Positions 1 through 64,000 of a DNA stretch of 64,000 nt are shown here, in pieces. The notes beneath the pieces were generated by a model. It saw only the letters and a list, made by a program, of their open reading frames with translations, was not told the DNA's origin and searched no databases. The DNA is taken from contig CAYHZA010000003.1 in the NCBI GenBank assembly GCA_964361095.1, positions 31,773-95,772 of the forward strand. Reading direction: 5' to 3'. Each line of letters opens with the position of its first letter. Positions within the stretch are counted from its first letter, which is position 1. The position numbers and the translations under genes were made by a program. The DNA comes from an uncultured Candidatus Saccharibacteria bacterium (GTDB lineage: Bacteria > Patescibacteriota > Minisyncoccia > UBA6257 > 2-01-FULL-56-20).

Positions 1-342
1 TCAATAAGTTTATTGACAATGGCAACAATCGCCTCGCGAATTTCCGGATTCTCAACACTCCGCGATCGGTTTCCATGTTGGGGCTTCAGATTAATCATGG
101 AATCAAACTCTATCCACTCATCCTCTTTCTTTTCCTGATACAGATTGATTCCCCATGTATGCTCGCGTTTCGATTGGCACTGTTCGGTAAGCACCGTTTC
201 TTCGTCGGCATGAAGTTCACCTCCGATTGCCATAACACCCTGCGATATATCCACTACTGCCTTTACAAAATTTCCGAATCCCGCTTGAGCAATACGAGTT
301 AATTCTTCCCGTGTGACGGGTTCCTTGATGAGAATAATTTCC
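1..342 (-). CDS. hypothetical protein (DUF5674-like), partial: open frame continues past window start
   Basis: Minus-strand ATG at 342 opens a frame (MEIILIKEPVTREELTRIAQAGFGNFVKAVVDISQGVMAIGGELHADEE...) with no stop down to position 1. It is absent from the ORF track because it is edge-truncated. Confidence 0.45.
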
Positions 343-437
343 ATAGCAACTACATTGTAGCAGATACCGTCTAACTATCTATTGGCCATTACCTAATCCC
401 GCCGGAGGTTAAGAGAAGTTTCATTAGATTTTTCGAA

Positions 438-827
438 TCATTTTTTCACTTTTTTTGCATGCTTTTTGAGCCATGAGGCGACAATCGGCACGTCGAGCTT
501 CTGCGTCACCACGCGGAGTGTGAATTCTTCTACTTGCTTATTCCCCGCCATAAATTCGTATCCATTAACAAACAAAAATCGCACTGCAGCGGCGAATGCC
601 GTGCGTTTATTGCCATCCACAAAAACGTGATGTTTCGCGAAGGAGTCAAAATACGCAGCGGCTTTATGGAACACATCGGGATAAAGCTCCTCTCCGCCGT
701 AACGTGCCTTGGGGCGTTCAATGGCCGAGAGAAAAAGGCCGACATCCCGTATGCCATGCGCGCCGCCAGTCTTTTCAATAATTTCGTTGTGGATCTCCAA
801 AATATCCTCGCCAGCAAGATACCGCAT
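438..827 (-). CDS. doc: Doc (death-on-curing) / Fic-family toxin
   Basis: 129 aa with the Fic/Doc core motif HVFVDGNKRTAF. It sits directly downstream of a small AbrB/MazE-fold gene, the standard phd-doc order. Confidence 0.8.
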   Translation of the reverse strand: MRYLAGEDILEIHNEIIEKTGGAHGIRDVGLFLSAIERPKARYGGEELYPDVFHKAAAYFDSFAKHHVFVDGNKRTAFAAAVRFLFVNGYEFMAGNKQVEEFTLRVVTQKLDVPIVASWLKKHAKKVKK

Positions 828-833
828 GCGATG

Positions 834-1067
834 CTATTTTTTAGCAAGCGCCTCAAGTGCGGGGCGGTAACGCTCGATAAACTTCTCCGTCCAGCCGACA
901 AGCTCCTTGTCCGATACTCGTGTAATCGGCCGAATCGAAACCACGCGTTTTTGCCTGTCTACTTTGACTATTACGCGATCGCCGATCTTCAGCCCCAACT
1001 CCTTCAAGGATTCTTTGGGAATCGTAACCGCCGCCGAGGTTCCTACTTTTAATACTTTTTGCGTCAT
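834..1067 (-). CDS. AbrB/MazE/SpoVT-family antitoxin (Phd-like partner of Doc)
   Basis: 77 aa, MTQKVLKVGTSAAVTIPKESLKELGLKIGDRVIVKV, a swapped-hairpin DNA-binding fold. It lies 6 nt upstream of doc. Confidence 0.7.
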   Translation of the reverse strand: MTQKVLKVGTSAAVTIPKESLKELGLKIGDRVIVKVDRQKRVVSIRPITRVSDKELVGWTEKFIERYRPALEALAKK

Positions 1068-1204
1068 ATGTTGATTATAATCGTATTATAATGCCTGTCA
1101 AATGCCTTACTCTCTAAGTTTTAATGTCTAGACCCTAACACCTACTACCTAATTTCTAGCTAACTACCGACTTCCTACCCACCAACCCCTAATGGCTAAT
1201 CCAT

Positions 1205-1245
1205 CGGAGCATGGTTTGAAAAAAAAGCCCCAACATTCCTGTTGG
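1205..1245 (-). terminator. rho-independent terminator
   Basis: On the minus strand, GCCCCAACAGGAATGTTGGGGC followed by TTTTTTTT, just downstream of the 1274..1489 gene. Confidence 0.6.
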
Positions 1246-1273
1246 GGCCTGTATCTCTAGAGGGCGTTCCCGA

Positions 1274-1489
1274 TCATGCATCGGCAAAGGCGCAGTCATT
1301 CGAACAGTACACTGCAACATGTGCCGGAGGGATGGGGTTACCGCATCCCTGGTACTCGCATGTTCTTCCAAATGGATGATTCTTGGGAGTGAGCCATCCC
1401 CTGTCTTTGCATGCTGAGCACCCATAGCCGCCACACATGTCACACTGAACGGAATCAGCCGGGTAGTTCTTGTCTTTCGGGATATCCAC
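1274..1489 (-). CDS. small Cys-rich protein (8 Cys, putative zinc-binding), unknown function
   Basis: 71 aa: ...QCDMCGGYGCSACKDRGW...CEYQGCGNP...CSNDCAFADA. GTG start preceded by an AAGGAGG RBS. Apparently co-transcribed with the 1505..1831 ORF. Confidence 0.4.
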   Translation of the reverse strand: MDIPKDKNYPADSVQCDMCGGYGCSACKDRGWLTPKNHPFGRTCEYQGCGNPIPPAHVAVYCSNDCAFADA

Positions 1490-1504
1490 GATTTCCTCCT
1501 TCCG

Positions 1505-1831
1505 TTAGGAAATTGACCACCCGGCATATATGCCAGCGTTCTCACGCTCCATAACCACAATGTCGTGGCCCACCTCCGGTGAAGCAGCTCCATGAAACGG
1601 CCCATTCACGACATTGAGCACGGTCAAGGTGAGGGTCATGGTATCGTCCTTCACAACCTTCTCTTTCACCCTGACTTTGATGTGAGCTCCGTCTTCACAG
1701 TAGTACCGCTCTTCTCCAACTTCGACAAGATCACCTTGAAACATTTTCTCCTCCCGCGGCAAAGCCGCTTTCATGATAAAACCCAAACGAATTGCTGCAG
1801 GTACGATGGCATATAAAATGTTATTCGTCAA
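1505..1831 (-). CDS. hypothetical protein
   Basis: 108-aa ORF directly upstream of the Cys-rich gene. No recognisable motif. Confidence 0.35.
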   Translation of the reverse strand: MTNNILYAIVPAAIRLGFIMKAALPREEKMFQGDLVEVGEERYYCEDGAHIKVRVKEKVVKDDTMTLTLTVLNVVNGPFHGAASPEVGHDIVVMERENAGIYAGWSIS

Positions 1832-2083
1832 GTGCTCCTATCAGTCCGCTCACAAGGACCTGGTGGAAATATTCCAGGCGGTGCTACGACACAACTCGTT
1901 GACCTCCTGACCGCAAAGACCGCCCGTGATCTCGGCATCGATCTTGCCGTAACGAGTGCAAACAAAACCAAGGGGAAACTACAGTAAGAATCTCCCCGCT
2001 CACGAAGAGGCTTATAGACAATTCATCGTCTGTAAGCCTCTTTTTATTTTCTAAAATATTTTTCCTATCCTTTAAAAACCCCA

Positions 2084-2107
2084 ATAAAAAAAGACCGTTC
2101 TCGGTCA
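2084..2107 (-). terminator. rho-independent terminator
   Basis: Minus strand GACCGAGAACGGTC followed by a T-run, downstream of the 2134..2349 gene. Confidence 0.5.
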
Positions 2108-2133
2108 GCGAGCTCATATAGAGCATTGAAGGG

Positions 2134-2349
2134 CTACTCCTTTTCTCTCTCGTTGCGCAACCTTTGATATTCCTTGTCTGCCAGTTGAAGCGCCATGTCG
2201 AGCTGAAACGCGGTAATGGCTGATTTCGTTTTCAGGCCGCGTTCAAATCCTCTGAGCTCCCCTTCCGCCTGCGGCCACAGTTCGAGAATCTGCTCTTTAG
2301 TCCAGATCTCCTTTCTCTGCCCTTTCTTGTCTACTATTGCCATATACAC
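2134..2349 (-). CDS. hypothetical small protein
   Basis: 71-aa charged, helical ORF. Confidence 0.3.
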   Translation of the reverse strand: MYMAIVDKKGQRKEIWTKEQILELWPQAEGELRGFERGLKTKSAITAFQLDMALQLADKEYQRLRNEREKE

Positions 2350-2520
2350 TCCTCCTATGCGTGTCGATCAGTGAATTGATAAAATCTTTCTAAACCTATC
2401 CTCCCACCTTTCCTACTGCATGGCAAGCTATCAAAAAACCAAAAGACTGGAAATTTCTCTTCTCATAATAAAAAAGTGCAGACCAATGAGGCCTGCACTG
2501 TGATAATGTCGAAAGCTTCT

Positions 2521-2892
2521 TCAGCTTTCGAGTAGTTCGTACGTTCCCGGTTCGAAAACGTACATGTCGAGAGCGTGCGGAGAAATTTCGCGAAGTAGCA
2601 CGGCTGCCTCATTTTTTCCGGCTTGTTCGAGCACCTCGATGACCTCGTCCGCGTACGCGAGGCGCGTACCCGGAGGCATATCGGCAAAACCCTCACCGAG
2701 ATCTTTGCTCTCGAAGATGACCGGAATTTTCATTCCGACCAGCGCTTCGCGAATCACGAGAGGAGTTTTCTCATCGGGGTCCAGTGTAATCACGCGCACC
2801 TTCTCGTGCTTTCCTTTCATGAACGATCCGGGCATTCCGAATGGAGCAAAAACACGTCCCTCGGAACCGACGATCGCTATCGTTGGGATCAT
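2521..2892 (-). CDS. hypothetical protein
   Basis: 123-aa ORF upstream of the sigma factor gene. No motif recognised. Confidence 0.35.
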   Translation of the reverse strand: MIPTIAIVGSEGRVFAPFGMPGSFMKGKHEKVRVITLDPDEKTPLVIREALVGMKIPVIFESKDLGEGFADMPPGTRLAYADEVIEVLEQAGKNEAAVLLREISPHALDMYVFEPGTYELLES

Positions 2893-2923
2893 CTTATTAC
2901 CTCCTTTTTATGGTAATCGTGAT

Positions 2924-4024
2924 TTACGTAAAAAATTTCACAAGATCGGCGTAATGGCCGTGACGCTTTTTCACCACGCGCTTCAACTTCTGAAGCGCCT
3001 CCTCGTAAATCTGGCGAACACGTTCCCTGCAGAGACCATGCACGATCCCGATCTCATTCAGAGTCTGTCGCGGAACATAATCACCAAAACCCAAAAAACG
3101 TTCCACGACATCCCTTTGCCTGGCATCCAGGCAAGATAGAAGTTCCGTTACCAATCCGCGCATTTCGTTTTCTGCGCAGATATCTTCGGGAGAAGGAGTA
3201 CGATGGTCACTCAAGACCATGAAAAGATCGCTCCCATTTTCCGTGTGACTCGATAAACGCGCGTTAATTGACTTCGGCTCCTGAGCTAGAATCATCAGCT
3301 GGGAAACTTTCTTTTCAGAAAGGTCCATGTCCTTCGCCACAGCAGAGTCAAGATCTTCAGCCGCAACTCCTCTCGTAAACAATTCCCCGCGGCGGCGACT
3401 GATCTTATTAACCTGCTCTGCAATCTTCGACGGAAGACGAATGGTACGTTTTTGTTCGTTCATTCCTTCCAATATCCTTCTGCGGATCCAAGGAAAGGCG
3501 TGTGTGGAGAACTTGTTGTTGTAGCGATAATCATATCGCTCGACCGCGTCGACAAGACCGATGTTGCCGTCCTGTAGGATATCGGCAGAACTATAGACCT
3601 CGTCACCGTAGTAACTCCTCGCCACCTTGAATACCAGCCCGATATTCGCATGATACAAGAGCGAATACGCGCTCATATAGCGCGCCCGCTCCAAATCCGC
3701 TTCATGCGCGAGCTCCCTCAATACTCTGCCCCGTTTTTTCTTGGCGTATTCCGTGAGTTTTCCGCAAAGATGCCAGATCTCTTCAAAACCGAACACTTTC
3801 GACTTGCGAGACTTCTCCCGGTCTTCGGGCATCACGAAAGCGCGGCAATCCTCGGGCAAGCGTCGGACCATGGCCTTGAGCGCTTCTCTTGCCTCTGCCA
3901 TGTCGCGGCCCAGCTCTTTCTCTTTTTCTTCGGTCAACAATCCCCGATCCTTGGATTTACCTCTGTCTTTGGGAAATTGCTGTTCTGCTTCGAAAAAGAT
4001 TTCGGCTATCGGCTTTGGATTCAC
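2924..4024 (-). CDS. RNA polymerase sigma factor, sigma-70 family (alternative sigma)
   Basis: Region 2 (ADILQDGNIGLVDAVERYDYRYNNKFSTHAFPWIRRRI) and region 4 (QTLNEIGIVHGLCRERVRQIYEEALQKL) are both present. Confidence 0.8.
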   Translation of the reverse strand: MNPKPIAEIFFEAEQQFPKDRGKSKDRGLLTEEKEKELGRDMAEAREALKAMVRRLPEDCRAFVMPEDREKSRKSKVFGFEEIWHLCGKLTEYAKKKRGRVLRELAHEADLERARYMSAYSLLYHANIGLVFKVARSYYGDEVYSSADILQDGNIGLVDAVERYDYRYNNKFSTHAFPWIRRRILEGMNEQKRTIRLPSKIAEQVNKISRRRGELFTRGVAAEDLDSAVAKDMDLSEKKVSQLMILAQEPKSINARLSSHTENGSDLFMVLSDHRTPSPEDICAENEMRGLVTELLSCLDARQRDVVERFLGFGDYVPRQTLNEIGIVHGLCRERVRQIYEEALQKLKRVVKKRHGHYADLVKFFT

Positions 4025-4201
4025 GTCATCTCTCCTATCGTTTGTAATTCGTTAAATATTCTATCGAATATTCGGTTGTCAAAAACCAAGTGCTCAAATG
4101 AACAGCCGGTAAAACTTTTCATACTTTACCACGATAAACTATTTTTGGCAATAGCTCGCATAATACCAGCCATTTTTTATTCTTTCGACATTTTTTCGCA
4201 C

Positions 4202-4230
4202 AAAAAAAGGGCCTGGCGGAAGCCAAGCCC
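4202..4230 (-). terminator. rho-independent terminator
   Basis: Minus strand GGGCTTGGCTTCCGCCAGGCCC followed by TTTTTTT. Confidence 0.5.
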
Positions 4231-4262
4231 AGTATTGGTGTTGAGAAACCGACGAATGAGCG

Positions 4263-4644
4263 CTAGAGAAGACCGCGCTCCTTCATGAGATCGTAGGTGA
4301 TGCGTTCGTTCGAGTCGATCGGCGGGGATTCGTAGAGAGAGTCTGATGCCTCGTCATTGACGTCGGCCGCGATTGCAGCTCTCCTCGGCTCGGCAGCGCG
4401 CTCGTAGGCTGCACGAAGCTCGCCATTCGAGAGTACCGCGAGTTCCTTCTTGCGCTTCCGGTACCAAGCTTCTGCCTGAAAGCCCTCGGGGGAAGGAACA
4501 CCAGATGTCGCTGATGACCTCCCTAAGCGGCTTCTCCGCTTCAAGAAGCTCCGAGATCTCACCGTCGGTCAGCGCGGCATACTTCTTGAGAAGCAATGAA
4601 AACAGCTCGCGGATCTTCTCTTCGCTCAACGTCTCAGTTGTCAA
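4263..4644 (-). pseudogene. GC-rich hypothetical gene interrupted by a +1 frameshift in a C5 tract (either a pseudogene or a sequencing/phase-variable site)
   Basis: ORFs 4354..4644 and 4263..4562 overlap in different frames. Removing one C from CTTCCCCCGAG (about 4495..4505) fuses MTTETLSEEKIRELF...EVISDIWCSFP to EGFQAEAWYRKRKKELAVLSNGELRAAYERAA... Confidence 0.4.
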
Positions 4645-4842
4645 GGCTTTTTCCTCCTCTGCAATGAAATGGAATGAAAAAATATCTATCCATGTTTTAC
4701 ATCAGGAAGCATTGGGAAGTCAAGCCGATGTACTCGTCTCATACAAAAAATTGACAGAATGGCGCATATACCCTATGAATTAACATAGCATCTATTGAAA
4801 GGAGAGGTGCGCAGAAATCCTAATGGAGGGAGGTGATACACA

Positions 4843-4992
4843 ATGACTGGTCCCAAGGACGACGATTCGTGCGACAAGGGTGATTCCACCCAAACCGTCG
4901 GCGAGTATGTCTCGAATCCCGCAAGTGCCTTCGATGGGCTCTTCAGTGGCGGATCAAGCTCCGACGATTCGGAGTGCGAGGAAGACGAGTAG
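4843..4992 (+). CDS. small acidic peptide ORF (49 aa), unknown
   Basis: GGAGGGAGG RBS 8 nt upstream of the ATG. MTGPKDDDSCDKGDSTQTVGEYVSNPASAFDGLFSGGSSSDDSECEEDE. Followed by two hairpins and a T-run. Not in the ORF track because it is under 60 aa. Confidence 0.3.
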   Translation: MTGPKDDDSCDKGDSTQTVGEYVSNPASAFDGLFSGGSSSDDSECEEDE

Positions 4993-5135
4993 TTCCATCT
5001 AACCCGAACCAGACAACCTGAAATCGCTCAGCGCCACGCACTGGAACGTCAACCGCAACACGCTCTGCGGCAATCCAACCGCACCATCTTTCAATAACTA
5101 TTTTCCCTCGTGGTGATTACACCCACGAGGCAATG

Positions 5136-5176
5136 CCCCGCTCACGATTTTTTGTGCAGCGGGGTTTGTGTTTTTA
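5136..5176 (+). terminator. rho-independent terminator (second of a tandem hairpin pair)
   Basis: CCCCGCTCACGATTTTTTGTGCAGCGGGG followed by TTTGTGTTTTT. A CCTCGTGG...CCACGAGG hairpin precedes it at 5105-5130. Confidence 0.55.
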
Positions 5177-5294
5177 AAGTAACTATAAAGAACAGCGCGG
5201 CCACTTTGGTCACGCTTCAATTTTACAAAATAGAGATACACCTTGCGGAATACGGAAAAACCGTATAGAATCACAAGGTATTTTCACATTCACT

Positions 5295-6035
5295 ATGGAA
5301 GAAAACCAAGAACTCACCAAACAGGAACGTCGGCTCTTACGGCAAGACGAAAAGGAAGCCGCCCGCGAAAAAACAAAGCGAGCACGCCTCATGAAACGCC
5401 TCACCCTTTGGACGCTTCTTTTTTTGGGCATCGGCGGAGCTATGTTCGGCCTCGTGCGCATGAGCGGCGAAGGAACCGGCCAAACCGCGACGCTTCTTAA
5501 TACCATCTCCGCGACCAGCTGGGTCAAGGGAAACGCGGAGGCAAAGGTAACCCTTATTGAATACAGCGACTTCCAATGTCCCGCCTGCGGAACATATTAC
5601 CCTATCGTAAAAAAATTATTGGAAGATTATGGCGATCGCATCCGCTTCGTTTATCGCCACTTCCCTTTGCGCCAGATACACAAAAATGCCGACATCGCCG
5701 CTCAAGCTGCGGAGGCAGCCGGAGTTCAGGGAAAGTTCTGGGAGATGCATAATGCAATCTTCGAACATCAGCGCGACTGGTCGGAATCCTCGGACGCCAA
5801 AAAAATGTTTATTGAATATGCGACGACAATCGGTCTTGACGAAGATCAATTCTTGAAAGACTTAGGGAACAAAACAGCGAAAGAAAAAATTGACGAAGAC
5901 CTCCAAAGCGGCCTCTCAGCCGGAGTGAACGCTACACCAAGCTTTTTCTTAAACGGTCAAAAAATGCCCCAGCCGAAAGGCCTTGACGACTTCAAACGAC
6001 AACTTGATGCCGCCCTCCTCATCGCCAATTCCTAA
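5295..6035 (+). CDS. dsbA: DsbA-family thiol:disulfide oxidoreductase, membrane-anchored
   Basis: N-terminal TM helix, then a thioredoxin fold with the CPAC active site (YSDFQCPACGTYYP). Confidence 0.8.
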   Translation: MEENQELTKQERRLLRQDEKEAAREKTKRARLMKRLTLWTLLFLGIGGAMFGLVRMSGEGTGQTATLLNTISATSWVKGNAEAKVTLIEYSDFQCPACGTYYPIVKKLLEDYGDRIRFVYRHFPLRQIHKNADIAAQAAEAAGVQGKFWEMHNAIFEHQRDWSESSDAKKMFIEYATTIGLDEDQFLKDLGNKTAKEKIDEDLQSGLSAGVNATPSFFLNGQKMPQPKGLDDFKRQLDAALLIANS

Positions 6036-6468
6036 GTGGATTCTCTTCGGCCTGCTCGGCTTCGCGCTTTTTGGATTTGCTGACGCCGCATACCTCACCG
6101 CGGAGCATTATATCGGAGCGATTCCTCCATGCTCAATCGTAAAGGGATGTGAACAGGTACTCACGAGTTCTTATGCCACGATAGCGGGTTTCCCTACCGC
6201 TCTCTTCGGCACACTTTTTTATCTTGCCGCGTTTCTTCTCGTCATTATGTACAAAGAAACAGGCAATATAAAATTTTTTAATATCCTCTTCGCGTTCTCC
6301 TTCGCCGCGTTCCTTGCTTCGCTTGGATTCGTCTATATACAACTTTTTGTCTTGAAGGCGATCTGCCTCTACTGCATGGGATCGGCAGTAACCTCAACGC
6401 TTATTTTTCTTTTCGCATCCGTGGCAATTTGGAAAAGCCGTGCGAAAAACCTATCAATTATAGCGTAG
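6007..6468 (+). CDS. vitamin K epoxide reductase (VKOR) family protein
   Basis: Multi-TM protein with CxxC (AICLYCMGSAV) and an upstream Cys pair (PPCSIVKGCEQ). Its start overlaps the 3' end of dsbA. Confidence 0.7.
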   Translation: MPPSSSPIPKWILFGLLGFALFGFADAAYLTAEHYIGAIPPCSIVKGCEQVLTSSYATIAGFPTALFGTLFYLAAFLLVIMYKETGNIKFFNILFAFSFAAFLASLGFVYIQLFVLKAICLYCMGSAVTSTLIFLFASVAIWKSRAKNLSIIA

Positions 6469-6499
6469 TAAAACGGCACCACAGTATTTTCGGAAAAAA

Positions 6500-6541
6500 C
6501 TATTTTAAAAAAGAAGCCATGTCCCAAAAAAAAGACATGGC
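6500..6541 (-). terminator. hairpin terminator
   Basis: AGCCATGTC / GACATGGCT stem with an A8/T8 loop and flanking T-run. Confidence 0.45.
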
Positions 6542-6567
6542 TATGTATAGAAAAACCTTACACGTGG

Positions 6568-6915
6568 TTAGGCTACGGCAGCTCTCTGCAAGGAAAAGTC
6601 AGAGGAAACAGGAAAGACATACTCGCGGTGAACGGGAACCGGCACAGCGAGGATCGTAATCGTAAGATCATACAACCCGTCCGCATTGAGAAGTCGCTTC
6701 TCGACAATCCGCCGCGCCGCCATACGCGCCGCCTGTTCCGTGGAAGCGTCAACCGCATCGTTCCGCCAGATAATTCCTGAGCGCTTGCCATGAGGTCCAC
6801 AGAGATACGAAACGGTTGCCGTACAAAGAAACGTCATAGCTCCCCCAAGGATAAGGTGATTCGTGAATTCGTACTGTATCAAAAAAAGAAGCGGTTTGCA
6901 ATTATCCCAAACCAA
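6568..6915 (-). CDS. hypothetical protein
   Basis: 115-aa ORF; an alternative start at MTFLC would give 92 aa. No motif recognised. Confidence 0.3.
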   Translation of the reverse strand: MVWDNCKPLLFLIQYEFTNHLILGGAMTFLCTATVSYLCGPHGKRSGIIWRNDAVDASTEQAARMAARRIVEKRLLNADGLYDLTITILAVPVPVHREYVFPVSSDFSLQRAAVA

Positions 6916-6976
6916 AAAAACGAGTTTGCCCCTAGGTGGTCACTGAAAATTTTTTAAAAACTACGTGAACTTTTTC

Positions 6977-7741
6977 TTATTTCGCCGGAGGCAAAAAAAT
7001 AAAGGTCATCTGCATATGGCTATTCAAGCCGAAGTCCCCGGGAATCGCTCCGTGCGCTACGCCGTCGCTCTGATACATAAGCGCGATAAGTGACACTGTT
7101 GTCTTTGTACTCAATTCGAGAGGAGTCGTACTTATCACAACCGAACCGTTACCACTCTTATCCGATTTGAATGAATTTTGCGAACCGTCGCCTGCGCCGC
7201 AAGGTTTATCGGAAACATTCACATTCGGAGGAAATGTAAGCCGCGAACACCAAAGGGTATATGTTGCATTCGGCACAAGCTTGGAAAACGAGAGTTTTAA
7301 TTCCGCGGTATTTCCCGAAACAATGTACGTCCCGCCTCCCGTTGCCGCGGACCACTGCTTCAGCGTCAAACCGAGAGACTTGCCTTTCGCGAATGGTCCT
7401 ACGGGATTCGTTCCTATCTTGAAGATATCATGCGGAACGGCGGTAGCTGCGACATAGAGCATCTTTGCCTGCGTCGTTGTTTTTTTCGCTTCGGCGCCCT
7501 CAATGCGGATCACCTTTGTCTTATCCGTAGGATGTTCAACAAAAACATCCTGTTCGGGAAGCCCCATCGCGATATAACCCAAAAACTTCACGTCGGTACT
7601 CAAAGCTTTCGCCTCTTTCCAAGAATTAACCGAAGATTCGTCGGTGAGTGAGGGACCCATACGTATAAGAGGAAAAAGAACCGCGGCAAGAACAGCCAAA
7701 GCGATAATGAAGATGATCAATACGATAGTTTTTTTATTCAT
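6977..7741 (-). CDS. hypothetical exported/membrane-anchored protein
   Basis: N-terminal hydrophobic helix (IVLIIFIIALAVLAAVLF) followed by a Gly/Ser/Thr-rich beta-type domain. Confidence 0.4.
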   Translation of the reverse strand: MNKKTIVLIIFIIALAVLAAVLFPLIRMGPSLTDESSVNSWKEAKALSTDVKFLGYIAMGLPEQDVFVEHPTDKTKVIRIEGAEAKKTTTQAKMLYVAATAVPHDIFKIGTNPVGPFAKGKSLGLTLKQWSAATGGGTYIVSGNTAELKLSFSKLVPNATYTLWCSRLTFPPNVNVSDKPCGAGDGSQNSFKSDKSGNGSVVISTTPLELSTKTTVSLIALMYQSDGVAHGAIPGDFGLNSHMQMTFIFLPPAK

Positions 7742-7873
7742 TGATAAATTATTATATAAGACCTTATGTAATTCAGTATAGCAAATCCGAGAACAATTTC
7801 TACCTACGCACTACGCAAATAAAAAAACGCCGTGCCACCGGGGAAAACAGATCCCCTATGACACGGCTAATGT

Positions 7874-8389
7874 TTAGTGAGTGAAAGCGCTCTCGATGTC
7901 AACGCAGAAATCAAACACTGTTGCGGGACTTGCGCAGGCAACGAGGGTCGCAAGAACCACTAGGAGGTCAACCTCGGCTTTGAGCGAAATATTAACCTTG
8001 CAATTGTTCTGAGCACACTCCCCCATCCACGAGTCGAGGATATTTCGCGCTCGATTGCAATGCTCCGGGCCCAACGTAACGACTTCTCCGCGATGGCGGA
8101 TGCGGCTCATCCGATTGACAAGCTGAGCCATAATGCGAAGCAAGGCGCGCTCGGCATTCTCCTCTATGGCGACATGGTAGTGCTTCGTCCTGCACGCGGT
8201 AAGCCATCCCCTGAAACGCTTCTCCGCTTTTCCCAAATCTTCGCTTGTAAAGATCACCGACACCTCCTCCCTCTTAAAACATGCTAAATTATTTCTACCA
8301 TAGATTCCGCATGTGTCAAGACAATCGTAAAAATATCCTTCTGCGTTATACTCATAGAAACAAAAGTCGAAAAAATAAAAAACAATCAT
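7874..8389 (-). CDS. hypothetical protein
   Basis: 171-aa ORF. No confident motif. Confidence 0.3.
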   Translation of the reverse strand: MIVFYFFDFCFYEYNAEGYFYDCLDTCGIYGRNNLACFKREEVSVIFTSEDLGKAEKRFRGWLTACRTKHYHVAIEENAERALLRIMAQLVNRMSRIRHRGEVVTLGPEHCNRARNILDSWMGECAQNNCKVNISLKAEVDLLVVLATLVACASPATVFDFCVDIESAFTH

Positions 8390-8786
8390 GGTAAAAGTTC
8401 TTAGTGTTGATCATATAAAAATTTCCGTAAGCGATTACAAAAAATCGAAGGCGTTCTACACGCGCCTTATGAAGCTTTTGGGATTTAAGCGCTTCATGGA
8501 GGGGAAAAATTATATCGGCTGGAAAAATCAGGCGACGAGATTTTTCATCGCGCAAGCGAACTCAAAGTACAAAAAGGCGCGTTTTCACGAGGGAATGATC
8601 GGGTACCATCACGTATCCTTCACCGTGCGAAACCGAAAAGACGTAGACGCGGTAGGCGCGTTTTTGAAACGGAACAAAGTGGAAATCATCGATCCCCCGA
8701 TGGAGCACTACGGCGGTCCGATGTACGCCACGTTCTTTCGCGATCCGGACGGCATGAAAATTGAGGTGATGTACTGGGGAAAGTAA
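8388..8786 (+). CDS. VOC (glyoxalase/bleomycin-resistance/dioxygenase) family protein
   Basis: 132 aa. LSVDHIKISVSDYKKSKAFY...GYHHVSF...DPDGMKIEV is the paired beta-alpha-beta-beta-beta module signature. Confidence 0.65.
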   Translation: MVKVLSVDHIKISVSDYKKSKAFYTRLMKLLGFKRFMEGKNYIGWKNQATRFFIAQANSKYKKARFHEGMIGYHHVSFTVRNRKDVDAVGAFLKRNKVEIIDPPMEHYGGPMYATFFRDPDGMKIEVMYWGK

Positions 8787-8835
8787 AAAACAAGGCTCGG
8801 TGAGGAGCCTTGGAATATGGTGCATAGAAGACAAA

Positions 8836-9282
8836 TCACTCTTCGAACGCGACGGTGATGTCGGAGTCTTCCCTGCCAGGCGAGTGAAAATCGAAGACAT
8901 GGAAAAAACGCAGAACATCGCCTGATTCGAGCGAACAGTGGGTACCGATGTGTTCTTCTACGCCATTCCAACCGATGGCAAAGATCGCACCGTTCCGCAC
9001 GAGGCACGTCTCCATCCCGAGGGAGATTCTCCAGATTTTACCCGCACGCCAGAGATCACCTACATGCCAACTGCCGAGTTTCACAGGAACCTTCCCCTTC
9101 GTGATTCTTTCAACCGCAAGAAGTGGTTTGCCACCGAGCATGAGAACGAGCGGCTGGTTCAGCACCGATGGAGCTTCGATATCCTCCCGAACACGCCTGA
9201 ACAATTTCAGCATTACAACCTCCTCATAAAATTGAATTGTGCTTGCTATTCGCATTAAAAACGAAAACCCACCGAAAAGCAA
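8836..9282 (-). CDS. hypothetical protein (beta-barrel, cupin/dUTPase-like guess)
   Basis: 148-aa ORF; the probable start is the internal MLKLF. Assignment is weak. Confidence 0.3.
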   Translation of the reverse strand: MLFGGFSFLMRIASTIQFYEEVVMLKLFRRVREDIEAPSVLNQPLVLMLGGKPLLAVERITKGKVPVKLGSWHVGDLWRAGKIWRISLGMETCLVRNGAIFAIGWNGVEEHIGTHCSLESGDVLRFFHVFDFHSPGREDSDITVAFEE

Positions 9283-9326
9283 GGAGAAGCTTCAATTTAT
9301 CAGGAAATGGCGCTAAAATTAACTCA

Positions 9327-12104
9327 ATGCCAGAAACTCTCGAACCCCATTACGACCACCTGAAGACCGAAGAAAAAATCTACCGACTCTGGGAAGGGTC
9401 GGGGTACTTTTCACCGGACAAACTTCCGTCAAAGAAAACCGCAAAGCCGTTTACGGTCATGATGCCCCCGCCGAACGCGAACGGCTCACTCCATATCGGA
9501 CATGCGGTGGGCATCACTCTTCAAGACGTTATGGCGCGCTTCGCGCGTATGCGCGGGAAAAAGACTCTTTGGCTTCCCGGCGCCGATCATGCCGGATTTG
9601 AAACACAGGTTGTATTCGATAAAAAACTCGAGAAGGAAGGACGCAACTCCGACGCGTTGCACGGTCGGAGCTCCGACACCGAAGGTCGTCGGAGCCGCTT
9701 CACGATGAGCCGCGAAGAATTATGGAAAGAAATTTGGGACTTTACGCAGACAAATAAAAAAGTGATGGAAAACCAGCTCCGCAAGCTTGGCGCTTCCTGC
9801 GACTGGTCCCGCGAGAAATTCACGCTCGATCCGGACATCATAAAAACCGTCTACGAAACATTCGAGAGGCTCTACAAGGACGGACTCGCCTATCGTGACC
9901 TCCGCGTCGTGAATTGGTGCCCTAAACATCGCACGGCTCTTTCGGACTTGGAGGTAAAATATATTGAACGCGAAGATCCCCTCTATTACATAAAATATGG
10001 ACCACTCACGCTCGCGACCGTCCGACCCGAAACAAAATTCGGGGACACCGCGCTCGCGGTAAATCCGAAAGACAAGCGGTATCAAAAATATATTGGGAAA
10101 GTTATCGAAGCGCGGGGTATTTTGGGACCTTTGAAATTCAAGGTGATTGCAGACGACGCGATAGACCCAAAGTTCGGCACGGGAGTGGTCAAGGTAACTC
10201 CCGCGCACGACCCTCTGGACTTTGAGATTTGGCAACGACACAAGAACGAAATCTCGGGACCAAAAGTTATCATAGACGAATCCGGCCGCTTAACCGGCGA
10301 GGTTGGCGAATTCAAAGGGCTCAAAGTTTCCGAGGCGCGACAAAAAGTTTCGGAAGCAATGGAAAAAATTGGCATCTTGGAAAAAACGGATTCGCACTAC
10401 AAACACCAAGTGGCAACGTGCTACAAGTGCGGAAATATATTAGAACCGCTTCCTAAGCCGCAGTGGTTCATTCGGATGACGGAGAAACCGAGACAAGTAT
10501 CAAGTGACAAGCGTCAAGCTTCAGGAAAGTCGCTTCGCGACCTCGGAATTGATGCTGTAAAGAGCGGAAAAATAAAGATTTATCCGAAAAGAACCGAGAA
10601 GGTATATATGCACTGGCTCAAGAATATCCGCGACTGGAACATCTCGCGGCAGATCGTCTGGGGCATCCGGATTCCGGCGTGGTTTAGAGAAATATCAAAT
10701 ATCAAAGATCAAAGATCAAAGATATGGGACTTGAAAATTTACGATGGAAGGAAAACGTTTGAGGCACTAAAGAACGGTAAAAAACGCGTTGAGACTCGCG
10801 CCGGGAAACCCCAAGGAGCAGAAAAAGACTGGCGAAGTTTTAAGATAGGAGATGTAATTAACTTTTCGCTTGTTGAAGAGGGAACGGAACGCATTTTGTC
10901 TAACGAAGTTATTACGAAAGAAATAGTTTCTATTCACCATTTCCGAACGATTGACGAGTTACTATCAAAATTTGATGTAAATGAAATCCATCCCTATCAT
11001 CCGACCGAATATCGCAGCTGGTGGGAAAGCCGTCCTATCTTTAAAAAACGTATAAAAAAATATGGCATCTGGGCATTTGAACTCCAAGACGTCAATGAAA
11101 AAACTCAAGAAATATATGTCGGCATAGCTCCTCCTTCCGGCGAGGGTTGGGTTCAAGACCCCGACGTCTTCGACACGTGGTTCTCTTCGGGCCAGTGGCC
11201 GTTTGCTACTCTTCTTGCGAACAAGAAGGGTGACACGAGACATGTGACACGAGACATGAGAAGAAAATCAGATTTTGAGGAATTCTATCCAACCGACGTG
11301 ATGGCAACCGGCTACGATATCCTCTTCTTTTGGGTGGCGCGAATGGTGATGCTCGGCCTTTACCGCACCGACAAAGTCCCCTTTAAAAACGTCTATTTGC
11401 ACGGGCTTGTGCGCGACAAGGACCGGCAGAAAATGTCCAAATCAAAAGGGAACGTCGTGGATCCTTTGGGCGTTGCCGAAATGTATGGCGCAGACGCCCT
11501 ACGAATGGCGCTTGTGGTCGGAAACACGCCCGGAAACGACATCGCAATATCCGAAGACAAGATTCGCGGTTATCGAAATTTTGCGACCAAAATCTGGAAT
11601 GCAAGCCGGTTTGTGCTCATGAATCGGCCAAGCAAAATGCCAAAAATCATAAAACTCTCCGCCGAAGACAAAAAAAACATCGCAGGAGTGATAAAAGCGA
11701 AAGCGGCCGTCGCGAAATATATCGAGAAATTTGAATTTCATCTCGCCGCGGAAAAGGCGTACCACTATTTTTGGCACACGTTCGCGGATAAGATCATCGA
11801 AAGCTACAAGCCGCGGCTTCGAGGAGAAGAATTTTTTGCTTCTGGCGCGGCTATGAGGCCGAGCGGGCATGGTTTGCCGCAAAGCGGCGAGAGCGAGGCC
11901 GAATCGCCAGTGAACATCCACGCTAGGGATGTGAACGGTAGCCAAAAACAAAAAATTCTTGCCGACCAGCTTGCCGCTTATCATACCCTTGAAACAATCC
12001 TTCTCGAATCCTTGAAGATGCTCCACCCCTTTATGCCATTCGTAAGCGAAGAAATCTATGGGAAGCTCAACCCCGGGAAACTCCTCATTATCGAGAAGTG
12101 GTAA
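9327..12104 (+). CDS. valS: valine--tRNA ligase carrying an inserted ASCH domain and small GC-rich in-frame inserts
   Basis: HIGH motif (PPPNANGSLHIGHA) and KMSKS motif. Conserved segments RIPAWF and DVFDTWFSSGQWPF flank an insert of about 125 aa. The likely start is MPETLEPHYD at 9327; the ORF track begins at 9237. Confidence 0.9.
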   Translation: MPETLEPHYDHLKTEEKIYRLWEGSGYFSPDKLPSKKTAKPFTVMMPPPNANGSLHIGHAVGITLQDVMARFARMRGKKTLWLPGADHAGFETQVVFDKKLEKEGRNSDALHGRSSDTEGRRSRFTMSREELWKEIWDFTQTNKKVMENQLRKLGASCDWSREKFTLDPDIIKTVYETFERLYKDGLAYRDLRVVNWCPKHRTALSDLEVKYIEREDPLYYIKYGPLTLATVRPETKFGDTALAVNPKDKRYQKYIGKVIEARGILGPLKFKVIADDAIDPKFGTGVVKVTPAHDPLDFEIWQRHKNEISGPKVIIDESGRLTGEVGEFKGLKVSEARQKVSEAMEKIGILEKTDSHYKHQVATCYKCGNILEPLPKPQWFIRMTEKPRQVSSDKRQASGKSLRDLGIDAVKSGKIKIYPKRTEKVYMHWLKNIRDWNISRQIVWGIRIPAWFREISNIKDQRSKIWDLKIYDGRKTFEALKNGKKRVETRAGKPQGAEKDWRSFKIGDVINFSLVEEGTERILSNEVITKEIVSIHHFRTIDELLSKFDVNEIHPYHPTEYRSWWESRPIFKKRIKKYGIWAFELQDVNEKTQEIYVGIAPPSGEGWVQDPDVFDTWFSSGQWPFATLLANKKGDTRHVTRDMRRKSDFEEFYPTDVMATGYDILFFWVARMVMLGLYRTDKVPFKNVYLHGLVRDKDRQKMSKSKGNVVDPLGVAEMYGADALRMALVVGNTPGNDIAISEDKIRGYRNFATKIWNASRFVLMNRPSKMPKIIKLSAEDKKNIAGVIKAKAAVAKYIEKFEFHLAAEKAYHYFWHTFADKIIESYKPRLRGEEFFASGAAMRPSGHGLPQSGESEAESPVNIHARDVNGSQKQKILADQLAAYHTLETILLESLKMLHPFMPFVSEEIYGKLNPGKLLIIEKW
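10725..11093 (+). other. ASCH (YqfB-like, PUA-like) domain inserted in ValRS
   Basis: YDGRKTFEALKNGKKRVETR...FKIGDVINF...WAFELQDV. From memory, this aligns with E. coli YqfB (GRKTITIRDE...FKTGDVLRV...YVIEFKCL), including the GxKxxExR motif. Confidence 0.6.
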
Positions 12105-12130
12105 TGCGGAATTGGTATAATGAATAAGCG

Positions 12131-12832
12131 ATGAATATATTTACGCTTGTTCTTGCTTTTCTTCCGGGGTTCGCCTGGTTGTTTTTTTATCTCCAAGAAG
12201 ACCTTCACCCCGAACCGAAACGGCTCATTCTTAAAACATTTATTCTGGGCGGCATATTTGCACTTATAGCCCTCGTCACTGAACTACTCTTCGACTGTGG
12301 CGCAAACCAATTTCAAAACTGCCTTACCCAAAAAACGGACATTCGAAACGTCATTCTCCCTTCGCTTATTATTTTTTCATTGATAGAAGAATTTTTTAAA
12401 TTCGGCGCCGCGTATTTTTCGATACACAAAGATCCCGCTTTTAACGAGCCGGTAGATGCAATGATATACGCGATTGTTGCCGCTTTGGGATTCGCGACTG
12501 TGGAAAACTTAGGCGCGTTAAGTCTTGGGAACGGCGCCCAAACAGGACTTTTAAGTAACGCACTAGAGATTGCCTCGCTCCGTTTCGTGGGCGCGACACT
12601 GCTTCATTCCTTAACATCGGGCATCATCGGCTACTACTGGGCGGTGAGTATTCGCGACTTTGGAGAAAAACGGTTTATTGTTATGGGTATCGCCATCGCG
12701 ACCGGTTTGCACGCTTTCTTCAACTACCTTATAATAAATTACTGGAACGGGTTTTATCCGATTCTCCTCGTCGTCATTATAGGATTTTTCGTGTTGAACG
12801 ACTTCGAAAATCTCAAACGCAAAAAAATTTAA
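12131..12832 (+). CDS. PrsW-family intramembrane glutamic protease
   Basis: Multi-TM protein with EEFFKFG (the EExxK motif), FATVEN and HAFFN motifs. Confidence 0.65.
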   Translation: MNIFTLVLAFLPGFAWLFFYLQEDLHPEPKRLILKTFILGGIFALIALVTELLFDCGANQFQNCLTQKTDIRNVILPSLIIFSLIEEFFKFGAAYFSIHKDPAFNEPVDAMIYAIVAALGFATVENLGALSLGNGAQTGLLSNALEIASLRFVGATLLHSLTSGIIGYYWAVSIRDFGEKRFIVMGIAIATGLHAFFNYLIINYWNGFYPILLVVIIGFFVLNDFENLKRKKI

Positions 12833-12861
12833 AAAGGTCAAAGTAACTATATTAATTTATT

Positions 12862-13359
12862 ATGGAAAACTCGGAAGAAACATTTTTTGAAAAATTAGCC
12901 GACGAACGCCTGAATCCGAACCACGAAGATTATTTTAAGGTAGAACTCGCGAAAGCCGGTGGTAACGTCGTAAGTGAACCGAAAGTTAAGGCGCAGAGCA
13001 AGGCAGAGCAAGAAATCGAAAGCGAAGTAGAGGGACAGCTTACTGTTGACGTCTACCAAACGCCAAACGAAATTATCGTGGAATCGGCGGTGGCCGGCGT
13101 GGAACCGGAGAACATCGACATCAATGTCACGAACGACTCCATCGCCATAAAAGGCAAGCGTCATCGCGAGAAACAAGTTAAGGAAGAAGATTATTTCTAC
13201 CAGGAATGCTACTGGGGAAAATTTTCCCGCTCGGTAATACTCCCCCAAGAAGTAGACGCGGAAAACTCCTACGCCAGCTTCAAAAACGGGATTCTGGCGG
13301 TCCATATGCCAAAGCTAAATCGGCAAAAAACGAAAAAACTAAAAGTGAAGCTCGAATAG
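12862..13359 (+). CDS. Hsp20 / alpha-crystallin small heat-shock protein
   Basis: Alpha-crystallin domain: VDVYQTPNEIIVESAVAGVEPENIDINVTNDSIAIKGKR...GKFSRSVILP...ILAVHMPK. Confidence 0.85.
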   Translation: MENSEETFFEKLADERLNPNHEDYFKVELAKAGGNVVSEPKVKAQSKAEQEIESEVEGQLTVDVYQTPNEIIVESAVAGVEPENIDINVTNDSIAIKGKRHREKQVKEEDYFYQECYWGKFSRSVILPQEVDAENSYASFKNGILAVHMPKLNRQKTKKLKVKLE

Positions 13360-13417
13360 AGGTGCCTCAAAAAACGAATTGCAAAACAATTCGTTTTTTG
13401 TTATCATAAGAGCCATT

Positions 13418-13600
13418 ATGCGACAATGTAAAATCTGCGGGAAAGGTTCGATTATCCGAGGCAAACGCCGACTCCTGCGCGGACACTACAATCCGACATC
13501 CCAGTCAAGAAAATATCCCAACCTCCAGTGGGTTAAAATTAACGGCGTGCGAAAAATGGCTTGCACGGCGTGTATAAAAAACCGTGCTAAGAAAGCTTAG
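13418..13600 (+). CDS. rpmB: 50S ribosomal protein L28
   Basis: MRQCKICGKGSIIRGKRRLLRGHYNPTSQSRKYPNLQWVKINGVRKMACTACIK. Confidence 0.75.
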   Translation: MRQCKICGKGSIIRGKRRLLRGHYNPTSQSRKYPNLQWVKINGVRKMACTACIKNRAKKA

Positions 13601-13801
13601 CGATTCCCTGTTTCTTTTTATAATCAAAAATACTCAAGGTTTTGACGGGCTGTAGCCCCGACGCGCTAATTTTCATAGAATAATGAGGTCGGGGTCCCAA
13701 CCTTGGCGTCGGGATATACCGGTAGTACCCCAGTAGCAGAGCAAAGTTCGCTACGGGGCAGGCGCACTATTGGCCAAACACCAAATCGAGCACATTACAA
13801 T

Positions 13802-13872
13802 CGGGGTGTAGTATAGTGGTAGTACGCAAGGCTGGGGGTCTTGTAGTGGGAGTTCGATTCTCCCCACCCCGA
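13802..13872 (+). tRNA. tRNA-Pro (anticodon GGG)
   Basis: Manual fold. Acceptor CGGGGTG/CACCCCG; D-arm GTAT-AGTGGTA-GTAC; anticodon stem CAAGG/TCTTG with loop CUGGGGG; T-arm GGGAG-TTCGATT-CTCCC; discriminator A; no encoded CCA. Confidence 0.7.
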
Positions 13873-13879
13873 CTAATAC

Positions 13880-14110
13880 AACAGGTGCTCGATTGGTAGC
13901 GGGGTAAAGGTGCATGCCAGCCCAGTAGCGATCCGCCGGTTGGCGGATTTGTTACTGGGGTAGACCGGGTTCTCCGCCAGCTGGCGGACCGGCAGCCCGA
14001 CCAGCTTCAGTTTTCACTTCCCGAGAACCGCGGTCCGTCCGCTCCTGCGGCGGCCACCCGTTGCCTCCAACGGCTCCTTTGAATACCAAGCTCACAACGC
14101 CTCCGAGAGC
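13880..14110. other. GC-rich hairpin-dense non-coding region (candidate structured RNA, identity unknown)
   Basis: Many stable hairpins, including CCGCCGGTTGGCGG and CCGCCAGCTGGCGG. No protein-like ORF. No RNase P, SRP or tmRNA motifs found. Confidence 0.2.
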
Positions 14111-14365
14111 TTCTTGGGAAGCAAAAACTTACGCGACTAAACCAATAGAGAGTCGAAATTATCCTTAAAATAAGCCAATTTTTGTTGAACGCTTTTTAGC
14201 TCGGTTTCCATATTTTGGACAAAAGTTCGCGATGATTCGAAGCCATTTTATAGATGCCCCATAGGGCTTTTTATTTTGCGGCAAGCACTTGACTTGTGAC
14301 AGGAAATAAACTATAATATGAATAGGATTTATCGAACCTTGAAAACCTAGACTGGAGGTGATCAC

Positions 14366-15379
14366 GTGAAGCGAACTAAGACTCTGCTTCGAGTGTTGTT
14401 GTCCCTTCTCATCTTAGAGTCCGCGTTCGCAATTCACGAATACGGTCATCTAAGAGAGTTCCAGAAACGAGGCGTCCCTGTTAAAGAGTTTTCTCTGGGG
14501 ATTGGTCCTCGACTGTATCAATACCAAACCGATTCTTCGCTCACTATAAGTTTCCGGCTCATACCGATAATGGCGTATGTAGCACCAACGGAAGAGGGCG
14601 GAAACTTATTCAGGAAGCAAGGAACGCTTTGGGACAAAGTCGCTGTTGACGCAGCGGGAGTACGGAATAACTTCTTGGTTGGTTTGGCCATCGTGTTTTT
14701 TATGCAGGTTCTTGGTTGGAAAAAAGGAAATCTATCCATAAAGGAACTCACAGGAACAGCGGCGGTTACGCCTTTCAAGATTTTACTCCGCTTCATCGCG
14801 TTTCTCGTCGGCTGTGTAACATGGGGTCGCGTCAACCTGGCGGAGAGGTTTCTTCTTTCCACAGGGGGCATTGATCCGCCTAAACCGCTCAAGTCGTTCA
14901 TCCTTTGGAACTTGACGCTTGGTTTTCTCAACCTTGCACCAATTCCTCCCCTTGACGGCGGTCACGTACTAGAAGCTATCCTGTTCTCGATAGGAGCTAA
15001 CATCCACATACCAGAGATTCCGAAATTCGTGGGTGTCATCCTGTTTGCGGCATACTACGCGACTGCTGGCAATCAGGATATGCGCGTACTCGAGGTTGAG
15101 GTAAAAAAGAAATCTACTACTGTGTTCAACGTGAGTAAAAAAAGAAGCGAGTCGAGAGAGACGATTAGTCGTCGAGAAGAAGTCGAAACGCAGATTGCTT
15201 TTTGTCCTCTCATCTCGGCTCGAACCAACAACGTTCTCAATCGCGCCGGCATCTATACAATTGCCGACTTACGGAAATTCACCGCGGCACAGTTACTAGA
15301 AATCAAAGGTTTCGGTCCAAAATCTCTTGCGGAAGTTGAGACGCTTCTGTCTCAAAGAGATTTGCACCTAAAGCCGTAA
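14366..15379 (+). CDS. site-2 protease (M50 family) fused to an RNA polymerase alpha-CTD-like HhH domain
   Basis: HEYGH (HExxH) and LNLAPIPPLDGGH (LDG) motifs in a multi-TM body. The C-terminus (ARTNNVLNRAGIYTIADLRKFTAAQLLEIKGFGPKSLAEVETLL) resembles the alpha-CTD ([43 protein letters not shown]). Confidence 0.7.
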   Translation: MKRTKTLLRVLLSLLILESAFAIHEYGHLREFQKRGVPVKEFSLGIGPRLYQYQTDSSLTISFRLIPIMAYVAPTEEGGNLFRKQGTLWDKVAVDAAGVRNNFLVGLAIVFFMQVLGWKKGNLSIKELTGTAAVTPFKILLRFIAFLVGCVTWGRVNLAERFLLSTGGIDPPKPLKSFILWNLTLGFLNLAPIPPLDGGHVLEAILFSIGANIHIPEIPKFVGVILFAAYYATAGNQDMRVLEVEVKKKSTTVFNVSKKRSESRETISRREEVETQIAFCPLISARTNNVLNRAGIYTIADLRKFTAAQLLEIKGFGPKSLAEVETLLSQRDLHLKP

Positions 15380-15687
15380 GTACGATCATCCGAGTCCATT
15401 AGTTCAAAGGTATGTATAGAGAAATCTATACATACCTTTTTTCTTTTTAAAATATCGAAGAACCCGGACTCTGCATTTATTCAAAATCTAAACCAAACTA
15501 AAAATCGCCACGAGAAATGGCGATCTTTGGGATCTCGCTCAGATATCCCGGAAGTAAATCCAGGTGGGTGGGCTCAATCACGATCCCAAGGGACCGGATA
15601 ATTCGCCCTCCCAATTAAAATTATTTGATCCGAAATCTGAGGCGAGATCCCTTTTATGATACGAACTATCGAAAACTTGTGCAAATC

Positions 15688-16140
15688 CTACATCGTTATA
15701 GAAACCCTTCGAAATTGAAAGAGTTTCCTTGTGAATACAACAATTGAACCCCCCACAAAATCATTGAATAAATCCCCCATCGTATCGGCAAGTCCCTGTT
15801 GGGCGTACGCGAAAGGATGCTTTCCGGCGATGAAGACATCGAAGAGATACTCATAAAATTCCCAAAACACGCCGACAAGCATTACGAATCCAAGCGTAAG
15901 ACACACTACCATCAGAAATTGTTTTCTTGAACCGGCAGATGACGAAAATATTTTCCAATAATCTTCCGCGATATAGAAAAAAAGAAGCGCTACCCAAGCA
16001 CCTCCAAAAAGATGCAAGGGAATATCATACCACCACACCGAAACGTAAAGTCCTTCAAAAACACCTATAAGATGCGCGAGGATGATAAGTAACCAACTTG
16101 CAATGACAACACGAAACTTTGTGTTTACACGAAGGATCAT
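15688..16140 (-). CDS. hypothetical integral membrane protein
   Basis: 150 aa with about 4 TM helices. Confidence 0.4.
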   Translation of the reverse strand: MILRVNTKFRVVIASWLLIILAHLIGVFEGLYVSVWWYDIPLHLFGGAWVALLFFYIAEDYWKIFSSSAGSRKQFLMVVCLTLGFVMLVGVFWEFYEYLFDVFIAGKHPFAYAQQGLADTMGDLFNDFVGGSIVVFTRKLFQFRRVSITM

Positions 16141-16297
16141 AGGATAATAGTAACTCTCATCATCTCGCCCAGTAAGGCGCGATTTTTACTCTTTAAGACA
16201 AAAATCTATCGCTTCGCCCATTTTGGGTCGCGACTCTCGTCGCTCTTTAAAACCCATCGGTTTTAATATTTCCCTGCCTGACGGCCGGCAGGCGCAA

Positions 16298-16371
16298 CGG
16301 GAAAACTCCCGTTTTCCCGACCCTTTTCCCACCACAGTTGTGGCCAAACTAACGTTTGGCCCACTGTGGTG
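16298..16371 (+). repeat. REP-like hairpin element (GGGAAAACTCCCGTTTTCCC core) plus a 40-nt palindrome
   Basis: CGGGAAAACTCCCGTTTTCCCGACCCTTTTCCC also occurs, inverted, at 40808-40850. CACCACAGTTGTGGCCAAAC taac GTTTGGCCCACTGTGGTG is a near-perfect palindrome. Confidence 0.5.
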
Positions 16372-16807
16372 CCCTGCGGGCTTTTTTCAAACCATATTTC
16401 TTTCTTTCTACCATACGGGAATCCCGAGTCAAAAAACCAAGCTGACGGAGTCGCTTTTTAAATTCCGGTTCAACAATGGTAAGCGCTCGCGCAAGCCCGT
16501 GGCGTACCGCCTCGGCTTGAGCCATTACTCCTCCACCGCGAACTTGAGCGCTTACAGAAAATTTACCCTCGAGCTTTAGATCATCAATCGGTTGACGCGC
16601 AACATTGGACAATCTTCCCAAGGGAAAATAATCCTTTAAGGATTTCTCATTGACCACGAAATGGCTTCCGCCCGGTGTAATACGCACTCGCGCGACCGCG
16701 GTCTTTCGACCTCCCACCGCCTCAACATAACGACCGCCTGCCGTTTTGTGCTCTTTGTCCGCCAGCTGGCGGATTGAACTTTTTTCTTCCGATTGTTTTT
16801 TTACCAT
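16349..16807 (-). CDS. rpsI: 30S ribosomal protein S9
   Basis: GGGVMAQAEAVRHGLARAL...FLTRDSRMVERKKYGLKKARRAPQWAKR. The N-terminal extension contains the CCGCCAGCTGGCGG palindrome. Confidence 0.9.
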   Translation of the reverse strand: MVKKQSEEKSSIRQLADKEHKTAGGRYVEAVGGRKTAVARVRITPGGSHFVVNEKSLKDYFPLGRLSNVARQPIDDLKLEGKFSVSAQVRGGGVMAQAEAVRHGLARALTIVEPEFKKRLRQLGFLTRDSRMVERKKYGLKKARRAPQWAKR

Positions 16808-16819
16808 AGTGGGGTTGTA

Positions 16820-17173
16820 TTATTCCTTCGTGCTATTCACGAACACCAGTTTCTTTAAACGACGCTGATTCAAAAAATTCTTCGGCAACATACGGCGCAC
16901 GCTTTCCCGAAGCACACGCTTTGGATCCTTGGCAAACGCTTCCTCAAAACGGCGGGTCTTCAAATGCCCCATGTAACCGGTATGTCTATGATACAACTTT
17001 TCGGTAAATTTCCGCCCCGAAACCGTAATCTCTCCCACATTCGTGACAATAACTCTATCGATTCCAACTTCTTTGGGATCATAATGGGGGCTCTTCTTCC
17101 CCTGAAGAATATGGGCAATCTCGGTAGCCAAGCGCCCAAGTCTTTTATTTTTTGCATCAATGAGGTAATCCAT
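16820..17173 (-). CDS. rplM: 50S ribosomal protein L13
   Basis: MDYLIDAKNKRLGRLATEIAHILQGKKSPHYDPK...DRVIVTN. Confidence 0.9.
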   Translation of the reverse strand: MDYLIDAKNKRLGRLATEIAHILQGKKSPHYDPKEVGIDRVIVTNVGEITVSGRKFTEKLYHRHTGYMGHLKTRRFEEAFAKDPKRVLRESVRRMLPKNFLNQRRLKKLVFVNSTKE

Positions 17174-17175
17174 GA

Positions 17176-17532
17176 TTAACGGACAAATTCAATAACGGCG
17201 AGAGATGCGCCGCTTCTTTTTTGGGCTTTCATAGTCTTTATTATCCTTAAATATCCGCCATTCCGATCTTTGTAGCGAGGAGCTATCTCTTCATAAAGTT
17301 TATGTACCACCGTGGCGTTGTGAAGGCGCGCAAGTAACAATCGGCGACTTGCTAATGTTTGCTTCTTCGCATGCGTCACAAGACATTCCACGATAGGACG
17401 TATGGCTTTGGCGCGAGATTCGGTCGTTTCAATGCGCTCGGCCCGAATCAAATCGGATGCCAAGTTTCGTAAAAACGATCTGCGTCTCCCTGACGTTCTG
17501 TGAAATTTTTTTCCTTTCTTTGCGTGACGCAT
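17176..17532 (-). CDS. rplQ: 50S ribosomal protein L17
   Basis: MRHAKKGKKFHRTSGRRRSFLRNLASDLIRAERIETT...GGYLRIIK. Confidence 0.9.
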   Translation of the reverse strand: MRHAKKGKKFHRTSGRRRSFLRNLASDLIRAERIETTESRAKAIRPIVECLVTHAKKQTLASRRLLLARLHNATVVHKLYEEIAPRYKDRNGGYLRIIKTMKAQKRSGASLAVIEFVR

Positions 17533-17597
17533 GCCAGTGTTGTCTAAATATTCAAGCTACCGTGTGGCGAAGAACATTGAGCCACAACAGTGAGCAT

Positions 17598-17745
17598 CCA
17601 GCCCCACTTTTGAGAGAGGCGGTAAATCGACGTTTTAATTATAATGGCAGAAATTTTCATTGTTTTTATTTATCTACGATAACATAAAAAAGTGGGGCTG
17701 GGTAAGGTTTTGTTCATAAATTTCTTCAAAATTTATACAAAGCCC
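17598..17745. repeat. MITE-like inverted-repeat element, copy A
   Basis: CCAGCCCCACTTTT ... AAAAAGTGGGGCTGGGTAAGGTTTTGTTCATAAATTTCTTCAAAATTTATACAAAGCCC. A near-identical copy lies at 20136-20281. It sits in the rplQ-rpoA spacer. Confidence 0.55.
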
Positions 17746-18501
17746 TTATTTTTTCTTTTTTTTCTTGGGAGCAGCGCCTTCTTCCTTCGGGGATTCTTCA
17801 AACGCCTCAACCGTAACAACGCCTACCTTCTCAAAGTGATCCTTTAAGATATTCGCCGCTTTATGAAGCGCCGCCGAAGGACTCACGGTACCATCCGTCT
17901 CGATATCCAATCGTAAACGGTTGTAATCAGTCCGTTCGCCAACGCGCATATTTTCTACTACATAATTTACCTTGGTTACCGGCGAAAAATGCGCGTCAAT
18001 CGCGATTGCGCCAATGCCAAGCTTTTCGTTCGTGCGCGTTTCAACTGAGGCATATCCTAATCCTCTCTCAACAACGATTTCAACATCAAACTCGGCATTT
18101 TTTGCCGTTAACGTCGCAAGTACTACCTCCGGATTTATCACTTCAACCTCGGCATCTGTCTTTATGTGACCCGCCGTAACAACCTGAATTCCCTTGACCT
18201 TCAAAGTTAATATCTTTGGCTCGTCCGTATGCATACGAAAACGTATCGCTTTAAAATTCAAACTTACTTCAACCATGTCCTCTTTTATCCCTTCGGACGT
18301 GGCAAATTCGTGCGGTACCCCCTTGATCTTTAGTTGGGTAACCGCAGCCCCGGGGAGCGAGGAAAGAAGCGTCCTGCGGAGGGAATTTCCAAGGGTCAAT
18401 CCATATCCCGCATATAAGCCATCAACTTCAAACACGCCATGTTTCGCATCCTGCGAAACGGTTTTAATATTTACTGTTGAACTTAAATGTGTGTATTCCA
18501 T
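17746..18501 (-). CDS. rpoA: DNA-directed RNA polymerase subunit alpha, N-terminal domain only (no alpha-CTD)
   Basis: Alpha-NTD homology throughout. The protein ends ...VTVEAFEESPKEEGAAPKKKKKK at 251 aa, versus about 330 aa for full-length alpha. Confidence 0.85.
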   Translation of the reverse strand: MEYTHLSSTVNIKTVSQDAKHGVFEVDGLYAGYGLTLGNSLRRTLLSSLPGAAVTQLKIKGVPHEFATSEGIKEDMVEVSLNFKAIRFRMHTDEPKILTLKVKGIQVVTAGHIKTDAEVEVINPEVVLATLTAKNAEFDVEIVVERGLGYASVETRTNEKLGIGAIAIDAHFSPVTKVNYVVENMRVGERTDYNRLRLDIETDGTVSPSAALHKAANILKDHFEKVGVVTVEAFEESPKEEGAAPKKKKKK

Positions 18502-18627
18502 AAATGTAGTATTTTTTTAATAAGCATTTCTTCCCCTTTGAGCGCTCGACATTCTAACCGTCTCGCGGAATAAGGAAAGAATGAAAGTGTTCCTTATGAT
18601 ATCTAAAAAAGACAAAGAAGTAAAGGG

Positions 18628-19245
18628 TTATTTTGAGAATGATTCGACCAGCAAATTGACGTTAAAGGGCAGTGCGACATTGTCGGGAAGCGACAAAACT
18701 CGACCTTCCATTTTGTCTTTGTCCACAGAAAGCCATGCTGGTCCGTCATAATTCTTAAGACGCTCGGGCAACATTTTTACCGCGCCGAGATTTTTTGATT
18801 CCGGGCGGAATGACATAACATCCTTCACGCGCACCAAAAAGCCCGGCGAACGCGTGCGCTTTCCGTTCACGAGTACATGACCATGCACGATGAGCTGATG
18901 TGCCGCCGATCGAGACGGAGCAAATCCTATGCGGAAAAGTACGTTATCTAAACGACGCTCAAGGAGTTCGATAAGTCGAGCGGATGTTGAGCCGGAATAC
19001 TCGGCTGCTTTTTTAAAAATATTCCGAAGTTCCTTCTCGTCAACGCCATAGCTTACTTTAAATTTCTGCTTTTCTTTAAGCTGTTGACCGTATTCGGAAA
19101 GAGCTTTTCTCTGACGCTTGTGTCCGTGCACACCGGGGCGATATGGCTTTCGAACCAACGCGCACTTCGGCGAATTACAACGATCCCCCTTAATCTGGAG
19201 ATGCTCACCAAGTGAACGCTCTTTTTTTTCTTTTGCGCGAATCAT
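18628..19245 (-). CDS. rpsD: 30S ribosomal protein S4
   Basis: CNSPKCALVRKPYRPGVHG ... S4 domain RLDNVLFRIGFAPSRSAAHQLIVHGHVLVNGKR. Confidence 0.9.
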   Translation of the reverse strand: MIRAKEKKERSLGEHLQIKGDRCNSPKCALVRKPYRPGVHGHKRQRKALSEYGQQLKEKQKFKVSYGVDEKELRNIFKKAAEYSGSTSARLIELLERRLDNVLFRIGFAPSRSAAHQLIVHGHVLVNGKRTRSPGFLVRVKDVMSFRPESKNLGAVKMLPERLKNYDGPAWLSVDKDKMEGRVLSLPDNVALPFNVNLLVESFSK

Positions 19246-19254
19246 TGTATGTAG

Positions 19255-19707
19255 TTAAACTCTTCGTACTTTTCGAGGCCGAGGACCGTTATGCGGAATC
19301 GGAGTAACATCTTTAATAGAAAGCACGTTAAACCCGTGATTAATAATGGATCGAATGGCGGCATCACGCCCGCTACCGACGCCACTTACGATAATATCGA
19401 CATCAATCGGGCCACTCGCTTTAATCCGCTCGGCAATCGCGGCAATGATCTTAGAAGAAGCGAACGGTGTTGCTTTTTTTGGACCGGAAAATCCCAATGA
19501 TCCCGCCGATGCCCACGTAACCAAATTTCCCGTCATATCGGTAACACTCACCAAGGTATTGTTATACGATGCTTTAATATAAATCCTTCCATTCTGAATT
19601 TTCTTCCCTTTCTTCGAAACGCTCAAGGGAACTTCCTGCGCGACACTCGAGGATTTTTCCTTTACCACAACATCGGATTTTTTTTCGGCAACTTTTTTCT
19701 TTCCCAT
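19255..19707 (-). CDS. rpsK: 30S ribosomal protein S11
   Basis: GRIYIKASYNNTLVSVTDMTGNLVTWASAGSLGFSGPKKATPFA... Confidence 0.9.
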   Translation of the reverse strand: MGKKKVAEKKSDVVVKEKSSSVAQEVPLSVSKKGKKIQNGRIYIKASYNNTLVSVTDMTGNLVTWASAGSLGFSGPKKATPFASSKIIAAIAERIKASGPIDVDIIVSGVGSGRDAAIRSIINHGFNVLSIKDVTPIPHNGPRPRKVRRV

Positions 19708-19708
19708 G

Positions 19709-20092
19709 TTATTTCAATTCTGTTTTACGTTTTCCGCTACCGGCCGTTTTTCTCACATTCCCTCGCACAGTACGCGAGTTCGTTTTTGTGCGCTGTCCAC
19801 GAACAGGAAGACGCCGCATATGACGAGTGCCGCGATATACCTGTAATTCTTTGAGTCGCTGGATATTACGGCGAATAACCTGGCGCAAAGCACCTTCAAC
19901 TTGAAAATTTTTTTCGAGATGATTTTGAATTTTATTTACTTCTTCCGCGGTCAACGCCTGCGCTCGTTTATTCCCGTCAACCTTGACCGAATCCAAAACG
20001 CGGCGACTTAAAGAAATGCCAACACCGTACAAATACGTCAGCGCGACTTCTGTTCTTTTATTATCGGGAATGTTTACACCAAGAATACGCAT
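19709..20092 (-). CDS. rpsM: 30S ribosomal protein S13
   Basis: MRILGVNIPDNKRTEVALTYLYGVGIS... Confidence 0.9.
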   Translation of the reverse strand: MRILGVNIPDNKRTEVALTYLYGVGISLSRRVLDSVKVDGNKRAQALTAEEVNKIQNHLEKNFQVEGALRQVIRRNIQRLKELQVYRGTRHMRRLPVRGQRTKTNSRTVRGNVRKTAGSGKRKTELK

Positions 20093-20135
20093 GCCAATTT
20101 TATACGATGCGAAGCGAGTAGCTAAAATTGAGCAC

Positions 20136-20390
20136 CCAGCTCCACTTTTTATGAAGGCGCTCGAACGACCCTTTTGTGGTAATGGCGGAAATTTTCATGG
20201 TGTTATTGGATGGTGTCATGGTAAAAAGTGGGGCTGGGTAAGGTTTTGTTCATAAATTTCTTCGAAATTTATACAAAGCCCAGCTCCAGTTTTATACAGA
20301 TATAGTTTTCAGGATATATTACCATAAGGATGTAAGTTAGATGTTTCTTATATTCAACTCTTTTTGCAAAACTGGGGCTGGGCAAAGCCC
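20136..20390. repeat. MITE-like element copy B (20136-20281) plus a nested or partial second copy (20282-20390)
   Basis: Shares more than 90% of a roughly 60-nt terminal block with copy A. The second sub-element has CAGCTCCAGTTTT / AAAACTGGGGCTGG inverted termini. It fills the rpsM-rpmJ spacer. Confidence 0.55.
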
Positions 20391-20504
20391 TTATCCTTGC
20401 CGTTGTTTATGTTTCAGTGTTTTGCAAACGACATAAAGACGACCGCGCCGTTTTACGATTTTACAATGTTGGCAAATTTTTTTTATGGAACTTCGGACTT
20501 TCAT
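20391..20504 (-). CDS. rpmJ: 50S ribosomal protein L36
   Basis: Manual translation of the minus strand gives [37 protein letters not shown] (37 aa). The ORF track misses it because of its size. Confidence 0.85.
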
Positions 20505-20507
20505 ATA

Positions 20508-20729
20508 TTACAACCTTCGAACGATTCTCCCGCGACGGCGATCCGGACCCAACTCCACAAGCACCCGATCTCCCGGCAAAACTCGGATATAATGTAATTT
20601 AAGCTTTCCGGCGAGATGCGCCAATACCTCTTCTCCCGCGGCAAGCCGAACGCGAAATGTAAGAGCCGGTAGTGCCTCTTCGACAAACCCCTCTTCTCTT
20701 TGAGGAAGCGGTTTATGCGGAGTGTTCAT
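20508..20729 (-). CDS. infA: translation initiation factor IF-1
   Basis: [53 protein letters not shown], an S1-like fold. Confidence 0.85.
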
Positions 20730-20892
20730 GAAAACATGAGAAGAACAGCGCCGTTCGCCCTCGAGGAGGTTTTGAAAAAGATGGAATAATTGGTTACAGA
20801 AAACACGTTGTGAATTAAAAAAAGCCGCGGAAAACCAGCTAAAAAAGTATAAGGGATGGGCGCACCAAAGTCAACGGGCATCATTTCACCTC

Positions 20893-22581
20893 TTATTGCA
20901 CGGTAACGCTTATCCGCTTTGGGTCCATGGGAGCCCGGAGGAGCCACGTTGGCCAAAAAAGAACCTTGGCTTCTTTAAGTTCCGTGAGTTTGGCGAGTAA
21001 TGAGCGAATATCACTCATCTTCTTGCCGGTAATGTTTGTCGTGAAGTCATTAACATTAAGTACTGGGGCCAATACTCCTTTTGTATCTACAGAAAAACGT
21101 AATTCCCCTTTTTCGAAGTTAAGAACGATTTCCCTATAGTCAAAATCCAATGAACGAAACTGATGAGCCGGATATTTGTCATTACTCAACGATTCAAATA
21201 CGCGACGGAGGTCTTCCTCATGAAAACCGACGGCTCGAAGCGCGGCTTCTCCATACACCACAAAGTTTCCCTTTTCATCTACGTTCTTATTAGGCGAAAG
21301 TGTAGTGATTTTAAACTCGCGGGCGCCTTCGAGAATCATAAAATCTTTGGGAAGTTTGTTTAAAATATCGGTTTGGAAAGTTCCCTTGAGAACCGTATTA
21401 ATCTTCTCTTTTGCTTTTGCGATATCAAGATCGGTAACCGTCGGACGCTCGCCGAGAAAACCTCCCGTGGCGGGCTCTTTCATCGTCGCATAAAATCCTT
21501 CATACTTCGGAGATCCTTTGAGCCCGGGAATCGTGAGACGCTCCGCTGGCTGAACGTTATAGCTCGGACCGGGCGCGTCGGCGGTTACTAATGCTTCAAT
21601 ACTTGAAGAAGCTAATTTTCCATTTTGTTTTGTAGCGCCGGGAATAATCACCCCTGTATTCAATCGAAATATTTTACCGTCAGGGGTCATAAAACGCGTG
21701 GTCGCGACAAGTGATTGCGGGTCAGTTCCAAATTCATTAACAATCACGATTCGCACGGCCGCTTTCTGTGAAACGCTTTTCTTGACTCCCGTCGCGGGGA
21801 AGGGTTCAGCAATCGTACGTTTCTGACTAAAAACCTCCGCGGGAATCGTCGAGGATTGCGCGCTTGCCGCGCTTACTGTTTTTGAAGCCGTAATACTTTG
21901 AGTGGATTCCCATGGAGTCGTCTTAAATACAACCGTTACCTGCACACTGCCAAAAAACTTTGCTACAACCCATACACCGATTAGCCCAAGGACAATTATG
22001 CCGAAAAATCCCAGAACGATCGGCCGACGGAAGAATGGCTTTTTCCCCTCTTCGTGAACATCCGCCGAAGGTAGTATCGCCGAAGAATGATACTCGGGGC
22101 GATCGATCCTCTCAGGAGCCACATTCGCTTCGTGGCTATAAAAAGTCTGCGGATTGTACAATCGAGGTTTTTCTTCCTTGGGGAGCTCCACTTCAACTGT
22201 TTCGATTATTTCTTTTGGCTTCACTTTTTTTCCTTTCTTCGCAATGCTTTTTTCTTTAAGCGCGGCGGCAAATTCGTTCGGGGCCCCGCTTGCGACAATA
22301 TCCGATACTGCTCGTTCGGACCCGCTTCGGCGAAACAAAGGATGGATCGCCTCAATATCTGCCGCTTGCGAGAACGCGAGAATTTCTTCATCAACCGATT
22401 CAATAAGAATACTTTTCCCCGCGGCGGCGGCTTCGCGTTTTATAAGATGGAAGTTACTCATCGATTCTTTGACGAGCGCGGCGCGAGGAATAACAATAAC
22501 GACCTCTTCTTCCGCGGCCTTGATTATTTTCTCAATGATCGAAGCAATTTCTTCCGTTTTATCAATAAATAATTTGATCAT
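20893..22581 (-). CDS. hypothetical single-pass membrane protein, possibly pilus-assembly associated
   Basis: 562 aa: cytoplasmic N-domain, a TM helix (IVLGFFGIIVLGLIGVWVVAKFF) and a large C-domain. Last gene of the pilin operon. Confidence 0.35.
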   Translation of the reverse strand: MIKLFIDKTEEIASIIEKIIKAAEEEVVIVIPRAALVKESMSNFHLIKREAAAAGKSILIESVDEEILAFSQAADIEAIHPLFRRSGSERAVSDIVASGAPNEFAAALKEKSIAKKGKKVKPKEIIETVEVELPKEEKPRLYNPQTFYSHEANVAPERIDRPEYHSSAILPSADVHEEGKKPFFRRPIVLGFFGIIVLGLIGVWVVAKFFGSVQVTVVFKTTPWESTQSITASKTVSAASAQSSTIPAEVFSQKRTIAEPFPATGVKKSVSQKAAVRIVIVNEFGTDPQSLVATTRFMTPDGKIFRLNTGVIIPGATKQNGKLASSSIEALVTADAPGPSYNVQPAERLTIPGLKGSPKYEGFYATMKEPATGGFLGERPTVTDLDIAKAKEKINTVLKGTFQTDILNKLPKDFMILEGAREFKITTLSPNKNVDEKGNFVVYGEAALRAVGFHEEDLRRVFESLSNDKYPAHQFRSLDFDYREIVLNFEKGELRFSVDTKGVLAPVLNVNDFTTNITGKKMSDIRSLLAKLTELKEAKVLFWPTWLLRAPMDPKRISVTVQ

Positions 22582-22590
22582 AGGTATACC

Positions 22591-23781
22591 TTATGCATGC
22601 ACCGCGCCAAGCCAATGAAGCCGCCGGCGAAGCCAGTGGTTTACTTGGCTATCACTCTTATCCTTATCATAATAGAATTCGACGAAAGGCGCGAGTCTTC
22701 CAAAAAGCTCGTTCTGAGGAAAAGACCGCCCCTTTTCGTCAAAACGGAATCCAAGCTTGGTCATAAGAAGCTCGAGAGGCGGGGCATCAACATGAATGCC
22801 TTCGCGACGTTGAGGCAAAGGAAATGGGAAAGGCTCATCGCTATGGAGAAAAATAACTCCTTTCCCCGATTTCCATCTCTTTAAATGCCCAAAAAGCCCC
22901 TTAACGGCCGGCTGTATCATGCGGGAAACCACGTTCTCCGTAACGGAAGAAAGTTGTTTTTCGCGATACCGATTATATATTAACCTCGCAACCGCCTCGC
23001 TTATCCCCCATTCCGAACGAATCGCGTCGGTAAAAGACGTTGCCGACCATGCAAACTCCTTTTGTAAAAAGGCGTAACCTATCGGGGCTTGTGTAATTGT
23101 CGCAAAGAAAGAGCGCGCGGAGCGAAGGGCGGCAAACGAAACCGGAGCGTCGTGCACCCTCAAAAGAGCGGCGAACTCAGACCTCGTACTATCCGTAATA
23201 TAACAATCTTTTTTTTCGTCGAAAACAGGCCGAAGTTCTTCGTAAAGAGGACGTGCCACAAAGGTAAGTTCGATCATCCCCTGTACCGCCCGCGCGCGAA
23301 AACCGAGCGGATCGATCACGGCGTGGCCATCAATACGAAAGTGTTGAACGCGGCTCCCGACAAGCACGGCGTCCGTTTCACCGCACTCCAAAGAACGACT
23401 CGCGCTTTCGCGATACTGATTAAAGAGCTGGCTTACGGTTTTCCCTAAAAAGTTTTCAAGCTCCGCGGATTCAACCGGACTCCCCACGCTTCCCCGCTTC
23501 ATAGTAAAAGGAATGCGCGCGGTGAACGCAAGCGCGGGATCGAGAGAAACGATTGTGCGCCACCGACTCCGCGTCCGAAAAAATGCCGCGGCGTTCCTCG
23601 CTGAAAAAAAATCAGCGAGGCAGATCGTATTCCACGATTTGAGAAACCGCAATGTTTTATCCTCGTACAGCGCGAGAAGTAATCCTCGAACCGCGCGAGG
23701 AGTGACCTCAAGAAGAAAGAACTTTTCCTTTGGTTTTCTAAACGGAGAAAATTGCACGTATCCTAATTCTATCACAAACAC
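22591..23781 (-). CDS. hypothetical protein (PilM/FtsA-like actin-fold guess)
   Basis: 396 aa, immediately downstream of two pilin-like genes. The assignment rests on context and is weak. Confidence 0.3.
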   Translation of the reverse strand: MFVIELGYVQFSPFRKPKEKFFLLEVTPRAVRGLLLALYEDKTLRFLKSWNTICLADFFSARNAAAFFRTRSRWRTIVSLDPALAFTARIPFTMKRGSVGSPVESAELENFLGKTVSQLFNQYRESASRSLECGETDAVLVGSRVQHFRIDGHAVIDPLGFRARAVQGMIELTFVARPLYEELRPVFDEKKDCYITDSTRSEFAALLRVHDAPVSFAALRSARSFFATITQAPIGYAFLQKEFAWSATSFTDAIRSEWGISEAVARLIYNRYREKQLSSVTENVVSRMIQPAVKGLFGHLKRWKSGKGVIFLHSDEPFPFPLPQRREGIHVDAPPLELLMTKLGFRFDEKGRSFPQNELFGRLAPFVEFYYDKDKSDSQVNHWLRRRLHWLGAVHA

Positions 23782-23862
23782 GGATTATCCATGCCGAATA
23801 TCACCATGCACAAAAGCATAAATTATTTATATATTTTCGTTATAACCAAACAAAGAAAAAAG

Positions 23863-25455
23863 TTAATTCGGCAGAATAGCCACCCCGAGAATCGAAGAAA
23901 TTGCTGAACCGCTGAATGTCCACGACATTTGTGTCGTGGGGCCATTTTTCGTACTTCCACCACCCTTCGCGTTTGTGGCGGCATCAGACCACCGCGACAC
24001 TTGCCCGGAACCCGGTGATACCACGGAAACGCCCGAAACAACTACATCTTGTACGACCTCACCTGCATTGCTGGTAATACTAAGTATTAGCGAGGTGCCA
24101 CCACCGGTTGAAGCCTGAAAAAGTCCCCCAAGCGGAGTGGTTTGATTAACTCCACTCCATGACGTGGCGCCAGTCACAATAGACACAGCAGTCGACGCGG
24201 TAAATACAATATCATTCGTACCAACAACGGGGTTCACGAGATACCACAGCTCAACGCGATGATTGCCCGCATCATTTCTAAAACCTTTCTTCGTAAGAGG
24301 AACCCCTCCATACGTCATTGAGGTCACGGGGCTCCCAACGCTCGACATTGAAACCCCAACCATCAGAAGACGGTTGGTCCCATTTGAAATAGTATGTTGC
24401 CACGTAAGACTGGTCGCATCTATTGTTGTTTTCGCCGAGCTCGTCGTATCAAATACTATCCCGGCAACCGGAGCATTCACGGTAAATCCGCCGGGAAGCA
24501 TGCCGGGCGATCCTCCGGAATTTGTCACCACCACATCCCACGCGCCGGTTGCAGATCCCGCAAGGTTAAAGGACCCTCCGTTTATTGTCGTACCGTTCGC
24601 GACAGTAAACCCGGAACCGATAATATCAGTCTGGCCGGTTTTCGAAAGCTTTACACTCGCTCCGGATTGGAAATTAGAGCCGGTAATGGTCGTGATACTT
24701 ACCGTTCCGTTATTTGTTCCGATTGATGGAATAATCGTTGAAACAGTCGGTGTAGGAATGGTCACCGTAGACGACGGCCGCAACGATGTCGTAACAATCG
24801 TGAGATCAGTACCCGTTTCAAACACTCCGTCAAGAATACCTCCATCTTGTTTTACGATATCAATATATTTCTGAGATTCCATAGCGGCGGTAAATTCAAA
24901 AGAACCGCAGGTATAGGTGTAATAGAATCCTGACGCAAAGGTGTTCACCGGATCAAGCGGCAACTTCGTAAGAGGAGGCTGGACATTAATAGCCGATTGC
25001 CTTAGATCAACGGGAATCCAACCGGTACTGTCAACGTTCGCAGCCACGCTTTGAGGAACACGTACGATAGTCCACCCCGAAGGCGGTGTCGGTGTTGTCT
25101 CGCCATTATCCGAAGGAACCGAAACGAATAATCTTTTATTTGCCGGCACGTCATTGATACACGAATCAGTCTCGGCGCCAGTCGGAGGAGTGGGGTAACT
25201 TGGACCATCCAAATCCAAAGTGCCCCCTTGCGCCGTAATAATCGAGAATGCCCTTGCAAGCGTCTTTACGTCATACAGGCGGGTGCTGTCCCGCGCCTGG
25301 CGCAAAAGCTCCGCGGGATTCAAGGTCAAGATCACTACAACGGAGAGCACCGCGACAATGCCGATGACCACCAAAAGCTCGATCAACGTGAACCCTTTCA
25401 TATTTTTCTTAAAAAAGTTTTGGCTGATAGATTTTTTCTTTTTCATGTTTTTCAT
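23863..25455 (-). CDS. type IV pilin-like protein with a large C-terminal domain
   Basis: Prepilin leader and cleavage motif KG|FTLIELLVVIGIVAVLSVVVIL. The probable start is the internal MKGFTL near 25401. Confidence 0.7.
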   Translation of the reverse strand: MKNMKKKKSISQNFFKKNMKGFTLIELLVVIGIVAVLSVVVILTLNPAELLRQARDSTRLYDVKTLARAFSIITAQGGTLDLDGPSYPTPPTGAETDSCINDVPANKRLFVSVPSDNGETTPTPPSGWTIVRVPQSVAANVDSTGWIPVDLRQSAINVQPPLTKLPLDPVNTFASGFYYTYTCGSFEFTAAMESQKYIDIVKQDGGILDGVFETGTDLTIVTTSLRPSSTVTIPTPTVSTIIPSIGTNNGTVSITTITGSNFQSGASVKLSKTGQTDIIGSGFTVANGTTINGGSFNLAGSATGAWDVVVTNSGGSPGMLPGGFTVNAPVAGIVFDTTSSAKTTIDATSLTWQHTISNGTNRLLMVGVSMSSVGSPVTSMTYGGVPLTKKGFRNDAGNHRVELWYLVNPVVGTNDIVFTASTAVSIVTGATSWSGVNQTTPLGGLFQASTGGGTSLILSITSNAGEVVQDVVVSGVSVVSPGSGQVSRWSDAATNAKGGGSTKNGPTTQMSWTFSGSAISSILGVAILPN

Positions 25456-25460
25456 AAGGA

Positions 25461-26816
25461 TTACTTCGCTGCGTTATAAATCGCGGATACTTCGGCGGCG
25501 GTAAGGGCTCGGTTATATACGCGGAGCTCGTCAAATGTCGCATTGACTACCGGATTACCTCCGGAGATACGGTCTCCGATACTATACCCAAGGTTTGTTT
25601 CGGGAACTATGCTCGTTATTGATGTCGTACTAAAAACCAATCCGCCGTTATTGTACAAACTCGTCGTCTGACCATTCCAAACGACTGCAACATGCGTCCA
25701 TAACGGGGAAACAGCACCGAGCCCCGTTAGGGCTTTGTAGGAAGCAGAGTTGTGATAATACTGGACATTATCCGAATCGGTTCCAAACGCAAATCCGTGC
25801 TCGTTAAACGGAAGTGTCGAATAGTAATCACCGTAAATAAATCCGGCGGCAGAAGTTCGAACAACCCATAAACTCATACTTATGGAACTCGACGCGTAAA
25901 GAGATGGGCTGTTTGCAATTTGCGCGGCACACGACACTCCGCAACTCGCACCATTGAACCTCGCCGCGCCGCCGACTTTTCCCGTAACCCATGTCCACGT
26001 TGGCGTAGCCAAGAAAGCATGGTTGCTGTTCCCCGAAGTATCGGCAATCGTACTTCCGCTTCCGTCGTCAAACTTCCAATAACCGACCAGTCCCGTCGCT
26101 TGCGTCCATAAATTCACGCTGTTTCCGACTTCAAAACGGGTGGGATCGGTGCCCCCGTCGCCTGCCGAAGATAACTTAATAAATTTTGACGACTCAAGAA
26201 GCGCCGAGGCGATCACAAAACGCCCGTCGGCAACATAGCTGTAATAATATCCCGAAGTGGTGCTGTTTATCGGATCGATCGGTAGCGCGGAAAGCGGCGA
26301 TCCAGCCGAAAAGGTTTTGAAATTTATCGGCACCCACCCCGTACCATTAACACTCTGCAACGTTGAGGACGCGGTGCAGTGATATTTCCATCCCGGAGGA
26401 AGTGTCGAGGGTGACGGACCAACCCCAGTGCAATCGGTCCCCGCGGTCGTCGTGGCATTCGGATCAGCAATCGAAATATACACCGTCTGACTCAAGCCTA
26501 ACGACTGCTCCACACCATAGATTCCCAAGGCCTTACCCAAACTATTCATCTGCGCGAGGCGTTTCGTATCGCGCGTTTGGCGAAAAAGTTCAACGGGATC
26601 CAACACTAAAATAATGGCTACGGAGAGTACCGCGATAACGCCGATTACAATTAAAAGCTCAATCAGGGTAAACCCCGTTAGAGAATGATGATTTTCTTTA
26701 TTTTTCCGAAAGTATCGGGGTCTATCCCAGTACTCCAACTTCTCTAACGGGGTAAATCCCCTTTTTCGATTCCCCATGCCTCGCAAAGACAAAAATTGCA
26801 TAAATAGTATATTCAT
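25461..26816 (-). CDS. type IV pilin-like protein with a C-terminal LamG/ConA-like lectin domain
   Basis: TG|FTLIELLIVIGVIAVL prepilin motif. The C-terminus (RFNGASCGVSCAA...LWTHVAVVWNGQTTSLYNNG...FDELRVYNRALTAAEVSAIY) is a LamG signature. Confidence 0.7.
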   Translation of the reverse strand: MNILFMQFLSLRGMGNRKRGFTPLEKLEYWDRPRYFRKNKENHHSLTGFTLIELLIVIGVIAVLSVAIILVLDPVELFRQTRDTKRLAQMNSLGKALGIYGVEQSLGLSQTVYISIADPNATTTAGTDCTGVGPSPSTLPPGWKYHCTASSTLQSVNGTGWVPINFKTFSAGSPLSALPIDPINSTTSGYYYSYVADGRFVIASALLESSKFIKLSSAGDGGTDPTRFEVGNSVNLWTQATGLVGYWKFDDGSGSTIADTSGNSNHAFLATPTWTWVTGKVGGAARFNGASCGVSCAAQIANSPSLYASSSISMSLWVVRTSAAGFIYGDYYSTLPFNEHGFAFGTDSDNVQYYHNSASYKALTGLGAVSPLWTHVAVVWNGQTTSLYNNGGLVFSTTSITSIVPETNLGYSIGDRISGGNPVVNATFDELRVYNRALTAAEVSAIYNAAK

Positions 26817-26940
26817 TATACAATCTCGCAGAAATGTGGCAATGCGGACTTATGCCCTACTGAGCAGAGCCGTACACCGACTAAACTTCGACGCTCGAAA
26901 GAGCACGATTATAAACCCCTCATTCGTCTATTCTACCAAA

Positions 26941-28713
26941 TCAGGGAAAAACTATCCCCCGAATCCGCCGTGTTCCCGCGCCAACTGCCTCTTCTTTAAC
27001 AATTTTAAATTCTTGAATCTCTGAAGTTCGATTCACATGCGGCCCGCCGCAGAATTCCTTGCTCCACGCGTTTTGTATGTCTTTACCGATAAAATAAACA
27101 TTTACCTGATCGGGATACTTCTCCTTGAAAAAGAAGAGTGCTCCCGTTTTCTCGGCTTCCGATTTCGGCAGTACTACTTTTTGCATCGGCAAATCTTCCT
27201 TTATTTTTTGATTTACGATTTCCTCCACTTTTTTGATCTCCTCGGGCGTGAGCTTTCGCGGGAATGTAAAATCGAACCTTGTCCGTTCCACCGTAATGTC
27301 AGACCCCATCTGGCGCACCTCCGGCCCTAAGACTTCGCGGAGTGCCTGCTGGAGCATATGCGTTGCGGTATGAAGTCGAGTTACTTTTTTTAACTCCTCC
27401 TCGTTCGCGGCCTTCAACTCTCCCGTATCCAACAGAAGTCCATGCCCGCCAAATTTTTTCTCCTGTCCCGCGCGGGAGATTTCTTGATGCTTTTTGAATT
27501 CTTCGTCAAAGTCTTCACGATTTAAGTTTTTTGCTTTTTCACCTCCCAATTCCTTAACTACTTCATAAGGTAATCCGTAGCTTTGAAAAAGACTAAATGC
27601 CGATTGCGTATCAACCGATTCCATTTTTTTAAGTTCGCGAAGGCCATTATCCAATGTTTTCTGAAATTTCGTACTCTCCGCGTCAAACTCCTGAACCACA
27701 ACTTCCGCATCAAGTTCGGAATAAAAATCTCCGTAGTGCTTCACCACTGAACGAATAAGTTCTTGGATGTGCGCTCCGGGATTCAAATGCGCCTGCACAA
27801 TAATCCGCCGCATAAGGCGGCGGAGAATATATCCCGCTTCTTTATTCGACGGACGCACCCCATCCGAAATTAAAAAAACAATCCCCCGCGCGTGATCCAC
27901 GAAGATTCGCCGGCTCCGCTCCGAAAGTCCGGGCGGCAAAAATTCCATACACGGAGAAAACAAATCCGTCTCGAAAATATTATTTTTTTTCTGCACCACC
28001 ATCGCAAGCCGCTCCAAGCCCATACCTGTATCAATTCCGGGCGCTTCTAATTCTTCCAAACGTTTATCGGGATGCATATAAAATTCGTTAAAAACAATAT
28101 TCCAAATTTCGATTGACTTACCCTGCGCGTTCTTTACGTAAATTTCCGTGGTCCGCCCGCACGGCCCCTCGCTTCCCGTCGGTCCCCAAAAATTATCCTC
28201 GCGCCCCATCTTTTGAATATTCGTAACCCCAAGAGATTTCCAAATTTCTTCCGAAGATGTCCAGAGTCCTTCCGATCCGGTATCTGCGGGCACATCGGAA
28301 TCACCCTTAAAAACGCTTACATAGTCGATCGTAAGCCCCATCTCTTTTGCAATAAACTCATACCCATACTGGATAGCCTCTTTTTTAAAATAGCTTGCCC
28401 CGACCTTCCCCGAAGCGTCGGGGCCACCGAACGAAAAATTCCCTAACATCTCAAAAAACGTAAGGTGCGACTCGTCCCCTACTTCATCAATGTCGGATGT
28501 TCGAAACGACTTCTGAACCGAAGTGGTGTTTTTGCTCCCAAAATCCTTCATCGGATCAGCTTTCCCCGTAAAGTACGGCTTAAACTGTTGCATTCCGGCG
28601 GTCGTCAATAAGACCGACGGATCATCGGGTATGAGCGAACTCGACGGGACGATGGTATGGCCCCGTTCTTTAAAATATTCCAAGAATTTGCGGCGGATTT
28701 CAGCTGAATTCAT
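26941..28713 (-). CDS. alaS: alanine--tRNA ligase (short form, no C-Ala domain)
   Basis: Class II AlaRS catalytic core plus editing-domain motifs HTATHMLQQALREVLG and CGGPHV. 590 aa. Confidence 0.85.
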   Translation of the reverse strand: MNSAEIRRKFLEYFKERGHTIVPSSSLIPDDPSVLLTTAGMQQFKPYFTGKADPMKDFGSKNTTSVQKSFRTSDIDEVGDESHLTFFEMLGNFSFGGPDASGKVGASYFKKEAIQYGYEFIAKEMGLTIDYVSVFKGDSDVPADTGSEGLWTSSEEIWKSLGVTNIQKMGREDNFWGPTGSEGPCGRTTEIYVKNAQGKSIEIWNIVFNEFYMHPDKRLEELEAPGIDTGMGLERLAMVVQKKNNIFETDLFSPCMEFLPPGLSERSRRIFVDHARGIVFLISDGVRPSNKEAGYILRRLMRRIIVQAHLNPGAHIQELIRSVVKHYGDFYSELDAEVVVQEFDAESTKFQKTLDNGLRELKKMESVDTQSAFSLFQSYGLPYEVVKELGGEKAKNLNREDFDEEFKKHQEISRAGQEKKFGGHGLLLDTGELKAANEEELKKVTRLHTATHMLQQALREVLGPEVRQMGSDITVERTRFDFTFPRKLTPEEIKKVEEIVNQKIKEDLPMQKVVLPKSEAEKTGALFFFKEKYPDQVNVYFIGKDIQNAWSKEFCGGPHVNRTSEIQEFKIVKEEAVGAGTRRIRGIVFP

Positions 28714-28718
28714 CTTGA

Positions 28719-29918
28719 TTATTCTAGTTTAAAATCGGCATTTATTAAAGCTTCTATTGCCTTTTTTACTTTAAACCCCTTGCAATGCCCGAGAACACCG
28801 AAATACGACTGTACCGATTGCTCGAATGAATCTTTAGTAAGCGCACCGCGCACTATTTCTAATTTACTCTCTCTTATTTTCTTTAAAATTCTTCTTCTGG
28901 TTCTTGTACGCACGATTCGATAGTGCGGCAATATAACGTAACCAAGAAAATCTATGCCCTGCGAATATTTCCGCAGAAAAATCTTTTGCGGATGCAGCGC
29001 GAGCAAAAGCGAATCCCGAAGAAAATCGGTCAATGGCGATACAAGCCGTTTAAGATGGCTCTTGTCGTGGCTTACAATAATAAAATCATCGCAATAACGA
29101 ACATAGTGTTTTTCCTTGAGTGTGTGTTTCACAAATTGATCTAATTCATTCAGATAAATATTGGCAAAAAGCTGGCTCGTTACATTTCCGAGCGGCAGTC
29201 CTTTGTCGTCTGACTTCTCAAAACTTTTTATAATGCGGCGAATAAGCCATCGTGCGCCGTCATCGTCAACCTTTCTATCTATCAATTCTAAAAGAATATT
29301 ATGATCAATGGAGTCAAAAAACTTTCTAACGTCGCATTTCAAAGCAAAACAATGCGCCGCATAATTTTTGCTCACCTTTCGTAGAAACTGCTCGAGCCGT
29401 GTAACTCCCCGATGGGTACCCTTATGCATGCGACAGGAATACGAATCAAAAATAAAACTTCTATCAAAAACAGGGTATAATACTCTAAATATTGCCTGGT
29501 GCACCACTCGGTCGCGCACTACGGCCTTATGAATATGGCGCAGTTTCGGATCGCGGACATAAAATGCGTGATAGGAGTGGTGCGTGTACGTCCGATTCCG
29601 TAACTCTTCGTGAAGTTGGAAAAGATTGTCTTCCAAGTTAAATTCAAACTCTTGGACATCGGTTTTCCTTCTCTTTCCGCGCCGAAATTCGCGCCACGCC
29701 GAAAATAAATTTTCGAGACATATAATTTTTTCAAAAATAGTATTTCCATGAACCCCCCCCCGACGGAATAACGGTGCCGCTTGTGCATAAGATTGGTGAA
29801 TTGTATAAAACGCTTTATCTCTTAGGTAAAAAAATTCCGAAACGCGATCACTTCGGCATTCATCTGAAAATCGAACAGCTTTGTCTCGATATACTCGAGC
29901 TTTCAATCTCGGCGGCAT
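28719..29918 (-). CDS. diversity-generating retroelement (DGR) reverse transcriptase
   Basis: RT motifs including LPLGNVTSQLFANIYLNELD (the DGR-specific [IL]GxxxSQ variant of QGxxxSP) and VRYCDDFIIV (YxDD). The N-terminus has LENLFSAWREFRRGKRRK. Confidence 0.8.
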   Translation of the reverse strand: MPPRLKARVYRDKAVRFSDECRSDRVSEFFYLRDKAFYTIHQSYAQAAPLFRRGGVHGNTIFEKIICLENLFSAWREFRRGKRRKTDVQEFEFNLEDNLFQLHEELRNRTYTHHSYHAFYVRDPKLRHIHKAVVRDRVVHQAIFRVLYPVFDRSFIFDSYSCRMHKGTHRGVTRLEQFLRKVSKNYAAHCFALKCDVRKFFDSIDHNILLELIDRKVDDDGARWLIRRIIKSFEKSDDKGLPLGNVTSQLFANIYLNELDQFVKHTLKEKHYVRYCDDFIIVSHDKSHLKRLVSPLTDFLRDSLLLALHPQKIFLRKYSQGIDFLGYVILPHYRIVRTRTRRRILKKIRESKLEIVRGALTKDSFEQSVQSYFGVLGHCKGFKVKKAIEALINADFKLE

Positions 29919-30118
29919 TAGAAATCAAGGAAAAGAAATCGTTTTTGCTCTCTAACGCGCGGATCAAAAATGAGGTACTCAAGCGACTTCTGCGCAACGC
30001 CCGAGAACTTTCAATTATCCATGAAAGACAATATATCAATATTGAAAAAGAATTGATAGAAATATCAAAAATGATAAACGGCTGGCTGAAGTTTTTAAAT
30101 AACAAAGAGGGTGCATGA
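29774..30118 (+). CDS. avd: Avd-like four-helix-bundle accessory protein (23S rRNA IVS protein family)
   Basis: IGELYKTLYLLGKKIPKRDHFGIHLKIEQLCLDILELSISAA matches the FPKEExFGLxSQxRRAAVSIxSNIAEG pattern. GTG start. It is on the opposite strand to the RT and TR and overlaps the RT 5' end. Confidence 0.6.
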   Translation: MPLVHKIGELYKTLYLLGKKIPKRDHFGIHLKIEQLCLDILELSISAALEIKEKKSFLLSNARIKNEVLKRLLRNARELSIIHERQYINIEKELIEISKMINGWLKFLNNKEGA

Positions 30119-30136
30119 CCCTCTTTGGCGAAACTT

Positions 30137-30252
30137 CTGCACGGACGCGGATATTGTCGTTCCGATTGTCGGGATTGTACCAGTTGACGTTCAGGTTGTC
30201 GTCGTTCCAGTTCACGTTCGGCACGTTGTCATTCGGATTCCGCGAACCTGTG
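30137..30252 (-). repeat. DGR template repeat (TR)
   Basis: 116 bp homologous to 30540-30655. In minus-strand sense it is AAC/AAT-rich (...NVNWNDDNLNVNWYNPDNRNDNIRVRAE). 25 of 27 mismatches to the VR fall on TR adenines. Confidence 0.75.
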
Positions 30253-30478
30253 TATTATCTGATTCCATCCGAATCACTGGCATTCTTTGGAAAAAATGCC
30301 TGCGTGTCCGATCTTGATCGGCATCGTTTTGGGGCATCGCACTTAGCAAACCCCCACTAGAACCAGATAAGCAGTTCCCTTGAAATATTGGCAAACCGTT
30401 ATCAAGCACTGAGTTGTATATATGCCGACCGGTTGTATTAGCCAATTTTATTTTAACCTAAAGTGTGAAGTAAAAAAA

Positions 30479-30500
30479 TGGGTTCGGCATAGCCGAACCC
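30479..30500 (-). terminator. perfect hairpin downstream of the VR (target-gene terminator and DGR-associated stem-loop)
   Basis: GGGTTCGGC ata GCCGAACCC flanked by A/T runs, about 40 nt 3' of the VR. Confidence 0.55.
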
Positions 30501-30528
30501 AAAGGTTTCAAGTTGCAAGATACAAGCG

Positions 30529-31263
30529 TTAGGGAACCACTGGACGGACGCGGATACCGTCGCTCCGACTGTCGGGATCGCCCCAGCCGACGCTCAGGTC
30601 GCCGCCGCGCCAGTCCACGCCCGGCACGCAGGCACCCGGACCCCGCGAACCCGTGCAGAGCGTGATGTTCTTCAGGTCGAGGTGTTTCCCCGTCTCCATG
30701 AAGTACTTCAGTTCATAGAGGAGCCGCTCGGGGAGTGTGATGCCTACGACACCCCGTGCTTTCGTGTTGTTTGCCGAGAGGTTCTTCAGCTCCTCGTCGG
30801 CCTCGACACGGTCGCGCACCCAGATTGCGTAGTCGTGGTCCGGCTCGCGGTCGGATTTGATCTGGTCCAAGTCCTCCGTGTACCGCCACGCCGGGAAGAG
30901 CTCTTTGCACTTTGCGAAGAGCCGGTTCGGGGTCATGCCCGCGAGAACCACGATGAGGCGGTCGAAGCCGTCCTTGTGCGTTGGAATCGCAAGACTGTCG
31001 ACGAGGCTCGAGAAGTCCTTCTCGATGCCGAAGATGTCCCGGTAGAACTCCTGCCAGGGATCCAAGAGAAGGAGCTCGGGCACGGGATAAAAGCCACTCA
31101 CTTCACGGAGAATCTCCGAGACTTTCCTGGCCCACACGCGCTTCCTTCGAACGAGTTTCTGCATCTCGGCGAAACTCATGTCGGGAATCGCTTGGATCAA
31201 AGCCGCACTCACTTCCTTGAACTGGCCTTGTGTTGCCGGACGGACAGTTTCATGCCTATGCAT
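30529..31263 (-). CDS. DGR target (variable) protein, GC-rich, with the VR at its 3' end
   Basis: 244 aa. The C-terminus ...LCTGSRGPGACVPGVDWRGGDLSVGWGDPDSRSDGIRVRPVVP is encoded by the VR (30540-30655). AAGGAGG RBS. GC content is far above neighbouring genes. Confidence 0.7.
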   Translation of the reverse strand: MHRHETVRPATQGQFKEVSAALIQAIPDMSFAEMQKLVRRKRVWARKVSEILREVSGFYPVPELLLLDPWQEFYRDIFGIEKDFSSLVDSLAIPTHKDGFDRLIVVLAGMTPNRLFAKCKELFPAWRYTEDLDQIKSDREPDHDYAIWVRDRVEADEELKNLSANNTKARGVVGITLPERLLYELKYFMETGKHLDLKNITLCTGSRGPGACVPGVDWRGGDLSVGWGDPDSRSDGIRVRPVVP

Positions 31264-31608
31264 GAGCAGTTCCTCCTTGTTTCTTGTTAAAGGCGCAAAT
31301 CCACCATGGATTCGCTTCTGTTCTTATTATAGCATGCTTTATGCAGTTTTGTCAAATCACCTCATATTATTCCAATAACCGGCGGGTTTCATTTTGCGAC
31401 GACCATAAGTGACTTCCCCCACAACTTACTGCAGATCTCCTTTTGGGTAACCATAAGTGAAGGCGAAAAAGAAATAAACGAGCGCCGTGTAGATTTTTTG
31501 AAAATAAATTTGATGGTCGGAGGCACGACGGGTACCGTCAAATTTACTCAAAAAATCAAACAAAGCGAGCAATATTTCTCTCGCCGTAACGGGTTACCCA
31601 AAAGGAGA

Positions 31609-32820
31609 TCAAAGATTCTCGAATCCCTCGAGCGCCTCCGCGCTCCGATGCTCCCGAATCCTCTCCAAAGCCTTCGCTTCGATCTGCCGGATACGCTCGC
31701 GGGTTACGCCGAAGACTTTTCCCACTTCTTCCAAGGTATGGGTCACGCCATCTTCAAGCCCAAACCGCATCGTAAGAATTTTCCGTTCGCGTTCGGTAAG
31801 ATCGGCTAAAATATTTTGTATCAAATCACGCACCAAAGCACGCGCCGCAAGCTGTGAAGGCGTCGCGTTTTTTTCGTCGGCGATAAAATCCGAAAGCGTG
31901 GAATCCTCCTCGTCTCCCACCGGCGCTTCAATAGAAAGAACTTCCTGGGAGATCTTCTGGATCTGGCGCACCTTTTCGATCTTCATTTTCATCTCCACCG
32001 AAATTTCCTCCGGAAGCGGTTCTCGCCCCAATTCCTGTATCAATTGGCGGCGCACCTGCGTATATTTCGAAATCGTCTCCACCATATGAACCGGAATGCG
32101 GATTGTCCGCGAAAAATCCGCGAGGGCACGGGTAATCGCCTGACGTATCCACCATGTGGCGTACGTTGAAAATTTAAAACCCCTTCGGTAGTCGAACTTC
32201 TCGACCGCCCGTGAGAGACCGATATTTCCCTCTTGGATAAGATCAAGAATACTCAAATTCGGCGTGCGGTTAATGTAACGCTTCGCAATGGAAACAACGA
32301 GGCGTAAATTAGCCTTCATAAGTTTCTGCCGCGCCTCCTCGTCGCTTTTTTCGGCGCGCTTCGCGAGCTCCCGCTCTTCGTCTTTCGTAAGAAGCGCCGT
32401 CCGGCCGATTTCTTTCAAATAAACCTGCACCGCGTCCGGAAGGTCGCCGTCAAAATTCAAAGCTCCCTCAAGCTCCGCCTGGCTTATCTCGTCTTCTTTC
32501 GGAATCTCGATAAGTCCGCTTGTTTCGATAACTTTGATATTCGCCTTTTCGAGCCGATTATAAATCTCCTCGAGGAACTGAACGTCTTCCTCTATCTTCG
32601 GAAAATAATACAAAATCTCGCTATCCGTCACAAAACCGCGTGGGCGTCCCTTTTCGATCAGTTCGGCAAGCGCGTCTTCGTTGATCGCGAGATGGCTCTT
32701 CGCTTTTTGCGTCTTATCTTTTTTTATCTTCTTTTTTACTTCTTTCCGATGAGACGCTTTTTTTACCAGAGTTTTTTTACGGGCATGCAGCCCTTTTTTT
32801 AAAGAGATTTTTTTCTTCAT
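31609..32820 (-). CDS. rpoD: RNA polymerase primary sigma factor
   Basis: Regions 1.2 through 4: [41 protein letters not shown]...[24 protein letters not shown]. Confidence 0.9.
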
Positions 32821-32835
32821 AAAAAACGTGAAATA

Positions 32836-34584
32836 TTATGACTGCTTATTGAATTCCTGGAGCGCGAGGAGGATCGAAGCTTCGTCCCCTTGCGCCTCGG
32901 CTTTTTTTACCGCAGCGGTAAGTTCTTGCCGTTTTCCTTTCGCATGCTCCTCGGCCAAAAATTTTTTTACATCGGCAATCTCGTCGTCTTTGACTTCGCC
33001 CGCGCGAAGCAGGATAAGATTCATCAAACCGTCAACTTCTTTATCCTCGCTTGATTGTATTCCCTTTCGAAGGAGGGCGAGGATCTCCCGATATTCCTCC
33101 ATAAGGTAAGGAACCGAGTCCTCGATGATCGAGAAGTCATTGCGCGCAATGCACGACGCAAGAAGAAATTGACAGAGAAGCTCCGCGCGAGAAAATACTC
33201 TTTTCTCTTCGTTTTCTGTTTCTTTTGCGGCTTCCCGAGAAATAACGCTCGGAGAAACAATCGCCGTGAGCTTATCGGTTTCTTCGTGTAACGTGCGCTC
33301 ATCGATACCAAGACGATCCGCGAACTCTTTTATCCACGCGCCCTGCATTACCGGGCTCGTGATATTTTTTATTTTTCCCAAAACTACCCTAAGGTTCCTC
33401 GTAAACCCCGTCTGCCGATGAAGTTCGTGCGGGGGGAGATTGGTAAAATCCTTGAGGTATCGCTCAAAGTAAAATTCGGGAGCCGGTCGAGCTTCGGCAA
33501 ACGCTTTTTTGAAAGCGGCCAGATTGTTTTGAATTGCTTCGGCCGGGTCCTTGGCACTGCCAAGGGCTACTACCCTTACATTAAAGTCATTTTTTTCCGC
33601 TAAGTCAATTGCCCGCTCTCCCGCCGCGAGTCCAGCCTCGTCGTTATCGAAACTCAAGACCATCTGATCGGTAAGCCTGCGGAGCGTTCGAAGGTGGTCT
33701 TCGGTCAACGCCGTTCCCGAACTTGCCACGCCATTTTTCACTCCCACCTGATAACTCATCAAAAAATCCATTTGGCCCTCAACCAAAAACACCGAACCCG
33801 TTTCGCGGATTGAATTTTTGCTCCGCCAGAAACCGTAGAGGAGCTTCGATTTGTTAAAAATCGGCGTTTCGGGGCTGTTCACATACTTGGCAAAAGCCAA
33901 CCCTGAGCCTGTCGAAGGATTCCCCATCTTCCCGTCATCAAACTGCGGCAAGACTCGCCCCGTAAACCCCACGACTTTCCCAAGGTGATTATGGATCGGA
34001 AACATAATCCGCCCGCGAAAACGATCGAGCTGAAGCCCCCGCTCGCTCTTAAACGCCATGCCCGCGCGCACGATATCGTCGGGATAAAAATTGCGCTCAA
34101 TAAGATAGAGATTCAGCGCATCGGATTGATCCGGCGCCCAGCCAATCTCGAATTCTTCGATCGTTTCCTTGCTCAATCCCCGCTCCGCGAGATATTTTTT
34201 TGCCGCGTCGGAACGTTCAAGTTCTTTCCGAAAAAAGTTTTTCGCTTCGTTGTTTATCTCGTAGAGCAATCCAGAATATTTGTAATCGGGTGAATTCGCG
34301 TACTTCAACTCTATGCCCGCCTTCTCCGCGAGCATCTTTAAGGCGTCACCGAACTCCACGTTCTCGTATCGCATCAAGAATGCGAAAGCATCGCCCCCCA
34401 GCGCGCACCCGAAACAGTGCCAACTCTGCCGGTCGGGCGAGATCATAAACGAGGGCGTCTTTTCGTGATGAAAGGGACAGAGCGCCTTAAAATTCTTTCC
34501 GGCCGGTTGTAGCGTTAAATAGCCTTTTAGAAATTCAACGATATCGAGCTTTTCTTTTATGAGTTCAACGTTCGAACCGGCCAT
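32836..34584 (-). CDS. dnaG: DNA primase
   Basis: CHC2 zinc finger (KALCPFHHEKTPSFMISPDRQSWHCFGCALGGDAFAF) and a Toprim domain. Immediately upstream of rpoD. Confidence 0.9.
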   Translation of the reverse strand: MAGSNVELIKEKLDIVEFLKGYLTLQPAGKNFKALCPFHHEKTPSFMISPDRQSWHCFGCALGGDAFAFLMRYENVEFGDALKMLAEKAGIELKYANSPDYKYSGLLYEINNEAKNFFRKELERSDAAKKYLAERGLSKETIEEFEIGWAPDQSDALNLYLIERNFYPDDIVRAGMAFKSERGLQLDRFRGRIMFPIHNHLGKVVGFTGRVLPQFDDGKMGNPSTGSGLAFAKYVNSPETPIFNKSKLLYGFWRSKNSIRETGSVFLVEGQMDFLMSYQVGVKNGVASSGTALTEDHLRTLRRLTDQMVLSFDNDEAGLAAGERAIDLAEKNDFNVRVVALGSAKDPAEAIQNNLAAFKKAFAEARPAPEFYFERYLKDFTNLPPHELHRQTGFTRNLRVVLGKIKNITSPVMQGAWIKEFADRLGIDERTLHEETDKLTAIVSPSVISREAAKETENEEKRVFSRAELLCQFLLASCIARNDFSIIEDSVPYLMEEYREILALLRKGIQSSEDKEVDGLMNLILLRAGEVKDDEIADVKKFLAEEHAKGKRQELTAAVKKAEAQGDEASILLALQEFNKQS

Positions 34585-34724
34585 AATGTAAAGATTCTAT
34601 GCTAAAAAGACAACGCAGGCAAAATTGACAAAACCACGAATCCGAAGGACTATAACAATCAGCACACGAAGAAAAACGGGCAAAAAAACCAGTAAAACAT
34701 TCAGAGGCAGAAAAGGAGGAGAGC

Positions 34725-35135
34725 GTGGAGAAAAAGGATATCTATTGGACAAAACCTTTACCGGTCGGAAAAGGACCGCGAACAATCAGGGAATTCGTCA
34801 TGGGGTTGGATCACGGTCCCGGAAGCCAGCCCATCATCCTCGAATGCGCCGACATGAGCGATCCCCATGAACAGATGGATCCGAAGATACCCATCCGACT
34901 CACGAGCGTTGCCCTCCTTGCGAAAGGAAAAGATCACCTCGATTTCACAGGGTGGATTCCCGGAGATACAGCCCACGGAGAGGCGGAGGTGTCCCAACTC
35001 GTGCAGGGACAGTTCTCCCCCTCAACACAACGCGGCAAGCTTTTTCTGGGACGTACCGCGCTCAAATTCGATGAGGAGAACATCGATGACGACATCGACT
35101 TCGTGATGAGTAATATCCGAGATGCCAAGAAGTAA
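34725..35135 (+). CDS. hypothetical protein
   Basis: 136 aa. GTG start with AAAGGAGGA RBS. Confidence 0.4.
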   Translation: MEKKDIYWTKPLPVGKGPRTIREFVMGLDHGPGSQPIILECADMSDPHEQMDPKIPIRLTSVALLAKGKDHLDFTGWIPGDTAHGEAEVSQLVQGQFSPSTQRGKLFLGRTALKFDEENIDDDIDFVMSNIRDAKK

Positions 35136-35223
35136 CCATCCTTCACACAAAAAAGCCCTGCATCATTACGTGGGGCTTTTTCATTTCCCAAAAGTAAAAA
35201 ATCACGATAGAATCTAAATAGTA

Positions 35224-35940
35224 ATGAATACGATTCTTACGGTAAAAAATCTTACGGTTCAATTCGACGGCGAACCTGTCATCGAAGACGTAAATTTTGA
35301 GCTGAACGAAGGAGAAAATCTAACCGTCATCGGACCGAACGGTTCCGGAAAAACCGTGCTTTTGAAAGCGCTCATGAACACGATCCCTTCGCGCGGGGAA
35401 ATTACCTGGGCGCCGAATGTCCGCCTTGGCTACGTTCCCCAAAAAATTGAGGTGGACAAACATCTTCCCTTGAACGCGAAATCACTCTTTGCCGCGAAGG
35501 CAAAAATTTTGAAAACTTCAATCAAGGACATAACTACCGTCGCAAAAACGATGGGGCTCTCACCCGATATTCTCGAAACGCCCATCGGCCACCTCTCGGG
35601 CGGACAATTTCAGAAATGCCTTATCACCTTCGCGTTAATCGGCAAACCGAACGTACTCCTTTTCGACGAACCAACGTCAAGCATCGACCGCCCACGCGAA
35701 GAGCAAATCTATGAAACGCTTCACCGCTTACAAGATGAACTTGGTCTGACCCTGATTCTTGTCTCGCACGATTTAAGCTTGGTCTACCGCTACGCGACAA
35801 AGGTTCTCTGTCTCAATAAATACGGCCTCTGCTTCGGCGTCCCCTCGGAAGTTCTCACGACGAAAGTTCTTGAAGAACTCTATGGAGCTCCCCACCGTTA
35901 CTATCACCACCTCCACGAGCATAACGGCCATGAACATTAA
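35224..35940 (+). CDS. ABC transporter ATP-binding protein (ZnuC/metal-type) with a His-rich tail
   Basis: Walker A (GPNGSGKT), signature (LSGGQFQK) and Walker B (LLFDEPTSSID). C-terminus HRYYHHLHEHNGHEH. Confidence 0.8.
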   Translation: MNTILTVKNLTVQFDGEPVIEDVNFELNEGENLTVIGPNGSGKTVLLKALMNTIPSRGEITWAPNVRLGYVPQKIEVDKHLPLNAKSLFAAKAKILKTSIKDITTVAKTMGLSPDILETPIGHLSGGQFQKCLITFALIGKPNVLLFDEPTSSIDRPREEQIYETLHRLQDELGLTLILVSHDLSLVYRYATKVLCLNKYGLCFGVPSEVLTTKVLEELYGAPHRYYHHLHEHNGHEH

Positions 35941-36697
35941 CGAAATTTATTTCTTGATACTCGCGCTCATAAGCGCGGTTGCCACCGGACTCGTGGGCAG
36001 TTTTGCCCTCATGAAGCGGATGACCCTCGCGGGCGACGCCTTCTCGCATGTTGCCCTTCCCGGTCTGGGACTTGGCATTCTCTTCGGAATAAATCCGCTC
36101 TTGGGCGGTGCCGCGACGCTCGTTCTCGGCGCGCTCATCGTCTGGCACCTCGAAAAAAGGAGCGGGCTCGCGACGGAAACGACGATTGGTGTCGTATTTT
36201 CCGCGTCCCTCGCGATCGGCGCGCTGATTACGCCGAGTGAAGATCTTATTGAGGCACTTTTTGGCAACTTCGCGCCCCTTTCGTTGGAACATTTTTTGAT
36301 CGGCCTTACGGCGTCTTTCCTTATTATTCTTTTTATTTTGAAATTCAAAGATCAACTGGTAATCGCGCTCTTTTCGCCCGAGCTTGCCTCGTCAAGCGGA
36401 ATAAATTTAAGCCGCCTGAATCTCCTGTATCTTCTTATTTTTACGCTCACGATTATTCTCGGCCTCCGTTTCTTGGGCGCGCTCCTCGTGGGATCGCTCA
36501 TTATTATTCCCGCCGCCGCGAGCCGCCAGCTCACCCACCAGTTAAACAGCTTCCTTATCACCTCGTCGCTGTTAAGCGCCGCATCGGTCGCTATCGGAAT
36601 TTTTATCTCTCGCTCTTATGCCGTTGCCTTTAGCCCCGCCGTAGTAAGCGTAAGCGCCGTAATCTTCGCAGCAAGTTTATTGAAGAAGAAAAGGTAA
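35930..36697 (+). CDS. metal ABC transporter permease (ZnuB/MntB-like)
   Basis: Multi-TM protein. Its ATG overlaps the stop codon of the ATPase gene. ABC-3 family sequence style. Confidence 0.75.
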   Translation: MNINEIYFLILALISAVATGLVGSFALMKRMTLAGDAFSHVALPGLGLGILFGINPLLGGAATLVLGALIVWHLEKRSGLATETTIGVVFSASLAIGALITPSEDLIEALFGNFAPLSLEHFLIGLTASFLIILFILKFKDQLVIALFSPELASSSGINLSRLNLLYLLIFTLTIILGLRFLGALLVGSLIIIPAAASRQLTHQLNSFLITSSLLSAASVAIGIFISRSYAVAFSPAVVSVSAVIFAASLLKKKR

Positions 36698-36747
36698 ACG
36701 AAGCTTTGCCCATAAAAATTTTAGAAAAACTGACTTCACTTTACTTA

Positions 36748-36821
36748 TGGAGGGGGATACGAGAATCGAACTCGCGTCTCAACCTTGGGAAGGTCACGTA
36801 CTACCACTGTACTAATCCCCC
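36748..36821 (-). tRNA. tRNA-Gly (anticodon CCC)
   Basis: Manual fold of the minus strand. GGGGGAT/ATCCCCC acceptor; D-arm GTAC-AGTGGTA-GTAC; anticodon stem TGACC/GGTTG with loop UUCCCAA; T-arm GCGAG-TTCGATT-CTCGT; discriminator U; CCA encoded. Confidence 0.7.
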
Positions 36822-36849
36822 GTTATTCAACTATTTTTTTGTTTGGTGC

Positions 36850-36886
36850 GAGATTGCGATTTGTCTAAAAATTCTACGCGCGCTTG
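36850..36886. terminator. perfect 12-bp inverted repeat (bidirectional terminator-like)
   Basis: GTCTAAAAATTC tacgcgcgct TGAATTTTTAGAC, between the permease gene (+) and tRNA-Gly (-). Confidence 0.4.
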
Positions 36887-37112
36887 AATTTTTAGACAAA
36901 TCGAGAAGAAGGTTCCGCCTACTGGCGGATACTGCCACTGTACTACTCTCGCAAAATGAACGGGATTGCGTTTTGTAACTTCGCTCCGCCTCAGACAAAA
37001 CGGGAAGAAGGTCGCGTTCTGCCACTGAACCATACCCGCCTGCGCTCGCCGTAGCGAGCTTTGGTGAACAAACCCGCTTGATTGCAAGGGCAAGAAGCTT
37101 CTTGATGGTATT

Positions 37113-37784
37113 CTACTTACTTTTAATTAAAGGCACAAACACAAATCCGGCATACTCTTTCTTTATAAACACATCATCAGCGTGCTTGTCAAAGGTAAAA
37201 ATACTCTTTCCGATAGGAGCAACGATGCGGCCGCCGACTTCGAGTTGCTTCTTCCACGCAAGGGGAATACCTTTTGGGGAAGACGCGGCGGCAATAATCT
37301 TATTAAACTTGCCCGGGGAAAGCATCTCGGGTGGAACTCCCTGTGTCGCGTCACCGAGAAGAACTTCCACGATCCCACGCCCGATAAAACCGTACTTCTC
37401 GATATTTTCTTCGGCTATTGCTTTAAGTTCGGGAACGATTTCCAATCCAAAAACCTTCGCGTGAATTACTTCCTGATCCGTCGATGAAGGATTTTTACTA
37501 ACCATATAAGCAAGAAGGGATGTTTGCCAACCGGATCCCACGCCGACATCAAGCACTTTCTCGTCCGGCCGCGGATCCAAAAGCTCAAGCATAAACGCGA
37601 CCGTGAGGGGCTGGGAAATCGTCTGCCCAAACCCGATCGGCAATGCTTTGTTATCATAGGCGCGATTTTCGAGCTCACGCGGAACAAAATCTTTCCGATC
37701 GATCGCGTTCAACGCTTCAGTGAGAAGCGGAGATTTTAAATACCCGTCCCGAATTAATTCTTGGATAAGCGCTTCTTTCGTCAT
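37113..37784 (-). CDS. pcm: protein-L-isoaspartate O-methyltransferase
   Basis: TISQPLTVAFMLELL ... VLDVGVGSGWQTSLLA is the SAM methyltransferase motif I. Confidence 0.85.
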   Translation of the reverse strand: MTKEALIQELIRDGYLKSPLLTEALNAIDRKDFVPRELENRAYDNKALPIGFGQTISQPLTVAFMLELLDPRPDEKVLDVGVGSGWQTSLLAYMVSKNPSSTDQEVIHAKVFGLEIVPELKAIAEENIEKYGFIGRGIVEVLLGDATQGVPPEMLSPGKFNKIIAAASSPKGIPLAWKKQLEVGGRIVAPIGKSIFTFDKHADDVFIKKEYAGFVFVPLIKSK

Positions 37785-38377
37785 TGCTTTCGCTCCTCCT
37801 TCGGATCACGAAGTTTTACTTGTCCCTCTTCCCAAATAAAATCTCCCGAGAAAATCTTTACTGTGCTTTCTTTCCTCGCGGCCGTGAGCCACTCATCAAT
37901 TTTTTCTCCTCGCAGAATAAGCCGAGCAGTCAAAAGATCCTTTTCCGCCTGTGGGATAAGTATTCCTCGCTTAAAATCTTCGAAGTCTAATCCATAAAGC
38001 GTTTCCGCACCGCGTTGAAATTCTAAATCATCGTTAAATCGGTCAATTTTACCGGCCAAAAGTCGATCGAACTCTTTGCCCAATTCCTGCCGCGCCGCTT
38101 TTCCAATTACCATAGTATCCACCAATTGATTAAGAACGGAAAGCTGAAGATTCATCACGGTTATATCGGTATTCTCCGAAAAAAGAGCCGGCTTATACGC
38201 CTTTATGTTCGTATAATACGAAAAATTCGCGCGATAATCTTTTCTAAATTGACGGCTGGTAATAAATGATCCGTTCACGGACCCTATCGGATAATATCCG
38301 GCGGAAAAAATAAAAAACGAGAGAAGCCCCAAAGAAATCATACCCAAGAAAATTCCGAAAAAACGATAATCCTTCAT
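37781..38377 (-). CDS. hypothetical membrane-anchored protein
   Basis: 198 aa with an N-terminal TM helix. Overlaps the pcm start by 4 nt. Confidence 0.4.
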   Translation of the reverse strand: MKDYRFFGIFLGMISLGLLSFFIFSAGYYPIGSVNGSFITSRQFRKDYRANFSYYTNIKAYKPALFSENTDITVMNLQLSVLNQLVDTMVIGKAARQELGKEFDRLLAGKIDRFNDDLEFQRGAETLYGLDFEDFKRGILIPQAEKDLLTARLILRGEKIDEWLTAARKESTVKIFSGDFIWEEGQVKLRDPKEERKQ

Positions 38378-38391
38378 ATACGGCGAAAGCC

Positions 38392-38688
38392 CTATGGATT
38401 CGTTGAGGTCGCGGTCGATGAGCCCGCGTAAGGCACGGTGATAATTAATTTTTCTCCCGGTTTGCGATAGTTGAAACGCTCCCGAATTGCCTTTTCGAGA
38501 TTCGCCGGTTGGCTATAGTACCGAAGATCCGATTTAAGCTTAGCTTCGTCACTCTCCGCTTTTTGTAGTTCCTTCTCCATACTTTGCAATTCTTGCCGCA
38601 CTTCATTGCGGCGCGTGAACGAAGAATAAATCTGCGCTCCAATGAGTGCCGAGAAAAGAAGAATACCGATAACGCCTATGACGCGCAT
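38392..38688 (-). CDS. septum formation initiator (FtsB/DivIC-like)
   Basis: N-terminal TM helix followed by a coiled coil (RRNEVRQELQSMEKELQKAESDEAKLKSDL). Confidence 0.55.
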   Translation of the reverse strand: MRVIGVIGILLFSALIGAQIYSSFTRRNEVRQELQSMEKELQKAESDEAKLKSDLRYYSQPANLEKAIRERFNYRKPGEKLIITVPYAGSSTATSTNP

Positions 38689-38764
38689 ATGCCCTTAGGA
38701 TAACGTGCGAAAAACGGAAAAGCAAAAACGATACAATGGCGTAATACAAAACCAAGTTCTTTCT

Positions 38765-39000
38765 GCGCGGCTATGAAGCCGAACGGGTATGGTGTCCCGC
38801 CTCGTATGTCCTTCGACACCGGGCGTCCACGTGCTCCGGCGGCACATGGCGCCCTACGCTCTCGGTATTCGGAATTCCTACGGAATACCGAGCTCCGAAT
38901 GCCTCCGAGAGTTGTCTCAAGACATACGAGGCGGGACGAGAGAGGCCGAATGCCAATGAGAACTCACGCCGGGAGTTCGAGTGGTAGCAGAAAGAACTGG
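38765..39000. repeat. GC-rich, highly structured palindromic element E1 (RPE-like; alternatively a small ncRNA)
   Basis: A 17-bp long-range helix (GTCCCGCCTCGTATGTC ... GACATACGAGGCGGGAC) and nested hairpins. Both termini are homologous to an in-frame segment of valS (11848-11945). Overlapping ORFs give low-complexity, R-rich translations. Confidence 0.45.
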
Positions 39001-39025
39001 GTTTTTCAAACAACCTCACTCAATG

Positions 39026-40798
39026 CTACTTTTTCAGTATTGCCCGAAACACCTCAACGGGAAGGTTTACACGCGCGGTTTCCTTAAGGCGTTCTTTCCC
39101 TCGCTTCTGTTTTTTCCATAATTTCATCTTTCGGCTACGATCTCCCCCATAGAGGTATCCGGTAACATCCTTGCGAAGCGCCGCGATCGTCTCGCGCGCG
39201 ATAATTTTTCCTCCGGTTCTCGCTTGAATGGCTTGGGTGAATTGTTGTTTCGGCAAAAGTTCTTTTAACTTTTCCGCCGTTGTCCTCGCCTCCCGCTCTA
39301 TGTCCTTACGCGGGACCACTCGCGTGAGCGCCTCCACGACATCCCCCGCGATAAGAATCTCAAGCTTTTGAACCTCGGCAAGCGATTCACCGTCAAGTTC
39401 GTAGTTAAAAGAAGCGTACCCCGCCGTAATGGACTTCAGGTAGTCGTCGAAATCGCGCAAGAGTTCCGCAAGCGGCATGCGCGCGACCATAAGAACATTT
39501 TCACCTAAATTTTTTATATCAATCACCTCAAAACTAAAAAGGGTTTTCGCTCCGACCACCTGATTCACGTAGGATGACGGCGTTAAAATTTCGAGCTTAA
39601 TGATCGGTTGGAATACCTGATCTGGATGCTCCGGAAAATCTTTTGCCTGTTTTACCGTATACTCCCGTCCCCCGTCTTTCACGCGATACGCAACCGAAGG
39701 AAAGCTCGTAATAAAGTCGAGGCCGAATTCGTCACGAAGACGACTCGCGGTAATTTCAAAGTGGAGCTGCCCCAAGAAACCGATTTTTAGTCCACGCCCG
39801 AGCGCTTCGTTCGACTCCGGCTCAACGTCAAGCGCGGGATCGCTCAAGCGAAGTTTCGAAAGCGAAGAGAGAAGAACTTCGAATTCGGTATCGCCGTCGG
39901 GATAAAAAGAAATAAACACAACAGGAGCCGGATCTCGATACCCCGTAAGAGATGCCGTTGTAGAATCCTTCGCGACCGTATCCCCGATCTTCACCAAATC
40001 GGTTTCCTTAAGACCCGTTGCGATATACCCGATTTCCCCCGCAGAGAGACTGGGAATTGTTTTGAGTTGCGGCATAAAACTGCCGACTTCTTTTATTTTG
40101 AATCGCGTGTGGCTCGCGCGCAGATACACCTCCTCACCCGCGCGAAGAGAACCGCTAAAAAGACGTACGAACGCGATAATGCCTTTATGTTCATCGTAAA
40201 GAGAATCAAAGATAAGCGCTGTCGTCTCTTTTTTTGAACCCGTGGGTGCGGGCACGTCGCGAATTACCGCGCGAAGAAGTTCCGTGACGCCGCTCCCTGT
40301 TTTCGCTGATACTTTGAAAATTTCCTCCGTCGTAACGTCTAAAAGTTCCGCGACCGACTCAATAACTTTTTGAAGATTCGGAAGGAGAAGATCTATTTTA
40401 TTGACGGCGCCGATAATCTTAAGACCTGCCTTCCGCGCGGAACGGAGATTAGAAAGGGTTTGCGCCTGAATTCCCTTCGCTCCGTCAACCAAAAGAATCG
40501 CGCCCTCAACGGCCGCCAAAGCCCGAGAAACTTCATAGGAAAAATCCGAATGTCCGGGCGTATCGATAAGATTCAACATATACGGCTCCCCGTCCTGCAC
40601 ATACGACATCCGAACAGGAGCCATCTTAATCGTAATCCCCCGCTCGCGCTCGAGTTCGAGCTGATCCAGATACTGCGGCCGCATCCGCCGCGCTTCAACC
40701 GTACCGGTCACCTCCAAAAGCCGGTCCGCAAGCGTGGACTTACCGTGGTCAATGTGGGCGATTATTACGAAGTTACGGATATTCTTAGTGTTTTCCAT
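39026..40798 (-). CDS. lepA: elongation factor 4
   Basis: MENTKNIRNFVIIAHIDHGKSTLADRLLE... GTPase. The ORF track extends it 5' to 40945 through a duplicated pseudo-start region. Confidence 0.9.
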   Translation of the reverse strand: MENTKNIRNFVIIAHIDHGKSTLADRLLEVTGTVEARRMRPQYLDQLELERERGITIKMAPVRMSYVQDGEPYMLNLIDTPGHSDFSYEVSRALAAVEGAILLVDGAKGIQAQTLSNLRSARKAGLKIIGAVNKIDLLLPNLQKVIESVAELLDVTTEEIFKVSAKTGSGVTELLRAVIRDVPAPTGSKKETTALIFDSLYDEHKGIIAFVRLFSGSLRAGEEVYLRASHTRFKIKEVGSFMPQLKTIPSLSAGEIGYIATGLKETDLVKIGDTVAKDSTTASLTGYRDPAPVVFISFYPDGDTEFEVLLSSLSKLRLSDPALDVEPESNEALGRGLKIGFLGQLHFEITASRLRDEFGLDFITSFPSVAYRVKDGGREYTVKQAKDFPEHPDQVFQPIIKLEILTPSSYVNQVVGAKTLFSFEVIDIKNLGENVLMVARMPLAELLRDFDDYLKSITAGYASFNYELDGESLAEVQKLEILIAGDVVEALTRVVPRKDIEREARTTAEKLKELLPKQQFTQAIQARTGGKIIARETIAALRKDVTGYLYGGDRSRKMKLWKKQKRGKERLKETARVNLPVEVFRAILKK

Positions 40799-40807
40799 AT
40801 TTAAAAA

Positions 40808-40979
40808 ATTGCCCACATTGATCGGGAAAGGGGTCGGGAAAACGGGAGTTTTCCCGTATAGGAAAGTTGCTGAAAACCGAGAGGTTGTCAGGGAGCGAGT
40901 TGCTGTATAGCGACTCGCGACGGTCGATATGCGCAATAATAACAAAATTCCGGATATTTTCAGCCGTTTTTTCGTTCAT
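40808..40979 (-). repeat. REP-like hairpin element plus a roughly 55-nt duplication of the lepA 5' end (a second MNEKTAENIRNFVIIAHID start)
   Basis: The minus strand reads ATGAACGAAAAAACGGCTGAAAATATCCGGAATTTTGTTATTATTGCGCATATCGAC, then the element CGTCGCGAGTCGCTATACAGCAACTCGCTCCCTGACAACC...GGGAAAACTCCCGTTTTCCC, then the real lepA ATG. Confidence 0.5.
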
Positions 40980-41042
40980 AAGTACGCCTAACTATATCCG
41001 AATGCTTCATTATTGGCCAATCCGTTAACCAACGGATAAATT

Positions 41043-43235
41043 CTATCCTCGAATCTTCTCCAACGTTAAATCAAGAATGACACGCCCATCCGGATCATCC
41101 GACGAGTACTCAAACGTCGGCAATCCATTTTCCTGCCAGCGAAATCCATAGGGCGCGTTAATTTCAAACATATAAGTGCTTTGCACTCCGGGCTGTTTAT
41201 CGAATACGAAACGATATGCTTGGCCCGCCTTCGGCGACGCGAGAAGCTTGTAGGTATAGTCGAAAACCGCATCACGCTTCTCTCCAAGTGGGACCTTCAT
41301 CCACGTCGCGAAAACGCTCCGATCATACTCCTCAAAAAGACGCACCGCGGGATAGTTCAAGTGAGCTCTCCCGGTCGCCTCCACGCGCGCAACTGCTTCA
41401 TCAACCGCATATTGTTCTTTCGCATACTGCGCCCGCGGAATAATCTTTTTTTCTACACCGCCGCTCGCATTGGTAAGCTTCGCGGTTGGTGGAGCGAATA
41501 TTTTAAGATACGCGACATGCGGCGCTCGATGCCAAGCATCGACGCTTTTTTTACCTTGATGTTCTTTGCTCACCACTAAGTGATTATTCACCGTCCCATC
41601 GTCTTCTATTTGGCTCTGGAGAAACACTTTTTGTTTCACGTAAAGATCTGTTTTTTCTCCTCCGATATTCGACGTCACTACGGCAAGGTAGTCACCCATG
41701 GAATCCTTGGGAATCGAATAGATACTTCCGGTCCAATTATAATAGTTGAAAAATCTTTGAAAATTTTGATCTTTAAAGTAAAAAACAAGATCCTTCTTAT
41801 CAAGCCATGTGCGGAAAAGAGAGAAAAGCTTGTCCTGGTCGTCTTCGCTTATGCGCGATAGCTTCTCGAGAAGTAAGAGCGTTACTTTTTTGAGAATTAC
41901 TTTCGGTTCGGATGACCCCGCGCCGCGCTTCTCTTGTATAATCCTTTGGAGCTCTTGGAGAAAATTGTCCTTGGTGAGCGTCGTACGGTATTCGGGAATC
42001 TCTATTGGACCGGAGAGCGCGAGAATATCCTGGGCTACCCTTCCCGAAATCCCCGCCGCGCCGTCGAAGCGTATCGTATCCCCATATAATTTAGATGCTT
42101 CCAAGAACGAAAGAACCTTTGAAGCCGAATCTGAAAAATCAAAAAACCAATTGGCATCGGCAGCCCGCCAACGGGTCACGAGCGCCTGAAGCGGTTCGGG
42201 CGGAACAACTTTGAGATCCAAAAGACGGTCGGCGTCGCTGATGTCATGCACTTCGATATTTTCTATATTGCCGTTCCTTATCGAAAGATCGGCGTAGCTT
42301 CCGATAAATCCTCCGCTTGGGCGCATCTCGGAAGGATTCTCAAAAAATACGGCGAAATGCCGCGGAGCATCGGAAGATTTGAGCCACCCCGTGAATGCTC
42401 CAAGAAAATCATGGAATCGCTTTATCTCGACCTGAAACGGAAGATATTCATCAAACGCGACTGGGAGAACTCCTTTGAATTTCCCCGCCGTCGCGGAAAG
42501 ATCGGACGTTTCTTTTAATATCGCTCCTAACGCGCCCTGCGCCTTTTCAAGATGGCCGATAAATTCGCCGCCTTGCTGCTTGAAAAGAAAATCCTTCGAG
42601 CTTTTTTTCGCCGCTTCGAGTTCTTGACCCAAGAGAAGCGCCTGGCCCCCTAAACTTTGGAATGCCGCAAATGTCTTCCCTCCCTCCTGAATTAACGGCA
42701 CAAAATTACCCACCAGCGTGCGTAAATCCGAAAACAAGGACTCATTTCCTGTGTTTGTGTTTTTTCTTACTTCAGAAGAACCCCTGGCTCCCTCTCCCGC
42801 GTCCGTCTGCCCCAAAAAATCAAGGCGCGAAACCGCAGATTGGAACTGTTCAAAACTTACCGAAGCGGAGTTCAAAAGCTTGCGTTCGGAATGATAAAAA
42901 AAAGTAGCGGCAACTGCGCCGCCTACGATAAGCACAAGGGTAATCGCAAGCGCCATTTCCCCGAGCCGCCGATTCTTTCGCGGGGCATGATCCATGGCAT
43001 ATCCTCGTAGCACGGTTTTCGTCGTTTCCGGTTTTGAAAAAATGCCCGGAGCTTTTGTCGAATCAATTGGTGGCTCATCGAAGACAGCTTCTTCGATCGG
43101 CACTTCGGACACAACGTGATGCGGATGCCGAACGTCGGAAATATGGCGTGAAATATTTTTTCTGGAAACGTGTTTCATCGCTTCAATTATTGTACCACCC
43201 GAACGAACCTCGCGAAAGCCGCGTGCGGCGGCCAA
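41043..43235 (-). CDS. DUF4012-like membrane-anchored protein
   Basis: 730 aa. TM near residue 95. FENPSEMRPSGGFIGSYADLSI motif. Assigned from memory of the family. Confidence 0.45.
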   Translation of the reverse strand: MAAARGFREVRSGGTIIEAMKHVSRKNISRHISDVRHPHHVVSEVPIEEAVFDEPPIDSTKAPGIFSKPETTKTVLRGYAMDHAPRKNRRLGEMALAITLVLIVGGAVAATFFYHSERKLLNSASVSFEQFQSAVSRLDFLGQTDAGEGARGSSEVRKNTNTGNESLFSDLRTLVGNFVPLIQEGGKTFAAFQSLGGQALLLGQELEAAKKSSKDFLFKQQGGEFIGHLEKAQGALGAILKETSDLSATAGKFKGVLPVAFDEYLPFQVEIKRFHDFLGAFTGWLKSSDAPRHFAVFFENPSEMRPSGGFIGSYADLSIRNGNIENIEVHDISDADRLLDLKVVPPEPLQALVTRWRAADANWFFDFSDSASKVLSFLEASKLYGDTIRFDGAAGISGRVAQDILALSGPIEIPEYRTTLTKDNFLQELQRIIQEKRGAGSSEPKVILKKVTLLLLEKLSRISEDDQDKLFSLFRTWLDKKDLVFYFKDQNFQRFFNYYNWTGSIYSIPKDSMGDYLAVVTSNIGGEKTDLYVKQKVFLQSQIEDDGTVNNHLVVSKEHQGKKSVDAWHRAPHVAYLKIFAPPTAKLTNASGGVEKKIIPRAQYAKEQYAVDEAVARVEATGRAHLNYPAVRLFEEYDRSVFATWMKVPLGEKRDAVFDYTYKLLASPKAGQAYRFVFDKQPGVQSTYMFEINAPYGFRWQENGLPTFEYSSDDPDGRVILDLTLEKIRG

Positions 43236-43243
43236 AATAAAAA

Positions 43244-44077
43244 TTACTTATAATATGTCCGATGAGGAACTCGAAAATCCACGTATTCAAGTTTTTGAAA
43301 CTCACCCTCCCTCTTCAACGCTTGAACCACTTCACGGCTCTCATCGGCAGGAAATCGCAGAGAAAAATAGAGTGTCGGACCGTCGTAGGTAGCAATCTCA
43401 ATCTCTTCTTTGTCCAGATCTTTAAGCATAATGTTTTTAATCGCCACACCGCTGGCCTTCATCGTCGGGAATAAAGAAAAAAGCGCCGGAAGCATTCGCT
43501 CAGGGAGCACCGGAGAAAGGAGCGGGAGCGGATCATGCGAGTAGTCATGCACAACCGTAAGCAGGCTTCCTTCAGCTTCAAATGTTTTCTCAAAAATTAT
43601 TCCCTCATCGTCAAACCAAAAACATTCAACGGGGCTCTCTTTATTAAAACACCAAACACCGAGGGGCAAACGCTCTTCAACGTATACCGCGAGCGTGTCA
43701 TCCCAGTATTTTTTCTGAAGCGTAACGCGCTTGAGTTGGGGAATAAATTTCAAATCTTTTTCCTCCAGCACGTTCGGCCACGCGAGAAAATTCTCAATCG
43801 GTAGCCACCCACGGCCGTTTTTGAGCATCGTTCCCCGCAAAAGGTCAATAACTTGCGCGTCGGAGGTGCGTCGATCGAACGATACTTCTCCCGCGCGTAA
43901 TGCGTTCGGAATAATCGCAATGGTGCTAAATCTTAAAAAAGGAGCCCGGAAGAGAAACCACGCACTCACGAGGAGAACGGCAAAAACGACTCCTATGAGC
44001 ACTCCAATCCGAACATAGCGCCGTCGGCGTTCCTTTTTTTCTTGAACGTCAAAAATATAGTTTCCGACATCAGACAT
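43244..44077 (-). CDS. FtsQ/DivIB-like membrane protein (guess)
   Basis: 277 aa, N-terminal TM helix, POTRA-like region. Weak. Confidence 0.35.
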   Translation of the reverse strand: MSDVGNYIFDVQEKKERRRRYVRIGVLIGVVFAVLLVSAWFLFRAPFLRFSTIAIIPNALRAGEVSFDRRTSDAQVIDLLRGTMLKNGRGWLPIENFLAWPNVLEEKDLKFIPQLKRVTLQKKYWDDTLAVYVEERLPLGVWCFNKESPVECFWFDDEGIIFEKTFEAEGSLLTVVHDYSHDPLPLLSPVLPERMLPALFSLFPTMKASGVAIKNIMLKDLDKEEIEIATYDGPTLYFSLRFPADESREVVQALKREGEFQKLEYVDFRVPHRTYYK

Positions 44078-44177
44078 GTCATTAGTTTACCTCGTTAGAT
44101 CCCAAAAGCTCCAGTCTTCAAAACGGAACACGGGGTCAGAAAAAAGACCGCTCGTAAAAAACTCGGCATCATAGAAC

Positions 44178-45359
44178 TCACACCACAATCCGTTCCATAA
44201 GCGGATTAAGACGGGTCAGAAATTCATAGTGCGTCGTACCCGACTGCGCGGCGATCCCCTCCGCCGTTATCTCTGCCCCCCTGTCGCGCCCGATTAGGGT
44301 TGCACGATCTCCGATACGACATCCGATCCCCGTAACATCAAGAACTATGAGGTCCATAGAAACTCTCCCTAATACCTTCGCGCGCCGGCCATTTACAAGG
44401 GCAAAACCGATGCCCGAAAGCGATCGAGGAAATCCGTGCCAATAACCGATGGGTAGAATAGCCATTTTTGTGGGGCGCGTGACACGTTCCGTCAGGTCAT
44501 ACCCGACATAATCCCCTACCTTGAGATTTTTTATCTCTCCAATAAGCGCGTGCCAGCTTAAAACCGGAGACAAGGCATAACGCTTACCCGGAGCGAAAAG
44601 CGACTGCGTTTCGAGCTCTTTTGAAGGATACAAGCCGTACATTCCGATGCCGACTCTCACCGCGTCTTCATGATAGCGCTTATCAATCATCATGCCGCCC
44701 GTTGCCGCGCAATGTTTTATAAGAGAACGAAAGCCGGATGCTTCGAACATCTTGATCGCTTTTCTAAATTTTCGAAATTGTTCTTCGGTATACGTTGGAT
44801 AATTAATATCCTTCGCGGACGCAAAGTGAGTAAAAAGACCGCGAAGCTCCGGACGCGCCTTTTGGACGGCGCGTATGACCTTGGGAATTTCTTCGATATA
44901 AAACCCCTGCCGATGCATTCCCGTGTCCACCTTCACGTGAAAAAGCGGCGGATGCTTGAGGCGCGCGAGTTCTTGTAGCGCGTTAAAATTCGAAACGCTT
45001 ACCGTCACGTTCGCCTCTCTCGCTTCCCCTAAAAGCGCGGGCAAGGTATGCCCCAACACAAGAAGCGGTTTTTTTATTCCTACGCGCCGAAGCGCCAACG
45101 CCTCTACGAGACTATCAACGCAAAACCCGTCAATGCCGAATCCCTGGAGCAACGAGCTCCACGCAAAAAGTCCGTGCCCATACGCGTTTGATTTTACTAC
45201 CGCCCAAAGTTTTACACGGGGAGCGATGAATGAACGGAAAACATTATAATTTTTTCTTGCCGCTTGGGCATTCAACTCCACCCACGTGCGCACGCCCGCC
45301 AATTTTTTTTTCTTCAAAACGGCGGAAGACGAGTTACCCAATGATCTCTTGACCGACAT
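44178..45359 (-). CDS. alr: alanine racemase
   Basis: PLP site AVVKSNAYGHG. The likely start is MSVKRS; the ORF track extends to 45458 into serS. Confidence 0.8.
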   Translation of the reverse strand: MSVKRSLGNSSSAVLKKKKLAGVRTWVELNAQAARKNYNVFRSFIAPRVKLWAVVKSNAYGHGLFAWSSLLQGFGIDGFCVDSLVEALALRRVGIKKPLLVLGHTLPALLGEAREANVTVSVSNFNALQELARLKHPPLFHVKVDTGMHRQGFYIEEIPKVIRAVQKARPELRGLFTHFASAKDINYPTYTEEQFRKFRKAIKMFEASGFRSLIKHCAATGGMMIDKRYHEDAVRVGIGMYGLYPSKELETQSLFAPGKRYALSPVLSWHALIGEIKNLKVGDYVGYDLTERVTRPTKMAILPIGYWHGFPRSLSGIGFALVNGRRAKVLGRVSMDLIVLDVTGIGCRIGDRATLIGRDRGAEITAEGIAAQSGTTHYEFLTRLNPLMERIVV

Positions 45360-46590
45360 ATCGTTGCAACACCGCGGGAACCCTAATGCTCCCTTCTTTG
45401 GTTTGATAGTTCTCAAAAATCGCGATGAGTACGCGGCCGATGGCAAACGCGGTGCCATTTAACATATGAAGATAATCAGTTTTCCCTTCGCTATTACAAT
45501 ATTTCGCATTGATGCCCCGTGCTTGAAAATCGGCGGTATTGGAGCATGAGTGTGTCTCCCGATATTTCCCCCATCCTGAGCCTGTCGAATGGGCCTGCCC
45601 CGGCATCCACGCTTCGATATCGTATTGCCGCGCGTCGGTCCAACCCATATCCCCAGTGCAAATTTCAAGAACACGATAAGGAAGCTTTAACTTATCCATT
45701 AACTTTTCTTGAAGCGAAAGAAAAAACTCGTGCTCTTTTTCGGAGTCTTCGGGCTTCACGAATGAGAACATCTCAACCTTATCGAACTGGTGAACACGCA
45801 AAATTCCCTTGGTATCTTTTCCATAACTTCCCGCCTCGCGCCTAAAACACGTAGAAAACGAGACATAACGCTTCGGGAGATCCTTTTCTAAGAGAACATC
45901 ATTAAAGTGGAGAGGACCAACGGTATGCTCAGAACTTCCTACGAGATAAAGATCATCCTTCTCGAAATAATACCGCTCCTCTTTCTGGTCGCCCGCGAGC
46001 CGTCCCATGCCACGATACACCTCCGGACGGATCATAACCGGCGGCACAATCGGAATAAATCCTTCAGGAAGAAGAGTTTCAAACGCGAGTTGTATCAGCG
46101 CGAATTCCAAAAGCACCGCTTGATTTTTAAGATATCCGAATCTGCTTCCCGAAACTTCCGCCGCTTTCGCGGTGTCTACCAAATCGAACTTCTCCGAAAG
46201 CGCCATATAATCCTCCACGGGAAATTGAAAAGGAGATACATCACCCACTTCGCGAAGCACTTTGTTCTCCGATTCGTCTTTCCCTTGCGGAACATCACGA
46301 AACGGAAGATTGGGCAGACGATCCAAAATTTCGTCGCGTTCTTTTTCTAAGTTTTTCAGTTCAGCTTCTTTGTCTTGAACCTCGGATTTGAGCTTCTTCC
46401 CTTTTTCGATATCCCGCGCCTCGCTCGCTTTTTTCTGTTCGCTCCGCATCGCTTCAATTTCCTGCGTAAGCTCTCGCCACGCGGAGTCCACGCCCAAGAA
46501 CTGGTCTACCAGTTTCGGATCAACGCCCTTCTTTTCTATACCACGTTTCACGAGGTCAGGATTTTCGCGGATGAGCTTTATGTCGAGCAT
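45334..46590 (-). CDS. serS: serine--tRNA ligase
   Basis: N-terminal coiled-coil arm followed by a class II core (MLDIKLIRENPDLVKRGIEKKG...). Confidence 0.9.
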   Translation of the reverse strand: MLDIKLIRENPDLVKRGIEKKGVDPKLVDQFLGVDSAWRELTQEIEAMRSEQKKASEARDIEKGKKLKSEVQDKEAELKNLEKERDEILDRLPNLPFRDVPQGKDESENKVLREVGDVSPFQFPVEDYMALSEKFDLVDTAKAAEVSGSRFGYLKNQAVLLEFALIQLAFETLLPEGFIPIVPPVMIRPEVYRGMGRLAGDQKEERYYFEKDDLYLVGSSEHTVGPLHFNDVLLEKDLPKRYVSFSTCFRREAGSYGKDTKGILRVHQFDKVEMFSFVKPEDSEKEHEFFLSLQEKLMDKLKLPYRVLEICTGDMGWTDARQYDIEAWMPGQAHSTGSGWGKYRETHSCSNTADFQARGINAKYCNSEGKTDYLHMLNGTAFAIGRVLIAIFENYQTKEGSIRVPAVLQRYVGQEIIG

Positions 46591-46695
46591 TTTATAGTAA
46601 GTATATCGAACTATGTTATTTATGATACCACCCTTGAAACAACGGGTGAAGTAGCGTAGATTTCTGGGTAGTTCCTACTTTAAAGGAGGTTCAAT

Positions 46696-46893
46696 ATGAC
46701 GTTCTATGCTGGGCTGTTTTTAGTGGTTGGAATTCTCCTCGCGACTCTTGGGATTATTCTCAATGAGCCATCCCAAGACAAGATTTCGGCGGAAAGAAAA
46801 GAAAAAACGGCGAAAATAGGATTTGCACTCGCGATTTTGGGATTAGTTATCATCACGGTCGCAATCCTAACTCTCCTTTGGATTCTACCCTGA
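46696..46893 (+). CDS. small membrane protein
   Basis: 65 aa, two TM helices, GGAGG RBS. Confidence 0.4.
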   Translation: MTFYAGLFLVVGILLATLGIILNEPSQDKISAERKEKTAKIGFALAILGLVIITVAILTLLWILP

Positions 46894-46936
46894 GATTACG
46901 TGTTCTAATCGGAAACTCGACAACGAGGAGGTTCTG

Positions 46937-47332
46937 ATGGATAGAGTTCTTGCTTACGGTGGAGTCTTGTTGATGATACTCGCGCTCATTATTATGTGGC
47001 GCTCCCTACATTCCTCTCGAATAACTACACGAAGCGTCGTGGCAGTCTGCGCACTCGGAGGAGTGGCATGCGTCGGCTTAATCGCCGGGCATACGATGAC
47101 GTACGCAACGATTCATCAAACTCCCCCTAAGGAGGTGGCTCTCGAAAAAACCAAGGGATGCTGTCTCATCTGCAACTGCGGCCTACAGCTCCAAGCGTGT
47201 TGCGACGGATGTAAGCACCTGAAACCCATCCCCGACCCTTCAAAAAAAGAGTCGAGAATAGCGCAAACCGCCCGCTCTCTCTGCAAAAACTGTTGCGATT
47301 ACAAACGGAAAAGCGAAGAAAAAAAGCCGTAA
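46937..47332 (+). CDS. membrane protein with a Cys-rich C-terminal tail
   Basis: Two TM helices, then GCCLICNCGLQLQACCDGCKHL...CKNCCDYK. Confidence 0.4.
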   Translation: MDRVLAYGGVLLMILALIIMWRSLHSSRITTRSVVAVCALGGVACVGLIAGHTMTYATIHQTPPKEVALEKTKGCCLICNCGLQLQACCDGCKHLKPIPDPSKKESRIAQTARSLCKNCCDYKRKSEEKKP

Positions 47333-47363
47333 GAACGCGCTATGTATTGCAAAATCCAGAATA

Positions 47364-47398
47364 AAAAGGCTCCGCATCATAACGGAGCCGTTTCTTTT
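47364..47398 (+). terminator. rho-independent terminator
   Basis: GGCTCCG catcataa CGGAGCC followed by TTTCTTTT. Confidence 0.55.
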
Positions 47399-47430
47399 CA
47401 AAAAACATCCAATGGCGTAAAATAGTAAGC

Positions 47431-49194
47431 ATGGATTCAAATATAAAAAATATCCGCCACTCACTCGCGCACCTGCTCGCCATGGCAGTCCTCAAAAAAT
47501 TCCCCAAGGCAAAATTGGCAATCGGCCCGACCATAGAGAACGGGTTTTATTATGACTTTGAACTTCCGCGAACGCTCACGCCCGACGATCTTAAAGAATT
47601 CGAAAGAACGATGCGCGAGCTCATAAAAGCGCATCTTAATTTTAGCGGAGAAAAACTGACGGCGGTGGCGGCGAAAAAGATATTCAAAGATCAGCCGTTC
47701 AAATTGGAGCTGATAAAAGAATTTTCAAAGGACAAACAACAACTCACCCTCTATAAAACCGGGGATATATTCCAAGACCTCTGCCGCGGCGGACATGTAA
47801 AGAACACAAAAGAAATAAACCCCGAAGCATTCATGCTCACAAAAATCGCGGGCGCCTACTGGAGAGGCGACGAAAAAAATCCCCAGCTCCAGCGTATCTA
47901 CGGCTTGGCATTCGAAACGAAAGAAGAACTTGAGGCTCACCTCACGATGCTTGCGGAGGCGGAAAAACGCGACCATAGGAAACTCGGCAAAGCGCTGAAA
48001 CTTTTTACCATCATCGATGAGATAGGCCCCGGTTTGCCTCTTTTCTATCCAAAGGGAGCAATCTTAAGGCGCCTCTTGGAAGATTTCATTACCGAAACAC
48101 AAGAAGCAAAAGGTTATGTGCCGATTTGGATTCCTCACATCACCAGAGGTGAACTGTACAAAATTTCCGGCCATCTTGATAAATTTGACGCGCTCTATCC
48201 CCCCATGAAACTGAAAGGAGAGACCGATTATTATTTGAAGCCGATGAATTGCCCCCATTTCATGATGCTTTATAAAAGCGAACTGCGCTCGTATCGGGAT
48301 CTCCCGATCCGATGGACCGCAACCACGACGAATTATCGCTATGAAAAAAGCGGGGAGCTTTCCGGACTTACGCGTGTCCGCGCGTTAACCCAAGACGACT
48401 GTCATGTATTTTGTAGAACCGATCAAATCGAAGAGGAAATTAAACTCATGCTTGATATGATACATGATGCCTACAAAGCATTTGGGCTTACCGACTTCCG
48501 TGTTCGCATATCAACGCACGACCCGGAGGAAAAAGAAAAATATATCGGCGAACCCAAAACGTGGAAAATTTCAGAAGCGGTTCTCACTTCATTAGTTAAA
48601 TCTCGCGGATGGAACTATGAGATCGGCGTTGGGGAAGCCGCATTTTATGGACCGAAACTCGATTTCATTTTTAAAGACGTTCTCGGGAGAGAATGGCAAT
48701 TATCCACGATTCAACTTGATATGAATCTTCCGACAAGATTTGGGCTCCACTACGCGTCCCAAGGAGACTCCGAAAATACAAAAGCGGCTTTAGCCGAGCC
48801 TGTCGTTATTCACCGAGCCATCCTCGGGTCAACGGAACGTTTTCTTGGTATTCTTATCGAACATTACGCGGGCGCATTTCCGTTGTGGCTCGCGCCGATT
48901 CAAGCAACAGTACTCCCCGTAAGCGAAAAGTTTTCTTCCTATGGAGAAAAAGTTTCGAAAGAACTCCGCGAGTCGGGAGTACGCGTAACACTCGACGACG
49001 CGAACGAAACCCTGGGCAAACGTATCCGTGAGTCGGAACTCCAAAAAATCCCCTACGTGTTAGTCGTCGGTGAAAAAGAAGAAACAAACGGAACTATAAA
49101 CATCCGCCACTACCGGCGCGGGCAAGAGGGCGAAATCGGCATTCATAGCCTCGTAGAAAAAATAAAAGAGGAGATAGAAAAGAAAACAATTTAA
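47431..49194 (+). CDS. thrS: threonine--tRNA ligase (no TGS domain)
   Basis: N2-domain HxxxH (RHSLAHLLAMAV), class II catalytic core and a C-terminal anticodon-binding domain. 587 aa. Confidence 0.9.
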   Translation: MDSNIKNIRHSLAHLLAMAVLKKFPKAKLAIGPTIENGFYYDFELPRTLTPDDLKEFERTMRELIKAHLNFSGEKLTAVAAKKIFKDQPFKLELIKEFSKDKQQLTLYKTGDIFQDLCRGGHVKNTKEINPEAFMLTKIAGAYWRGDEKNPQLQRIYGLAFETKEELEAHLTMLAEAEKRDHRKLGKALKLFTIIDEIGPGLPLFYPKGAILRRLLEDFITETQEAKGYVPIWIPHITRGELYKISGHLDKFDALYPPMKLKGETDYYLKPMNCPHFMMLYKSELRSYRDLPIRWTATTTNYRYEKSGELSGLTRVRALTQDDCHVFCRTDQIEEEIKLMLDMIHDAYKAFGLTDFRVRISTHDPEEKEKYIGEPKTWKISEAVLTSLVKSRGWNYEIGVGEAAFYGPKLDFIFKDVLGREWQLSTIQLDMNLPTRFGLHYASQGDSENTKAALAEPVVIHRAILGSTERFLGILIEHYAGAFPLWLAPIQATVLPVSEKFSSYGEKVSKELRESGVRVTLDDANETLGKRIRESELQKIPYVLVVGEKEETNGTINIRHYRRGQEGEIGIHSLVEKIKEEIEKKTI

Positions 49195-49204
49195 AAAGCC
49201 CGAA

Positions 49205-49417
49205 CTATTTCTCGCTCGGGCTTGTGATACTTTGCTCGCCCTTTTTGGGGCAACACCGCGGGCACATCTCAACAACCGGATTGCTTCGCTCCTGCCACCG
49301 CCGTGGCGCAATACTAAATTTGTACTTTTCCTGTCGCCCGGTAAACACGAGCTTCTTGCCGTTACAAGTCGGACAGAGACTTTCTTTGTTCTCTTGCTTA
49401 TCCGCAGGCATCAACAC
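49205..49417 (-). CDS. zinc-ribbon small protein
   Basis: CPTCNGKK ... CPRCCPKK, two CxxC pairs. Confidence 0.4.
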   Translation of the reverse strand: MLMPADKQENKESLCPTCNGKKLVFTGRQEKYKFSIAPRRWQERSNPVVEMCPRCCPKKGEQSITSPSEK

Positions 49418-49700
49418 TCCTCCTCAGTAATTTCTTTCGTGCTAAGCCCATAGTACCATAAACAAGAACGCAATAATCCAGAATAAGTAAGGGCTCCTAT
49501 AAATAGGAGCCCCGTATCGGACGCAAGGAAGCGGATTCTAGGGATTCAGCCTCGAGACTCTTTCATGAGCTCGATAGCCTCCTCCCGCGTGACGAAGTAG
49601 AGCACCCCATTCACGACGAAAAGCATTTTCACCGAAATCCACCTCCTCTCGCTTTTTCAGGTTACTTGCTACCTTTAATTATACCACACAAACAACTAAA

Positions 49701-50711
49701 ATGTCAAGTAACTCGCAAACCCCAAAAATCCTCGTGATTCTGGGTCCTACGGCGAGTGGGAAATCCAAACTTGCGGTAGAACTGGCAAAGCAATACAACG
49801 GCGAAATAATCTCCGCGGATTCCCGACAGGTGTATAGGGGGCTGGATATAGGCTCAGGGAAAGTGCCCCGCGACAATTTAAAGATCAAAGATCAAAGATC
49901 AAAATTACAAAGCAAAATTAAAAATAATGGGGAAGGTTATTTTCATGGGGGCATTAAGCACCATCTACTTGATGTCGCAAGCCCTAAGTGGACCTTCACC
50001 GTGACGCAATATCAGAAACTGGCGAGAGCGGCGATCAATAAAATTTTAAAGAAAGGAAAAACGCCCATCATTGTCGGAGGCACGGGATTTTATATTGACG
50101 CGGTGCTCCATGGCTGGGAACTCCCCGCGGTAAAACCGAATCTGATATTGCGCAAAAAACTTGAGAAGCTCTCTCCGGAAAAATTATTTGCGGAACTTAA
50201 AAGGCGCGACCCTCGCCGCGCTCGAACGATTGACCGGCACAACAAGCGCCGGCTCATCCGCGCGCTCGAAATCATAACGGCGACAAAAAATCCCGTGCCG
50301 CCGCTTGCGGAAAGAAATTCTTACTCCAATGTTCTTGAGAACATTGGAGTAAGAACCGGCAAGAATATTTTAAAAATCGGCATACGGCTTCCCGATGAGG
50401 AACTCAAAAAACGCATCCACAATCGCCTTCTCGGCTGGCTTCGAGAGGGGCTTCTTGGGGAAATTAAAAAACTCCGCGCGGAAGGAGTAAGCTGGAAACG
50501 GCTGGACGGTTTCGGATTAGAGTATCGGCAGGCAAGCCGATATCTGCGTCACCTTATTACAAAAACAGAGATGATCGAAAAATCGGAAACCGAAATCCGA
50601 CGCTACGCCAAGCGGCAAATGACATGGTGGAAACGCGACAAAGAAATCGCGTGGCTCAAAAATGAAAAAGAAATCTTTCAAGCAGTGCGGCGATTTGTTG
50701 CTTTATCGTGA
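49701..50711 (+). CDS. miaA: tRNA dimethylallyltransferase with an in-frame insertion of about 25 aa
   Basis: P-loop GPTASGKS and DSRQVYRGLDIGSGK. An insert (NLKIKDQRSKLQSKIKNNGEGYF) precedes the conserved HHLLDV. Confidence 0.85.
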   Translation: MSSNSQTPKILVILGPTASGKSKLAVELAKQYNGEIISADSRQVYRGLDIGSGKVPRDNLKIKDQRSKLQSKIKNNGEGYFHGGIKHHLLDVASPKWTFTVTQYQKLARAAINKILKKGKTPIIVGGTGFYIDAVLHGWELPAVKPNLILRKKLEKLSPEKLFAELKRRDPRRARTIDRHNKRRLIRALEIITATKNPVPPLAERNSYSNVLENIGVRTGKNILKIGIRLPDEELKKRIHNRLLGWLREGLLGEIKKLRAEGVSWKRLDGFGLEYRQASRYLRHLITKTEMIEKSETEIRRYAKRQMTWWKRDKEIAWLKNEKEIFQAVRRFVALS

Positions 50712-51029
50712 AACTATTGCCGTGTCGCAGAAGCCCGAGATACGACGCGACAGTTTCGGGTGCAGGGTGCGCGACGATTCTCTTCATCATCCCTTGAGAC
50801 TTCAAATGAACTCAGTCGAAGTTATACTCTTGGGATTGTATCGAATTCGGAATCTGTAATTCCTTAACTTCTTGCACCAAGTAGCAACAGTATAAAGCGC
50901 ATAACACCGCGCACCGAAAACAGACATGTCCGCTCTCGTTCCGGCAAATGCCATCGCAGAATTCGACCGCACACAACCGTAGCCGTATACGCAACGTCTA
51001 CTATCCGTAATCATGGTATCACAATATGC

Positions 51030-51070
51030 AAAAGGCTCCGACGACATGATGTCGAAGGAGCCTTTTTGTG
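51030..51070. terminator. bidirectional rho-independent terminator
   Basis: AAAGGCTCC ... GGAGCCTTT hairpin flanked by A5 and T5 runs. Confidence 0.5.
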
Positions 51071-51141
51071 AAAGAGTCCAAGTGACTAAGGTTCAAATCA
51101 AAAACCAAAGTCACAAGACCCAAAGTTGCTACTTGCCCGCC

Positions 51142-51777
51142 TTAGGCGGGCTTACTGGAGATCGCCAGACGCCCGCGCCGATCCAAGTGAGTGCCGAGCC
51201 AGTACCAACGCAGGTACCACTGCGTGCTGCCCTGAGAGAGGCATGGGACGAACCGGTAGCCGTTCTCGTTCACCACGACCAGTCCAGAGAAGTCGATGTA
51301 GATCTTCCCGAGAAGAGCCATAAAGTCCGGGAATTCGTCTTGGTGCTCCACGAGCCAGACGGCCTGCTGATAGCCCAGACAGAGATCGAGCTTCGAGGCG
51401 ATACGGCACTCGTACTCGGTGCCGTTTATCCTGTTCTCGTCGGGACGCAGGACGGTCGCGAGTGCGAGCGTAGTCACTTCGATCGGCGAAGTGTCCCGCT
51501 CGATGGACTTGATCCACGAAAACTTCGCCTGGAGTTCCCAGAGTGTCGGCCGCGGGAGTGCGGGAATTTGGAGCGTGAGTTCGTCCGTCTCGCGGAAGAA
51601 ATCGCCGATCTGCATCCGGAAGCCGTTCCGGACAAAAGCAGTGAATTCGCTTCCCGCACGCTTGGCCTCACTAATACCCACCTGAACCTGCTCGACTGTG
51701 AGCGAGTCCCAATCGGCATTCTCGCCGAGTTTGGCAAGAAGCGAGAGACATTGCTTCGCGGAAATCTTGCTCATCAC
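51142..51777 (-). CDS. hypothetical protein encoded in a GC-rich island
   Basis: 211-aa protein-like translation on the minus strand. The overlapping plus-strand 328-aa ORF is V/R/L-rich shadow sequence. GC is well above neighbouring genes. Confidence 0.5.
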   Translation of the reverse strand: MMSKISAKQCLSLLAKLGENADWDSLTVEQVQVGISEAKRAGSEFTAFVRNGFRMQIGDFFRETDELTLQIPALPRPTLWELQAKFSWIKSIERDTSPIEVTTLALATVLRPDENRINGTEYECRIASKLDLCLGYQQAVWLVEHQDEFPDFMALLGKIYIDFSGLVVVNENGYRFVPCLSQGSTQWYLRWYWLGTHLDRRGRLAISSKPA

Positions 51778-51840
51778 GTCCTCCTGTGCCGCGGGGATTT
51801 AAACACGTCGCATTATGCGAGCGTTTGGTCCTCTCGTTTC

Positions 51841-51941
51841 GCCGCAGCGCTTAACGCATATGAACGCCCTAAGCGCTGCGGCAAATTCGCAAGTAGATTA
51901 ATTTATAAAAGTGCTATTATCAGTGATAATTTTAGCACTAT
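51841..51941. promoter_or_regulatory. two palindromes in the upstream region of the 51142-51777 gene
   Basis: GCCGCAGCGCTTA...TAAGCGCTGCGGC (13-bp arms) and AGTGCTA ttatcagtgataa tt TAGCACT (nested). Confidence 0.3.
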
Positions 51942-51976
51942 TTATACTATTTTGTCAACCCCCACACCAAACGAGT

Positions 51977-52234
51977 TCAAGTGGCCAGAGATTTCTTGAT
52001 GCGCCCGAGGAGCTGCTTCATCGCTTTAGCTCTTAGCTTCAAATTATGTTCCCTGTGCCTCGCATCCTCTTCTACTGCATATGCCTCCGCGTACACCAGT
52101 TTGAAGGGCCTACGGTATTTGGTGGATATTACAAATCCGGAGTTATGTTCTTTTATTCTCTTTGCAAGATTTCCGGTAAAACCAATATAAAATCTGCCAT
52201 CTTTCAAGCTTTTCAAAATATATACCGAGAACAT
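51977..52234 (-). CDS. stand-alone GIY-YIG nuclease-domain protein
   Basis: VYILKSLKDGRFYIGFTGNLAKRIKEHN, 85 aa. Confidence 0.7.
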   Translation of the reverse strand: MFSVYILKSLKDGRFYIGFTGNLAKRIKEHNSGFVISTKYRRPFKLVYAEAYAVEEDARHREHNLKLRAKAMKQLLGRIKKSLAT

Positions 52235-52248
52235 AACTCAAGAACTCG

Positions 52249-53724
52249 TTATGGTGTGGGGGTCAAATGTTTCAAAAAAAGCTCCTTCAAAACCTCGGGG
52301 CTCCCCCGCCCCTTCAATTTTGCCATTGCCTTTCCAATCAGAAACTGCACGCTCGCTTCCTTCCCTTTTTTATAATCGGCAACCGCCGCCGGATTGTCCG
52401 CGATGATTTCTCTTACGGTCGTTTCGAGTTCGCTCGAATCAGAAACGGTATGAAGACCTTCGTTCTCAAGAATCTCTTCCGGATCGGAACCGTCGTCAAA
52501 CATCTTCCGCAAAATATCTTTTGCCTGCCGGCTCATAATTTTCCCGTCCGCGATCAAATCCACAAGATGCGCAAGATGCTCGGGAGTGACTTTTACGGCC
52601 GAGAACGGGGTTCCCGTTTCGTTCACAAGCCCCAAGAGGTCGCTCGTTAAATAATTAAAAAGCAGATCGCGCGGTTTTTTGTCTATCCGCGAAGTATTTT
52701 TTTCATCCCGCGCGGCAAGTTCGCTCGCGGCCGCCTCAAAAAAATCGGAGAGTTTTTTGTCTTCCACCAAGAGCGCCGCCTGCTCCTCCGAAAGAGCGTA
52801 TTCCTTCCCCAAGCGGACAAATTTTGCCGCCGGCAATTCGGGCATCTTGTTTTTCAAATGCCAAAGGTCGAAGCTTTTTGTTTCAAACGGCGGCAGATCC
52901 GGCTCGGGAAAATAACGATAATCGTGCGCCTCTTCTTTTGAACGCTGGCTGACGGTAATTTTTTTCACATCATCCCAGCCTCGAGTTTCCTGTTTTACCT
53001 TTTCGCCCCTCTTTAATACGCCCTCCTGCCGCTTTAACTCGTACTCAATGGCATCGTGTACGGCCCTGAACGAGTTAATATTCTTTACCTCTACCTTTGT
53101 CCCCCATTTCCAATTACCCTTAAACCATTTACCCAAACTTACGTTCGCCTCAACGCGCATCTGACCCCTGTCCATATCCGCGTCGGAAGCCCCCAGATAA
53201 CGCAAAATGAGCTGGAGGTTTTTCGCGAATTCCACCGCTTCATCCGAAGTTTTAAAATCCGGATCGGTAACAAGCTCCATGAGCGGTAACCCCGCGCGAT
53301 TGTAATCAACCAGCGTCCCCGTCTCCGAATGTTGTAAACGTCCGGCATCTTCCTCTAGATGCACGCGGGTTACTTTAATCGTCGTGCCGGCTTTCCTTAA
53401 TGCCATCGTTCCGCCCGCAACGATTGGTTCGTCAAATTGCGAGATTTGATATCCCTTGGGCAAGTCGGGATAAAAATAATTTTTGCGGTCAAATTTTGTA
53501 ACGGCCGCGATCTTCCCGCCCAATGCGAGGCCAACTTTTATGGTTGCCTCTACTGCCTGTTTATTGATAACCGGCAATGTTCCGGGGTGCCCGAGACAAA
53601 CGGGGCAAACATTCACGTTCGGACGCTTCTCGTCCGGATCATTCAAGGAATCACAAAACATCTTGGTTTTGGTCTTAAGTTCCGCGTGTATTTCTAACCC
53701 AATGGTAGGAACGTACTTACTCAT
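52249..53724 (-). CDS. gatB: Asp-tRNA(Asn)/Glu-tRNA(Gln) amidotransferase subunit B
   Basis: PTIGLEIHAELKTKTKMFC...CPVCLGHPGTLP and a C-terminal YqeY-like domain. The likely start is MSKYVP. Confidence 0.9.
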   Translation of the reverse strand: MSKYVPTIGLEIHAELKTKTKMFCDSLNDPDEKRPNVNVCPVCLGHPGTLPVINKQAVEATIKVGLALGGKIAAVTKFDRKNYFYPDLPKGYQISQFDEPIVAGGTMALRKAGTTIKVTRVHLEEDAGRLQHSETGTLVDYNRAGLPLMELVTDPDFKTSDEAVEFAKNLQLILRYLGASDADMDRGQMRVEANVSLGKWFKGNWKWGTKVEVKNINSFRAVHDAIEYELKRQEGVLKRGEKVKQETRGWDDVKKITVSQRSKEEAHDYRYFPEPDLPPFETKSFDLWHLKNKMPELPAAKFVRLGKEYALSEEQAALLVEDKKLSDFFEAAASELAARDEKNTSRIDKKPRDLLFNYLTSDLLGLVNETGTPFSAVKVTPEHLAHLVDLIADGKIMSRQAKDILRKMFDDGSDPEEILENEGLHTVSDSSELETTVREIIADNPAAVADYKKGKEASVQFLIGKAMAKLKGRGSPEVLKELFLKHLTPTP

Positions 53725-53820
53725 GAGCGTGCCTGCCCGCCGCAGTTTTAACGAAGACGGGTATTTCAAGGCCTATCGTCGGAATATATTTCATATAGAG
53801 TTATGATAGAAGAAAAAAGC

Positions 53821-54432
53821 CTACGGGAAAAGCGCAATGGTCTTTGTTTTGATCTCGTTGAACACTTTGAGAATCGGCTGATCGCCATCCACGATGTGCA
53901 TATTCACAAACTTCTCCGGCAATTTTTGATAGGTTTCCCATACTTTCTTCAACACTTCCAATTTCTCAAAAAGTTTGATGTCCCCCTTGCGCGCGTAAAT
54001 CCGTTCTATGCAACGTTCCGGCAAAACTTCAAGAATAAACGTAAGATCGGGAGTTGGGAATTCGGCGTTCAAGCCGATAAGCCAATCCAAATCGCACCCG
54101 GTCGCACCAAACGCAAGAGACGAAAAAAAATAGCGATCGGAAATCACTATCTTCCCGTCTTTGAGCGCGGGCAGAATTAACGTATCGAGATGCGTTCTGC
54201 GGTCCTCCGTGAAAAGCTCCTGAAGTTCCTGCGGAGAGCGCGTCTCCTCGTGCGCAAGAATCTTCTTGATGATCATCCCTGCGTTGCTTTCTTCGGTAGG
54301 CTCTTTCGTAAAAACAACTTCCTTCTCTTGGGATTTAAAAAACTTCGCCAAAAGCTCCGCTTGGGTCGTTTTTCCGGATCCGTCGAGACCCTCGAACACA
54401 ATAAATTTTCCGGGACGTGTATTGTTTTCCAT
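53821..54432 (-). CDS. tmk: thymidylate kinase
   Basis: P-loop FIVFEGLDGSGKTTQ and a DRYFFSSLAFG lid. Confidence 0.85.
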   Translation of the reverse strand: MENNTRPGKFIVFEGLDGSGKTTQAELLAKFFKSQEKEVVFTKEPTEESNAGMIIKKILAHEETRSPQELQELFTEDRRTHLDTLILPALKDGKIVISDRYFFSSLAFGATGCDLDWLIGLNAEFPTPDLTFILEVLPERCIERIYARKGDIKLFEKLEVLKKVWETYQKLPEKFVNMHIVDGDQPILKVFNEIKTKTIALFP

Positions 54433-54523
54433 AGCTAAAACAGCTCTTGCTCATTGTAGCAGAAGCCCTTTCCGAAAAAAAATGAAATTCGATCCTATCC
54501 TTCAATCGTAATTCCCACTCTTC

Positions 54524-54640
54524 GTCGTGAGTCGCTTCCGCCAACTGGCGGACAGCAACTCACTCCCTGAGAACCCTCGGTTCTCAGCTACTCTCCTATA
54601 CGGGAGGAACCTCATACTTTCCTCCCGACCCCTCCTTCGG
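54524..54640 (+). repeat. REP-like element (same family as 40808-40925), carrying the CCGCCAACTGGCGG hairpin
   Basis: CGTCGTGAGTCGCT...CAGCAACTCACTCCCTGAGAACCCTCGGTTCTCAG...CCTATACGGGAGGAA is about 80% identical to the lepA-upstream element. Base changes in the two hairpins are compensatory. Confidence 0.5.
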
Positions 54641-54651
54641 AAGCATGGAAA

Positions 54652-55074
54652 TCACTCAACTGTGATTCCCATGCTCCTCGCTGTGCCTTCAATAATCTTC
54701 TCCGCGGCTTCAATGCTGTTCGCGTTCAAGTCAACCAATTTTTTCTCCGCAATCTTCCGGATATCGGCTTTGGTAACTTTTCCTATCTTATTTTTAAGCG
54801 GATTCGCCGAACCTTTTGCGATGCCTGCCGCTTTTTTGAGCATATCGGACGCGGGAGGCGTTTTAAGCTTAAACGTAAAACTCCGGTCTTCAAAAATCGT
54901 TATTTCCGCAGGCACCACATCACCCGTCATTTCTTTCGTGGCCTCGTTAAACTGCTTGCAGAAATCCATAATATTGATGCCGTGGGGCCCGAGCGCGGTG
55001 CCAACCGGAGGAGCCGGATTTGCTTTTCCGGCATCAAGTTGAATTTTGAGAATTGTCTTTATTTTTTTTGCCAT
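54652..55074 (-). CDS. rplK: 50S ribosomal protein L11
   Basis: [43 protein letters not shown]. Confidence 0.9.
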
Positions 55075-55217
55075 GCCAATGTTGTTTAAATTTATGAGCT
55101 CAATGCGAAGTAAATTTTACTACAACATTGAGCACCGAGCACATAAGAAACTTATGTGCTCGGTCAGATTACGGTAGTGAAAAATTCTAATACATATATT
55201 TGAATTTTTCAACCGAA

Positions 55218-55787
55218 TCAGACCTTTTTTACTTGTAATGAATCGAGCTCTACAGCCGTATCTCGGCCGAATACGGGAACCAATACTTTAACCTTTCCCT
55301 TCTCCTCGTCAACCTCGGACACTTTCGCGTCGTAATCCTTGAAGGGGCCGTCGGTAATCTTTACGAGATCGCCGACCGCAAGATCAATAGTCATCTTTCC
55401 CTCATCCCGATCCGTGCGCGCGAGAAGCGACTCCACCTCTTCCTTGGAAAGCGGCGTCGGCTTTGTGCTGTCGGCTCCCACAAAACCGGTGACGCGTGGA
55501 GTGTTGCGCACTACATACCAGGAATCGTCCGTCATCGCCATCTCAACAAGCACATAGCCCGGATATGTTTTTTCTTCAACGGTATGCCGCCGACCGCCTT
55601 TGATTCTTACGATTTTTTCCTTCGGCACCACCACGTTGAAAATTTTGTCTCCCATAGAGAGGGACTCAACGCGTTGTTTTAGATAGCGCGCGACGGCTTC
55701 TTCGTAGCCGGAATAGGTGTGAACCGCGTACCACTGCCGTTCCTCTTTTTGATTCTGCGTGCTACTCGATGGTTTTTCGTGTTCCAT
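55218..55787 (-). CDS. nusG: transcription termination/antitermination factor NusG
   Basis: NGN domain (WYAVHTYSGYEEAV...GYVLVEM) and KOW (GDLVKITDGPFKDYDAKV). Confidence 0.9.
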   Translation of the reverse strand: MEHEKPSSSTQNQKEERQWYAVHTYSGYEEAVARYLKQRVESLSMGDKIFNVVVPKEKIVRIKGGRRHTVEEKTYPGYVLVEMAMTDDSWYVVRNTPRVTGFVGADSTKPTPLSKEEVESLLARTDRDEGKMTIDLAVGDLVKITDGPFKDYDAKVSEVDEEKGKVKVLVPVFGRDTAVELDSLQVKKV

Positions 55788-55792
55788 AAAAT

Positions 55793-55978
55793 TTATGAGA
55801 TAAGAGCTTCAAGCGCTTCAAGAAAAATATAATCGAACGCGCCCAAAAATACCGCGAGAATCAACGAAAGTCCGACAACCACCGCCGTAAGATACATCGC
55901 CTCTTGTCGGGTCGGCCAATTCACATGCCGCCACTCTTGGCGCGCTTCCTCCAGAAAATTCTTTATTTTTTTTATCAT
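55793..55978 (-). CDS. secE: preprotein translocase subunit SecE
   Basis: 61 aa: EARQEWRHVNWPTRQEAMYLTAVVVGLSLILAVFLGAFDYIF. Confidence 0.8.
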   Translation of the reverse strand: MIKKIKNFLEEARQEWRHVNWPTRQEAMYLTAVVVGLSLILAVFLGAFDYIFLEALEALIS

Positions 55979-56120
55979 ACGTCTCTCTTAATTTAAAAAG
56001 CCCCCCATTGGGTACTTTTTCTTACAGCCCTATCTTACCAAAACATGAGTCCGCTGTCCAGCAGTGTAGGGCGATACAGGAACAACCCAAAACCAGAGCT
56101 CAAATGCACCACCCCAAAAC

Positions 56121-58079
56121 CTATATGTCCAAATTCTTGACTCCCGAAGCGTGTGCCTGAATAAACTGGCGACGGGGCGCCACTTCATCCCCCATGAGGA
56201 TATCAAAGAGACGATCGGCTTCGAGTGCGTCGTCCACCACCACGCGCTTTAAAAGCCTACGCGCGGGATCCATTGTAGTCTCCCATAATTGTGACGGATT
56301 CATCTCGCCCAATCCTTTGTATCGTTGGATATTTGGATTTACCCCTTTGAGACCTTTTACTATCTTTTCCTTATCCACGTCGGTGTACGCGTAATGAACC
56401 TCTTTGCCGGACTGAATCCGATAAAGCGGAGGTTGGGCAATATAAAGGTACCCACTCTCAATAATTTTCGGGAAATAGCGGTAGAAGAGAGTTAAAAGAA
56501 GCGTTCGGATGTGCGCGCCGTCCACGTCCGCATCGCTCATCAAAACAATCTTGTGATAACGGATGTTCTCGATATTGAACTCGTCGGCAATCGCGGTCCC
56601 GATCGCAATGACAAGCGTTCTAATTTCTTGATTCGCAAGCATCTTGTCGAGCCGGGCTTTTTCAACATTTAAAGGTTTCCCCCGCAAGGGCAGAATCGCC
56701 TGGGTCATCCGGTCTCTTCCTTGTTTTGCCGAACCGCCTGCCGAATCACCCTCCACGATAAAAAGTTCCGAATCGGCGGGGCTCCGCGAACTGCAGTCGG
56801 CAAGCTTTCCCGGAAGCGTCAGTCCTCCGAAGACACCCTTCCGAAGTACCGTATCTTTCGCGGCTTTTGCCGCCTTCCTTGCCTTCGCGGCAAGAAGAAC
56901 TTTTTCAATTACCCGCCGCCCTTCTTGCGGCCGCTTCTCAAAAAATTCTTTGAGCGCTTCGTTTACCACGCTCTCCACCGCGGTGCGCGCTTCAGTGTTG
57001 CCGAGACGAGCCTTCGTTTGCCCCTCGAACTGCGGTTCACGGATCTTTACGGAAACAACGACCACCAATCCCTCGCGCACGTCATCACTTGTGATATTCT
57101 CGTCCTTTTCTTTGAGGTATCCTTCGGCGCGCGCGTAGGTGTTCAACGTCCGCGTGAGCGCGGAACGAAACCCCGTCAAATGCATGCCGCCGTCCGGCGT
57201 GTAAATATTGTTCGCGAAACTTAACTCTTTTGTTTCAAAATCCTGCAGATAGGTAAACGCAGTCTCAACTTCTACATTCTCGCTGTTTTTGTTGACGTAA
57301 AAAATTTCTTCCTGAAGAGATTTCTCTCCATGACTTAAATATTTAATGAATGATAAAATTCCGCCTTCAAAATAAAATCCGTGAAAATGCGGCGGCGCTT
57401 TACGACGATCGAAAAAGTTGATCCGTACGCCTTTGGTAAGATACGCCTGTTGGCGCAAGTGATCGAAGATACGCTTCGCGTCGAACTCGATCTTCGAAAA
57501 CACAGTACTGTCGGGAATAAACGTAACCTTCGTGCCGATGCGGTCGGTACTCCCGATCTTTTTTACCTTCGCCTCCGGAGCGCCTCGCTTATACTCCTGC
57601 ATATAAACGCTTCCTCCGCGATACACTTGCACCTCGAGCCACTCGGAGAGCGCGTTCACGACGGAAACACCCACGCCGTGAAGTCCTCCGGCAACTTTGT
57701 ATGATTCTCCACCGAATTTTCCTCCCGCGTGAAGCGTGGTAAGCACCGTCTCCAGGGCGGACTTCTTTGTTTGTGGATGGATGTCAACCGGAATGCCGCG
57801 TCCATCATCGGTTACGATAACTTTATTGCCGGGCAACAATTCAACGGTGATTACCTTGGCGTACCCCGCCATCGCTTCGTCAATGGAGTTGTCCACGACT
57901 TCCCAGACAAGGTGGTGTAACCCATCCGGTCCCGTTGAACCGATATACATTCCCGGCCGCTTTCTTACCGGTTCAAGCCCTTCAAGAACATAAATATCCT
58001 TCGCTTCGTACGAAGGCTCACGGGAAACTTCGGCTTCTGGGATTGTTTTTGGTTTTTCTTCTTTTTGTTTTTTAGGCAT
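56121..58079 (-). CDS. gyrB: DNA gyrase subunit B
   Basis: GHKL ATPase (LHHLVWEVVDNSIDEAMAGY), Toprim (EGDSAGGSAKQGRDR) and PLRGK motifs. Confidence 0.9.
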   Translation of the reverse strand: MPKKQKEEKPKTIPEAEVSREPSYEAKDIYVLEGLEPVRKRPGMYIGSTGPDGLHHLVWEVVDNSIDEAMAGYAKVITVELLPGNKVIVTDDGRGIPVDIHPQTKKSALETVLTTLHAGGKFGGESYKVAGGLHGVGVSVVNALSEWLEVQVYRGGSVYMQEYKRGAPEAKVKKIGSTDRIGTKVTFIPDSTVFSKIEFDAKRIFDHLRQQAYLTKGVRINFFDRRKAPPHFHGFYFEGGILSFIKYLSHGEKSLQEEIFYVNKNSENVEVETAFTYLQDFETKELSFANNIYTPDGGMHLTGFRSALTRTLNTYARAEGYLKEKDENITSDDVREGLVVVVSVKIREPQFEGQTKARLGNTEARTAVESVVNEALKEFFEKRPQEGRRVIEKVLLAAKARKAAKAAKDTVLRKGVFGGLTLPGKLADCSSRSPADSELFIVEGDSAGGSAKQGRDRMTQAILPLRGKPLNVEKARLDKMLANQEIRTLVIAIGTAIADEFNIENIRYHKIVLMSDADVDGAHIRTLLLTLFYRYFPKIIESGYLYIAQPPLYRIQSGKEVHYAYTDVDKEKIVKGLKGVNPNIQRYKGLGEMNPSQLWETTMDPARRLLKRVVVDDALEADRLFDILMGDEVAPRRQFIQAHASGVKNLDI

Positions 58080-58232
58080 TTTTGATACTCAAAAAAATAG
58101 CTCTGTCTAACGGTTGATTTCCCGCAGGAGAGCAAACTTGCCACTAGGCGAGCACGCCAGATAACGTATTTATCTTATCACAAAAAAAGCCACTTTGAAA
58201 TGGCCTTTTTCCATTGAAAATAGCGGGTAAAA

Positions 58233-61200
58233 TTACCGCACCACACATCTGAACCCTGTCTTCTCGTCAGCCGTACCCACAGGAGTAATGCGCAAAGCCA
58301 AACGTCCTGATTTTTCTTCACCTTGGAAACTACCACCCCGCAAGTATCCATAAGGACCACCTCCCGTATCAACCGTAAGATAGTCGGCATGGAGTGTTGG
58401 GCTTACGGCGGTCGTAAGGGGTAAACCTGTTGTTTCATCCACGGTACCGATATAATCCGATGAAACAAATGGGAGAGAATTTATAGTTCCCAAAGTCCAT
58501 TCGGGAAGATTCCCGATCATGTCATAAGCACCAAAGAGAGAGCGGCAGAGAGATGCGGTACCGCTCTTGATGAAACCCCCGTTGAACCAAATAGTAGGGG
58601 TACTTGTACTTGTCTGAAACGTAGCACCAAGAGGAGAGCGGCCAAATCCTGTTTCTGGATCATTCCATGCCATACAGGGTTCGTTGCGGTAACCGGGATC
58701 ACTGTCATAGGGGTCAGGTGTGCCGATAGAAGCTAAATACCACTCGGCTTCAGTGGGAAGACGCTTGCCGTTTGTGACACAAGCCGCTTGTGCCTGTGCT
58801 TGAAAACGATTGATTGAGGGATTCTGGTTTGGGCGGGAAACTGCTCGTCCTGAAGGAAGAATGCTCGCTTCATACTTATCAACACAGAACGCGCCCGGAG
58901 AAGGCACCCAAACCATTCCTTCGGGACAAAGACCGCCAGAGTCGGGAATGATGGTTAATAAACTTCCTACTTCATAGAGACCGTTGTCCCCGCCGTCGTT
59001 CAAGGGAGGAGTTTGTTTCACGAGTGTGGGAGCAGAAGGTGCGACAACGGCGGCTCCGGTACAACTTCCCGTCGTAATCTGACAACCTGCATTACACGTA
59101 AGATTGCCTCCGGAAAAACCAAAGTTGCTACACGAAGCAGTTCCGAAGTCCGCACTATCACACTGTTCACTGACTTGGTTCTTCACGCCATCGCCGCATG
59201 AAGGACCGCCTCCCAAAGAAAGCGTCATCGCGTTCGAGGTTCCCGACTGCGAAACATTGGGAGGTGTCGCTCCGTCTTCGGCAGTCACATAGTAATAGTA
59301 GGTCGTGTTCGAAGTGAGCGCGGTATCGGTGGCGTTGCGAGGGGAAGTAATAGAAACTGTCGCGAATTGAAGGAAGGGACCGAGAGTTGATGTGGAGCGA
59401 AAAACTTTATAGCGTTGGACTCCGGTTGTTGGAAAACCAAGAAGATCATGACTTGGATCCCATGAGATAGATATGGTGGAAGTAGTAATGTTGGTCAACA
59501 AGGGATCACCGGGATTAGAAGGTGGGGTAACATCATTATTCTGGACGGTAACCGAAGACAAAGCCGCAGCAGTATTCCCCGCCGCATCCCGCGCGACTGC
59601 GGAAATCGTATACGTGCCATCAGAAGCAGCCGTTGAATCCCATGTTGGAAGTTCATAAGGAAAGACGGTATCCTCCACTCCGAGATTCGCGCCGTCAAGT
59701 TTGAACTGGACTCCGAAGACTCCTACGAGATCCGAGGCGCTCGCGGAAACAGTAACGGCGTTCCCGGAAACAACAGCGCCAGGCGACGGGAGGATCATGG
59801 AGACCGAGGGTGGAGTGGTGTCCACCACACAACTTCCCGTTCCAATATCGGCAACAACCGCCGCGATCGCCGTGTCGTCAACGGCGTCGCGCGGAAGAGC
59901 GCCCACGGTATCGAGGAGCGGATTGCATCCCAAAGGCTTACGAAGTTCCGCCGTAGTGTTTTCCGTAATTGCGGGAGCGGAACCTATCGGAGAAGCGGCT
60001 GTTCCTATCGTGTTGATATTCGCCTGGGGTGCATCATTTCCATTTACATAAACGGAACCAACACCGGTATCCATCCATAACGATTGACTCGGACTTAATG
60101 TAGAAGAATAAACATTTTTTACCAAATTTCCGCGCGCTTGATAACGCAATCGCGTTCCAAATCCCCCGCTTCCCCAGCTATGTACAATATTATTTCTAAA
60201 ATCAAATGTCGGCTTATTAAGCGTCACTCCCGTTGTGTCCCCCAAGATTGAAGGGTTGCGTTCAAAATTCTTCGTAAGTACATTGTGATGCACCGTCACG
60301 CGATCGGGAATATCTCCGGTTCCAGGACCGGAAATATTCATAGCTTCGGGACTCGGATCAGTGATACCCTTCGCGTCATAAATAATGGAATTCGATATAG
60401 TAACATCACTCACCGATCCATACGTTACTATGGAATCATCACTATGCTGAGAAAGAGACACGTGGTCAATCCAAATATTGCCGCATGCCGCCGTCCCGGC
60501 TTGCGCTCCGCAATACACTTGTATGCCGGGAGCATTTTCGATAGGAGGACCGGTGAGATTGCGTACACGCAGGTGCCGAACTATCACATTATTTGATCCA
60601 CGAATTTCAAACTCAGGAGTGCCTGACGTTATGCTATTGCCGGATCCGTTTATGGTAATCCCAGGTGAAGGTGCGGTTGAGCCATCAATAGTCACGTTAC
60701 TCTTGCCTGATAAACTTAATTTCCCTGAAGTAAGATTGATTGTCCCGCCTGTCGAGAAATAAATACGCGCGCCGCTTGCCCCGACACCGCTCAATGCCGA
60801 TCGCAAACTTCCCGCGCCGGAATCATTGAGATTAGTGACACAAATAATCGACTGACCCGCTCCTCCCGTTGTTCCCGAACCGAAACCTTCCGGATTTCCC
60901 GAAGCCGGCGTATTGCCGCACGAACTCGCCGCTGGCGTTCCCGATGCCTGCGCGGAATTGCCCGAAGTATTTAATGCCGCATCATAAGCGTTCACGACAT
61001 AATAATATGTAGTCCCCGTTGTAAGACCTGTGTTTGAATAATTACTAAGCGTCGTGCTCGCGATTCCGGTATAGGGACCGCCCGAGACCGTGGAACGATA
61101 GACACTGTAACCGGTAACGCCAACGACATCGGTACTGTCGGGCCAATCGAGATCGAGTTGTGTTCCGGATATGGGAGTAACCGAGATAGTTCCGGGAATG

Positions 61201-64000
61201 GAAGGCGGCGTGGTGTCGCCACCGCCACCATTATTCACCGTTACGTTCACTGCGACCGATGTCTGCATGTTAGCGTTCGGCGATGCATCAGTCGCAACCG
61301 CAGTTAGGACATATGGTCCGTCCGATACGAGAGTAGTATTCCAACTCACGCCATAGGGAGATGTCGTATCAACGCCGAGACTCGTAAGCCCTCGGAAAAA
61401 TTCCACTTGCTGGATGCCACTTGCATCCGATGCGGTCGCGGAAACGGGAACGCTTGCCCCCAAAACAGTCGCTCCACTCGCCGGAGCAGTTACGGAAACA
61501 GTCGGAGCGATAGTATCACCACCCGCTCCGGCGGAATACGTAATGGCGAGGGATGGATGAAACGAAACACTTGGCTCCTCGCTTGATCCCATTGCTTTAT
61601 TGCTATCAGAAAGCGCTTCGCTGTTATTTTTCAAAAGCAATCCTTGGTTTGTCCACGTGCCTCCAAACCAATTTTGCACCGCAGTCGTAATATCTAACGT
61701 TGCCGTAACGGGGCTCGCGGCGGAGCAAGTCCCAATACCCGCCGTTGAGGCCAGTGCGGTTGTCGCGGCATCGGTAGAAGCACTCGCTCCTGCGGAACCC
61801 CACGAAGAACCGGTGTCAAAAAGATTCCACGTCGCCGTATTTTCCACCCATGTGCGAAGCGAACGATAAGCCGAAACAACATAACTCGTCGAACCGTTTG
61901 AAGAAAGACATTTGAGCGTAAGTTGTGCTTGAGTAATCGTATCCCCAGAGAAAATTCCGGCATTTGAAAAATCAAAACGAATCAATCCTCGCAACCTTCT
62001 CCCTGATCCGCCAAAATTCCCAATACGCATCTTATCGTCAGTCCCATAATTATTACCAACACTTTCTTCTCTCATTTCTGTGTCATACGTTCCCGTATAC
62101 CCATCTCGACCCTGCTGAAGCGTTACGGTTGCCGACCCCAAAGTTGCCAAAGGAACAATATTGCTGTCCGCGCTCTCATTTCCGGAATAATCGCGCGCGC
62201 TTACCACATACTCATAACTCGTATTCAAAAATGCCGTAATATCGGTACTCGATGGAGAAGCGCTCATCGTACTTGACGCAAGGACGACAATAGAGCTAAA
62301 CGCTCCCGCGCCAGTTCGACGCTTGAGGACATATTCCCTAAGACCGCTCGCCACATCCGTACTAACGGTCCACACAAGCCGAGGCTTGCCTAAAATCAAT
62401 GATCCCGAAAGGGTCGGTATCGAAGGCGGAGTGACATCAAATATTCCAACATTAAGAGTTGCCGTATCGCTTCCGGTACGTCCGGTATTGTCGGTTGCGG
62501 TGAGTGTGAGCATATACGTCCCCTGCGTCGAACAGTTCACGGTTGCCGTTCTCGTGGTTTGCCCGGAACTATAACCTCCTGGAGTTAAGGTGCAACTGCC
62601 CGGAGGAATACTCCATACCATATTACTTACACTTCCATCGTCTTGGGCAATGCCGTTAAAAACAGCATTTGCACCTGTCTGGCCATTTTGATCAACTCCT
62701 GCGTTCGAAACCGGATCCTCATTAACAGAAGCACCCCCAACGCTAAATCGGTAATAGTGATCGCTCCAAGCGCCATTGAGCGTAGGAAAGCTGGCAAGTT
62801 CACTTTTAAATCTCACTCGTGCGTAATAATTGCCGGACGGCAATGTTACGGTAGATTGACAAGTCGTTGCGCTGCTGGAGTTGGGAGGACCTGAATCGTA
62901 GAGAGGAATACCTATCCCTTGGCTATCGAATGTATTCGTATTATCTATTTGACATTGAAATCCTGGTTGGGTTGAAAAACCGAACGGAGAATCTATATTA
63001 ATATTGGCCAGATTATTATTCCCCCAATCAAGTGTCGGTTGCGAACTTGCCGTATTTTCGCGAAGTTCAAAGTCATATGGCCACGACCCTGCGCCAACCT
63101 CATATGCTCCAATATCGGATCTCGAACCACCCCCTAGAGGAATGGAAAGATCTGGGGCTCCGGCATTAATAAGACGGCTGCCTGCGTTGGGTACATAGGT
63201 GGTCGTATTAAAATCGATGGTATTCGTTTGATAGTTAGTTGCTCCCGGCGTTGATGTTGCAACCGTTACACAAGATTGACCACCATATGCCGTTGAATTG
63301 TAAAAAGCGTTATATTCAATCCGATAGTTTACTGGGCAGCTCGTACTGACGATGCCTTCACTGTTAGCCTGGTTAAATCCTACAAAAAGATTATTGCGGA
63401 CACTGGCATATCGAGTGTATGAGTCAAAACGGATTCCTTCCCCCTCATCTGGGGCTCCCGTGTAATCAAAGACATTATTTTCTATGATTGCCGACGGAGG
63501 AGGCTTGCCAGCGTCCGTAGCACGTATCCCTAAAAATTTCCTCGTTCCCGGAGCCCACATCTGAGGAACCTGGAGAACATTGTAGCGGAAAATACTTCCC
63601 CCGGAATTGTAAAATTGAACGCACCCCTCATCGGATTGGCAGGTCATATTGGTAATTTTGTTAAACTCAACTGTTGTCCCCGTTCCGAATCTGCCGAAAG
63701 CTAGTACGTCTTTTGCGGTAATATTTCTTACGACATTATTAGCCCCGAGCGCAACGACAACACATCCTTGCCCCCTCGTACCTCCATTCAAATCATTGTC
63801 AATTACTATATCCTCAATAAGCGTACGATTGTCTCCAAGATAAGCGCTTCCTTCCCAATTTCCAGCCGTAATAACGAATGCAGTACAAGCTAATGACGTA
63901 GGGGGAAAATTGATCGAATGAACTTCAATATCTCGTATAACAAGTCGAGCCGTATACCCGTTATATGACGCATGAGCTCCCCCAAAAATTCCAAATTGTG
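58233..64000 (-). CDS. giant multidomain surface protein (over 1,920 aa, 5' partial) with beta-helix, FN3, Ig-like and Cys-rich regions and a C-terminal FGE/C-type-lectin domain of DGR-target type
   Basis: The frame stays open on the minus strand beyond 63791 to the window end. Pectate-lyase-type repeats (NNVFDYTG...VRNNLFVGFNQ). FN3 (TTPPSIPGTISVTP...YSVYRS...TTYYYVVNAYD). The C-terminus has RLPTEAEWYLAS...YLRGGSFQGEEKSGRLALRITPVGTADEKTGFRCVVR. Confidence 0.8.
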   Translation of the reverse strand, partial: QFGIFGGAHASYNGYTARLVIRDIEVHSINFPPTSLACTAFVITAGNWEGSAYLGDNRTLIEDIVIDNDLNGGTRGQGCVVVALGANNVVRNITAKDVLAFGRFGTGTTVEFNKITNMTCQSDEGCVQFYNSGGSIFRYNVLQVPQMWAPGTRKFLGIRATDAGKPPPSAIIENNVFDYTGAPDEGEGIRFDSYTRYASVRNNLFVGFNQANSEGIVSTSCPVNYRIEYNAFYNSTAYGGQSCVTVATSTPGATNYQTNTIDFNTTTYVPNAGSRLINAGAPDLSIPLGGGSRSDIGAYEVGAGSWPYDFELRENTASSQPTLDWGNNNLANINIDSPFGFSTQPGFQCQIDNTNTFDSQGIGIPLYDSGPPNSSSATTCQSTVTLPSGNYYARVRFKSELASFPTLNGAWSDHYYRFSVGGASVNEDPVSNAGVDQNGQTGANAVFNGIAQDDGSVSNMVWSIPPGSCTLTPGGYSSGQTTRTATVNCSTQGTYMLTLTATDNTGRTGSDTATLNVGIFDVTPPSIPTLSGSLILGKPRLVWTVSTDVASGLREYVLKRRTGAGAFSSIVVLASSTMSASPSSTDITAFLNTSYEYVVSARDYSGNESADSNIVPLATLGSATVTLQQGRDGYTGTYDTEMREESVGNNYGTDDKMRIGNFGGSGRRLRGLIRFDFSNAGIFSGDTITQAQLTLKCLSSNGSTSYVVSAYRSLRTWVENTATWNLFDTGSSWGSAGASASTDAATTALASTAGIGTCSAASPVTATLDITTAVQNWFGGTWTNQGLLLKNNSEALSDSNKAMGSSEEPSVSFHPSLAITYSAGAGGDTIAPTVSVTAPASGATVLGASVPVSATASDASGIQQVEFFRGLTSLGVDTTSPYGVSWNTTLVSDGPYVLTAVATDASPNANMQTSVAVNVTVNNGGGGDTTPPSIPGTISVTPISGTQLDLDWPDSTDVVGVTGYSVYRSTVSGGPYTGIASTTLSNYSNTGLTTGTTYYYVVNAYDAALNTSGNSAQASGTPAASSCGNTPASGNPEGFGSGTTGGAGQSIICVTNLNDSGAGSLRSALSGVGASGARIYFSTGGTINLTSGKLSLSGKSNVTIDGSTAPSPGITINGSGNSITSGTPEFEIRGSNNVIVRHLRVRNLTGPPIENAPGIQVYCGAQAGTAACGNIWIDHVSLSQHSDDSIVTYGSVSDVTISNSIIYDAKGITDPSPEAMNISGPGTGDIPDRVTVHHNVLTKNFERNPSILGDTTGVTLNKPTFDFRNNIVHSWGSGGFGTRLRYQARGNLVKNVYSSTLSPSQSLWMDTGVGSVYVNGNDAPQANINTIGTAASPIGSAPAITENTTAELRKPLGCNPLLDTVGALPRDAVDDTAIAAVVADIGTGSCVVDTTPPSVSMILPSPGAVVSGNAVTVSASASDLVGVFGVQFKLDGANLGVEDTVFPYELPTWDSTAASDGTYTISAVARDAAGNTAAALSSVTVQNNDVTPPSNPGDPLLTNITTSTISISWDPSHDLLGFPTTGVQRYKVFRSTSTLGPFLQFATVSITSPRNATDTALTSNTTYYYYVTAEDGATPPNVSQSGTSNAMTLSLGGGPSCGDGVKNQVSEQCDSADFGTASCSNFGFSGGNLTCNAGCQITTGSCTGAAVVAPSAPTLVKQTPPLNDGGDNGLYEVGSLLTIIPDSGGLCPEGMVWVPSPGAFCVDKYEASILPSGRAVSRPNQNPSINRFQAQAQAACVTNGKRLPTEAEWYLASIGTPDPYDSDPGYRNEPCMAWNDPETGFGRSPLGATFQTSTSTPTIWFNGGFIKSGTASLCRSLFGAYDMIGNLPEWTLGTINSLPFVSSDYIGTVDETTGLPLTTAVSPTLHADYLTVDTGGGPYGYLRGGSFQGEEKSGRLALRITPVGTADEKTGFRCVVR

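Follow-up and report, generated by a model that had tools for sequence, protein, structure and literature searches.

An ASCH-superfamily domain nested in the CP3 hairpin of a Patescibacteria valyl-tRNA synthetase

The valS gene in the 64,000-nucleotide stretch of DNA analyzed here (the window) encodes a valyl-tRNA synthetase (ValRS) with 159 amino acids between two conserved segments, RIPAWF (amino acids 448 to 453, nucleotides 10668 to 10685) and DVFDTWFSS (amino acids 613 to 621, nucleotides 11163 to 11189). The corresponding spacing is about 30 amino acids in Escherichia coli ValRS and only 20 to 41 amino acids in 63 of the 120 nearest ValRS. This raises the question of what the additional segment is, whether it is maintained, and what it might do. 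A first-pass annotation had placed an ASCH (YqfB-like) RNA-binding domain at 10672 to 11110, and, because 159 amino acids separate segments that lie 20 to 41 apart in relatives, these positions bracket the insert correctly. The features of the gene and the insert are as follows.

9327 to 12104, plus strand: valS, valine--tRNA ligase, host of the insert (925 amino acids; the ATG at 9327 is the likely start)
10632 to 10685, plus strand: WNISRQIVWGIRIPAWF, CP2-CP3 linker motif and last conserved residues 5' of the insert
10686 to 10721, plus strand: N-terminal linker R-EISNIKDQRSK, mostly encoded by a heptanucleotide array
10722 to 11090, plus strand: ASCH-fold domain, amino acids 466 to 588 (AF2, Foldseek, profile versus PDB, phmmer, dN/dS)
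10776 to 10799, plus strand: ASCH octapeptide GKKRVETR (G484, K486, E489, and R491), GKER type
10803 to 10844, plus strand: loop GKPQGAEKDWRSFK, clade-specific extension of the ASCH domains embedded in ValRS
11091 to 11162, plus strand: C-terminal linker DVNEKT and residual ancestral CP3 hairpin QEIYVGIAPPSGEGWVQDP
11163 to 11189, plus strand: DVFDTWFSS, return to the Rossmann fold (second half)

The host enzyme is predicted to be functional. Its scores exceeded the equivalog cut-offs of both NCBIfam NF004349 (790.6 bits; cut-off, 704) and TIGR00422 (733; cut-off, 612.1), and the class I signatures were intact (HIGH, amino acids 56 to 59, nucleotides 9492 to 9503; KMSKS, amino acids 702 to 706, nucleotides 11430 to 11444). 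The surrounding open reading frame spans 9237 to 12104 on the plus strand. The product is 100% identical to a deposited protein of 925 amino acids (P0001; NCBI: MAG Patescibacteria group bacterium; GCA_038058695.1), and the presence of the same protein on at least six contigs, some of them from separate ENA assemblies of groundwater sampled at Hainich, rules out an assembly artifact. Genes neighboring valS encode a glyoxalase, a PrsW protease, and HSP20, and provided no functional lead.

By homology, the insert lies in what is the CP3 subdomain in class Ia synthetases, immediately downstream of the motif gripping tRNA residues A73 to A76. The segment WNISRQIVWGIRIPAWF appears homologous to the IleRS segment WNVSRNRYWG and to the LeuRS segment with Arg418/424/426, for which contacts with tRNA A73, C74, and A76 are documented (PMC7955072), and similar contacts would be expected in this ValRS. 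The best N-terminal stretch matched by the ValRS models stops near amino acid 459, just past RIPAWF, and downstream of the insert a residual hairpin (QEIYVG...GEGW) is retained. This hairpin, QEIYVGIAPPSGEGWVQDP, is of the zinc-less CP3 type found in insert-free relatives, such as RGEEIFVGEENPPGEGWVQDP. The CP3 of 20 to 41 amino acids in relatives occurs with or without CxxC...CxxC. An ordinary CP3 or zinc knuckle, the assignment that the first-pass annotation had named as one that would refute its own, would be a hairpin of 20 to 70 amino acids or a Cys4 element between WxxSRxxxWG and DxxDTWFSS, and was rejected for an insert of 159 amino acids with no Cys cluster.

Sequence profiles and a structural model make it very nearly certain that the insert is an intact GKER-type, PH0355/PF0470-like ASCH-superfamily domain nested at the CP3 hairpin tip in a functional ValRS from Patescibacteria. 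The assignment to ASCH is made because of transitive profile evidence and structure. Compared directly with the insert, the Pfam ASCH model (PF04266) gave no match at an E value of ≤1 and stayed below the gathering score in the Pfam scan; the sole direct Pfam match was DUF3850 (E value, 0.015; 15.9 bits, under the cut-off of 22.9). However, a phmmer search of the PDB with the insert produced an end-to-end alignment with the ASCH protein 1xne (E value, 2e-4), and an exhaustive phmmer search of 1.84 billion representatives recovered 63 homologs at an E value of ≤1e-3. PF04266 was matched by 40 of 60 aligned family members (best E value, 1.2e-9). The family profile matched 2z0t (PH0355; 1.8e-21), 1s04 (PF0455; 5e-20), and 1xne (PF0470; 2.6e-13) in the PDB. 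The strings quoted in the first-pass annotation, GKKRVETR (amino acids 484 to 491), FKIGDVINF, and GIWAFELQDV, are all present. Free-standing relatives carry the JGI name "ASC-1-like (ASCH) protein." A word-indexed protein search with the insert gave no match and one with the ValRS-embedded alignment returned mostly free-standing proteins; the surveys described below used the exhaustive search and a scan of GTDB instead.

The AF2 model of the domain, built from a 60-sequence alignment (pLDDT, 94.2; pTM, 0.86), is a beta-barrel whose final two strands are separated by a helical insertion. All Foldseek matches in the PDB down to rank 16 were ASCH-family structures, among them 2z0t, 1xne, 1s04, 5gus/5y6b, 3iuw, 2dp9, and 9kyh. 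The best match, 2z0t (E value, 4.9e-7; TM score, 0.67/0.78), points to a PUA-like barrel with ASCH topology. A model of the full-length ValRS made from the single sequence was unusable (pLDDT, 33.6).

The octapeptide further specifies the type of ASCH domain. Its G, K, E, and R residues were invariant in 11 of 11 sequences of an alignment of ten ValRS-embedded copies and the free-standing protein P0123 (alignment A2), and over the 60 aligned family members the conservation of these residues was at least 90%, in accordance with the pattern GxKxx[ET]xR. The sixth position is Glu489, and the octapeptide is therefore of the GKER type rather than the Thr (GKTR) type of YqfB (Thr24). Mutagenesis identified Lys and Glu as the catalytic dyad in TthASCH, EOLA1, and TRIP4 (bioRxiv 10.64898/2026.02.27.708502). 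YqfB was not found among the PDB matches of either the insert (phmmer) or the family profile (hmmsearch), and in the fold comparison it ranked 16th (E value, 5.6e-3; TM score, 0.51/0.61), behind PH0355, PF0470, PF0455, ZmASCH, 3IUW, and TTHA0113. Thus, the profiles and the fold bear out the part of the first-pass annotation that placed an ASCH-superfamily (PUA-like) domain within ValRS, but the likeness to YqfB should be dropped.

The junctions of the insert contain repeats. As the first-pass annotation had pointed out, there is a heptanucleotide microsatellite at the 5' boundary; it lies at 10690 to 10723 and comprises 4.9 copies of AAAGATC with 96% matches, arranged as (AAATATC)2(AAAGATC)3. 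An ortholog with 86% identity (L001) lacks the array, the N-terminal linker is 15 nucleotides longer here than in L001, and the AAAGATC unit recurs in miaA, 39 kb away. The microsatellite is a lineage-specific expansion of the linker, not the mark of an insertion event. An exact 8-nucleotide direct repeat, AGAAATAT, at 10688 and 11108 (spacing, 420 nucleotides) was rejected as a target-site duplication because it is at chance level, with an estimated two or so such 8-mers expected in 541 nucleotides, and because its 5' copy lies in the microsatellite missing from L001. A 14-nucleotide pair at 10672 and 11135 (86%) considered as an insertion scar was likewise within chance. Microsatellites flank the ASCH region, and there are several low-complexity inserts elsewhere in valS.

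The ASCH domain is complete and selectively maintained in ValRS. Compared with L001, the insert had a dN/dS of 0.10 at a dS of 0.62, and its identity to the L001 insert (86%) equaled that of the essential backbone (86.7%). The first-pass annotation had suggested a survey of insert occupancy, and this survey found the ASCH insert in 5 of the 120 nearest ValRS, in 7 further representatives of clusters at 50% identity, all of them ValRS by NCBIfam, and in the genomes of 12 GTDB species. These results make it extremely improbable that the segment is not a real functional feature and instead represents the normal CP3 or zinc region, a neutral insertion in decay, an element resembling an intein, or an artifact of assembly. 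Such an origin could be suspected from the lack of a direct Pfam ASCH match, the flanking microsatellites, and the low-complexity inserts in valS, but it conflicts with the low dN/dS, the orthologous inserts in 12 species, the identical proteins from separate assemblies, the confident ASCH fold, and profile E values down to 1e-21. Furthermore, the segment has no cysteines and no similarity to a zinc-knuckle CP3. An intein or mobile element was also unsupported, as neither intein motifs nor Pfam matches of these kinds were found.

We propose that the insert is a nested GKER-type ASCH cassette with a tRNA-directed activity that uses ValRS as its platform, and we give this explanation as a whole a probability of roughly 45%. 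The functional part, a tRNA-directed hydrolase or reader, is offered tentatively, by analogy with characterized ASCH proteins. The domain, which retains the Lys/Glu dyad, would be either an "ac4C eraser," with the activity of an N4-acylcytidine amidohydrolase, or a reader with a cytidine pocket, and the ValRS body would be its tRNA-binding platform. Because CP3 begins right after the motif gripping A73 to A76, short linkers would keep the domain close to the acceptor/CCA end of a tRNA bound to ValRS. Against this reading, the ac4C of bacteria occurs at position 34 of elongator tRNA-Met, a long way from the acceptor end, and it is not known in tRNA-Val. All 19 of the 19 diverse ASCH proteins that have been assayed removed ac4C from tRNA, and some lone ASCH domains had no detectable tRNA binding unless they were fused to an HTH domain (bioRxiv 10.64898/2026.02.27.708502). 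The same preprint cautions that some ASCH proteins may hydrolyze ac4C only as an evolutionary remnant (bioRxiv 10.64898/2026.02.27.708502).

A noncatalytic function is also conceivable, although we consider it fairly unlikely. The domain could be an RNA-binding module that strengthens the binding of tRNA-Val or steers the CCA end (C74 and C75) between the synthetic and editing sites, compensating for a missing C-terminal arm. The ASCH fold belongs to a PUA-like group, YTH, EVE, and PUA structures were weaker Foldseek matches of the domain, and PUA domains that hold acceptor or 3' ends provide a parallel. The domain is basic (pI 9.4), and CP3 adjoins the residues that bind A73 to A76. The Pfam scan gave no match in the valS product to the coiled-coil arm PF10458, a typical rather than a defining feature of bacterial ValRS, and the sequence stops inside the anticodon-binding domain. 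However, the arm is also absent from insert-free close relatives of 696 to 761 amino acids, and P0124 has both the ASCH domain and the C-terminal arm, neither of which would be expected if the domain compensated for the arm. In sister enzymes the slot is filled by a phosphatase rather than an RNA-binding domain, and the strict invariance of the catalytic Lys, Glu, and Arg exceeds what mere binding would need. The finding that some lone ASCH domains do not detectably bind tRNA is a further difficulty.

The distribution of the domain bears on whether its function would be coupled to ValRS. This ASCH clade appears to occur almost only inside ValRS: every synthetase with a domain of this clade in the exhaustive search was a ValRS. 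The other long matches examined were P0163, with ASCH next to a metallo-beta-lactamase domain, and P0155, in which ASCH was accompanied by no further Pfam domain. Relatives that stand alone, at about 113 amino acids, are common, and one of them, P0123, nests within the ValRS clade. The neighborhoods of three free-standing relatives contained nothing related to tRNA. The loop GKPQGAEKDWRSFK, in which G35, K38, and W40 are nearly invariant, is absent from free-standing relatives in the alignment and consensus comparison. In P0005 the same module (73% identical) is located in the next surface loop of ValRS, and its retention there suggests that the precise junction is less important than being anchored to this part of the enzyme.

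The CP3 slot behaves as a cassette slot in Patescibacteria ValRS, with alternative contents on near-identical backbones. The slot may be empty or may hold ASCH, a histidine phosphatase, the two together in either order, ASCH in tandem, or other modules. The backbones of P0002, which carries ASCH, and P0003, which carries a zinc knuckle and His_Phos_1, are 95.3% identical, and their DNA identity breaks exactly at RIPAWF and QDPDVF. Recombination in the conserved flanking segments, RIPAWF and QDPDVFDTWFSS, probably accounts for the exchange of cassettes. The His_Phos_1 (PF00300) cassette of the sister ValRS retains its catalytic motif (RHGE...HGG). In one case the gene breaks at precisely the ASCH boundary, and another open reading frame lies between its parts. 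A second class of insert, about 150 amino acids long with the motif GKTKTYRLR, occurs in P0041, P0047, P0064, P0065, and P0083; hhalign against the ASCH family returned a probability of only 62.8%, and neither the PDB nor Pfam supported its interpretation as a YqfB-like ASCH domain.

The unrelated phosphatase in the same slot of sister enzymes and the break point of the split gene would fit a site that is merely permissive. It is possible, but in our estimate quite unlikely, that the ASCH domain is an independent housekeeping enzyme acting on free nucleosides, for example in the salvage of N4-acylcytidine to cytidine, and that its fusion to ValRS merely secures co-expression in a streamlined genome. 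Both YqfB-type and GKER-type ASCH proteins hydrolyze the free ac4C nucleoside (bioRxiv 10.64898/2026.02.27.708502), the site tolerates at least five insert types as well as tandem domains and the gene split, and free-standing relatives are common, even within the ValRS clade. An enzyme uncoupled from ValRS would not be expected to have ValRS as its only synthetase partner, to be retained in the same enzyme after moving to a neighboring loop, or to have a conserved clade-specific loop that the free-standing forms lack. The repeated co-occurrence of ASCH and His_Phos_1 in one slot, in both orders, also speaks against an uncoupled enzyme.

If the ASCH domain does act on tRNA from ValRS, the slot as a whole may be a modular dock for recombination-swapped enzymes that give ValRS a second tRNA-directed activity beside the CCA-end pocket. 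This wider proposal is distinctly doubtful at present. If it is true, the modular CP3 would be a built-in checkpoint for tRNA demodification or end repair that is coupled to charging, and would provide independent natural genomic evidence that ASCH domains act on tRNA.

To our knowledge, synthetases acquire new functions mainly by appending domains, and nearly all of the known examples are eukaryotic, with the added domain at a terminus. Here, a bacterial class Ia enzyme has whole foreign enzyme folds nested next to the pocket for the tRNA 3' end, and the modules vary on near-identical backbones. ASCH-in-ValRS is a new architecture made from known parts; in agreement with the first-pass annotation, which had regarded it as undescribed, searches of the open-access full-text literature turned up no account of a ValRS containing an ASCH domain or a histidine phosphatase. 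The proposal that ASCH domains erase N4-acetylcytidine from tRNA dates only from 2026 (bioRxiv 10.64898/2026.02.27.708502), and a maintained ASCH-ValRS fusion in many lineages supplies the genomic-context link to tRNA that is missing from that proposal, along with a ready-made test system. The CP3 locus is also a permissive, splittable site in ValRS that could be useful for engineering, and it illustrates how ultra-small symbionts pack activities into essential genes.

The nearest known proteins by profile and fold are the free-standing archaeal proteins PH0355 (2Z0T), PF0455 (1S04), and PF0470 (1XNE), with target-normalized TM scores of 0.68 to 0.78. They share GxKxxExR and the helical insertion before the last strand with the ValRS ASCH domain, but they are single-domain proteins of about 110 amino acids, whereas the ValRS domain is nested and has the extra conserved loop GKPxGAEKDW. 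The GKER-type erasers TthASCH/TTHA0113 (2DP9; Foldseek E value, 8e-4), EOLA1, and TRIP4-ASCH belong to the same octapeptide subgroup, and their Lys and Glu are essential for the deacetylation of tRNA (bioRxiv 10.64898/2026.02.27.708502). These erasers are free-standing or eukaryotic multidomain proteins, none of them fused to a synthetase. E. coli YqfB (9KYH), an N4-acetylcytidine amidohydrolase, has the same superfamily fold and binds the cytidine nucleoside in the barrel cleft, but it is of the GKTR type. The archaeal ASCH-HTH fusions Afu3ASCH and Pku4ASCH follow the same logic as that proposed here, a weakly tRNA-binding catalytic ASCH domain joined to a tRNA-binding partner; their partner is a C-terminal HTH domain, whereas in ValRS the partner would be the entire synthetase and the ASCH domain is nested rather than terminal.

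On the synthetase side, the CP3 of class Ia enzymes, a zinc knuckle in Thermus thermophilus IleRS and of variable topology in Staphylococcus aureus, Candida, and yeast IleRS, occupies the same position after W-x-[IV]-S-R-x-x-x-W-G. Known CP3 elements are 20 to 70 amino acids long and optionally bind zinc, in contrast to the foreign enzyme fold of about 125 amino acids in the hairpin tip here. NCBIfam NF040702, [quoted passage not shown] is, as judged from the model name, a precedent for a class Ia enzyme with an unrelated enzyme domain, but it involves another synthetase and another domain. The closest counterpart is the His_Phos_1 cassette (PF00300), which occupies the same slot in the same ValRS lineage as ASCH but has an unrelated fold and lies within a zinc-knuckle CP3 rather than a zinc-less hairpin.

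The valyl-tRNA synthetase (ValRS) of the window is interrupted by an additional domain. The 925-aa product matches at 100% the deposited P0001 from a groundwater Patescibacteria MAG (assembly GCA_038058695.1), and the identical protein is encoded on at least six contigs, some of them from separate ENA assemblies of groundwater sampled at Hainich. It scores above the cut-offs of the NCBIfam ValRS equivalogs (790.6 versus 704; 733 versus 612.1), and HIGH and KMSKS are both intact. On the N-terminal side, the best-matching part of the ValRS models runs to about aa 459. The relevant features are as follows.

9237..12104, + strand: valyl-tRNA synthetase ORF (ATG at 9327, giving 925 aa)
10668-10685, + strand: RIPAWF, aa 448-453, flank 5' of the insert
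11163-11189, + strand: DVFDTWFSS, aa 613-621, flank 3' of the insert

The two flanks are separated by 159 aa, whereas the spacing is just 20 to 41 aa (a zinc-less hairpin or a CxxC...CxxC knuckle) in 63 of the 120 nearest ValRS, so the first-pass annotation had correctly recognized and located an oversized insert. The anticodon-binding domain has a separate low-complexity insertion of 44 aa (EEFFASGAAMRPSGHGLPQSGESEAES...; window 11826-11957, aa 834-877), which P0006 shares and most relatives are without. The protein also lacks a C-terminal coiled-coil arm.

The direct evidence that the insert (aa 466-588) is an ASCH domain is modest and the transitive evidence is strong, and the assignment holds. 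The Pfam ASCH model did not match the insert directly; the sole Pfam match was DUF3850, at an E value of 0.015, under its threshold. A phmmer search of the PDB gave one credible end-to-end match, the ASCH protein PF0470 (1xne; E 2e-4). When 1.84 billion cluster representatives were searched exhaustively with phmmer, 63 homologs were recovered at E<=1e-3, and among 60 aligned family members PF04266 was matched by 40 (best 1.2e-9) and DUF3850 by 12. The family profile matched PH0355 (2z0t; 1.8e-21), PF0455 (1s04; 5e-20), and PF0470 (1xne; 2.6e-13) over their full length. An AlphaFold2 model built with the same alignment had a pLDDT of 94.2 and a pTM of 0.86, and in a Foldseek search of the PDB with it ASCH-family structures filled the best ranks down to 16, with YTH, EVE, and PUA relatives scoring weaker. 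Free-standing relatives are labeled 'ASC-1-like (ASCH) protein' by JGI. These results uphold the initial ASCH claim but not its 'YqfB-like' label: the octapeptide, GKKRVETR, has Glu instead of Thr, which makes it a GKER type, and YqfB was matched in neither the phmmer nor the profile search of the PDB and ranked only 16th by fold. Relatives of the free-standing type also occur in longer proteins, joined to an N-terminal metallo-beta-lactamase domain in P0163 (403 aa) and to N-terminal regions of no known family in P0155 (462 aa) and P0133 (277 aa), the last GNAT-like by eye with no NCBIfam match.

In IleRS, the 'WNVSRNRYWG' linker is followed by the CP3 subdomain, which is of variable topology with optional zinc binding; the linker is part of the tRNA CCA-end pocket, and its arginines and their E. 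coli LeuRS counterparts touch A73, C74, and A76 (PMC7955072). The equivalent motif in the window ValRS, WNISRQIVWG, lies three residues ahead of RIPAWF. Comparison with insert-free relatives (RIPAWF-RGEEIFVG...GEGW) places the splice site at the hairpin tip, with linkers of 11 aa on the N-terminal and 6 aa on the C-terminal side. We infer that the ASCH domain probably sits near the tRNA acceptor end.

The N-terminal linker includes SNIKDQRSKI, encoded by the array (AAATATC)2(AAAGATC)3 at 10690-10723. The AAAGATC unit recurs in a second gene of the window.

49701..50711, + strand: miaA ORF (Pfam IPPT)

There, 3.4 copies at 49880-49903 encode KIKDQRSK, the same peptide, in a MiaA loop insertion. 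Five copies of the heptanucleotide-repeat 14-mer are present in the window versus 0.08 expected, and valS holds 3 of the 9 tandem arrays of the 64 kb. We regard the AAAGATC array as a genome-wide loop-expanding repeat. The array was considered as an insertion scar and rejected because the linker at L001, the locus of the ASCH-carrying ortholog P0002, is 15 nt shorter and has no array, and because the same unit is found in miaA. The two other valS arrays, at 10492-10518 and 11230-11258, have a period of 14 or 7 and account for KPRQVSSDKRQASG and GDTRHVTRDMRRKS, low-complexity inserts specific to the lineage. In the close relative L014, the locus of P0003, (CAAATGG)x4 stands at the counterpart of 10492-10518.

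A census of the 120 ValRS nearest to that of the window found varied content at the CP3 site.

Content of the CP3 site in 120 ValRS
Empty (25) or zinc knuckle (38): 63/120
His_Phos_1 inside the zinc knuckle, catalytic RHGE...HGG retained: 33/120
Phosphatase length (198-212 aa) without RHG[EQ] motif: 5/120
ASCH of the window type: 5/120
Other module of ~150 aa: 5/120
100-aa module: 2/120
Unclassified: 7/120

The phosphatase (PF00300) was recognized at E values down to 3.6e-53 with RHGE and HGG intact, in proteins that include P0003 (locus L014, 233-3118), P0004, P0009, and P0011. The ~150-aa module lies within the zinc knuckle (P0041, P0047, P0064, P0065, P0083); its pattern 'GKTKTYRLR...VGDKVLF' recalls ASCH/PUA and hhalign against the ASCH family reached no more than 62.8% probability, and Pfam and PDB searches gave no support. 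The ~100-aa module is carried by P0008 and P0034. More distant proteins, all ValRS by NCBIfam, have composite inserts: ASCH then His_Phos_1 (P0122, P0141), His_Phos_1 then ASCH (P0124), or ASCH then ASCH (P0125, the second copy matching PF04266 at 6e-11). Scanning GTDB species genomes with a single pattern turned up a further 12 valS genes that contain the ASCH module, in MAGs labeled Kuenenbacteria, Komeilibacteria, Patescibacteria group, Saccharibacteria, and putatively other phyla; a 13th locus (L013, Paceibacterota) was a free-standing ASCH.

The backbones of P0002, which carries ASCH, and P0003, which carries a zinc knuckle with a phosphatase, share 95.3% identity, and the identity of their DNA ends exactly at the RIPAWF codons and restarts at the QDPDVF codons. 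This difference is best explained, from the sequences, by a swap through recombination in conserved flanks. P0005 (L002; 1030 aa) has the phosphatase in CP3 and an ASCH 73% identical to that of the window in the next surface loop, after DTWFSSGEWPFLTLGFGKKLKP (DTWFSS...TLGFGKKLKP) and before FYPTDV, giving the module a second insertion site. The ValRS of L012 (1154-4981; likewise P0126) is naturally split: a stop immediately follows the N-terminal half and ASCH, and a 204-aa Lys/Glu-rich ORF precedes the start of the C-terminal half. In a rough neighbor-joining tree without bootstraps, the embedded ASCH domains formed one clade with the free-standing P0123 nested within, and P0141 and P0182 formed a second small clade. 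The loop GKPxGAEKDW is peculiar to the embedded clade.

Ten embedded copies and P0123 share G484, K486, E489, and R491 without exception, along with twelve further invariant positions. Relative to L001, dN/dS was 0.10 for the ASCH codons (at dS 0.62) and 0.02 for a core catalytic segment, and the ASCH domain equaled the backbone in conservation (86% and 86.7%). That the insert is a non-feature is very improbable.

A 2026 preprint reports removal of ac4C from tRNA by all 19 diverse ASCH proteins assayed and finds the octapeptide Lys and Glu indispensable in GKER types (bioRxiv 10.64898/2026.02.27.708502). With the isolated archaeal domain Afu3ASCH, tRNA binding was undetectable, strong binding coming from a fused HTH domain, and Pku4ASCH was comparable (bioRxiv 10.64898/2026.02.27.708502). 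By analogy, the embedded ASCH might be an N4-acylcytidine hydrolase or a cytidine reader, tethered to ValRS and relying on the synthetase's hold on tRNA, a reading to which we give a probability of roughly 35%. It fits the invariant dyad, the purifying selection, the restriction to ValRS among synthetases, and the short tethers beside the CCA pocket. Against it, bacterial ac4C is not known to occur outside position 34 of tRNA-Met. A non-catalytic aid to tRNA or CCA binding is a less probable account of the insert. The evidently permissive CP3 slot also weighs against a tethered hydrolase or reader; a passenger enzyme uncoupled from ValRS is somewhat more doubtful still.

The first-pass statement that this is not a described ValRS architecture was borne out, as full-text searches of open-access literature yielded no account of an ASCH domain or a histidine phosphatase within ValRS. 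Compared with known systems, the parts are familiar and the combination is new: an enzyme domain nested in CP3 that is swappable among near-identical synthetases.

What the first reader, a model, noticed from the sequence alone, without database searches (positions are those of the whole stretch)
11848..11945. GC-rich palindromic element family with an intergenic master copy and an in-frame copy inside valS (Rickettsia-RPE-like behaviour)
The structured GC-rich element at 38765-39000 shares about 75-85% identity at both termini with an in-frame segment of valS: GCGCGGCTATGA[A/G]GCCGA[A/G]CGGG[T/C]ATGGT at the 5' end, and GAGGCCGAAT.GCCA.TGA.AAC..CACGC ... GGTAGC at the 3' end. The valS copy lacks the central roughly 135 nt. 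In valS it adds about 35 residues (ASGAAMRPSGHGLPQSGESEAESPVNIHARDVNGS) in the same frame relative to the element as the ORF that runs through the intergenic copy. A second GC-rich double-hairpin insert sits at 9640-9700 (CTCCGAC...GTCGGAG twice). Small palindromic elements that insert in-frame into essential genes are famous from Rickettsia and rarely reported elsewhere.
Basis: seen in the sequence. Interest (0 to 1): 0.6.

Follow-up and report, generated by a model that had tools for sequence, protein, structure and literature searches.

The report
Structured palindromic mobile elements inside CPR genes
A 134-base, GC-rich, strongly folding element is inserted in frame in the essential valS gene of a Patescibacteria (CPR) bacterium; it belongs to a previously undescribed family that also sits between genes, inside other genes and inside other copies, much like the palindromic elements of Rickettsia.

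Summary
valS 11827-11960 and the intergenic 38748-39005 share a conserved core. Scans of public genomes and metagenomes found about 24 further loci, all in Patescibacteria (Liptonbacteria-like and MAGs labelled Saccharibacteria).

Each copy ("module A") has a ~98-nt branched core with nearly invariant junctions. The core sits at the tip of a 17-22 bp AT-rich stem whose sequence differs at every locus. Covariation is strong: 91.6% of cells paired against 64% in shuffles, and 35 of 45 pairs change on both sides.

Three unrelated genes (valS, an IscS-like cysteine desulfurase, a PMT_2 glycosyltransferase) carry it in the same orientation and frame, giving "AAMRPSGHG..SP..AG..SGS". In ValRS it adds 44 residues to what is a 5-residue loop in T. 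thermophilus ValRS.

The intergenic copy is not a master copy. Its extra ~126 nt are a second element ("module B") nested in the P3 hairpin of module A. Module B also occurs alone (14010-14129). In other lineages it sits in frame, reversed, at the same ValRS loop.

Rfam and the literature searches gave no match. The best reading is an RPE-like selfish structured element, a new variant of a known kind. How it moves, and why the stems stay paired, is unresolved.

The parts
9237..12104 (+). valS (valine--tRNA ligase), host gene; probable start ATG at 9327
   Evidence: ORF; a 100% identical ValRS from a Patescibacteria MAG and hundreds of orthologues; Pfam tRNA-synt_1 and Anticodon_1
11827..11844 (+). 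left arm (P1 5' strand) of the valS copy, encoding part of 'EEFFAS'
   Evidence: 18-bp complementarity with 11943-11960; orthologous valS copies differ by 1-9 compensated double changes
11845..11942 (+). module A core in valS: J1/2 GCGCGGCU, P2, J2/3 GAGCGGGCAUGGU, short P3 hairpin, J3/2, and a P4 hairpin with tandem G.A and loop CGCUAGG
   Evidence: alignment A2 and pair counts; covariance model 134.7 bits, E=1.5e-30
11943..11960 (+). right arm (P1 3' strand) of the valS copy, encoding 'QKQKIL'
38748..38764 (+). left arm of the intergenic composite copy
   Evidence: inverted repeat I9, 19 nt, 95% complementary; fold
38765..38988 (+). module A core of the intergenic copy ('long form'), with module B nested in its P3 hairpin
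   Evidence: nhmmer hits to both halves
38794..38937 (.). nested module B with its own long stem (arms 38794-38818 and 38913-38937). The strand that is mRNA-sense in the module-B valS inserts of other lineages is the window's minus strand
   Evidence: inverted repeat I1; blastn and alignment to the type-2 valS inserts in reverse complement; nhmmer E=1.3e-22; 37 of 44 predicted pairs keep pairing through changes on both sides
38989..39005 (+). right arm of the intergenic composite. On the minus strand the arm pair is followed by TTTTG and lies 21 nt after the lepA stop
14010..14129 (+). solitary module B copy, in a GC-rich hairpin cluster downstream of tRNA-Pro
   Evidence: GC and fold scan; sequence; blastn; alignment A5; nhmmer E=8.5e-25; no Rfam match
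9647..9694 (+). two tandem 24-nt hairpins (CTCCGAC..GTCGGAG), an in-frame 16-codon insert in valS; a separate small palindromic insert, not module A or B
   Evidence: absent from the ValRS of L001 and L002

Best explanation
What it is. The valS segment is one copy of an undescribed family of small, GC-rich, highly structured selfish elements of Patescibacteria. A copy is a conserved branched core at the tip of a long AT-rich stem of 17-22 bp. Module A has about 98 nt and nearly invariant junction sequences. Module B has a core of about 110 nt. The stem sequence is specific to each locus.

Where copies lie. They are found just after stop codons (where terminator hairpins are expected), between divergent genes, nested in a hairpin of another copy, and in short surface loops of proteins.

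In genes. Only insertions that fall in the single stop-free sense frame survive. They are translated, so ValRS gains 44 residues in a loop of its anticodon-binding domain.

What is shown: the family, its structure and covariation, the nesting, the in-frame read-through in three host genes, and the patchy distribution at the same ValRS and IscS loops.

What is inferred: the element spreads as a folded single strand, mobilised in trans by an unidentified enzyme. It either integrates into the loops of pre-existing long hairpins or carries a stem that is re-templated. This would explain why the stems are locus-specific yet stay complementary.
For: Family and host range:
- 11 genome and 11 metagenome loci match the 5' motif, and all but one chance hit are CPR; six copies were found on five contigs of one Liptonbacteria MAG.
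- Contexts are not syntenic.

Structure:
- 91.6% of cells are paired against 64% in shuffles and 42-45% in slid controls; 35 of 45 pairs change on both sides.
- Module B: 37 of 44 predicted pairs keep pairing through changes on both sides.
- Arms are unique per locus and 17-22 bp long: 349 Watson-Crick, 19 G.U, 20 other.

Genic copies:
- Three host genes carry module A in the same orientation and frame (Pfam).
- Module B is also in frame in valS of L005-L007.
- The insert site corresponds to a 5-residue inter-helix loop in 1GAX.
- ValRS proteins with inserts are scattered in the tree, each next to a sister without one.

Hairpin hosts:
- The same loops carry hairpin-only inserts in other lineages: ValRS P0014, and an IscS loop that ranges from 50 to 104 residues.
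- Nine of 11 intergenic copies lie 8-61 nt after a stop codon.
- The window contains long perfect AT-rich hairpins, both terminator-like and inside coding sequence.
- L022 and L026 share an identical 28-nt P3 but have unrelated arms.
Against: - No mobilising gene, target-site duplication or autonomous version was found.
- No within-population empty site was recovered. The near-identical strain L030 also has the element.
- ValRS sisters without the insert lack both arms. A LepA relative has only a 19-nt spacer. So pre-existing hairpins are not shown at these two loci.
- Copies within one genome differ in every helix, unlike a recent MITE burst.
- Orthologous valS copies keep perfect stems through up to 9 compensated double changes. 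For junk DNA this needs an extra explanation, either selection or template switching.
- A profile of the encoded peptide found only one further protein among 1.84 billion representatives, again a ValRS. In-frame insertion is therefore rare, not massive as in Rickettsia.
Confidence: 0.65

Rival explanations
1. The core is a functional structured RNA (a ribozyme, or the scaffold of an RNA-protein complex). It would be made from several gene copies and cut out of longer transcripts at the 17-22 bp stem, for example by RNase III. All copies, including the one embedded in valS, would then be kept by purifying selection.
For: - Junctions are nearly invariant while every helix covaries.
- There is a conserved G.U pair, 10 of 12 sequences.
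- A possible kissing loop, UCCAGCG with CGCUGGG, covaries once: the window has UCCGGCG with CGCCGGG.
- Stem length is tightly set.
- Orthologous valS copies keep their stems through compensated changes.
- The intergenic window copy has a TACAAT box upstream and a T-run after the stem.
Against: - Seven of 11 intergenic copies are antisense to both neighbouring genes, and no shared promoter or terminator was seen.
- In the composite, modules A and B have opposite better-folding (G-rich) strands, so one transcript cannot serve both.
- The strand preference tracks G>C skew.
- All genic copies are in frame and free of stops.
- Cutting at the stem would destroy the valS mRNA.
- No Rfam family matches.
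Confidence: 0.17
2. The element is an intervening sequence removed from the mRNA. The stem would bring the two exon ends together for cleavage and ligation, so that ValRS protein lacks the 44 residues.
For: - The flanks pair to form a helix that juxtaposes the insertion boundaries.
- The structure is maintained in an essential gene across species.
- CPR rRNA genes are known to carry excised insertions (own knowledge, not tested here).
Against: - Four independent genic cases (module A in valS, module B in valS, IscS, PMT_2) are all a multiple of three in length and stop-free in the host frame. An excised intron has no need for that.
- No group I or II intron or other Rfam match.
- No bulge-helix-bulge motif was seen by eye at the stem-core boundaries.
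- The same elements occur between genes, where there is nothing to splice.
Confidence: 0.05
3. The segment is only a lineage-specific, low-complexity loop expansion of ValRS, and its resemblance to the intergenic sequence is chance.
For: The loop is variable in length among orthologues, and the encoded peptide is low in complexity.
Against: - The same core is found in intergenic DNA and in unrelated genes, with E-values down to 1e-34.
- The motif is 40-fold above chance.
- Compensatory changes act on the nucleic-acid pairing, not on the protein.
Confidence: 0.01

Closest known systems
Rickettsia palindromic elements (RPE; Ogata et al. 2000 Science, Ogata et al. 2002 Genome Res, as summarised in PMC10969869)
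   Same: Both are repeats of roughly 100-150 bp that fold as palindromes. Both are found between genes and in frame inside unrelated, often essential genes. In both, the element contributes a conserved peptide in one frame, placed where the protein tolerates it.
   Different: The host phylum is different (Patescibacteria). Only three host genes were seen, not dozens. The conserved part is an internal branched core, and the terminal stem is unique to each locus. Helices covary heavily. Two modules nest in each other. The same protein loop is occupied repeatedly by different modules.
MITEs in general (Correia, ERIC, BOX and others; review PMC10969869)
   Same: Small, non-autonomous and multi-copy; some give in-frame fusions.
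   Different: Terminal inverted repeats are not conserved between copies, no target-site duplication was evident, and no parent insertion sequence was found.
REP, BIME and REPIN elements, and insertion sequences that target REP hairpins (PMC3116915, PMC3333891, PMC1525189)
   Same: Both involve hairpin-forming repeats that may act as single-stranded DNA, mosaic or nested arrangements, and hairpins that serve as landing sites for other mobile DNA.
   Different: REPs are 20-40 nt, extragenic, present in hundreds of copies, have conserved arms and are linked to RAYT transposases. Here the arms vary, the loop content is conserved, copy number is low, and no RAYT was seen.
GC clusters of yeast mitochondria and double-hairpin elements of Allomyces mitochondria (own knowledge, not checked here)
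   Same: GC-rich palindromic modules in a more AT-rich setting, sometimes in frame in genes and sometimes nested.
   Different: Those are organellar, much shorter, and lack a conserved multi-helix core.
Coding palindromes of Nematomorpha mitochondrial genes (PMC6649704), and maintenance of hairpins by template switching (bioRxiv 10.1101/2023.04.19.537475)
   Same: Long, near-perfect inverted repeats inside coding sequence with both arms translated. Template switching is a way to make or restore perfect stems without selection.
   Different: Those cases have no conserved core element in the loop and are not a dispersed family.

Membership tests
Rickettsia palindromic elements (RPE) | Repeat of about 100-150 bp able to fold as a palindrome, in several copies per genome | tested here: met
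   The unit is 132-160 nt with its arms. Six copies were found on five contigs of one MAG. Folding z-scores are -2.9 and -8.4.
Rickettsia palindromic elements (RPE) | In-frame insertion into unrelated protein-coding genes, giving a conserved peptide | tested here: met
   valS, an IscS-like gene and a PMT_2 gene carry it in the same orientation and frame, giving 'AAMRPSGHG..SP..AG..SGS'.
Rickettsia palindromic elements (RPE) | Sequence homology to the RPE families of Rickettsia | not testable with these tools
   No RPE sequences were at hand. The host is a different phylum, and all 22 loci of the motif scans but one chance hit are CPR.
MITE | Terminal inverted repeats conserved among copies | tested here: not met
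   The arms pair within a copy but are unrelated between loci. Only a pyrimidine-rich 4-6 nt next to the core recurs.
MITE | Target-site duplication flanking the element | tested here: not met
   No consistent direct repeat was seen outside the arms, by inspection only.
MITE | A related autonomous insertion sequence with a transposase | tested here: inconclusive
   None of about 24 loci has an ORF between the two halves. The longest form is 241 nt and non-coding. Whole genomes could not be searched.
REP / REPIN | Extragenic palindromes of 20-40 nt with conserved arms, in hundreds of copies, linked to a RAYT | tested here: not met
   Different size and architecture, some copies lie inside genes, copy number is low.
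Any curated RNA family (Rfam 15), including group I and II introns and small ribozymes | A match to a covariance model | tested here: not met
   No hit at gathering score in the window. Only noise hits at E<=10 on either copy or on 13700-14600.
Structured RNA in general | Helices supported by compensatory changes, with conserved unpaired junctions | tested here: met
   This shows that a folded single strand matters; it does not show that the strand is RNA.
Excised intervening sequence (intron or IVS) | No constraint on frame or stop codons within the host gene | tested here: not met
   All four independent genic cases are in frame and stop-free.

The most novel reading that the evidence does not exclude
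Modules A and B may be a new class of structure-dependent mobile nucleic acid that integrates specifically into the loops of long hairpins: terminators, coding palindromes, and each other. Alternatively they may be a self-processing or ribozyme-like RNA that is carried inside genes yet remains functional. Either reading would explain three things: junctions that are invariant across distant CPR lineages, stems that stay perfectly paired inside coding sequence, and repeated occupation of the same ValRS and IscS loops.
Probability: 0.2. Interest if true: 0.85.

Novelty: new variant of a known kind. Interest (0 to 1): 0.65.

Why it matters
In-frame palindromic 'selfish DNA' inside essential genes is a textbook curiosity tied almost entirely to Rickettsia. 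This case shows the same behaviour in the Candidate Phyla Radiation, a huge and poorly understood branch of bacteria with tiny genomes.

The elements have an unusually elaborate, covariation-supported fold. Their architecture, a conserved core in the loop of a locus-specific long stem with modules nested in one another, does not fit standard MITE models.

This gives three things:
- a concrete explanation for some of the unexplained insertions that inflate CPR proteins;
- ready-made models for masking or annotating such inserts;
- a tractable system for asking how hairpins inside coding sequence are created and kept.

Tried and rejected
- Rfam, at gathering score on the window and at E<=10 on both copies and on 13700-14600: only noise.
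- ARAGORN: no tRNA- or tmRNA-like call at the elements. I considered a resemblance of CCGAGCGG to class II tRNA D-arms, and of 13905-13920 to tmRNA PK1, and dropped both for lack of any model support.
- RNAalifold's local hairpin GGCUAUGAGGCC. I rejected it in favour of the long-range P2 pairing AUGnnnCC/GGnnnCAU, which covaries.
- The alternative hairpin CCAGCGAG/CUCGCUGG: conserved in sequence, but it does not covary.
- Viral contigs: no copy with two different patterns.
- Arms as copies of nearby sequence: 11-mers from the arms found no local source.
- A target-derived inverted duplication of native valS sequence: insert-less sisters lack both arms.
- Empty site at lepA-divIC: the 99% identical strain has the same element. 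The 74% relative has a 19-nt spacer and is too distant to define boundaries.
- Strand of folding: the sense strand of module A folds better in 19 of 21 copies, but module B prefers the opposite strand. Both effects track G>C skew, so this does not settle RNA against DNA.
- Orientation of intergenic copies against their neighbours: 7 antisense, 2 sense, 2 between divergent genes. Not decisive.
- Profile of the encoded peptide against 1.84 billion representatives: one true hit, another ValRS on a chimeric gene call, plus two unrelated repeat translations.
- Literature searches for CPR palindromic elements or MITEs: nothing relevant.
Full report
**1.

valS occupies 9237-12104 on the + strand. Its segment around 11845-11942 aligns at both ends with the intergenic sequence 38765-38988, which has an extra ~126 nt in the middle. 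The 19-nt motif GGCTATGARGCCGARCGGG occurs exactly twice in the 64-kb window, against 0.05 expected.

Both copies fold far better than shuffled sequence, with z = -2.9 and -8.4. In both, the sequences flanking the conserved part pair with each other. In valS these are AAGAATTTTTTGCTTCTG (11827-11844) and CAAAAACAAAAAATTCTT (11943-11960). In the intergenic copy they are 38748-38764 and 38989-39005. The unit inserted in valS is therefore 44 codons, 11829-11960.

**2. Organism, and proof that the segment is an insert**

The ValRS is 100% identical to one from a 'Patescibacteria group bacterium' MAG, and its relatives are Candidatus Liptonbacteria and other Parcubacteria. The window is about 48% GC.

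In an alignment of 60 orthologues most have only 4-7 residues at this point. Four carry the same kind of insert: the window, P0004, P0006, and a diverged form in P0032. Four carry a second GC-rich kind. T. thermophilus ValRS (1GAX) has about 5 residues here, between two helices of the anticodon-binding domain.

In a neighbour-joining tree the ValRS proteins with inserts are scattered, each next to a sister without one. Those sisters lack both arms as well as the core.

**3. A family**

One exact-pattern scan of GTDB species genomes gave 11 loci. Five lie on different contigs of a single Liptonbacteria MAG (JACOXZ01). Two are valS orthologues, three are in MAGs labelled Saccharibacteria, and one is a chance hit in Piscinibacter. 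The same scan of metagenomes gave 11 more loci, from groundwater and other environmental assemblies. A covariance model added diverged copies in L028 and L008. Viral contigs gave none.

Every copy has the same plan:
- P1: arms of 17-22 bp.
- J1/2: GCGCGGCU.
- P2: AUGnnnCC paired with GGnnnCAU, often with tandem G.A.
- J2/3: GAGCGGGCAKGGU.
- P3: a variable hairpin.
- J3/2: GAGCG(C)A.
- P4: a long irregular hairpin with a bulged A, two covarying pairs, tandem G.A, a 5-6 bp covarying stem and the loop CGCUGGG.
- Then the second arm.

On 12 short copies, 91.6% of cells are paired, against 64% in column shuffles and 42-45% when partners are slid. Thirty-five of 45 pairs change on both sides, and one G.U pair is kept in 10 of 12 sequences.

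The arms are unrelated between loci, although within each copy they are almost perfectly complementary: 349 Watson-Crick, 19 G.U and 20 other pairs.

No Rfam family matches. Literature searches found no description.

**4. Behaviour in genes**

Three unrelated genes carry module A in the same orientation and frame:
- valS, in the window, L001, L002 and L029; also in the protein P0361, for which no DNA was examined;
- an IscS-like cysteine desulfurase, in L011, L019 and L035;
- a PMT_2 glycosyltransferase, in L024.

The common frame is partly forced. One of the other sense frames always runs into TGA (in CTATGA). The other can hit TAG in GGTAGC or TGA in TGAGCGG, depending on core length; in the valS copy it stops at a TAG inside the P4 loop. 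Two antisense frames are often open.

All genic cases keep the downstream protein in frame. This argues for read-through rather than excision. A profile of the encoded peptide found only one further protein among 1.84 billion representatives, again a ValRS. In-frame copies are therefore rare.

**5. The intergenic copy is a composite, not a master**

The 'extra' middle of the long form matches the second kind of valS insert (L005-L007), and a solitary intergenic element in L014, in reverse complement (blastn; alignment). This module B has its own conserved core and its own locus-specific stem. Of its 44 predicted pairs, 37 keep pairing through changes on both sides.

The long form is thus module B nested in the P3 hairpin of module A. 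Five long forms were found (window, L009, L014, L021, L008) in non-syntenic contexts: lepA-divIC, murB-hpf, DUF541-murB, rpiB-rpe, and one whose neighbours were not annotated.

The window holds a third member, a solitary module B at 14010-14129 in a GC-rich hairpin cluster after tRNA-Pro. The window has two A and two B copies in all.

**6. Where the arms come from is unresolved**

In favour of locus-specific, pre-existing hairpins:
- Copies with an identical 28-nt P3 have unrelated arms (L022 and L026).
- valS copies with different P2 subtypes share homologous arms.
- Nine of 11 intergenic copies lie 8-61 nt after a stop codon.
- The window's arm pair lies 21 nt after the lepA stop and, on that strand, is followed by a T-run.
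- The window has long perfect AT-rich hairpins. Some look like terminators (15406-15439, 2005-2042). Others lie inside coding sequence (MiaA 50318-50355; ORF 51013-51999).
- Other lineages carry hairpin-only inserts at the same ValRS loop (P0014).
- The same IscS loop ranges from 50 to 104 residues among 120 orthologues, with many short inserts whose residue pattern suggests AT-rich palindromes (only one checked at DNA level, by eye) and several GC-rich kinds.

Against:
- ValRS sisters without the insert lack the arms.
- A LepA relative has a 19-nt spacer.
- Module B arms in three valS genes differ from each other.

Orthologous valS copies differ by up to 9 fully compensated double changes in 17 arm pairs, with none broken. 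The pairing is therefore actively kept or re-made. Selection, or template switching of the kind proposed for hairpins (bioRxiv 10.1101/2023.04.19.537475), could do this.

**7. RNA or DNA?**

The sense strand of module A folds better than the antisense in 19 of 21 copies (p = 6e-4). Module B prefers the opposite strand in 9 of 10 copies. Both effects follow G>C skew, and in the composite the two modules are nested with opposite preferred strands.

Intergenic copies are mostly antisense to their neighbours and share no promoter or terminator. This weighs against a transcribed functional RNA. It fits selfish DNA that folds as a single strand.

**8. Verdict**

The 'master copy with a deleted derivative' reading is replaced by nesting of two modules. 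The 9647-9694 double hairpin is a separate small insert.

The nearest known systems are RPEs (PMC10969869 for a summary), REP/REPIN-type hairpin repeats and the insertion sequences that target them (PMC3116915, PMC1525189), and coding palindromes (PMC6649704). The family fails the MITE criteria of conserved terminal repeats and target duplications.

I rate it a new variant of a known kind, of real interest because of its host group, its elaborate conserved fold and its unexplained stem behaviour.

Noticed in passing
window 9647-9694: Two tandem 24-nt hairpins (CTCCGAC-N10-GTCGGAG) add 16 codons (SDALHGRSSDTEGRRS) to the N-terminal part of ValRS. They are absent from the orthologues in L001 and L002. 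The only other match in the held loci lies inside the module B part of the L021 long form.
   Followed up: partly
window 10686-11150: ValRS has a 155-residue stretch between 'IRIPAW' and 'VQDPDVFDTWF' with no Pfam match. The L002 orthologue has about 40 residues there, and many relatives carry a His_Phos_1 domain somewhere in the protein (position not checked).
   Followed up: partly
window 13880-14009: A GC-rich cluster of strong hairpins lies directly after tRNA-Pro and before the solitary module B, for example CCCAGTAGCGATCCGCC-GGTT-GGCGGATTTGTTACTGGG. It has no Rfam match, and about 38 nt are shared with L001.
   Followed up: partly
window 50318-50355: A perfect 18-bp palindrome with a 2-nt centre lies inside the MiaA (IPPT) coding sequence, encoding ..NSYSNVLENIGVRT.. 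It is a coding hairpin with no core in it.
   Followed up: partly
window 51030-51066 and 51838-51885: Two more long inverted repeats (18 bp at 89% and 16 bp at 94%) lie inside ORF 51013-51999, which has no Pfam match.
   Followed up: no
window 20134-20239 and 20278-20383: Two adjacent AT-rich intergenic units are each flanked by similar inverted repeats (ACCCAGCTCCACTTTTTA/TAAAAAGTGGGGCTGGGT and GCCCAGCTCCAGTTTT/AAAACTGGGGCTGGGC). They may belong to another small repeat family.
   Followed up: no
window 31434-31610: A perfect 19-bp inverted repeat (GATCTCCTTTTGGGTAACC) encloses 139 nt that contain a second inverted repeat.
   Followed up: no
window 30511-31010: A stretch of up to 78% GC in a genome of about 48% GC, possibly a foreign or unusual gene.
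   Followed up: no
P0123, P0166, P0183, P0192, P0202 (LepA homologues): Several CPR LepA proteins are 150-200 residues longer and carry a PDDEXK_3 (GxxExxY) domain. This is another example of extra domains inside CPR housekeeping proteins.
   Followed up: no
IscS-like orthologues P0241-P0360, loop between 'NNEIGT' and 'PLFHTDA': The loop length ranges from 50 to 104 residues. It holds many short inserts whose residue pattern suggests AT-rich palindromes, and at least three GC-rich insert types besides module A (P0244; P0272 and P0302; P0299).
   Followed up: partly
L005 1063-1506 and 3836-4261: Two genes for 23S_rRNA_IVP-family proteins lie near valS in one relative.
   Followed up: no
P0361: A 329-residue representative protein is a chimera of an N-terminal phosphoglycerate-kinase-like part (judged by eye) and the ValRS C-terminus carrying module A. 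It is probably an assembly or gene-calling artefact.
   Followed up: no

Follow-up and report, generated by a model that had tools for sequence, protein, structure and literature searches.

The window, by which we mean the whole 64,000-nucleotide stretch of DNA that was analysed, carries a diversity-generating retroelement (DGR) in which a target gene ending in a variable repeat (VR) is followed by a template repeat (TR), an inverted avd gene, and a reverse transcriptase (RT) gene. The avd gene (29774-30118, 114 aa) runs on the plus strand, opposite to the RT, the TR, and the target. We found the same order of target, TR, inverted avd, and RT in ~35 related genomes, whose TR/VR pairs are A-biased as well, and the succession of TR, avd on the reverse strand, and RT is the B3 architecture described for DGRs of the CPR (Wu et al. 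2018, PMC5758913). The locus is almost certainly a chromosomal DGR of the CPR (Patescibacteria) type, of architecture B3, in a groundwater Patescibacteria genome; CPR genomes commonly carry DGRs built in precisely this way, and the locus is a complete, ordinary member of them. A sequence-only reading that preceded our analysis had proposed a complete DGR, with an RT, an Avd, a TR, a VR placed C-terminally in a lectin-fold domain, a GC-rich IMH-like end, and a downstream hairpin, and we recovered each of these parts.

The conserved part of the RT, 343 codons plus the stop, spans 28719-29750 on the minus strand. Taking as the criterion for the DGR clade an [LIV]GxxxSQ in motif 4 that replaces QGxxxSP, together with YxDD and the catalytic Asp residues, we found LPLGNVTSQ, YVRYCDDF, and LKCDVRKFFDSIDH, which are invariant in 16 relatives. 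The 343 codons contain no stop, every invariant family residue is kept, and all catalytic motifs are intact, which confirms the earlier assignment to the DGR-type RTs from LPLGNVTSQ and YCDD. Searches returned Pfam RVT_1 at 1.9e-21 and, as the best solved relative in the PDB, Bordetella bRT (8ub7; E = 1.2e-47), with the alignment starting at query residue 5. The RT length of 399 aa that had been given before did not stand: it is that of the maximal ORF, which reaches 29918, while homology to the relatives and to Bordetella bRT starts at ~29750. The only in-frame starts are ATG 29918 and TTG 29909, which lie 53-56 codons upstream and antisense to avd, and inspection of the sequence revealed no visible Shine-Dalgarno at either of them. 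Judged from these features, the 399-aa ORF is probably over-extended.

The avd gene overlaps, in antisense, the first 48 codons of this 399-aa ORF. Its product matched PF22296 (bAvd) at 3.8e-13 with 50.3 bits, over the cut-off of 40, and NF033474 (DivGenRetAVD) at 6.7e-15 with 55 bits, under the cut-off of 80. The presence of an Avd gene beside the TR had thus been recognized correctly in the sequence-only reading, but its inverted orientation, on the plus strand, had been missed.

The repeat pair and the target protein

A repeat search of the window returned the TR (30132-30252, minus strand) and the VR (30535-30655, minus strand) as a 121-nt pair with 76% identity. Upon recounting, we obtained 29 mismatches, 27 of which fall at TR adenines (Fisher p = 6e-16), while 81 of the 83 non-A positions are the same in the two copies. 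For the 116-nt pair originally reported (30137-30252 versus 30540-30655, in the minus sense), the count of 27 differences with 25 at TR adenines proved exact. Changed bases comprise 25 of the 36 adenines (22 A>G, 2 A>C, and 1 A>T) versus 2 of the 80 others (one T>G and one G>C; Fisher p = 1e-14), and the adenine bias, whose failure on recounting had been named as a way to refute the DGR, therefore holds. The TR contains 38 adenines, 35 of which occupy codon positions 1 and 2, and it is rich in Asn codons. Translated in the target frame, the TR reads TGSRNPNDNVPNVNWNDDNLNVNWYNPDNRNDNIRVRAEV, and the VR, which forms the last ~40 codons of the target gene, reads TGSRGPGACVPGVDWRGGDLSVGWGDPDSRSDGIRVRPVV, the end of the 244-aa ORF; the Asn-codon-rich TR peptide and the VR at the end of the ORF, both noted before, are seen in these translations.

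Comparing TR and VR toward their 3' ends, we identified in the VR an invariant, GC-rich, IMH-like segment, ATCCGCGTCCGT (30544-30555, minus strand). A GC-rich 12-mer is common to both repeats, after which they diverge, with CCAGTGGTTCCC in the VR versus GCAGAAGTTTCG in the TR. The latter is conserved, lies directly 3' of the TR (30129-30140, minus strand), and is IMH*-like. The G>C mismatch falls after ATCCGCGTCCGT, at TR 30140, in keeping with the non-adenine mismatch that had been described at the GC-rich 3' end. The hairpin that had been reported downstream of the VR is present as well, at 30501-30479 on the minus strand (10 pairs with a 3-nt loop), ~33 nt beyond the VR and roughly where Bordetella has its post-IMH hairpin. 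As a T7 comes next, it resembles an intrinsic terminator, and it may simply be one. No second VR for this TR was found in the 64-kb window, which we searched with the full TR and with 40-nt sub-windows, ignoring A positions.

The target gene itself (30529-31263, minus strand; 244 aa) is preceded by a promoter-like site, TTGACA-18-TATAAT with TG (31326-31355, minus strand; 12 of 12 matches), and GGAGGA lies just 5' of its ATG at 31263. Its product combines a helical N-terminal region with a C-terminal C-type-lectin/FGE-like domain that bears the VR and for which modelling gave a C-type-lectin fold. Searches of the protein turned up neither a signal peptide nor a TM segment nor a Pfam domain, as has likewise been reported for CPR DGR targets, which are described as lacking a signal peptide, a TM segment, or a known domain (PMC8144416); the earlier picture of a small, intracellular-looking, lectin-fold target is in agreement with this. 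The family comprises more than 685 proteins, all named members of which are from Patescibacteria, and has no Pfam model. The target probably belongs to one of the 'unknown VR' classes of the survey by Roux et al. 2021 (PMC8144416).

The GC content of the target is 60% versus 38-40% for RT and avd. A recent horizontal origin, which this contrast might indicate, is unlikely, because in one relative the target homologue, at the same rpoD-alaS position, is GC-richer than alaS there too. In one relative, the target occupies the same chromosomal position but TR-avd-RT is absent. We also considered whether a 99%-identical target variant (P0001/L006) reflected drift with a fixed VR, and rejected this, since its five differences are all N>T in a 2x-coverage contig; they are probably errors.

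A structured RNA around the template repeat

The TR is embedded in a conserved structured RNA, predicted at ~350 nt (~30444 to ~30100), that would have its own promoter and terminator hairpin. The -10 box of the putative promoter, TAAAAT (30450-30455, minus strand), aligns with a TATAAT that is conserved upstream of the TR RNA in 26 related loci, and the 5' end of the RNA is predicted near 30444. From there a 5' structured domain with several covarying helices extends to the TR (30253-30444, minus strand). Across 26 loci, 43 pairs of the RNA were 95.8% paired versus 34-57% in slid controls, compensatory changes occurred in 29 pairs, and none of 500 shuffles reached any of the measures. A long-range helix between GGAACU (30373-30378) and AGUUUC (30130-30135), the latter lying in the conserved GCAGAAGTTTCG, closes a loop around the TR; it has 6 bp, with only two covarying pairs.

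Right after the TR follows a 10-bp hairpin with a T-rich minus-strand tail (30103-30127, no strand assigned), which overlaps the avd stop codon. A hairpin with a T-run 3' of the TR was present in 42 of the 42 related loci examined, and by analogy (bioRxiv 10.1101/2023.10.23.563531) this element is a candidate for the Avd-binding stem-loop and the terminator of the TR RNA. A search with Rfam over the window gave, at the gathering threshold, two tRNAs alone, and around the TR only chance-level hits at E up to 10. AACGCAG in the 5' domain was tried as a primer strand for the TR 3' end and rejected, as it matches at one locus and shows no covariation elsewhere.

A poly-G tract at the start of the reverse transcriptase

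A G9 homopolymer (C9 on the plus strand) lies at 29753-29761 on the minus strand, in the first RT codons and 13 nt upstream of the avd start, and is the sole G or C run of at least 7 in the 64-kb window. Among 106 related RT loci, we counted a tract if the conserved RT N-terminus followed within 100 nt, and found a G7-G12 run in 68, always 9-21 nt upstream of the avd start. The ATG at 29786-29788 (minus strand), homologous to the in-frame RT start of tract-less relatives, is out of frame with the RT here because of the G9 tract that comes after it. By frame arithmetic, G10 or G7 would put it in frame and yield a 356-aa RT beginning MHKRHRYSVGGGVHGNTIFEKI. An in-frame ATG is present in 36 of the 38 tract-less loci. 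Of the 68 tract-bearing loci, 38 offer only an upstream ATG that is out of frame, with its frame open across the tract; in 19 (the window among them, solely via a distal, non-homologous ATG) an upstream ATG is in frame; in 9 the ATG follows the tract; and for 2 there is no candidate ATG. RT ORFs of the out-of-frame ('off') loci are intact wherever complete, and relatives in which the G-rich stretch is interrupted, as in GGGAGGAG and the like, keep the frame from the homologous ATG.

We also compared the tract and the VR within populations. In the window's own population, no VR variants were found, the VR being identical in all assemblies from at least five sequencing runs, and every contig recovered, from at least six runs, carried G9; both are assembly consensus, in which minority variants would not show. 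By contrast, sister DGRs from the same aquifer carry 3-4 VR haplotypes each on otherwise identical genes, and hence the sequence-only description of the DGR as active in this genome is not borne out. Tract lengths were read from consensus assemblies, whose coverage was in some cases 3-10x, and G homopolymers are error-prone; the lengths in a first sister population were 7, 7, 8, 8, and 10, and over 3.3 kb its contigs differ only in this length and at 29 VR positions. The contigs of a second sister population differ at 20 VR positions, in tract length (11, 11, 11, and 9), and at four SNPs, while a third has G10 in four contigs, with two VR haplotypes sharing this 'off' length. The in-frame length is 9 in the first population and 10 in the second, and all lengths observed are 'off'. 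As tract length differs between otherwise identical contigs, slippage at the DNA level probably occurs.

We suggest that the locus is a CPR-type DGR whose RT is gated by the poly-G tract, and we assign a probability of roughly 0.55 to the two taken together. The target would be transcribed from its own strong promoter, and a separate RNA of ~350 nt would carry the 5' multi-helix domain, the TR, the 6-bp clamp GGAACU:AGUUUC, and the 3' hairpin. As in the Bordetella phage DGR, RT and Avd would associate with this TR RNA, reverse transcription of the TR would introduce wrong bases opposite A, and the VR would be exchanged for the resulting cDNA. Prone to slippage, the G tract would switch or throttle the synthesis of RT, with the G9 copy in an 'off' or low state and G10 restoring the frame of ATG 29788. 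Such a state at G9 fits the invariant VR of the window's population. A broader proposal, which we advance tentatively and at somewhat under even odds, is that in a large Patescibacteria DGR clade the poly-G tract, in the first RT codons or, in some relatives, in the promoter, may serve as a stochastic switch or throttle of the RT. Bursts of VR diversification would then alternate with frozen periods, the window being frozen at G9, and in DGRs with an inverted avd the RNA elements for recruiting RT and Avd would lie 5' of the TR, permuted relative to Bordetella. In the searchable DGR literature we found no mention of a tract at the avd/RT junction or of a 5' structured domain of the TR RNA, and within the searchable library no report of a G-tract switch on RT expression.

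Several observations run against gating. Nine related loci have the tract upstream of the RT start, outside the coding sequence. The frames of the upstream ATG among tract loci are about one third each (frame 0, 18-19; frame 1, 23-28; frame 2, 10-15), which would be equally expected were that ATG irrelevant. Furthermore, the frame in which the motif after the tract is read varies from locus to locus. Because nine tracts precede the RT start, the frames of the post-tract motif vary, and the avd start is only 9-21 nt away, the conserved role of the tract may be at the promoter, UTR, or RNA level, or may concern avd. A strict on/off switch would also need leakiness or round trips, since two VR haplotypes share the 'off' G10.

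Two other roles for the tract were considered and rejected. As a Shine-Dalgarno mimic with ATT or another non-canonical start, it would have a spacing that is inconsistent among loci (1 to >15 nt), and as an RT promoter spacer it is plausible only for the nine ATG-downstream loci, the window having no good -10 box after the tract. Four of these nine (L139, L160, L162, and L164) show TAnnAT after the tract, and the ATG comes 7 nt further on.

An unlikely alternative that several of these data would accommodate is that there is no heritable switching, and that slippage of RNA polymerase or the ribosome yields a small in-frame RT fraction at any tract length, whatever the genomic frame, as a built-in throttle that holds RT at a low level. 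The roughly uniform frames of the upstream ATG, the intact RT ORFs of 'off' loci, the 'off' length G10 common to two VR haplotypes, and the 'off' state of all lengths in the actively diversifying sister populations (7, 8, 10; 9, 11) are all consistent with such a throttle. It is at odds with the differences in tract length between otherwise identical contigs, and it leaves the loci with a tract upstream of the start codon unexplained. Transcriptional slippage is, moreover, less documented at G runs than at A or T runs.

We deem it still less probable that the DGR is constitutively active, with a 399-aa RT made from ATG 29918 or TTG 29909 on a TR read-through transcript antisense to avd, and that the tract is irrelevant. 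Such an RT could be made because the in-frame ATG 29918 exists with G9 and the frame is open back to it; one gene caller indeed called 399 aa (L002), the catalytic motifs are all intact, and the TR equals the VR at 81 of 83 non-A positions. However, the 56-codon extension has no counterpart in at least 100 relatives or in bRT. It runs antisense to avd, past the strong TR terminator hairpin, and no Shine-Dalgarno is visible for it. Going upstream from the tract, the RT frame of most relatives is closed within a few codons, and hence a 29918-type start is not the family's way of starting the RT. A constitutive RT also sits poorly with a VR that does not differ between any of the assemblies, given the variation in sister systems. 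Finally, it is very improbable that the element is a decaying, inactive remnant with the tract frameshift as an ordinary inactivating mutation: the out-of-frame homologous RT start, the VR invariant across samples, the two non-A TR/VR mismatches, and the relative that retains the target without TR-avd-RT would fit, but the RT is stop-free over 343 codons with every invariant family residue kept, no damage is seen in avd, the TR-RNA helices, the promoter, or the terminator, and the same 'defect' occurs with intact RT ORFs in 38 independent lineages, unlike decay.

If the tract gates the RT, as we favor, this would explain both the limited cost of a constitutive mutator and the fixation of a favorable VR variant. 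To our knowledge, the regulation of DGR activity is largely unexplained, and here a conserved, length-unstable homopolymer sits where full-length RT synthesis could be decided, with tract and VR accounting for all or nearly all differences between the contigs of sister populations.

Comparison with known systems

The closest counterparts are the DGRs of the CPR (B3 in Wu et al. 2018, PMC5758913; clade 2 in Roux et al. 2021, PMC8144416), which have the same order and the inverted avd and are alike in their patescibacterial groundwater host, small domain-less target, and A-biased TR/VR pair. The core of the window locus shows no difference from them, and as one more member of a well-populated class the DGR itself carries little weight alone.

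The DGR of Bordetella phage BPP-1 (mtd-avd-TR-brt), whose bRT is the closest solved RT relative, has in common with the window locus an Avd, mutagenesis at adenines, and a VR that sits C-terminally on a C-type-lectin fold. It differs in that the avd of the window locus, placed between TR and RT, runs on the opposite strand, and because of this inversion the 140-nt spacer that lies downstream of the TR in Bordetella is missing here. Relative to the BPP-1 RNP (Handa et al., bioRxiv 10.1101/2023.10.23.563531), the TR RNA of the window has its large structured part on the 5' side of the TR instead, and the post-TR hairpin seems to mark its end. Furthermore, the window element is chromosomal, and its target is an intracellular-looking protein rather than a phage tail fibre. 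From Treponema TvpA, Thermus TaqVP, and Legionella LdtA, the window target is set apart by the lack of a lipoprotein or secretion signal and by an unrelated N-terminal helical region, and profile searches gave no sequence-level family match to any of the three.

For the tract, the likeness is to the poly-G/poly-C contingency loci of Neisseria, Haemophilus, and Campylobacter and the fim promoters of Bordetella. As there, a G7-12 homopolymer lies in the first codons or the promoter, the frame depends on its length, the length differs, in two sister populations, between otherwise identical sequences, and relatives with an interrupted tract are locked in frame. Switching by the tract is here a prediction from assemblies and frame analysis, and the gene that would be gated is a mutator, the DGR RT, instead of a surface structure or a restriction-modification system.

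Components of the retroelement

Examining the window alongside 78 genomes and 80 metagenome contigs retrieved via its target and reverse transcriptase (RT), we found that the sequence-only claim of a complete diversity-generating retroelement (DGR) was borne out by almost wholly adenine-confined mismatches between template repeat (TR) and variable repeat (VR), by an RT closest, among solved structures, to that of the Bordetella phage DGR (bRT), by an Avd match, and by a VR that ends the target gene. The RT ORF (28719-29918, minus strand) matches Pfam RVT_1 (1.9e-21) and has bRT as its best solved relative (8ub7, E = 1.2e-47), and all 16 RT relatives compared retain LPLGNVTSQ, YCDDF and the motif-A aspartate unchanged. 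The proposed avd gene is present (PF22296, 3.8e-13; NF033474 'DGR protein Avd', 6.7e-15, under that model's own cut-off), but its inverted orientation on the plus strand (29774-30118) had been missed. The target gene (30529-31263, minus strand), which carries the VR at its end, gave no match in Pfam or NCBIfam profile searches and is one of a family of >685 proteins, ~240 aa long, whose organism-named members are all Patescibacteria and whose final ~35 residues are hypervariable upon a conserved frame.

A repeat search of the window aligned 30132-30252 with 30535-30655 (121 nt, 76% identity). In the minus-strand reading, which is that of RT and target, 27 of the 29 mismatches fall at TR adenines (27/38 adenines changed vs 2/83 other bases; Fisher p = 6e-16). 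Of the 38 TR adenines, 35 occupy the first or second codon position, with AAC and AAT codons predominating, and the adenine-poor copy forms the final ~40 codons of the target ORF. Upon recounting the 116-bp span, we obtained the same 27 mismatches as originally tabulated, 25 of them at an adenine of the 30137-30252 copy (22 A>G, 2 A>C, 1 A>T), the other two being T>G (30179) and G>C (30140). No further copy was found in the 64-kb window, also with A positions disregarded.

Related TR/VR pairs are likewise A-biased (pooled A>G 57%, A>T 26%, A>C 17%). At 85% (22/26, 111-nt comparison), the A>G share of this VR exceeds the 57% pooled over 45 related pairs, is matched only by two relatives (L024, L081), and has a Gly/Asp/Ser-rich VR as its outcome. 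The target gene has 60% GC (58% without the VR) vs 40% for the RT, 38% for avd and 48% for the whole window, and a relative's target homologue is likewise GC-richer than the adjoining alaS (57% vs 45%); the VR A>G changes explain only part of this. With a sigma-70 consensus (TTGACA-18-TATAAT with TG, 31326-31355, 12/12 matches) followed by GGAGGA ahead of its ATG, the target gene looks built for high expression, judging by these sites.

A G tract at the RT start

Homology of the RT to its relatives and to bRT starts at HGNTIFEKI (29750), residue 5 of this segment facing bRT residue 8, and a run of nine G (29761-29753) lies immediately upstream. The only in-frame ATG/TTG codons, at 29918 and 29909, are both antisense to avd. 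The ATG at 29788 is the counterpart of the in-frame start in relatives without a pure G run, as in the related locus L011 (sequence ATGAATAATTTTGGGAGGAGAAAAAGT..., translated MNNFGRRKSVDGNHVFEKI); in the window it is one base out of the RT frame, and by frame arithmetic a tract of ten G would give MHKRHRYSVGGGVHGNTIFEKI. Across the 106 RT loci with sufficient upstream sequence, 68 carry a G7-G12 run (mode 9-10) at most 100 nt upstream of the conserved RT N-terminus. Upstream ATGs are out of frame only, and open through the run, in 38 of these 68; an in-frame ATG lies upstream in 19, including the window solely via the distal ATG 29918, an ATG lies downstream of the run in nine, and two have no candidate ATG. 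The 38 loci without a G run have an in-frame ATG in 36 cases. The out-of-frame loci keep intact RT ORFs, of 315-350 codons on every contig that is complete, so these genes are not decaying. No other run of seven or more G or C occurs in the 64-kb window.

At 11 nt ahead of the ATG stands a conserved TAnAAT (TACAAT in the window, 29805-29800) that would yield a nearly leaderless RT mRNA, although avd codons of the opposite strand confound this reading. In another related locus (L018, ~1950-2000), a C13AC5 tract stands directly ahead of a G11 tract and the two could pair, although this region contains N's and may be an assembly problem.

Tract length, VR variation and activity

The DGR family diversifies in nature. 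For a first sister population (Avd protein P0127), sampled at wells H41/H43 of the window's source aquifer, the five contigs, drawn from different samples, show no difference over up to 3.3 kb other than 29 changed VR positions and the tract length (7, 7, 8, 8 and 10, where G9 would be in frame); their targets are identical outside the VR and differ at ~14 VR residues. Contigs of a second (well H51), the closest relative of the window's target, differ from ~position 1000 at 20 VR positions, four SNPs and in tract length (11, 11, 11 vs 9, where G10 would be in frame), and a third holds two VR haplotypes, both with an out-of-frame G10. These lengths and VRs were read from assemblies only, some of low coverage. 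In the window's own population, all assemblies, which stem from at least six runs and two assembly pipelines, have G9 and one and the same VR. The proposal that the element is active is not supported for the window's copy, whose VR consensus is fixed and whose ATG homologous to the RT start of relatives is out of frame; this DGR is probably off or low at present.

We favour the reading that the G tract is a slippage-prone control on RT synthesis, which would work either by switching heritably on and off or by throttling via slippage in transcription or translation. The third population, together with the lack of an 'on' consensus in the first two, favours some leakiness or only transient 'on' states. 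Moreover, clonal 'off' lineages, in which the upstream ATG is out of frame and the VR fixed, would be recovered preferentially by assembly. Alternatively, the tract may have a promoter, UTR or avd-related role, since it lies upstream of the RT start codon in nine distant relatives, the motif GCGTTAAAAGTC following it is in different reading frames in the loci L007 and L107, and its distance to the avd start is constant at 9-21 nt. A literature search of the searchable library, whose scope excludes Paul et al. 2017, showed no earlier mention of a comparable tract in a DGR. Conserved and hypervariable, the poly-G run at the start of the RT may be the sole new feature here.

Setting, template RNA and comparison with known DGRs

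The window derives from the 0.1-µm fraction of well H51 in the Hainich aquifer, and the genes around the DGR (dnaG, rpoD, alaS and pilin-like LamG proteins) are ordinary chromosomal ones. The alaS gene (26941-28713) encodes a short 590-aa protein, limited to the catalytic and second additional domains, and after it come pilin-like proteins (25461-26816) that carry a LamG domain and an N-terminal methylation motif; both are typical CPR traits. Groundwater contigs from Rifle and elsewhere (L175-L184, e.g. L175:2501-3212) encode a 201-aa target homologue of 60% identity (P0020), the exact protein being present on 16 contigs, with the window's synteny (dnaG-rpoD-target-alaS-LamG) and only ~105 nt to alaS; no TR, avd or RT is present there. 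P0020 is an orphan target or is served in trans, or else the site has gained or lost the cassette. Between the rpoD end and the target promoter are the two 19-nt arms of a perfect inverted repeat (GATCTCCTTTTGGGTAACC and its complement, 31434-31452 and 31592-31610, 139 nt apart), one of which overlaps the rpoD stop region. A sister DGR of the L007 species (L190-L193; L190 ~5131-5562) has an RNase H gene (PF00075) overlapping the RT gene end by 4 nt; the window lacks any such accessory gene, its alaS beginning 5 nt past the RT.

Aligning 26 loci from the target gene end to beyond the TR, we found a conserved TATAAT (TAAAAT in the window, 30455-30450) followed by ~190 nt of conserved sequence, the TR, the motif AGAAGTTTC and a strong hairpin (30127-30103) with a T-rich tail, which overlaps the avd stop codon and is present in 42/42 loci. 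From these promoter-like and terminator-like sites, we infer a template RNA spanning ~30444 to ~30100; an Rfam search around it returned no matching family. RNAalifold predicted six helices, with 95.8% of cells paired vs 34-57% with partners slid, 29 pairs changed on both sides vs 8-13 in the slid controls, and none of 500 shuffles reaching any pairing measure. In the long-range helix, GAAACU of the 5' domain (GGAACU in the window, 30378-30373) pairs with AGUUUC immediately 3' of the TR (30135-30130), making the TR a closed loop; as it is nearly invariant, with only two covarying pairs, it is the weakest of the six.

In the Bordetella DGR RNA, a stem-loop directly after the TR binds Avd, a 'cPRT Stop' duplex of upstream and downstream segments is needed for cis-primed reverse transcription, and of 278 DGRs, CPR systems among them, 207 are predicted to have both (Handa et al., bioRxiv 10.1101/2023.10.23.563531). 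The window's post-TR hairpin and TR-closing helix fit the same scheme, whereas, unlike in Bordetella, its large structured part lies 5' of the TR, because avd takes the place of the Bordetella spacer. The order of target, TR, opposite-strand avd and RT recurs in ~35 loci holding all parts, and inverted avd is normal for architecture B3, 'TR-(avd)-RT', which comprises 90% of CPR DGRs (PMC5758913); clade 2 targets typically are without TM or known domains (PMC8144416). The element is securely a complete DGR of the standard, already known CPR kind, with the published architecture B3 and corresponding to clade 2.

Follow-up and report, generated by a model that had tools for sequence, protein, structure and literature searches.

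The window, by which we mean the whole 64-kb stretch of DNA that was analysed, carries a complete DGR, consisting of a target gene with its VR, a TR, avd and an RT gene, around a run of nine C residues. Its parts, with their positions in the window, are as follows.

28719-29918, minus strand: maximal RT ORF, an open frame of 399 aa from ATG 29918 (RVT_1, E 1.9e-21)
28719-29750, minus strand: conserved RT body, with the motifs LPLGNVTSQ and YCDD in its translation
29774-30118, plus strand: avd, encoding a four-helix-bundle accessory protein of 114 aa from a GTG start downstream of the C run
30132-30252, minus strand: TR, a 121-nt repeat paired with the VR
30474-30445, minus strand: promoter-like site after the terminator-like hairpin and upstream of the TR (consensus scan only)
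30479-30501, minus strand: terminator-like hairpin with a T-run, directly after the target gene (consensus scan only)
30529-31263, minus strand: DGR target gene, 244 aa, without a Pfam match
30535-30655, minus strand: VR, the last codons (3' end) of the target gene

The features by which the locus is classed as a DGR are a DGR-type RT, an adenine-biased TR/VR pair, in which 27 of the 29 differences fall at TR adenines, and an Avd protein. The avd product matches the Pfam family bAvd (PF22296) with an E value of 3.8e-13, above the curated cut-off, and its residues 3-107 align to profile positions 3-106. Homologues of the RT number in the thousands within the CPR. The element is chromosomal, since its neighbours are alaS, rpoD and dnaG, and an Rfam scan of the window returned only two tRNAs, with no match at the DGR locus.

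Gene order and relationship to known DGRs

That avd lies between the TR and the RT gene and on the opposite strand, as described in an earlier sequence-only reading of this DNA, holds at the coordinates given above. The same reading regarded this layout as unusual, which it is not, since avd is head-to-head with the RT gene in 133 of 134 related loci and the order is that of the published architecture B3, TR-(avd)-RT, which has been reported for 90% of a set of CPR DGRs and as nearly absent elsewhere (Wu et al., 2018; PMC5758913). The related loci were fetched from genomes (80) and metagenomes (80) and formed 145 groups after de-duplication; avd could be located in 134 of the groups, and 130 distinct loci could be scored at the junction between avd and the RT gene.

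The window's DGR fits B3 in having avd between TR and RT on the reverse strand, and it shares with the CPR B3 DGRs (PMC5758913; DGR clade 2 of Roux et al., 10.1101/2020.04.01.020958) the same gene order of a target with a C-terminal VR, a TR, a reverse-strand avd and an RT, as well as a CPR (Patescibacteria) host and adenine-specific TR/VR differences. The account of Wu et al. (2018; PMC5758913) does not discuss promoters, an overlap of the avd and RT start regions, or a repeat there. The DGR of Bordetella phage BPP-1 (mtd-avd-TR-brt) is built from the same parts and presumably uses the same retrohoming chemistry, in which an Avd-RT complex is combined with adenine mutagenesis, but its avd is co-directional with the TR and upstream of it, unlike that of the window, and the literature searched describes no repeat switch for this phage element.

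Overlapping leaders at the C9 tract

The region between the conserved parts of avd and the RT gene contains the following features.

29519-29788, minus strand: out-of-frame ORF of 89 aa, opened by the RT leader ATG at G9
29748-29771, plus strand: Avd leader ORF at C9, from ATG 29748, reading MNPPPTE and closed by the stop TAA at 29769-29771
29753-29761: G:C homopolymer, C9 on the plus strand and G9 on the RT strand, the proposed hypermutable tract
29786-29788, minus strand: RT leader ATG, the family-typical RT start, complement of the Avd His5 codon CAT
29800-29807, minus strand: candidate -10-like box, TATACAAT, with its end 11 nt ahead of the RT leader ATG

The nine-C run at 29753-29761, between the plus-strand avd and the minus-strand RT gene, is present as first reported and is the sole run of at least seven G or C in the window. 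A lone C9 is not an improbable find in 64 kb, being present in 22 of 100 dinucleotide shuffles, and the tract is significant only because of the comparison with other loci presented below. Its length lies within the range given for phase-variable homopolymers (about 7 units or more). The sequence-only reading had correctly placed the run near the GTG of avd and inside the RT frame, with the qualification that 12 nt separate the tract from the GTG and that the codons in the RT frame are CGG GGG GGG GTT (R-G-G-V). Its description of the tract as merely upstream of avd has to be given up, as the in-frame length class puts the tract inside an ATG-led Avd leader (MNPPPDGIT-).

As that reading stated, the RT frame offers just two canonical starts ahead of the IFEKIICLENLF block, ATG 29918 and TTG 29906. 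The 48-codon extension that it took to begin at ATG 29918 has no counterpart in homologues, which are 340-356 aa long, begin 10-20 codons before the conserved block and span only about 85% of the 399-aa ORF. Their N-termini follow the pattern MHQRH...GGG...H.IFEKI, and the DNA behind the 'GGG' is a poly-G run. Homologues likewise have Avd leaders of the matching form ATG-x-PPP.

The two leaders in the window are tied to one another. The Avd leader ATG at 29748 lies opposite and complementary to the CAT (29750-29748) of an in-frame RT His residue, just as the RT leader ATG faces His5 of Avd, and the distance from ATG 29748 (plus) to ATG 29788 (minus) is 41 nt at C9, over which the leaders overlap in antisense. 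Because each ATG is locked to the frame of the other gene, the same length class frames both genes, and both leaders are in frame only at a span of 39, 42 or 45 nt, corresponding to C7, C10 and C13. At the observed C9 the Avd leader ends at a stop after seven codons and the RT leader runs into the 89-aa out-of-frame ORF. In silico, the frames of avd and the RT gene both depend on the length class of the tract: at C10, Avd from ATG 29748 reads MNPPPDGITVPLVHK... and is 123 aa long while the RT from ATG 29788 reads MHKRHRYSVGGGVHGNTIFEKI... and is 356 aa long, and at C7 the two proteins are 122 and 355 aa, with the RT N-terminus matching that of homologues at either length. At C10 or C7, ATG 29748 reads MNPP(P)DGITVPLVHK... 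and on into avd.

The same geometry is found across the poly-G loci, in which short leaders overlap in antisense across the tract, which is translated as GGG on the RT side and as PPP on the Avd side. The RT leader ATG complements the His codon of Avd IPIVH, and the Avd leader ATG complements the His codon of RT H-x-IFEKI. These ATG-facing His codons are CAT in 37 of 37 loci for Avd and in 38 of 38 for the RT, compared with a background of 375 CAT vs 194 CAC in RT bodies (p about 3e-14; this and the following p-values are indicative only, as the loci are phylogenetically related and the values overstate independence). The leader ATGs are, on this codon evidence, under selection. Both His residues are absent from the repeat-free relatives, where the genes are divergent with ATGs only about 0-20 nt apart, Avd starting as MxxFD-IPIFKK and the RT as MKxY/H..IFE. 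Between the tract and the conserved block of Avd, a canonical start is missing in most poly-G loci, and hence the tract is inside the Avd ORF and not upstream of it. In contigs of the in-frame class, gene callers do predict an Avd that includes the leader (123-124 aa) and overlaps the RT gene.

The window also has potential escape routes from the broken frames at C9. GTG 29774 gives a complete bAvd domain and could serve as the avd start in an off state, and ATG 29918 or TTG 29906 gives an RT of 399 or 395 aa, respectively, if a transcript covers these starts. The box TATACAAT may act as a -10 element for the RT leader, and its bases also encode ELYK of Avd on the other strand; a TATAAT-like box is found at the same distance from the RT leader ATG in most poly-G loci.

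Repeats and reading frames in related loci

A poly-G run of 6-13 occupies the junction in 88 of the 130 scored loci, the commonest lengths being 9 (37 loci) and 10 (23 loci). A further eight loci have a different repeat at this position, either (GT)n, (CCTGT)n or (CT)n, and those with a lineage label are mostly Levybacteria or Microgenomates, while the remaining 34 have no repeat there. Runs of at least 8 G or C are concentrated at this site, with 44 of the 47 found in 570 kb of related loci being at the junction. The variety of repeat types at a single position argues for selection on instability and not on a particular sequence.

The reading frames of the two genes are coupled through the repeat. 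In 57 loci each gene has exactly one ATG-productive length class, and that class is common to both genes in 56 of them (binomial p about 7e-26 against 1/3, again only indicative). When each locus is scored at its assembled length, the numbers with intact ATG-led frames are as follows.

No-repeat loci (34): both genes 31, neither 0, RT only 2, Avd only 1
Poly-G loci (88): both genes 22, neither 47, RT only 15, Avd only 4

Broken frames are therefore linked to the repeat, as shown by the share of loci with both genes intact in the repeat-free and poly-G groups (Fisher p 1.4e-11, with the same caution). The RT gene lacks any canonical in-frame start in 15 of 48 poly-G loci, and at some loci TTG or GTG starts are present in a second length class. 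Where the tract has decayed by point mutations (L013, L016, L036 and L062), both genes are in frame in all four cases. The in-frame share of the poly-G loci, 22 of 88, is close to chance and no higher than a random one-third (p 0.11), and thus the assemblies show no selection for the on state.

Tract length also varies within species, as scored from consensus contigs. It differs in four of five repeatedly sampled related species with near-identical flanks, and RTs clustered at 90% identity include truncated as well as full-length calls on long contigs, a difference that the tract accounts for at the DNA level. A single DGR of Wildermuthbacteria has G9 in eight contigs, G10 in two, G11 in one and G12 in one, all with identical junction flanks, and both genes are intact at G9 and G12 and neither at G10 and G11. 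A DGR of Nealsonbacteria has G9 in 10 contigs and G10 in seven, and as one G10 contig has the same VR haplotype as G9 contigs, the tract has changed on a constant VR background. Close relatives differ in the same manner, with G10 in L015 vs G9 in L132 and L133, and with (CCTGT)8 in L057 vs (CCTGT)7 in L181. The Nealsonbacteria G10 contigs, which are off by canonical starts, differ among themselves in the VR, which would reflect either a leaky off state, for example by polymerase slippage, or switching that is fast compared with VR turnover. Within species there is no clean correlation between tract class and VR diversity, and variable VRs are seen in either class.

In the window's own strain the tract is C9 throughout. 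Five further assemblies from different runs, all 100% identical to the window, have C9, which is why we regard the length as real and not as an assembly error, and across the six assemblies C9 is stable at the consensus level. The four further assemblies that extend across the VR have the same VR as the window, and gene prediction in five other assemblies gives an avd of 114 aa. In a search for other tract lengths, the flanks of the window's tract with a variable gap had no match among metagenome contigs, and the Avd and RT proteins predicted for C10 and C7 had no exact match in a collection of 15 billion proteins. The invariance of the homopolymer, which the sequence-only reading had named as evidence against a switch, is thus seen at the consensus level in this strain, while in related species the tract is variable. 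An unvarying VR together with C9 fits an off state, but this is weak evidence, as the samples may represent one population.

A putative contingency switch and its alternatives

We propose that the G:C tract is probably a slipped-strand contingency switch that acts on avd and the RT gene together and that is currently off. The sequence-only reading had suggested a slipped-strand on/off switch, and this idea receives strong comparative support in that the repeat is kept in most related loci, its length varies within species and its length sets the frames; what has to be revised is the assignment of states, as the present C9 belongs to an off or non-canonical class and not to the on class, with ATG 29788 as the family RT start. 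The tract would be a hypermutable simple-sequence repeat in the 41-nt antisense overlap of the avd and RT 5' coding leaders, in which replication slippage would alter the length by one or two bases. In the in-frame class both Avd and the RT would be made and mutagenic retrohoming from TR into VR would be possible, while in the two other classes neither protein would be produced from canonical starts and the VR would be frozen. The window, with C9 and a span of 41 nt, would fall in an off class, and a change to C10 or C7 would restore both leaders. Protein output would be expected to follow the frame, and within a clone the tract may switch often and in both directions.

If the tract were instead a slippery site, at which RNA polymerase or the ribosome slips, avd and the RT gene would be throttled to a low, noisy level, some in-frame mRNA or protein would arise from any genomic length, and variation in DNA length would be a by-product. 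Tracts of G9-G12 would be long enough for polymerase slippage as it occurs in other systems, and both the near-chance distribution of length classes (22 of 88 in frame) and the VR differences among the nominally off G10 contigs fit such a site. We nevertheless consider it unlikely, as an obligatory programmed frameshift needs a constant offset whereas all three classes occur and change within species, repeats of two or five nucleotides, such as occupy this position in other loci, are not of a classical recoding type, and the loci with decayed tracts are in frame in four of four cases. A gene read by programmed ribosomal frameshifting or transcriptional realignment was rejected on similar grounds, as there is no constant frame offset and fully in-frame loci exist. 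That C9 is an error of sequencing or assembly, or that a decaying pseudogene has been frameshifted by chance, is scarcely credible even though homopolymers are error-prone and some of the related contigs presumably come from long-read assemblies, given that C9 is found in the window and in five assemblies from different runs, that the repeat position is conserved over dozens of CPR lineages and that the remainder of the DGR is intact.

The other two alternatives concern the start codons. Were the RT truly to begin at ATG 29918 or TTG 29906, C9 would be the on state and slippage would turn the RT off. The frame is indeed open from 29918, there are no other canonical in-frame starts, one pipeline calls the 399-aa protein and a few homologues (e.g., P0002, P0030 and P0085) have long leaders in this alternative frame as well. 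This is improbable, however, as the extension is simply the antisense of the conserved avd N-terminus, homologues cover only about 85% of the ORF, with N-termini 10-20 codons ahead of the conserved block, the family-wide RT ATG at 29788 is kept with its CAT partner codon, two of three pipelines call a shorter RT (305 and 236 aa), and the VR shows no difference in the four further assemblies that include it. It is also improbable, in our view, that the tract is non-coding, a spacer or UTR whose length tunes promoters or UTRs in the manner of the hifA/hifB promoter of H. influenzae while the true starts are downstream (GTG 29774 for avd and a non-canonical codon for the RT), although the GTG in the window directly follows the tract, the Pfam alignment begins at residue 3, the RT ATG is downstream of the repeat in L035, L056, L065, L067 and the (GT)n group, and TATAAT-like boxes flank the junction. 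Most poly-G loci lack a canonical start between the tract and the Avd and RT blocks, the leader-containing Avd calls in in-frame contigs overlap the RT gene, and a non-coding tract would account neither for the pairing of CAT with ATG nor for the coupled frames of 56 of 57 loci.

Several other candidates were discarded. A Shine-Dalgarno-like role of the tract is contradicted by the fact that most loci have no in-frame start at a suitable distance after it, and in the window the ATG 4 nt downstream of the tract is out of frame. A G-quadruplex or other sequence-specific RNA or DNA element is not compatible with the (GT)n, (CCTGT)n and (CT)n repeats that fill the same place elsewhere. A terminator-like hairpin at 29856-29837 on the minus strand sits between ATG 29918 and ATG 29788; as an argument against the 399-aa RT it was dropped, as it occurs in two of 42 loci, which is the rate in control windows.

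Returning to the contingency switch, we lean slightly towards the broader view that in most CPR DGRs a hypermutable repeat in the antisense overlap of the avd and RT starts would serve as a master switch, both heritable and reversible, of targeted hypermutation. Mutagenesis without control should carry a cost when the binding protein already works, and a repeat switch on avd and the RT gene would allow the majority of cells to retain one variant, with diversification confined to a minority. If this is correct, a contingency locus controls a diversity generator, lineages can vary a binding protein and afterwards fix one version of it, and one tract gates two opposite-strand genes through a single shared frame condition, an unusual design in which the start codon of either gene is encoded opposite a His codon of its partner. 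In the fimbrial switch of Haemophilus influenzae, a TA repeat in the overlapping divergent promoters of hifA and hifB sets the -10/-35 spacing, and there too a single repeat between two divergent genes controls both; that control is transcriptional, whereas the evidence from the window points to control of reading frame in overlapping coding leaders. The polyG/polyC loci of Campylobacter jejuni (PMC4965091) are similar in having a homopolymer of at least 7 near the 5' end of an ORF, length polymorphism among near-identical genomes and one length class in three in frame. They differ in that here one tract lies in two opposite-strand ORFs with a shared frame condition, the controlled genes encode a mutagenesis machine and not a surface structure, and the hosts are uncultivated CPR bacteria.

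The mechanism of slipped-strand phase variation is already known (PMC4965091), as is the CPR B3-type DGR element, while a search of the literature on DGRs or Avd together with phase variation or simple repeats found no description of such a switch. What appears to be new is a contingency repeat that controls a diversity generator and a single tract shared by two leaders that overlap in antisense and whose ATG and CAT codons pair reciprocally. The geometry also has consequences for annotation, in that pipelines shorten or overlook RT and avd genes of this kind. The RT in the window is given as 399, 305 or 236 aa in public annotation depending on the pipeline, with NCBI among the two shorter, and the conserved N-terminal 'GGG' and 'PPP' of the RT and Avd families are read-outs of a DNA tract and not protein motifs.

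Start sites of the RT and Avd

The RT of the DGR (28719-29918, - strand) has been given three different lengths by public annotation pipelines:

RT of 399 aa (Logan)
RT of 305 aa that starts at an internal TTG (NCBI, MEK7193344.1)
RT of 236 aa (third public annotation)

All three calls are symptoms of a broken start. On the opposite strand, the short Avd leader ORF of the C9 state is closed by a TAA at 29769-29771, and the alternative start GTG 29774 lies just 2 nt further on, a distance that would allow termination-reinitiation. With this spacing, Avd might still be produced by reinitiation at GTG 29774 even when the RT is switched off.

Junction repeats in related loci

In some of the related DGR loci, the poly-G tract at the avd/RT junction is replaced by (GT)n, (CCTGT)n or (CT)n (L026, L050, L051, L053, L058, L078, L057/L181, and L073), and those that are labelled are Levybacteria or Microgenomates DGRs. 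The RT ATG is downstream of the repeat in these loci, and hence the repeat is crossed by the avd leader only; an ATG-intact avd was found in none of the eight. A further subgroup (L035, L056, L065, and L067, also L024 and L062) has a G9 tract that precedes the RT ATG by approximately 22 nt; it falls in the RT 5' UTR and yet within a longer avd leader.

Hairpins and a promoter-like site around the DGR

Hairpins lie at three places on the RT strand:

29837-29856, - strand, terminator-like hairpin with a T7 tail, inside avd (antisense), downstream of ATG 29918 and ahead of the RT leader ATG 29788
30103-30127, - strand, 10-bp hairpin that, read on the RT strand, follows directly on the 3' end of the TR and overlaps the avd stop codon
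30445-30501, - strand, strong terminator-like hairpin immediately behind the target gene; next comes a promoter-like site, which lies upstream of the TR

The arrangement at 30445-30501, between the target gene and the TR, suggests that the TR and the target gene have separate transcripts, and the hairpin at 30103-30127 might be the end point of avd transcripts, TR transcripts, or both. The hairpin at 29837-29856 is not conserved among relatives, with a counterpart in 2 of 42 loci, equal to controls.

Other features of the window

An Rfam search of the window gave no matches beyond two tRNA genes:

13802-13872, + strand, tRNA gene
36751-36821, - strand, tRNA gene

Two large adjoining proteins of 530 and 451 aa (23863-26816, - strand) have type IV pilin-like N-termini (GFTLIELL...), and in the gene call that corresponds to the 451-aa protein there is a Laminin_G_3 domain. 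Over the + strand of the whole window, C runs of at least 5 nt are far more common than G runs of the same minimum length (52 versus 10).
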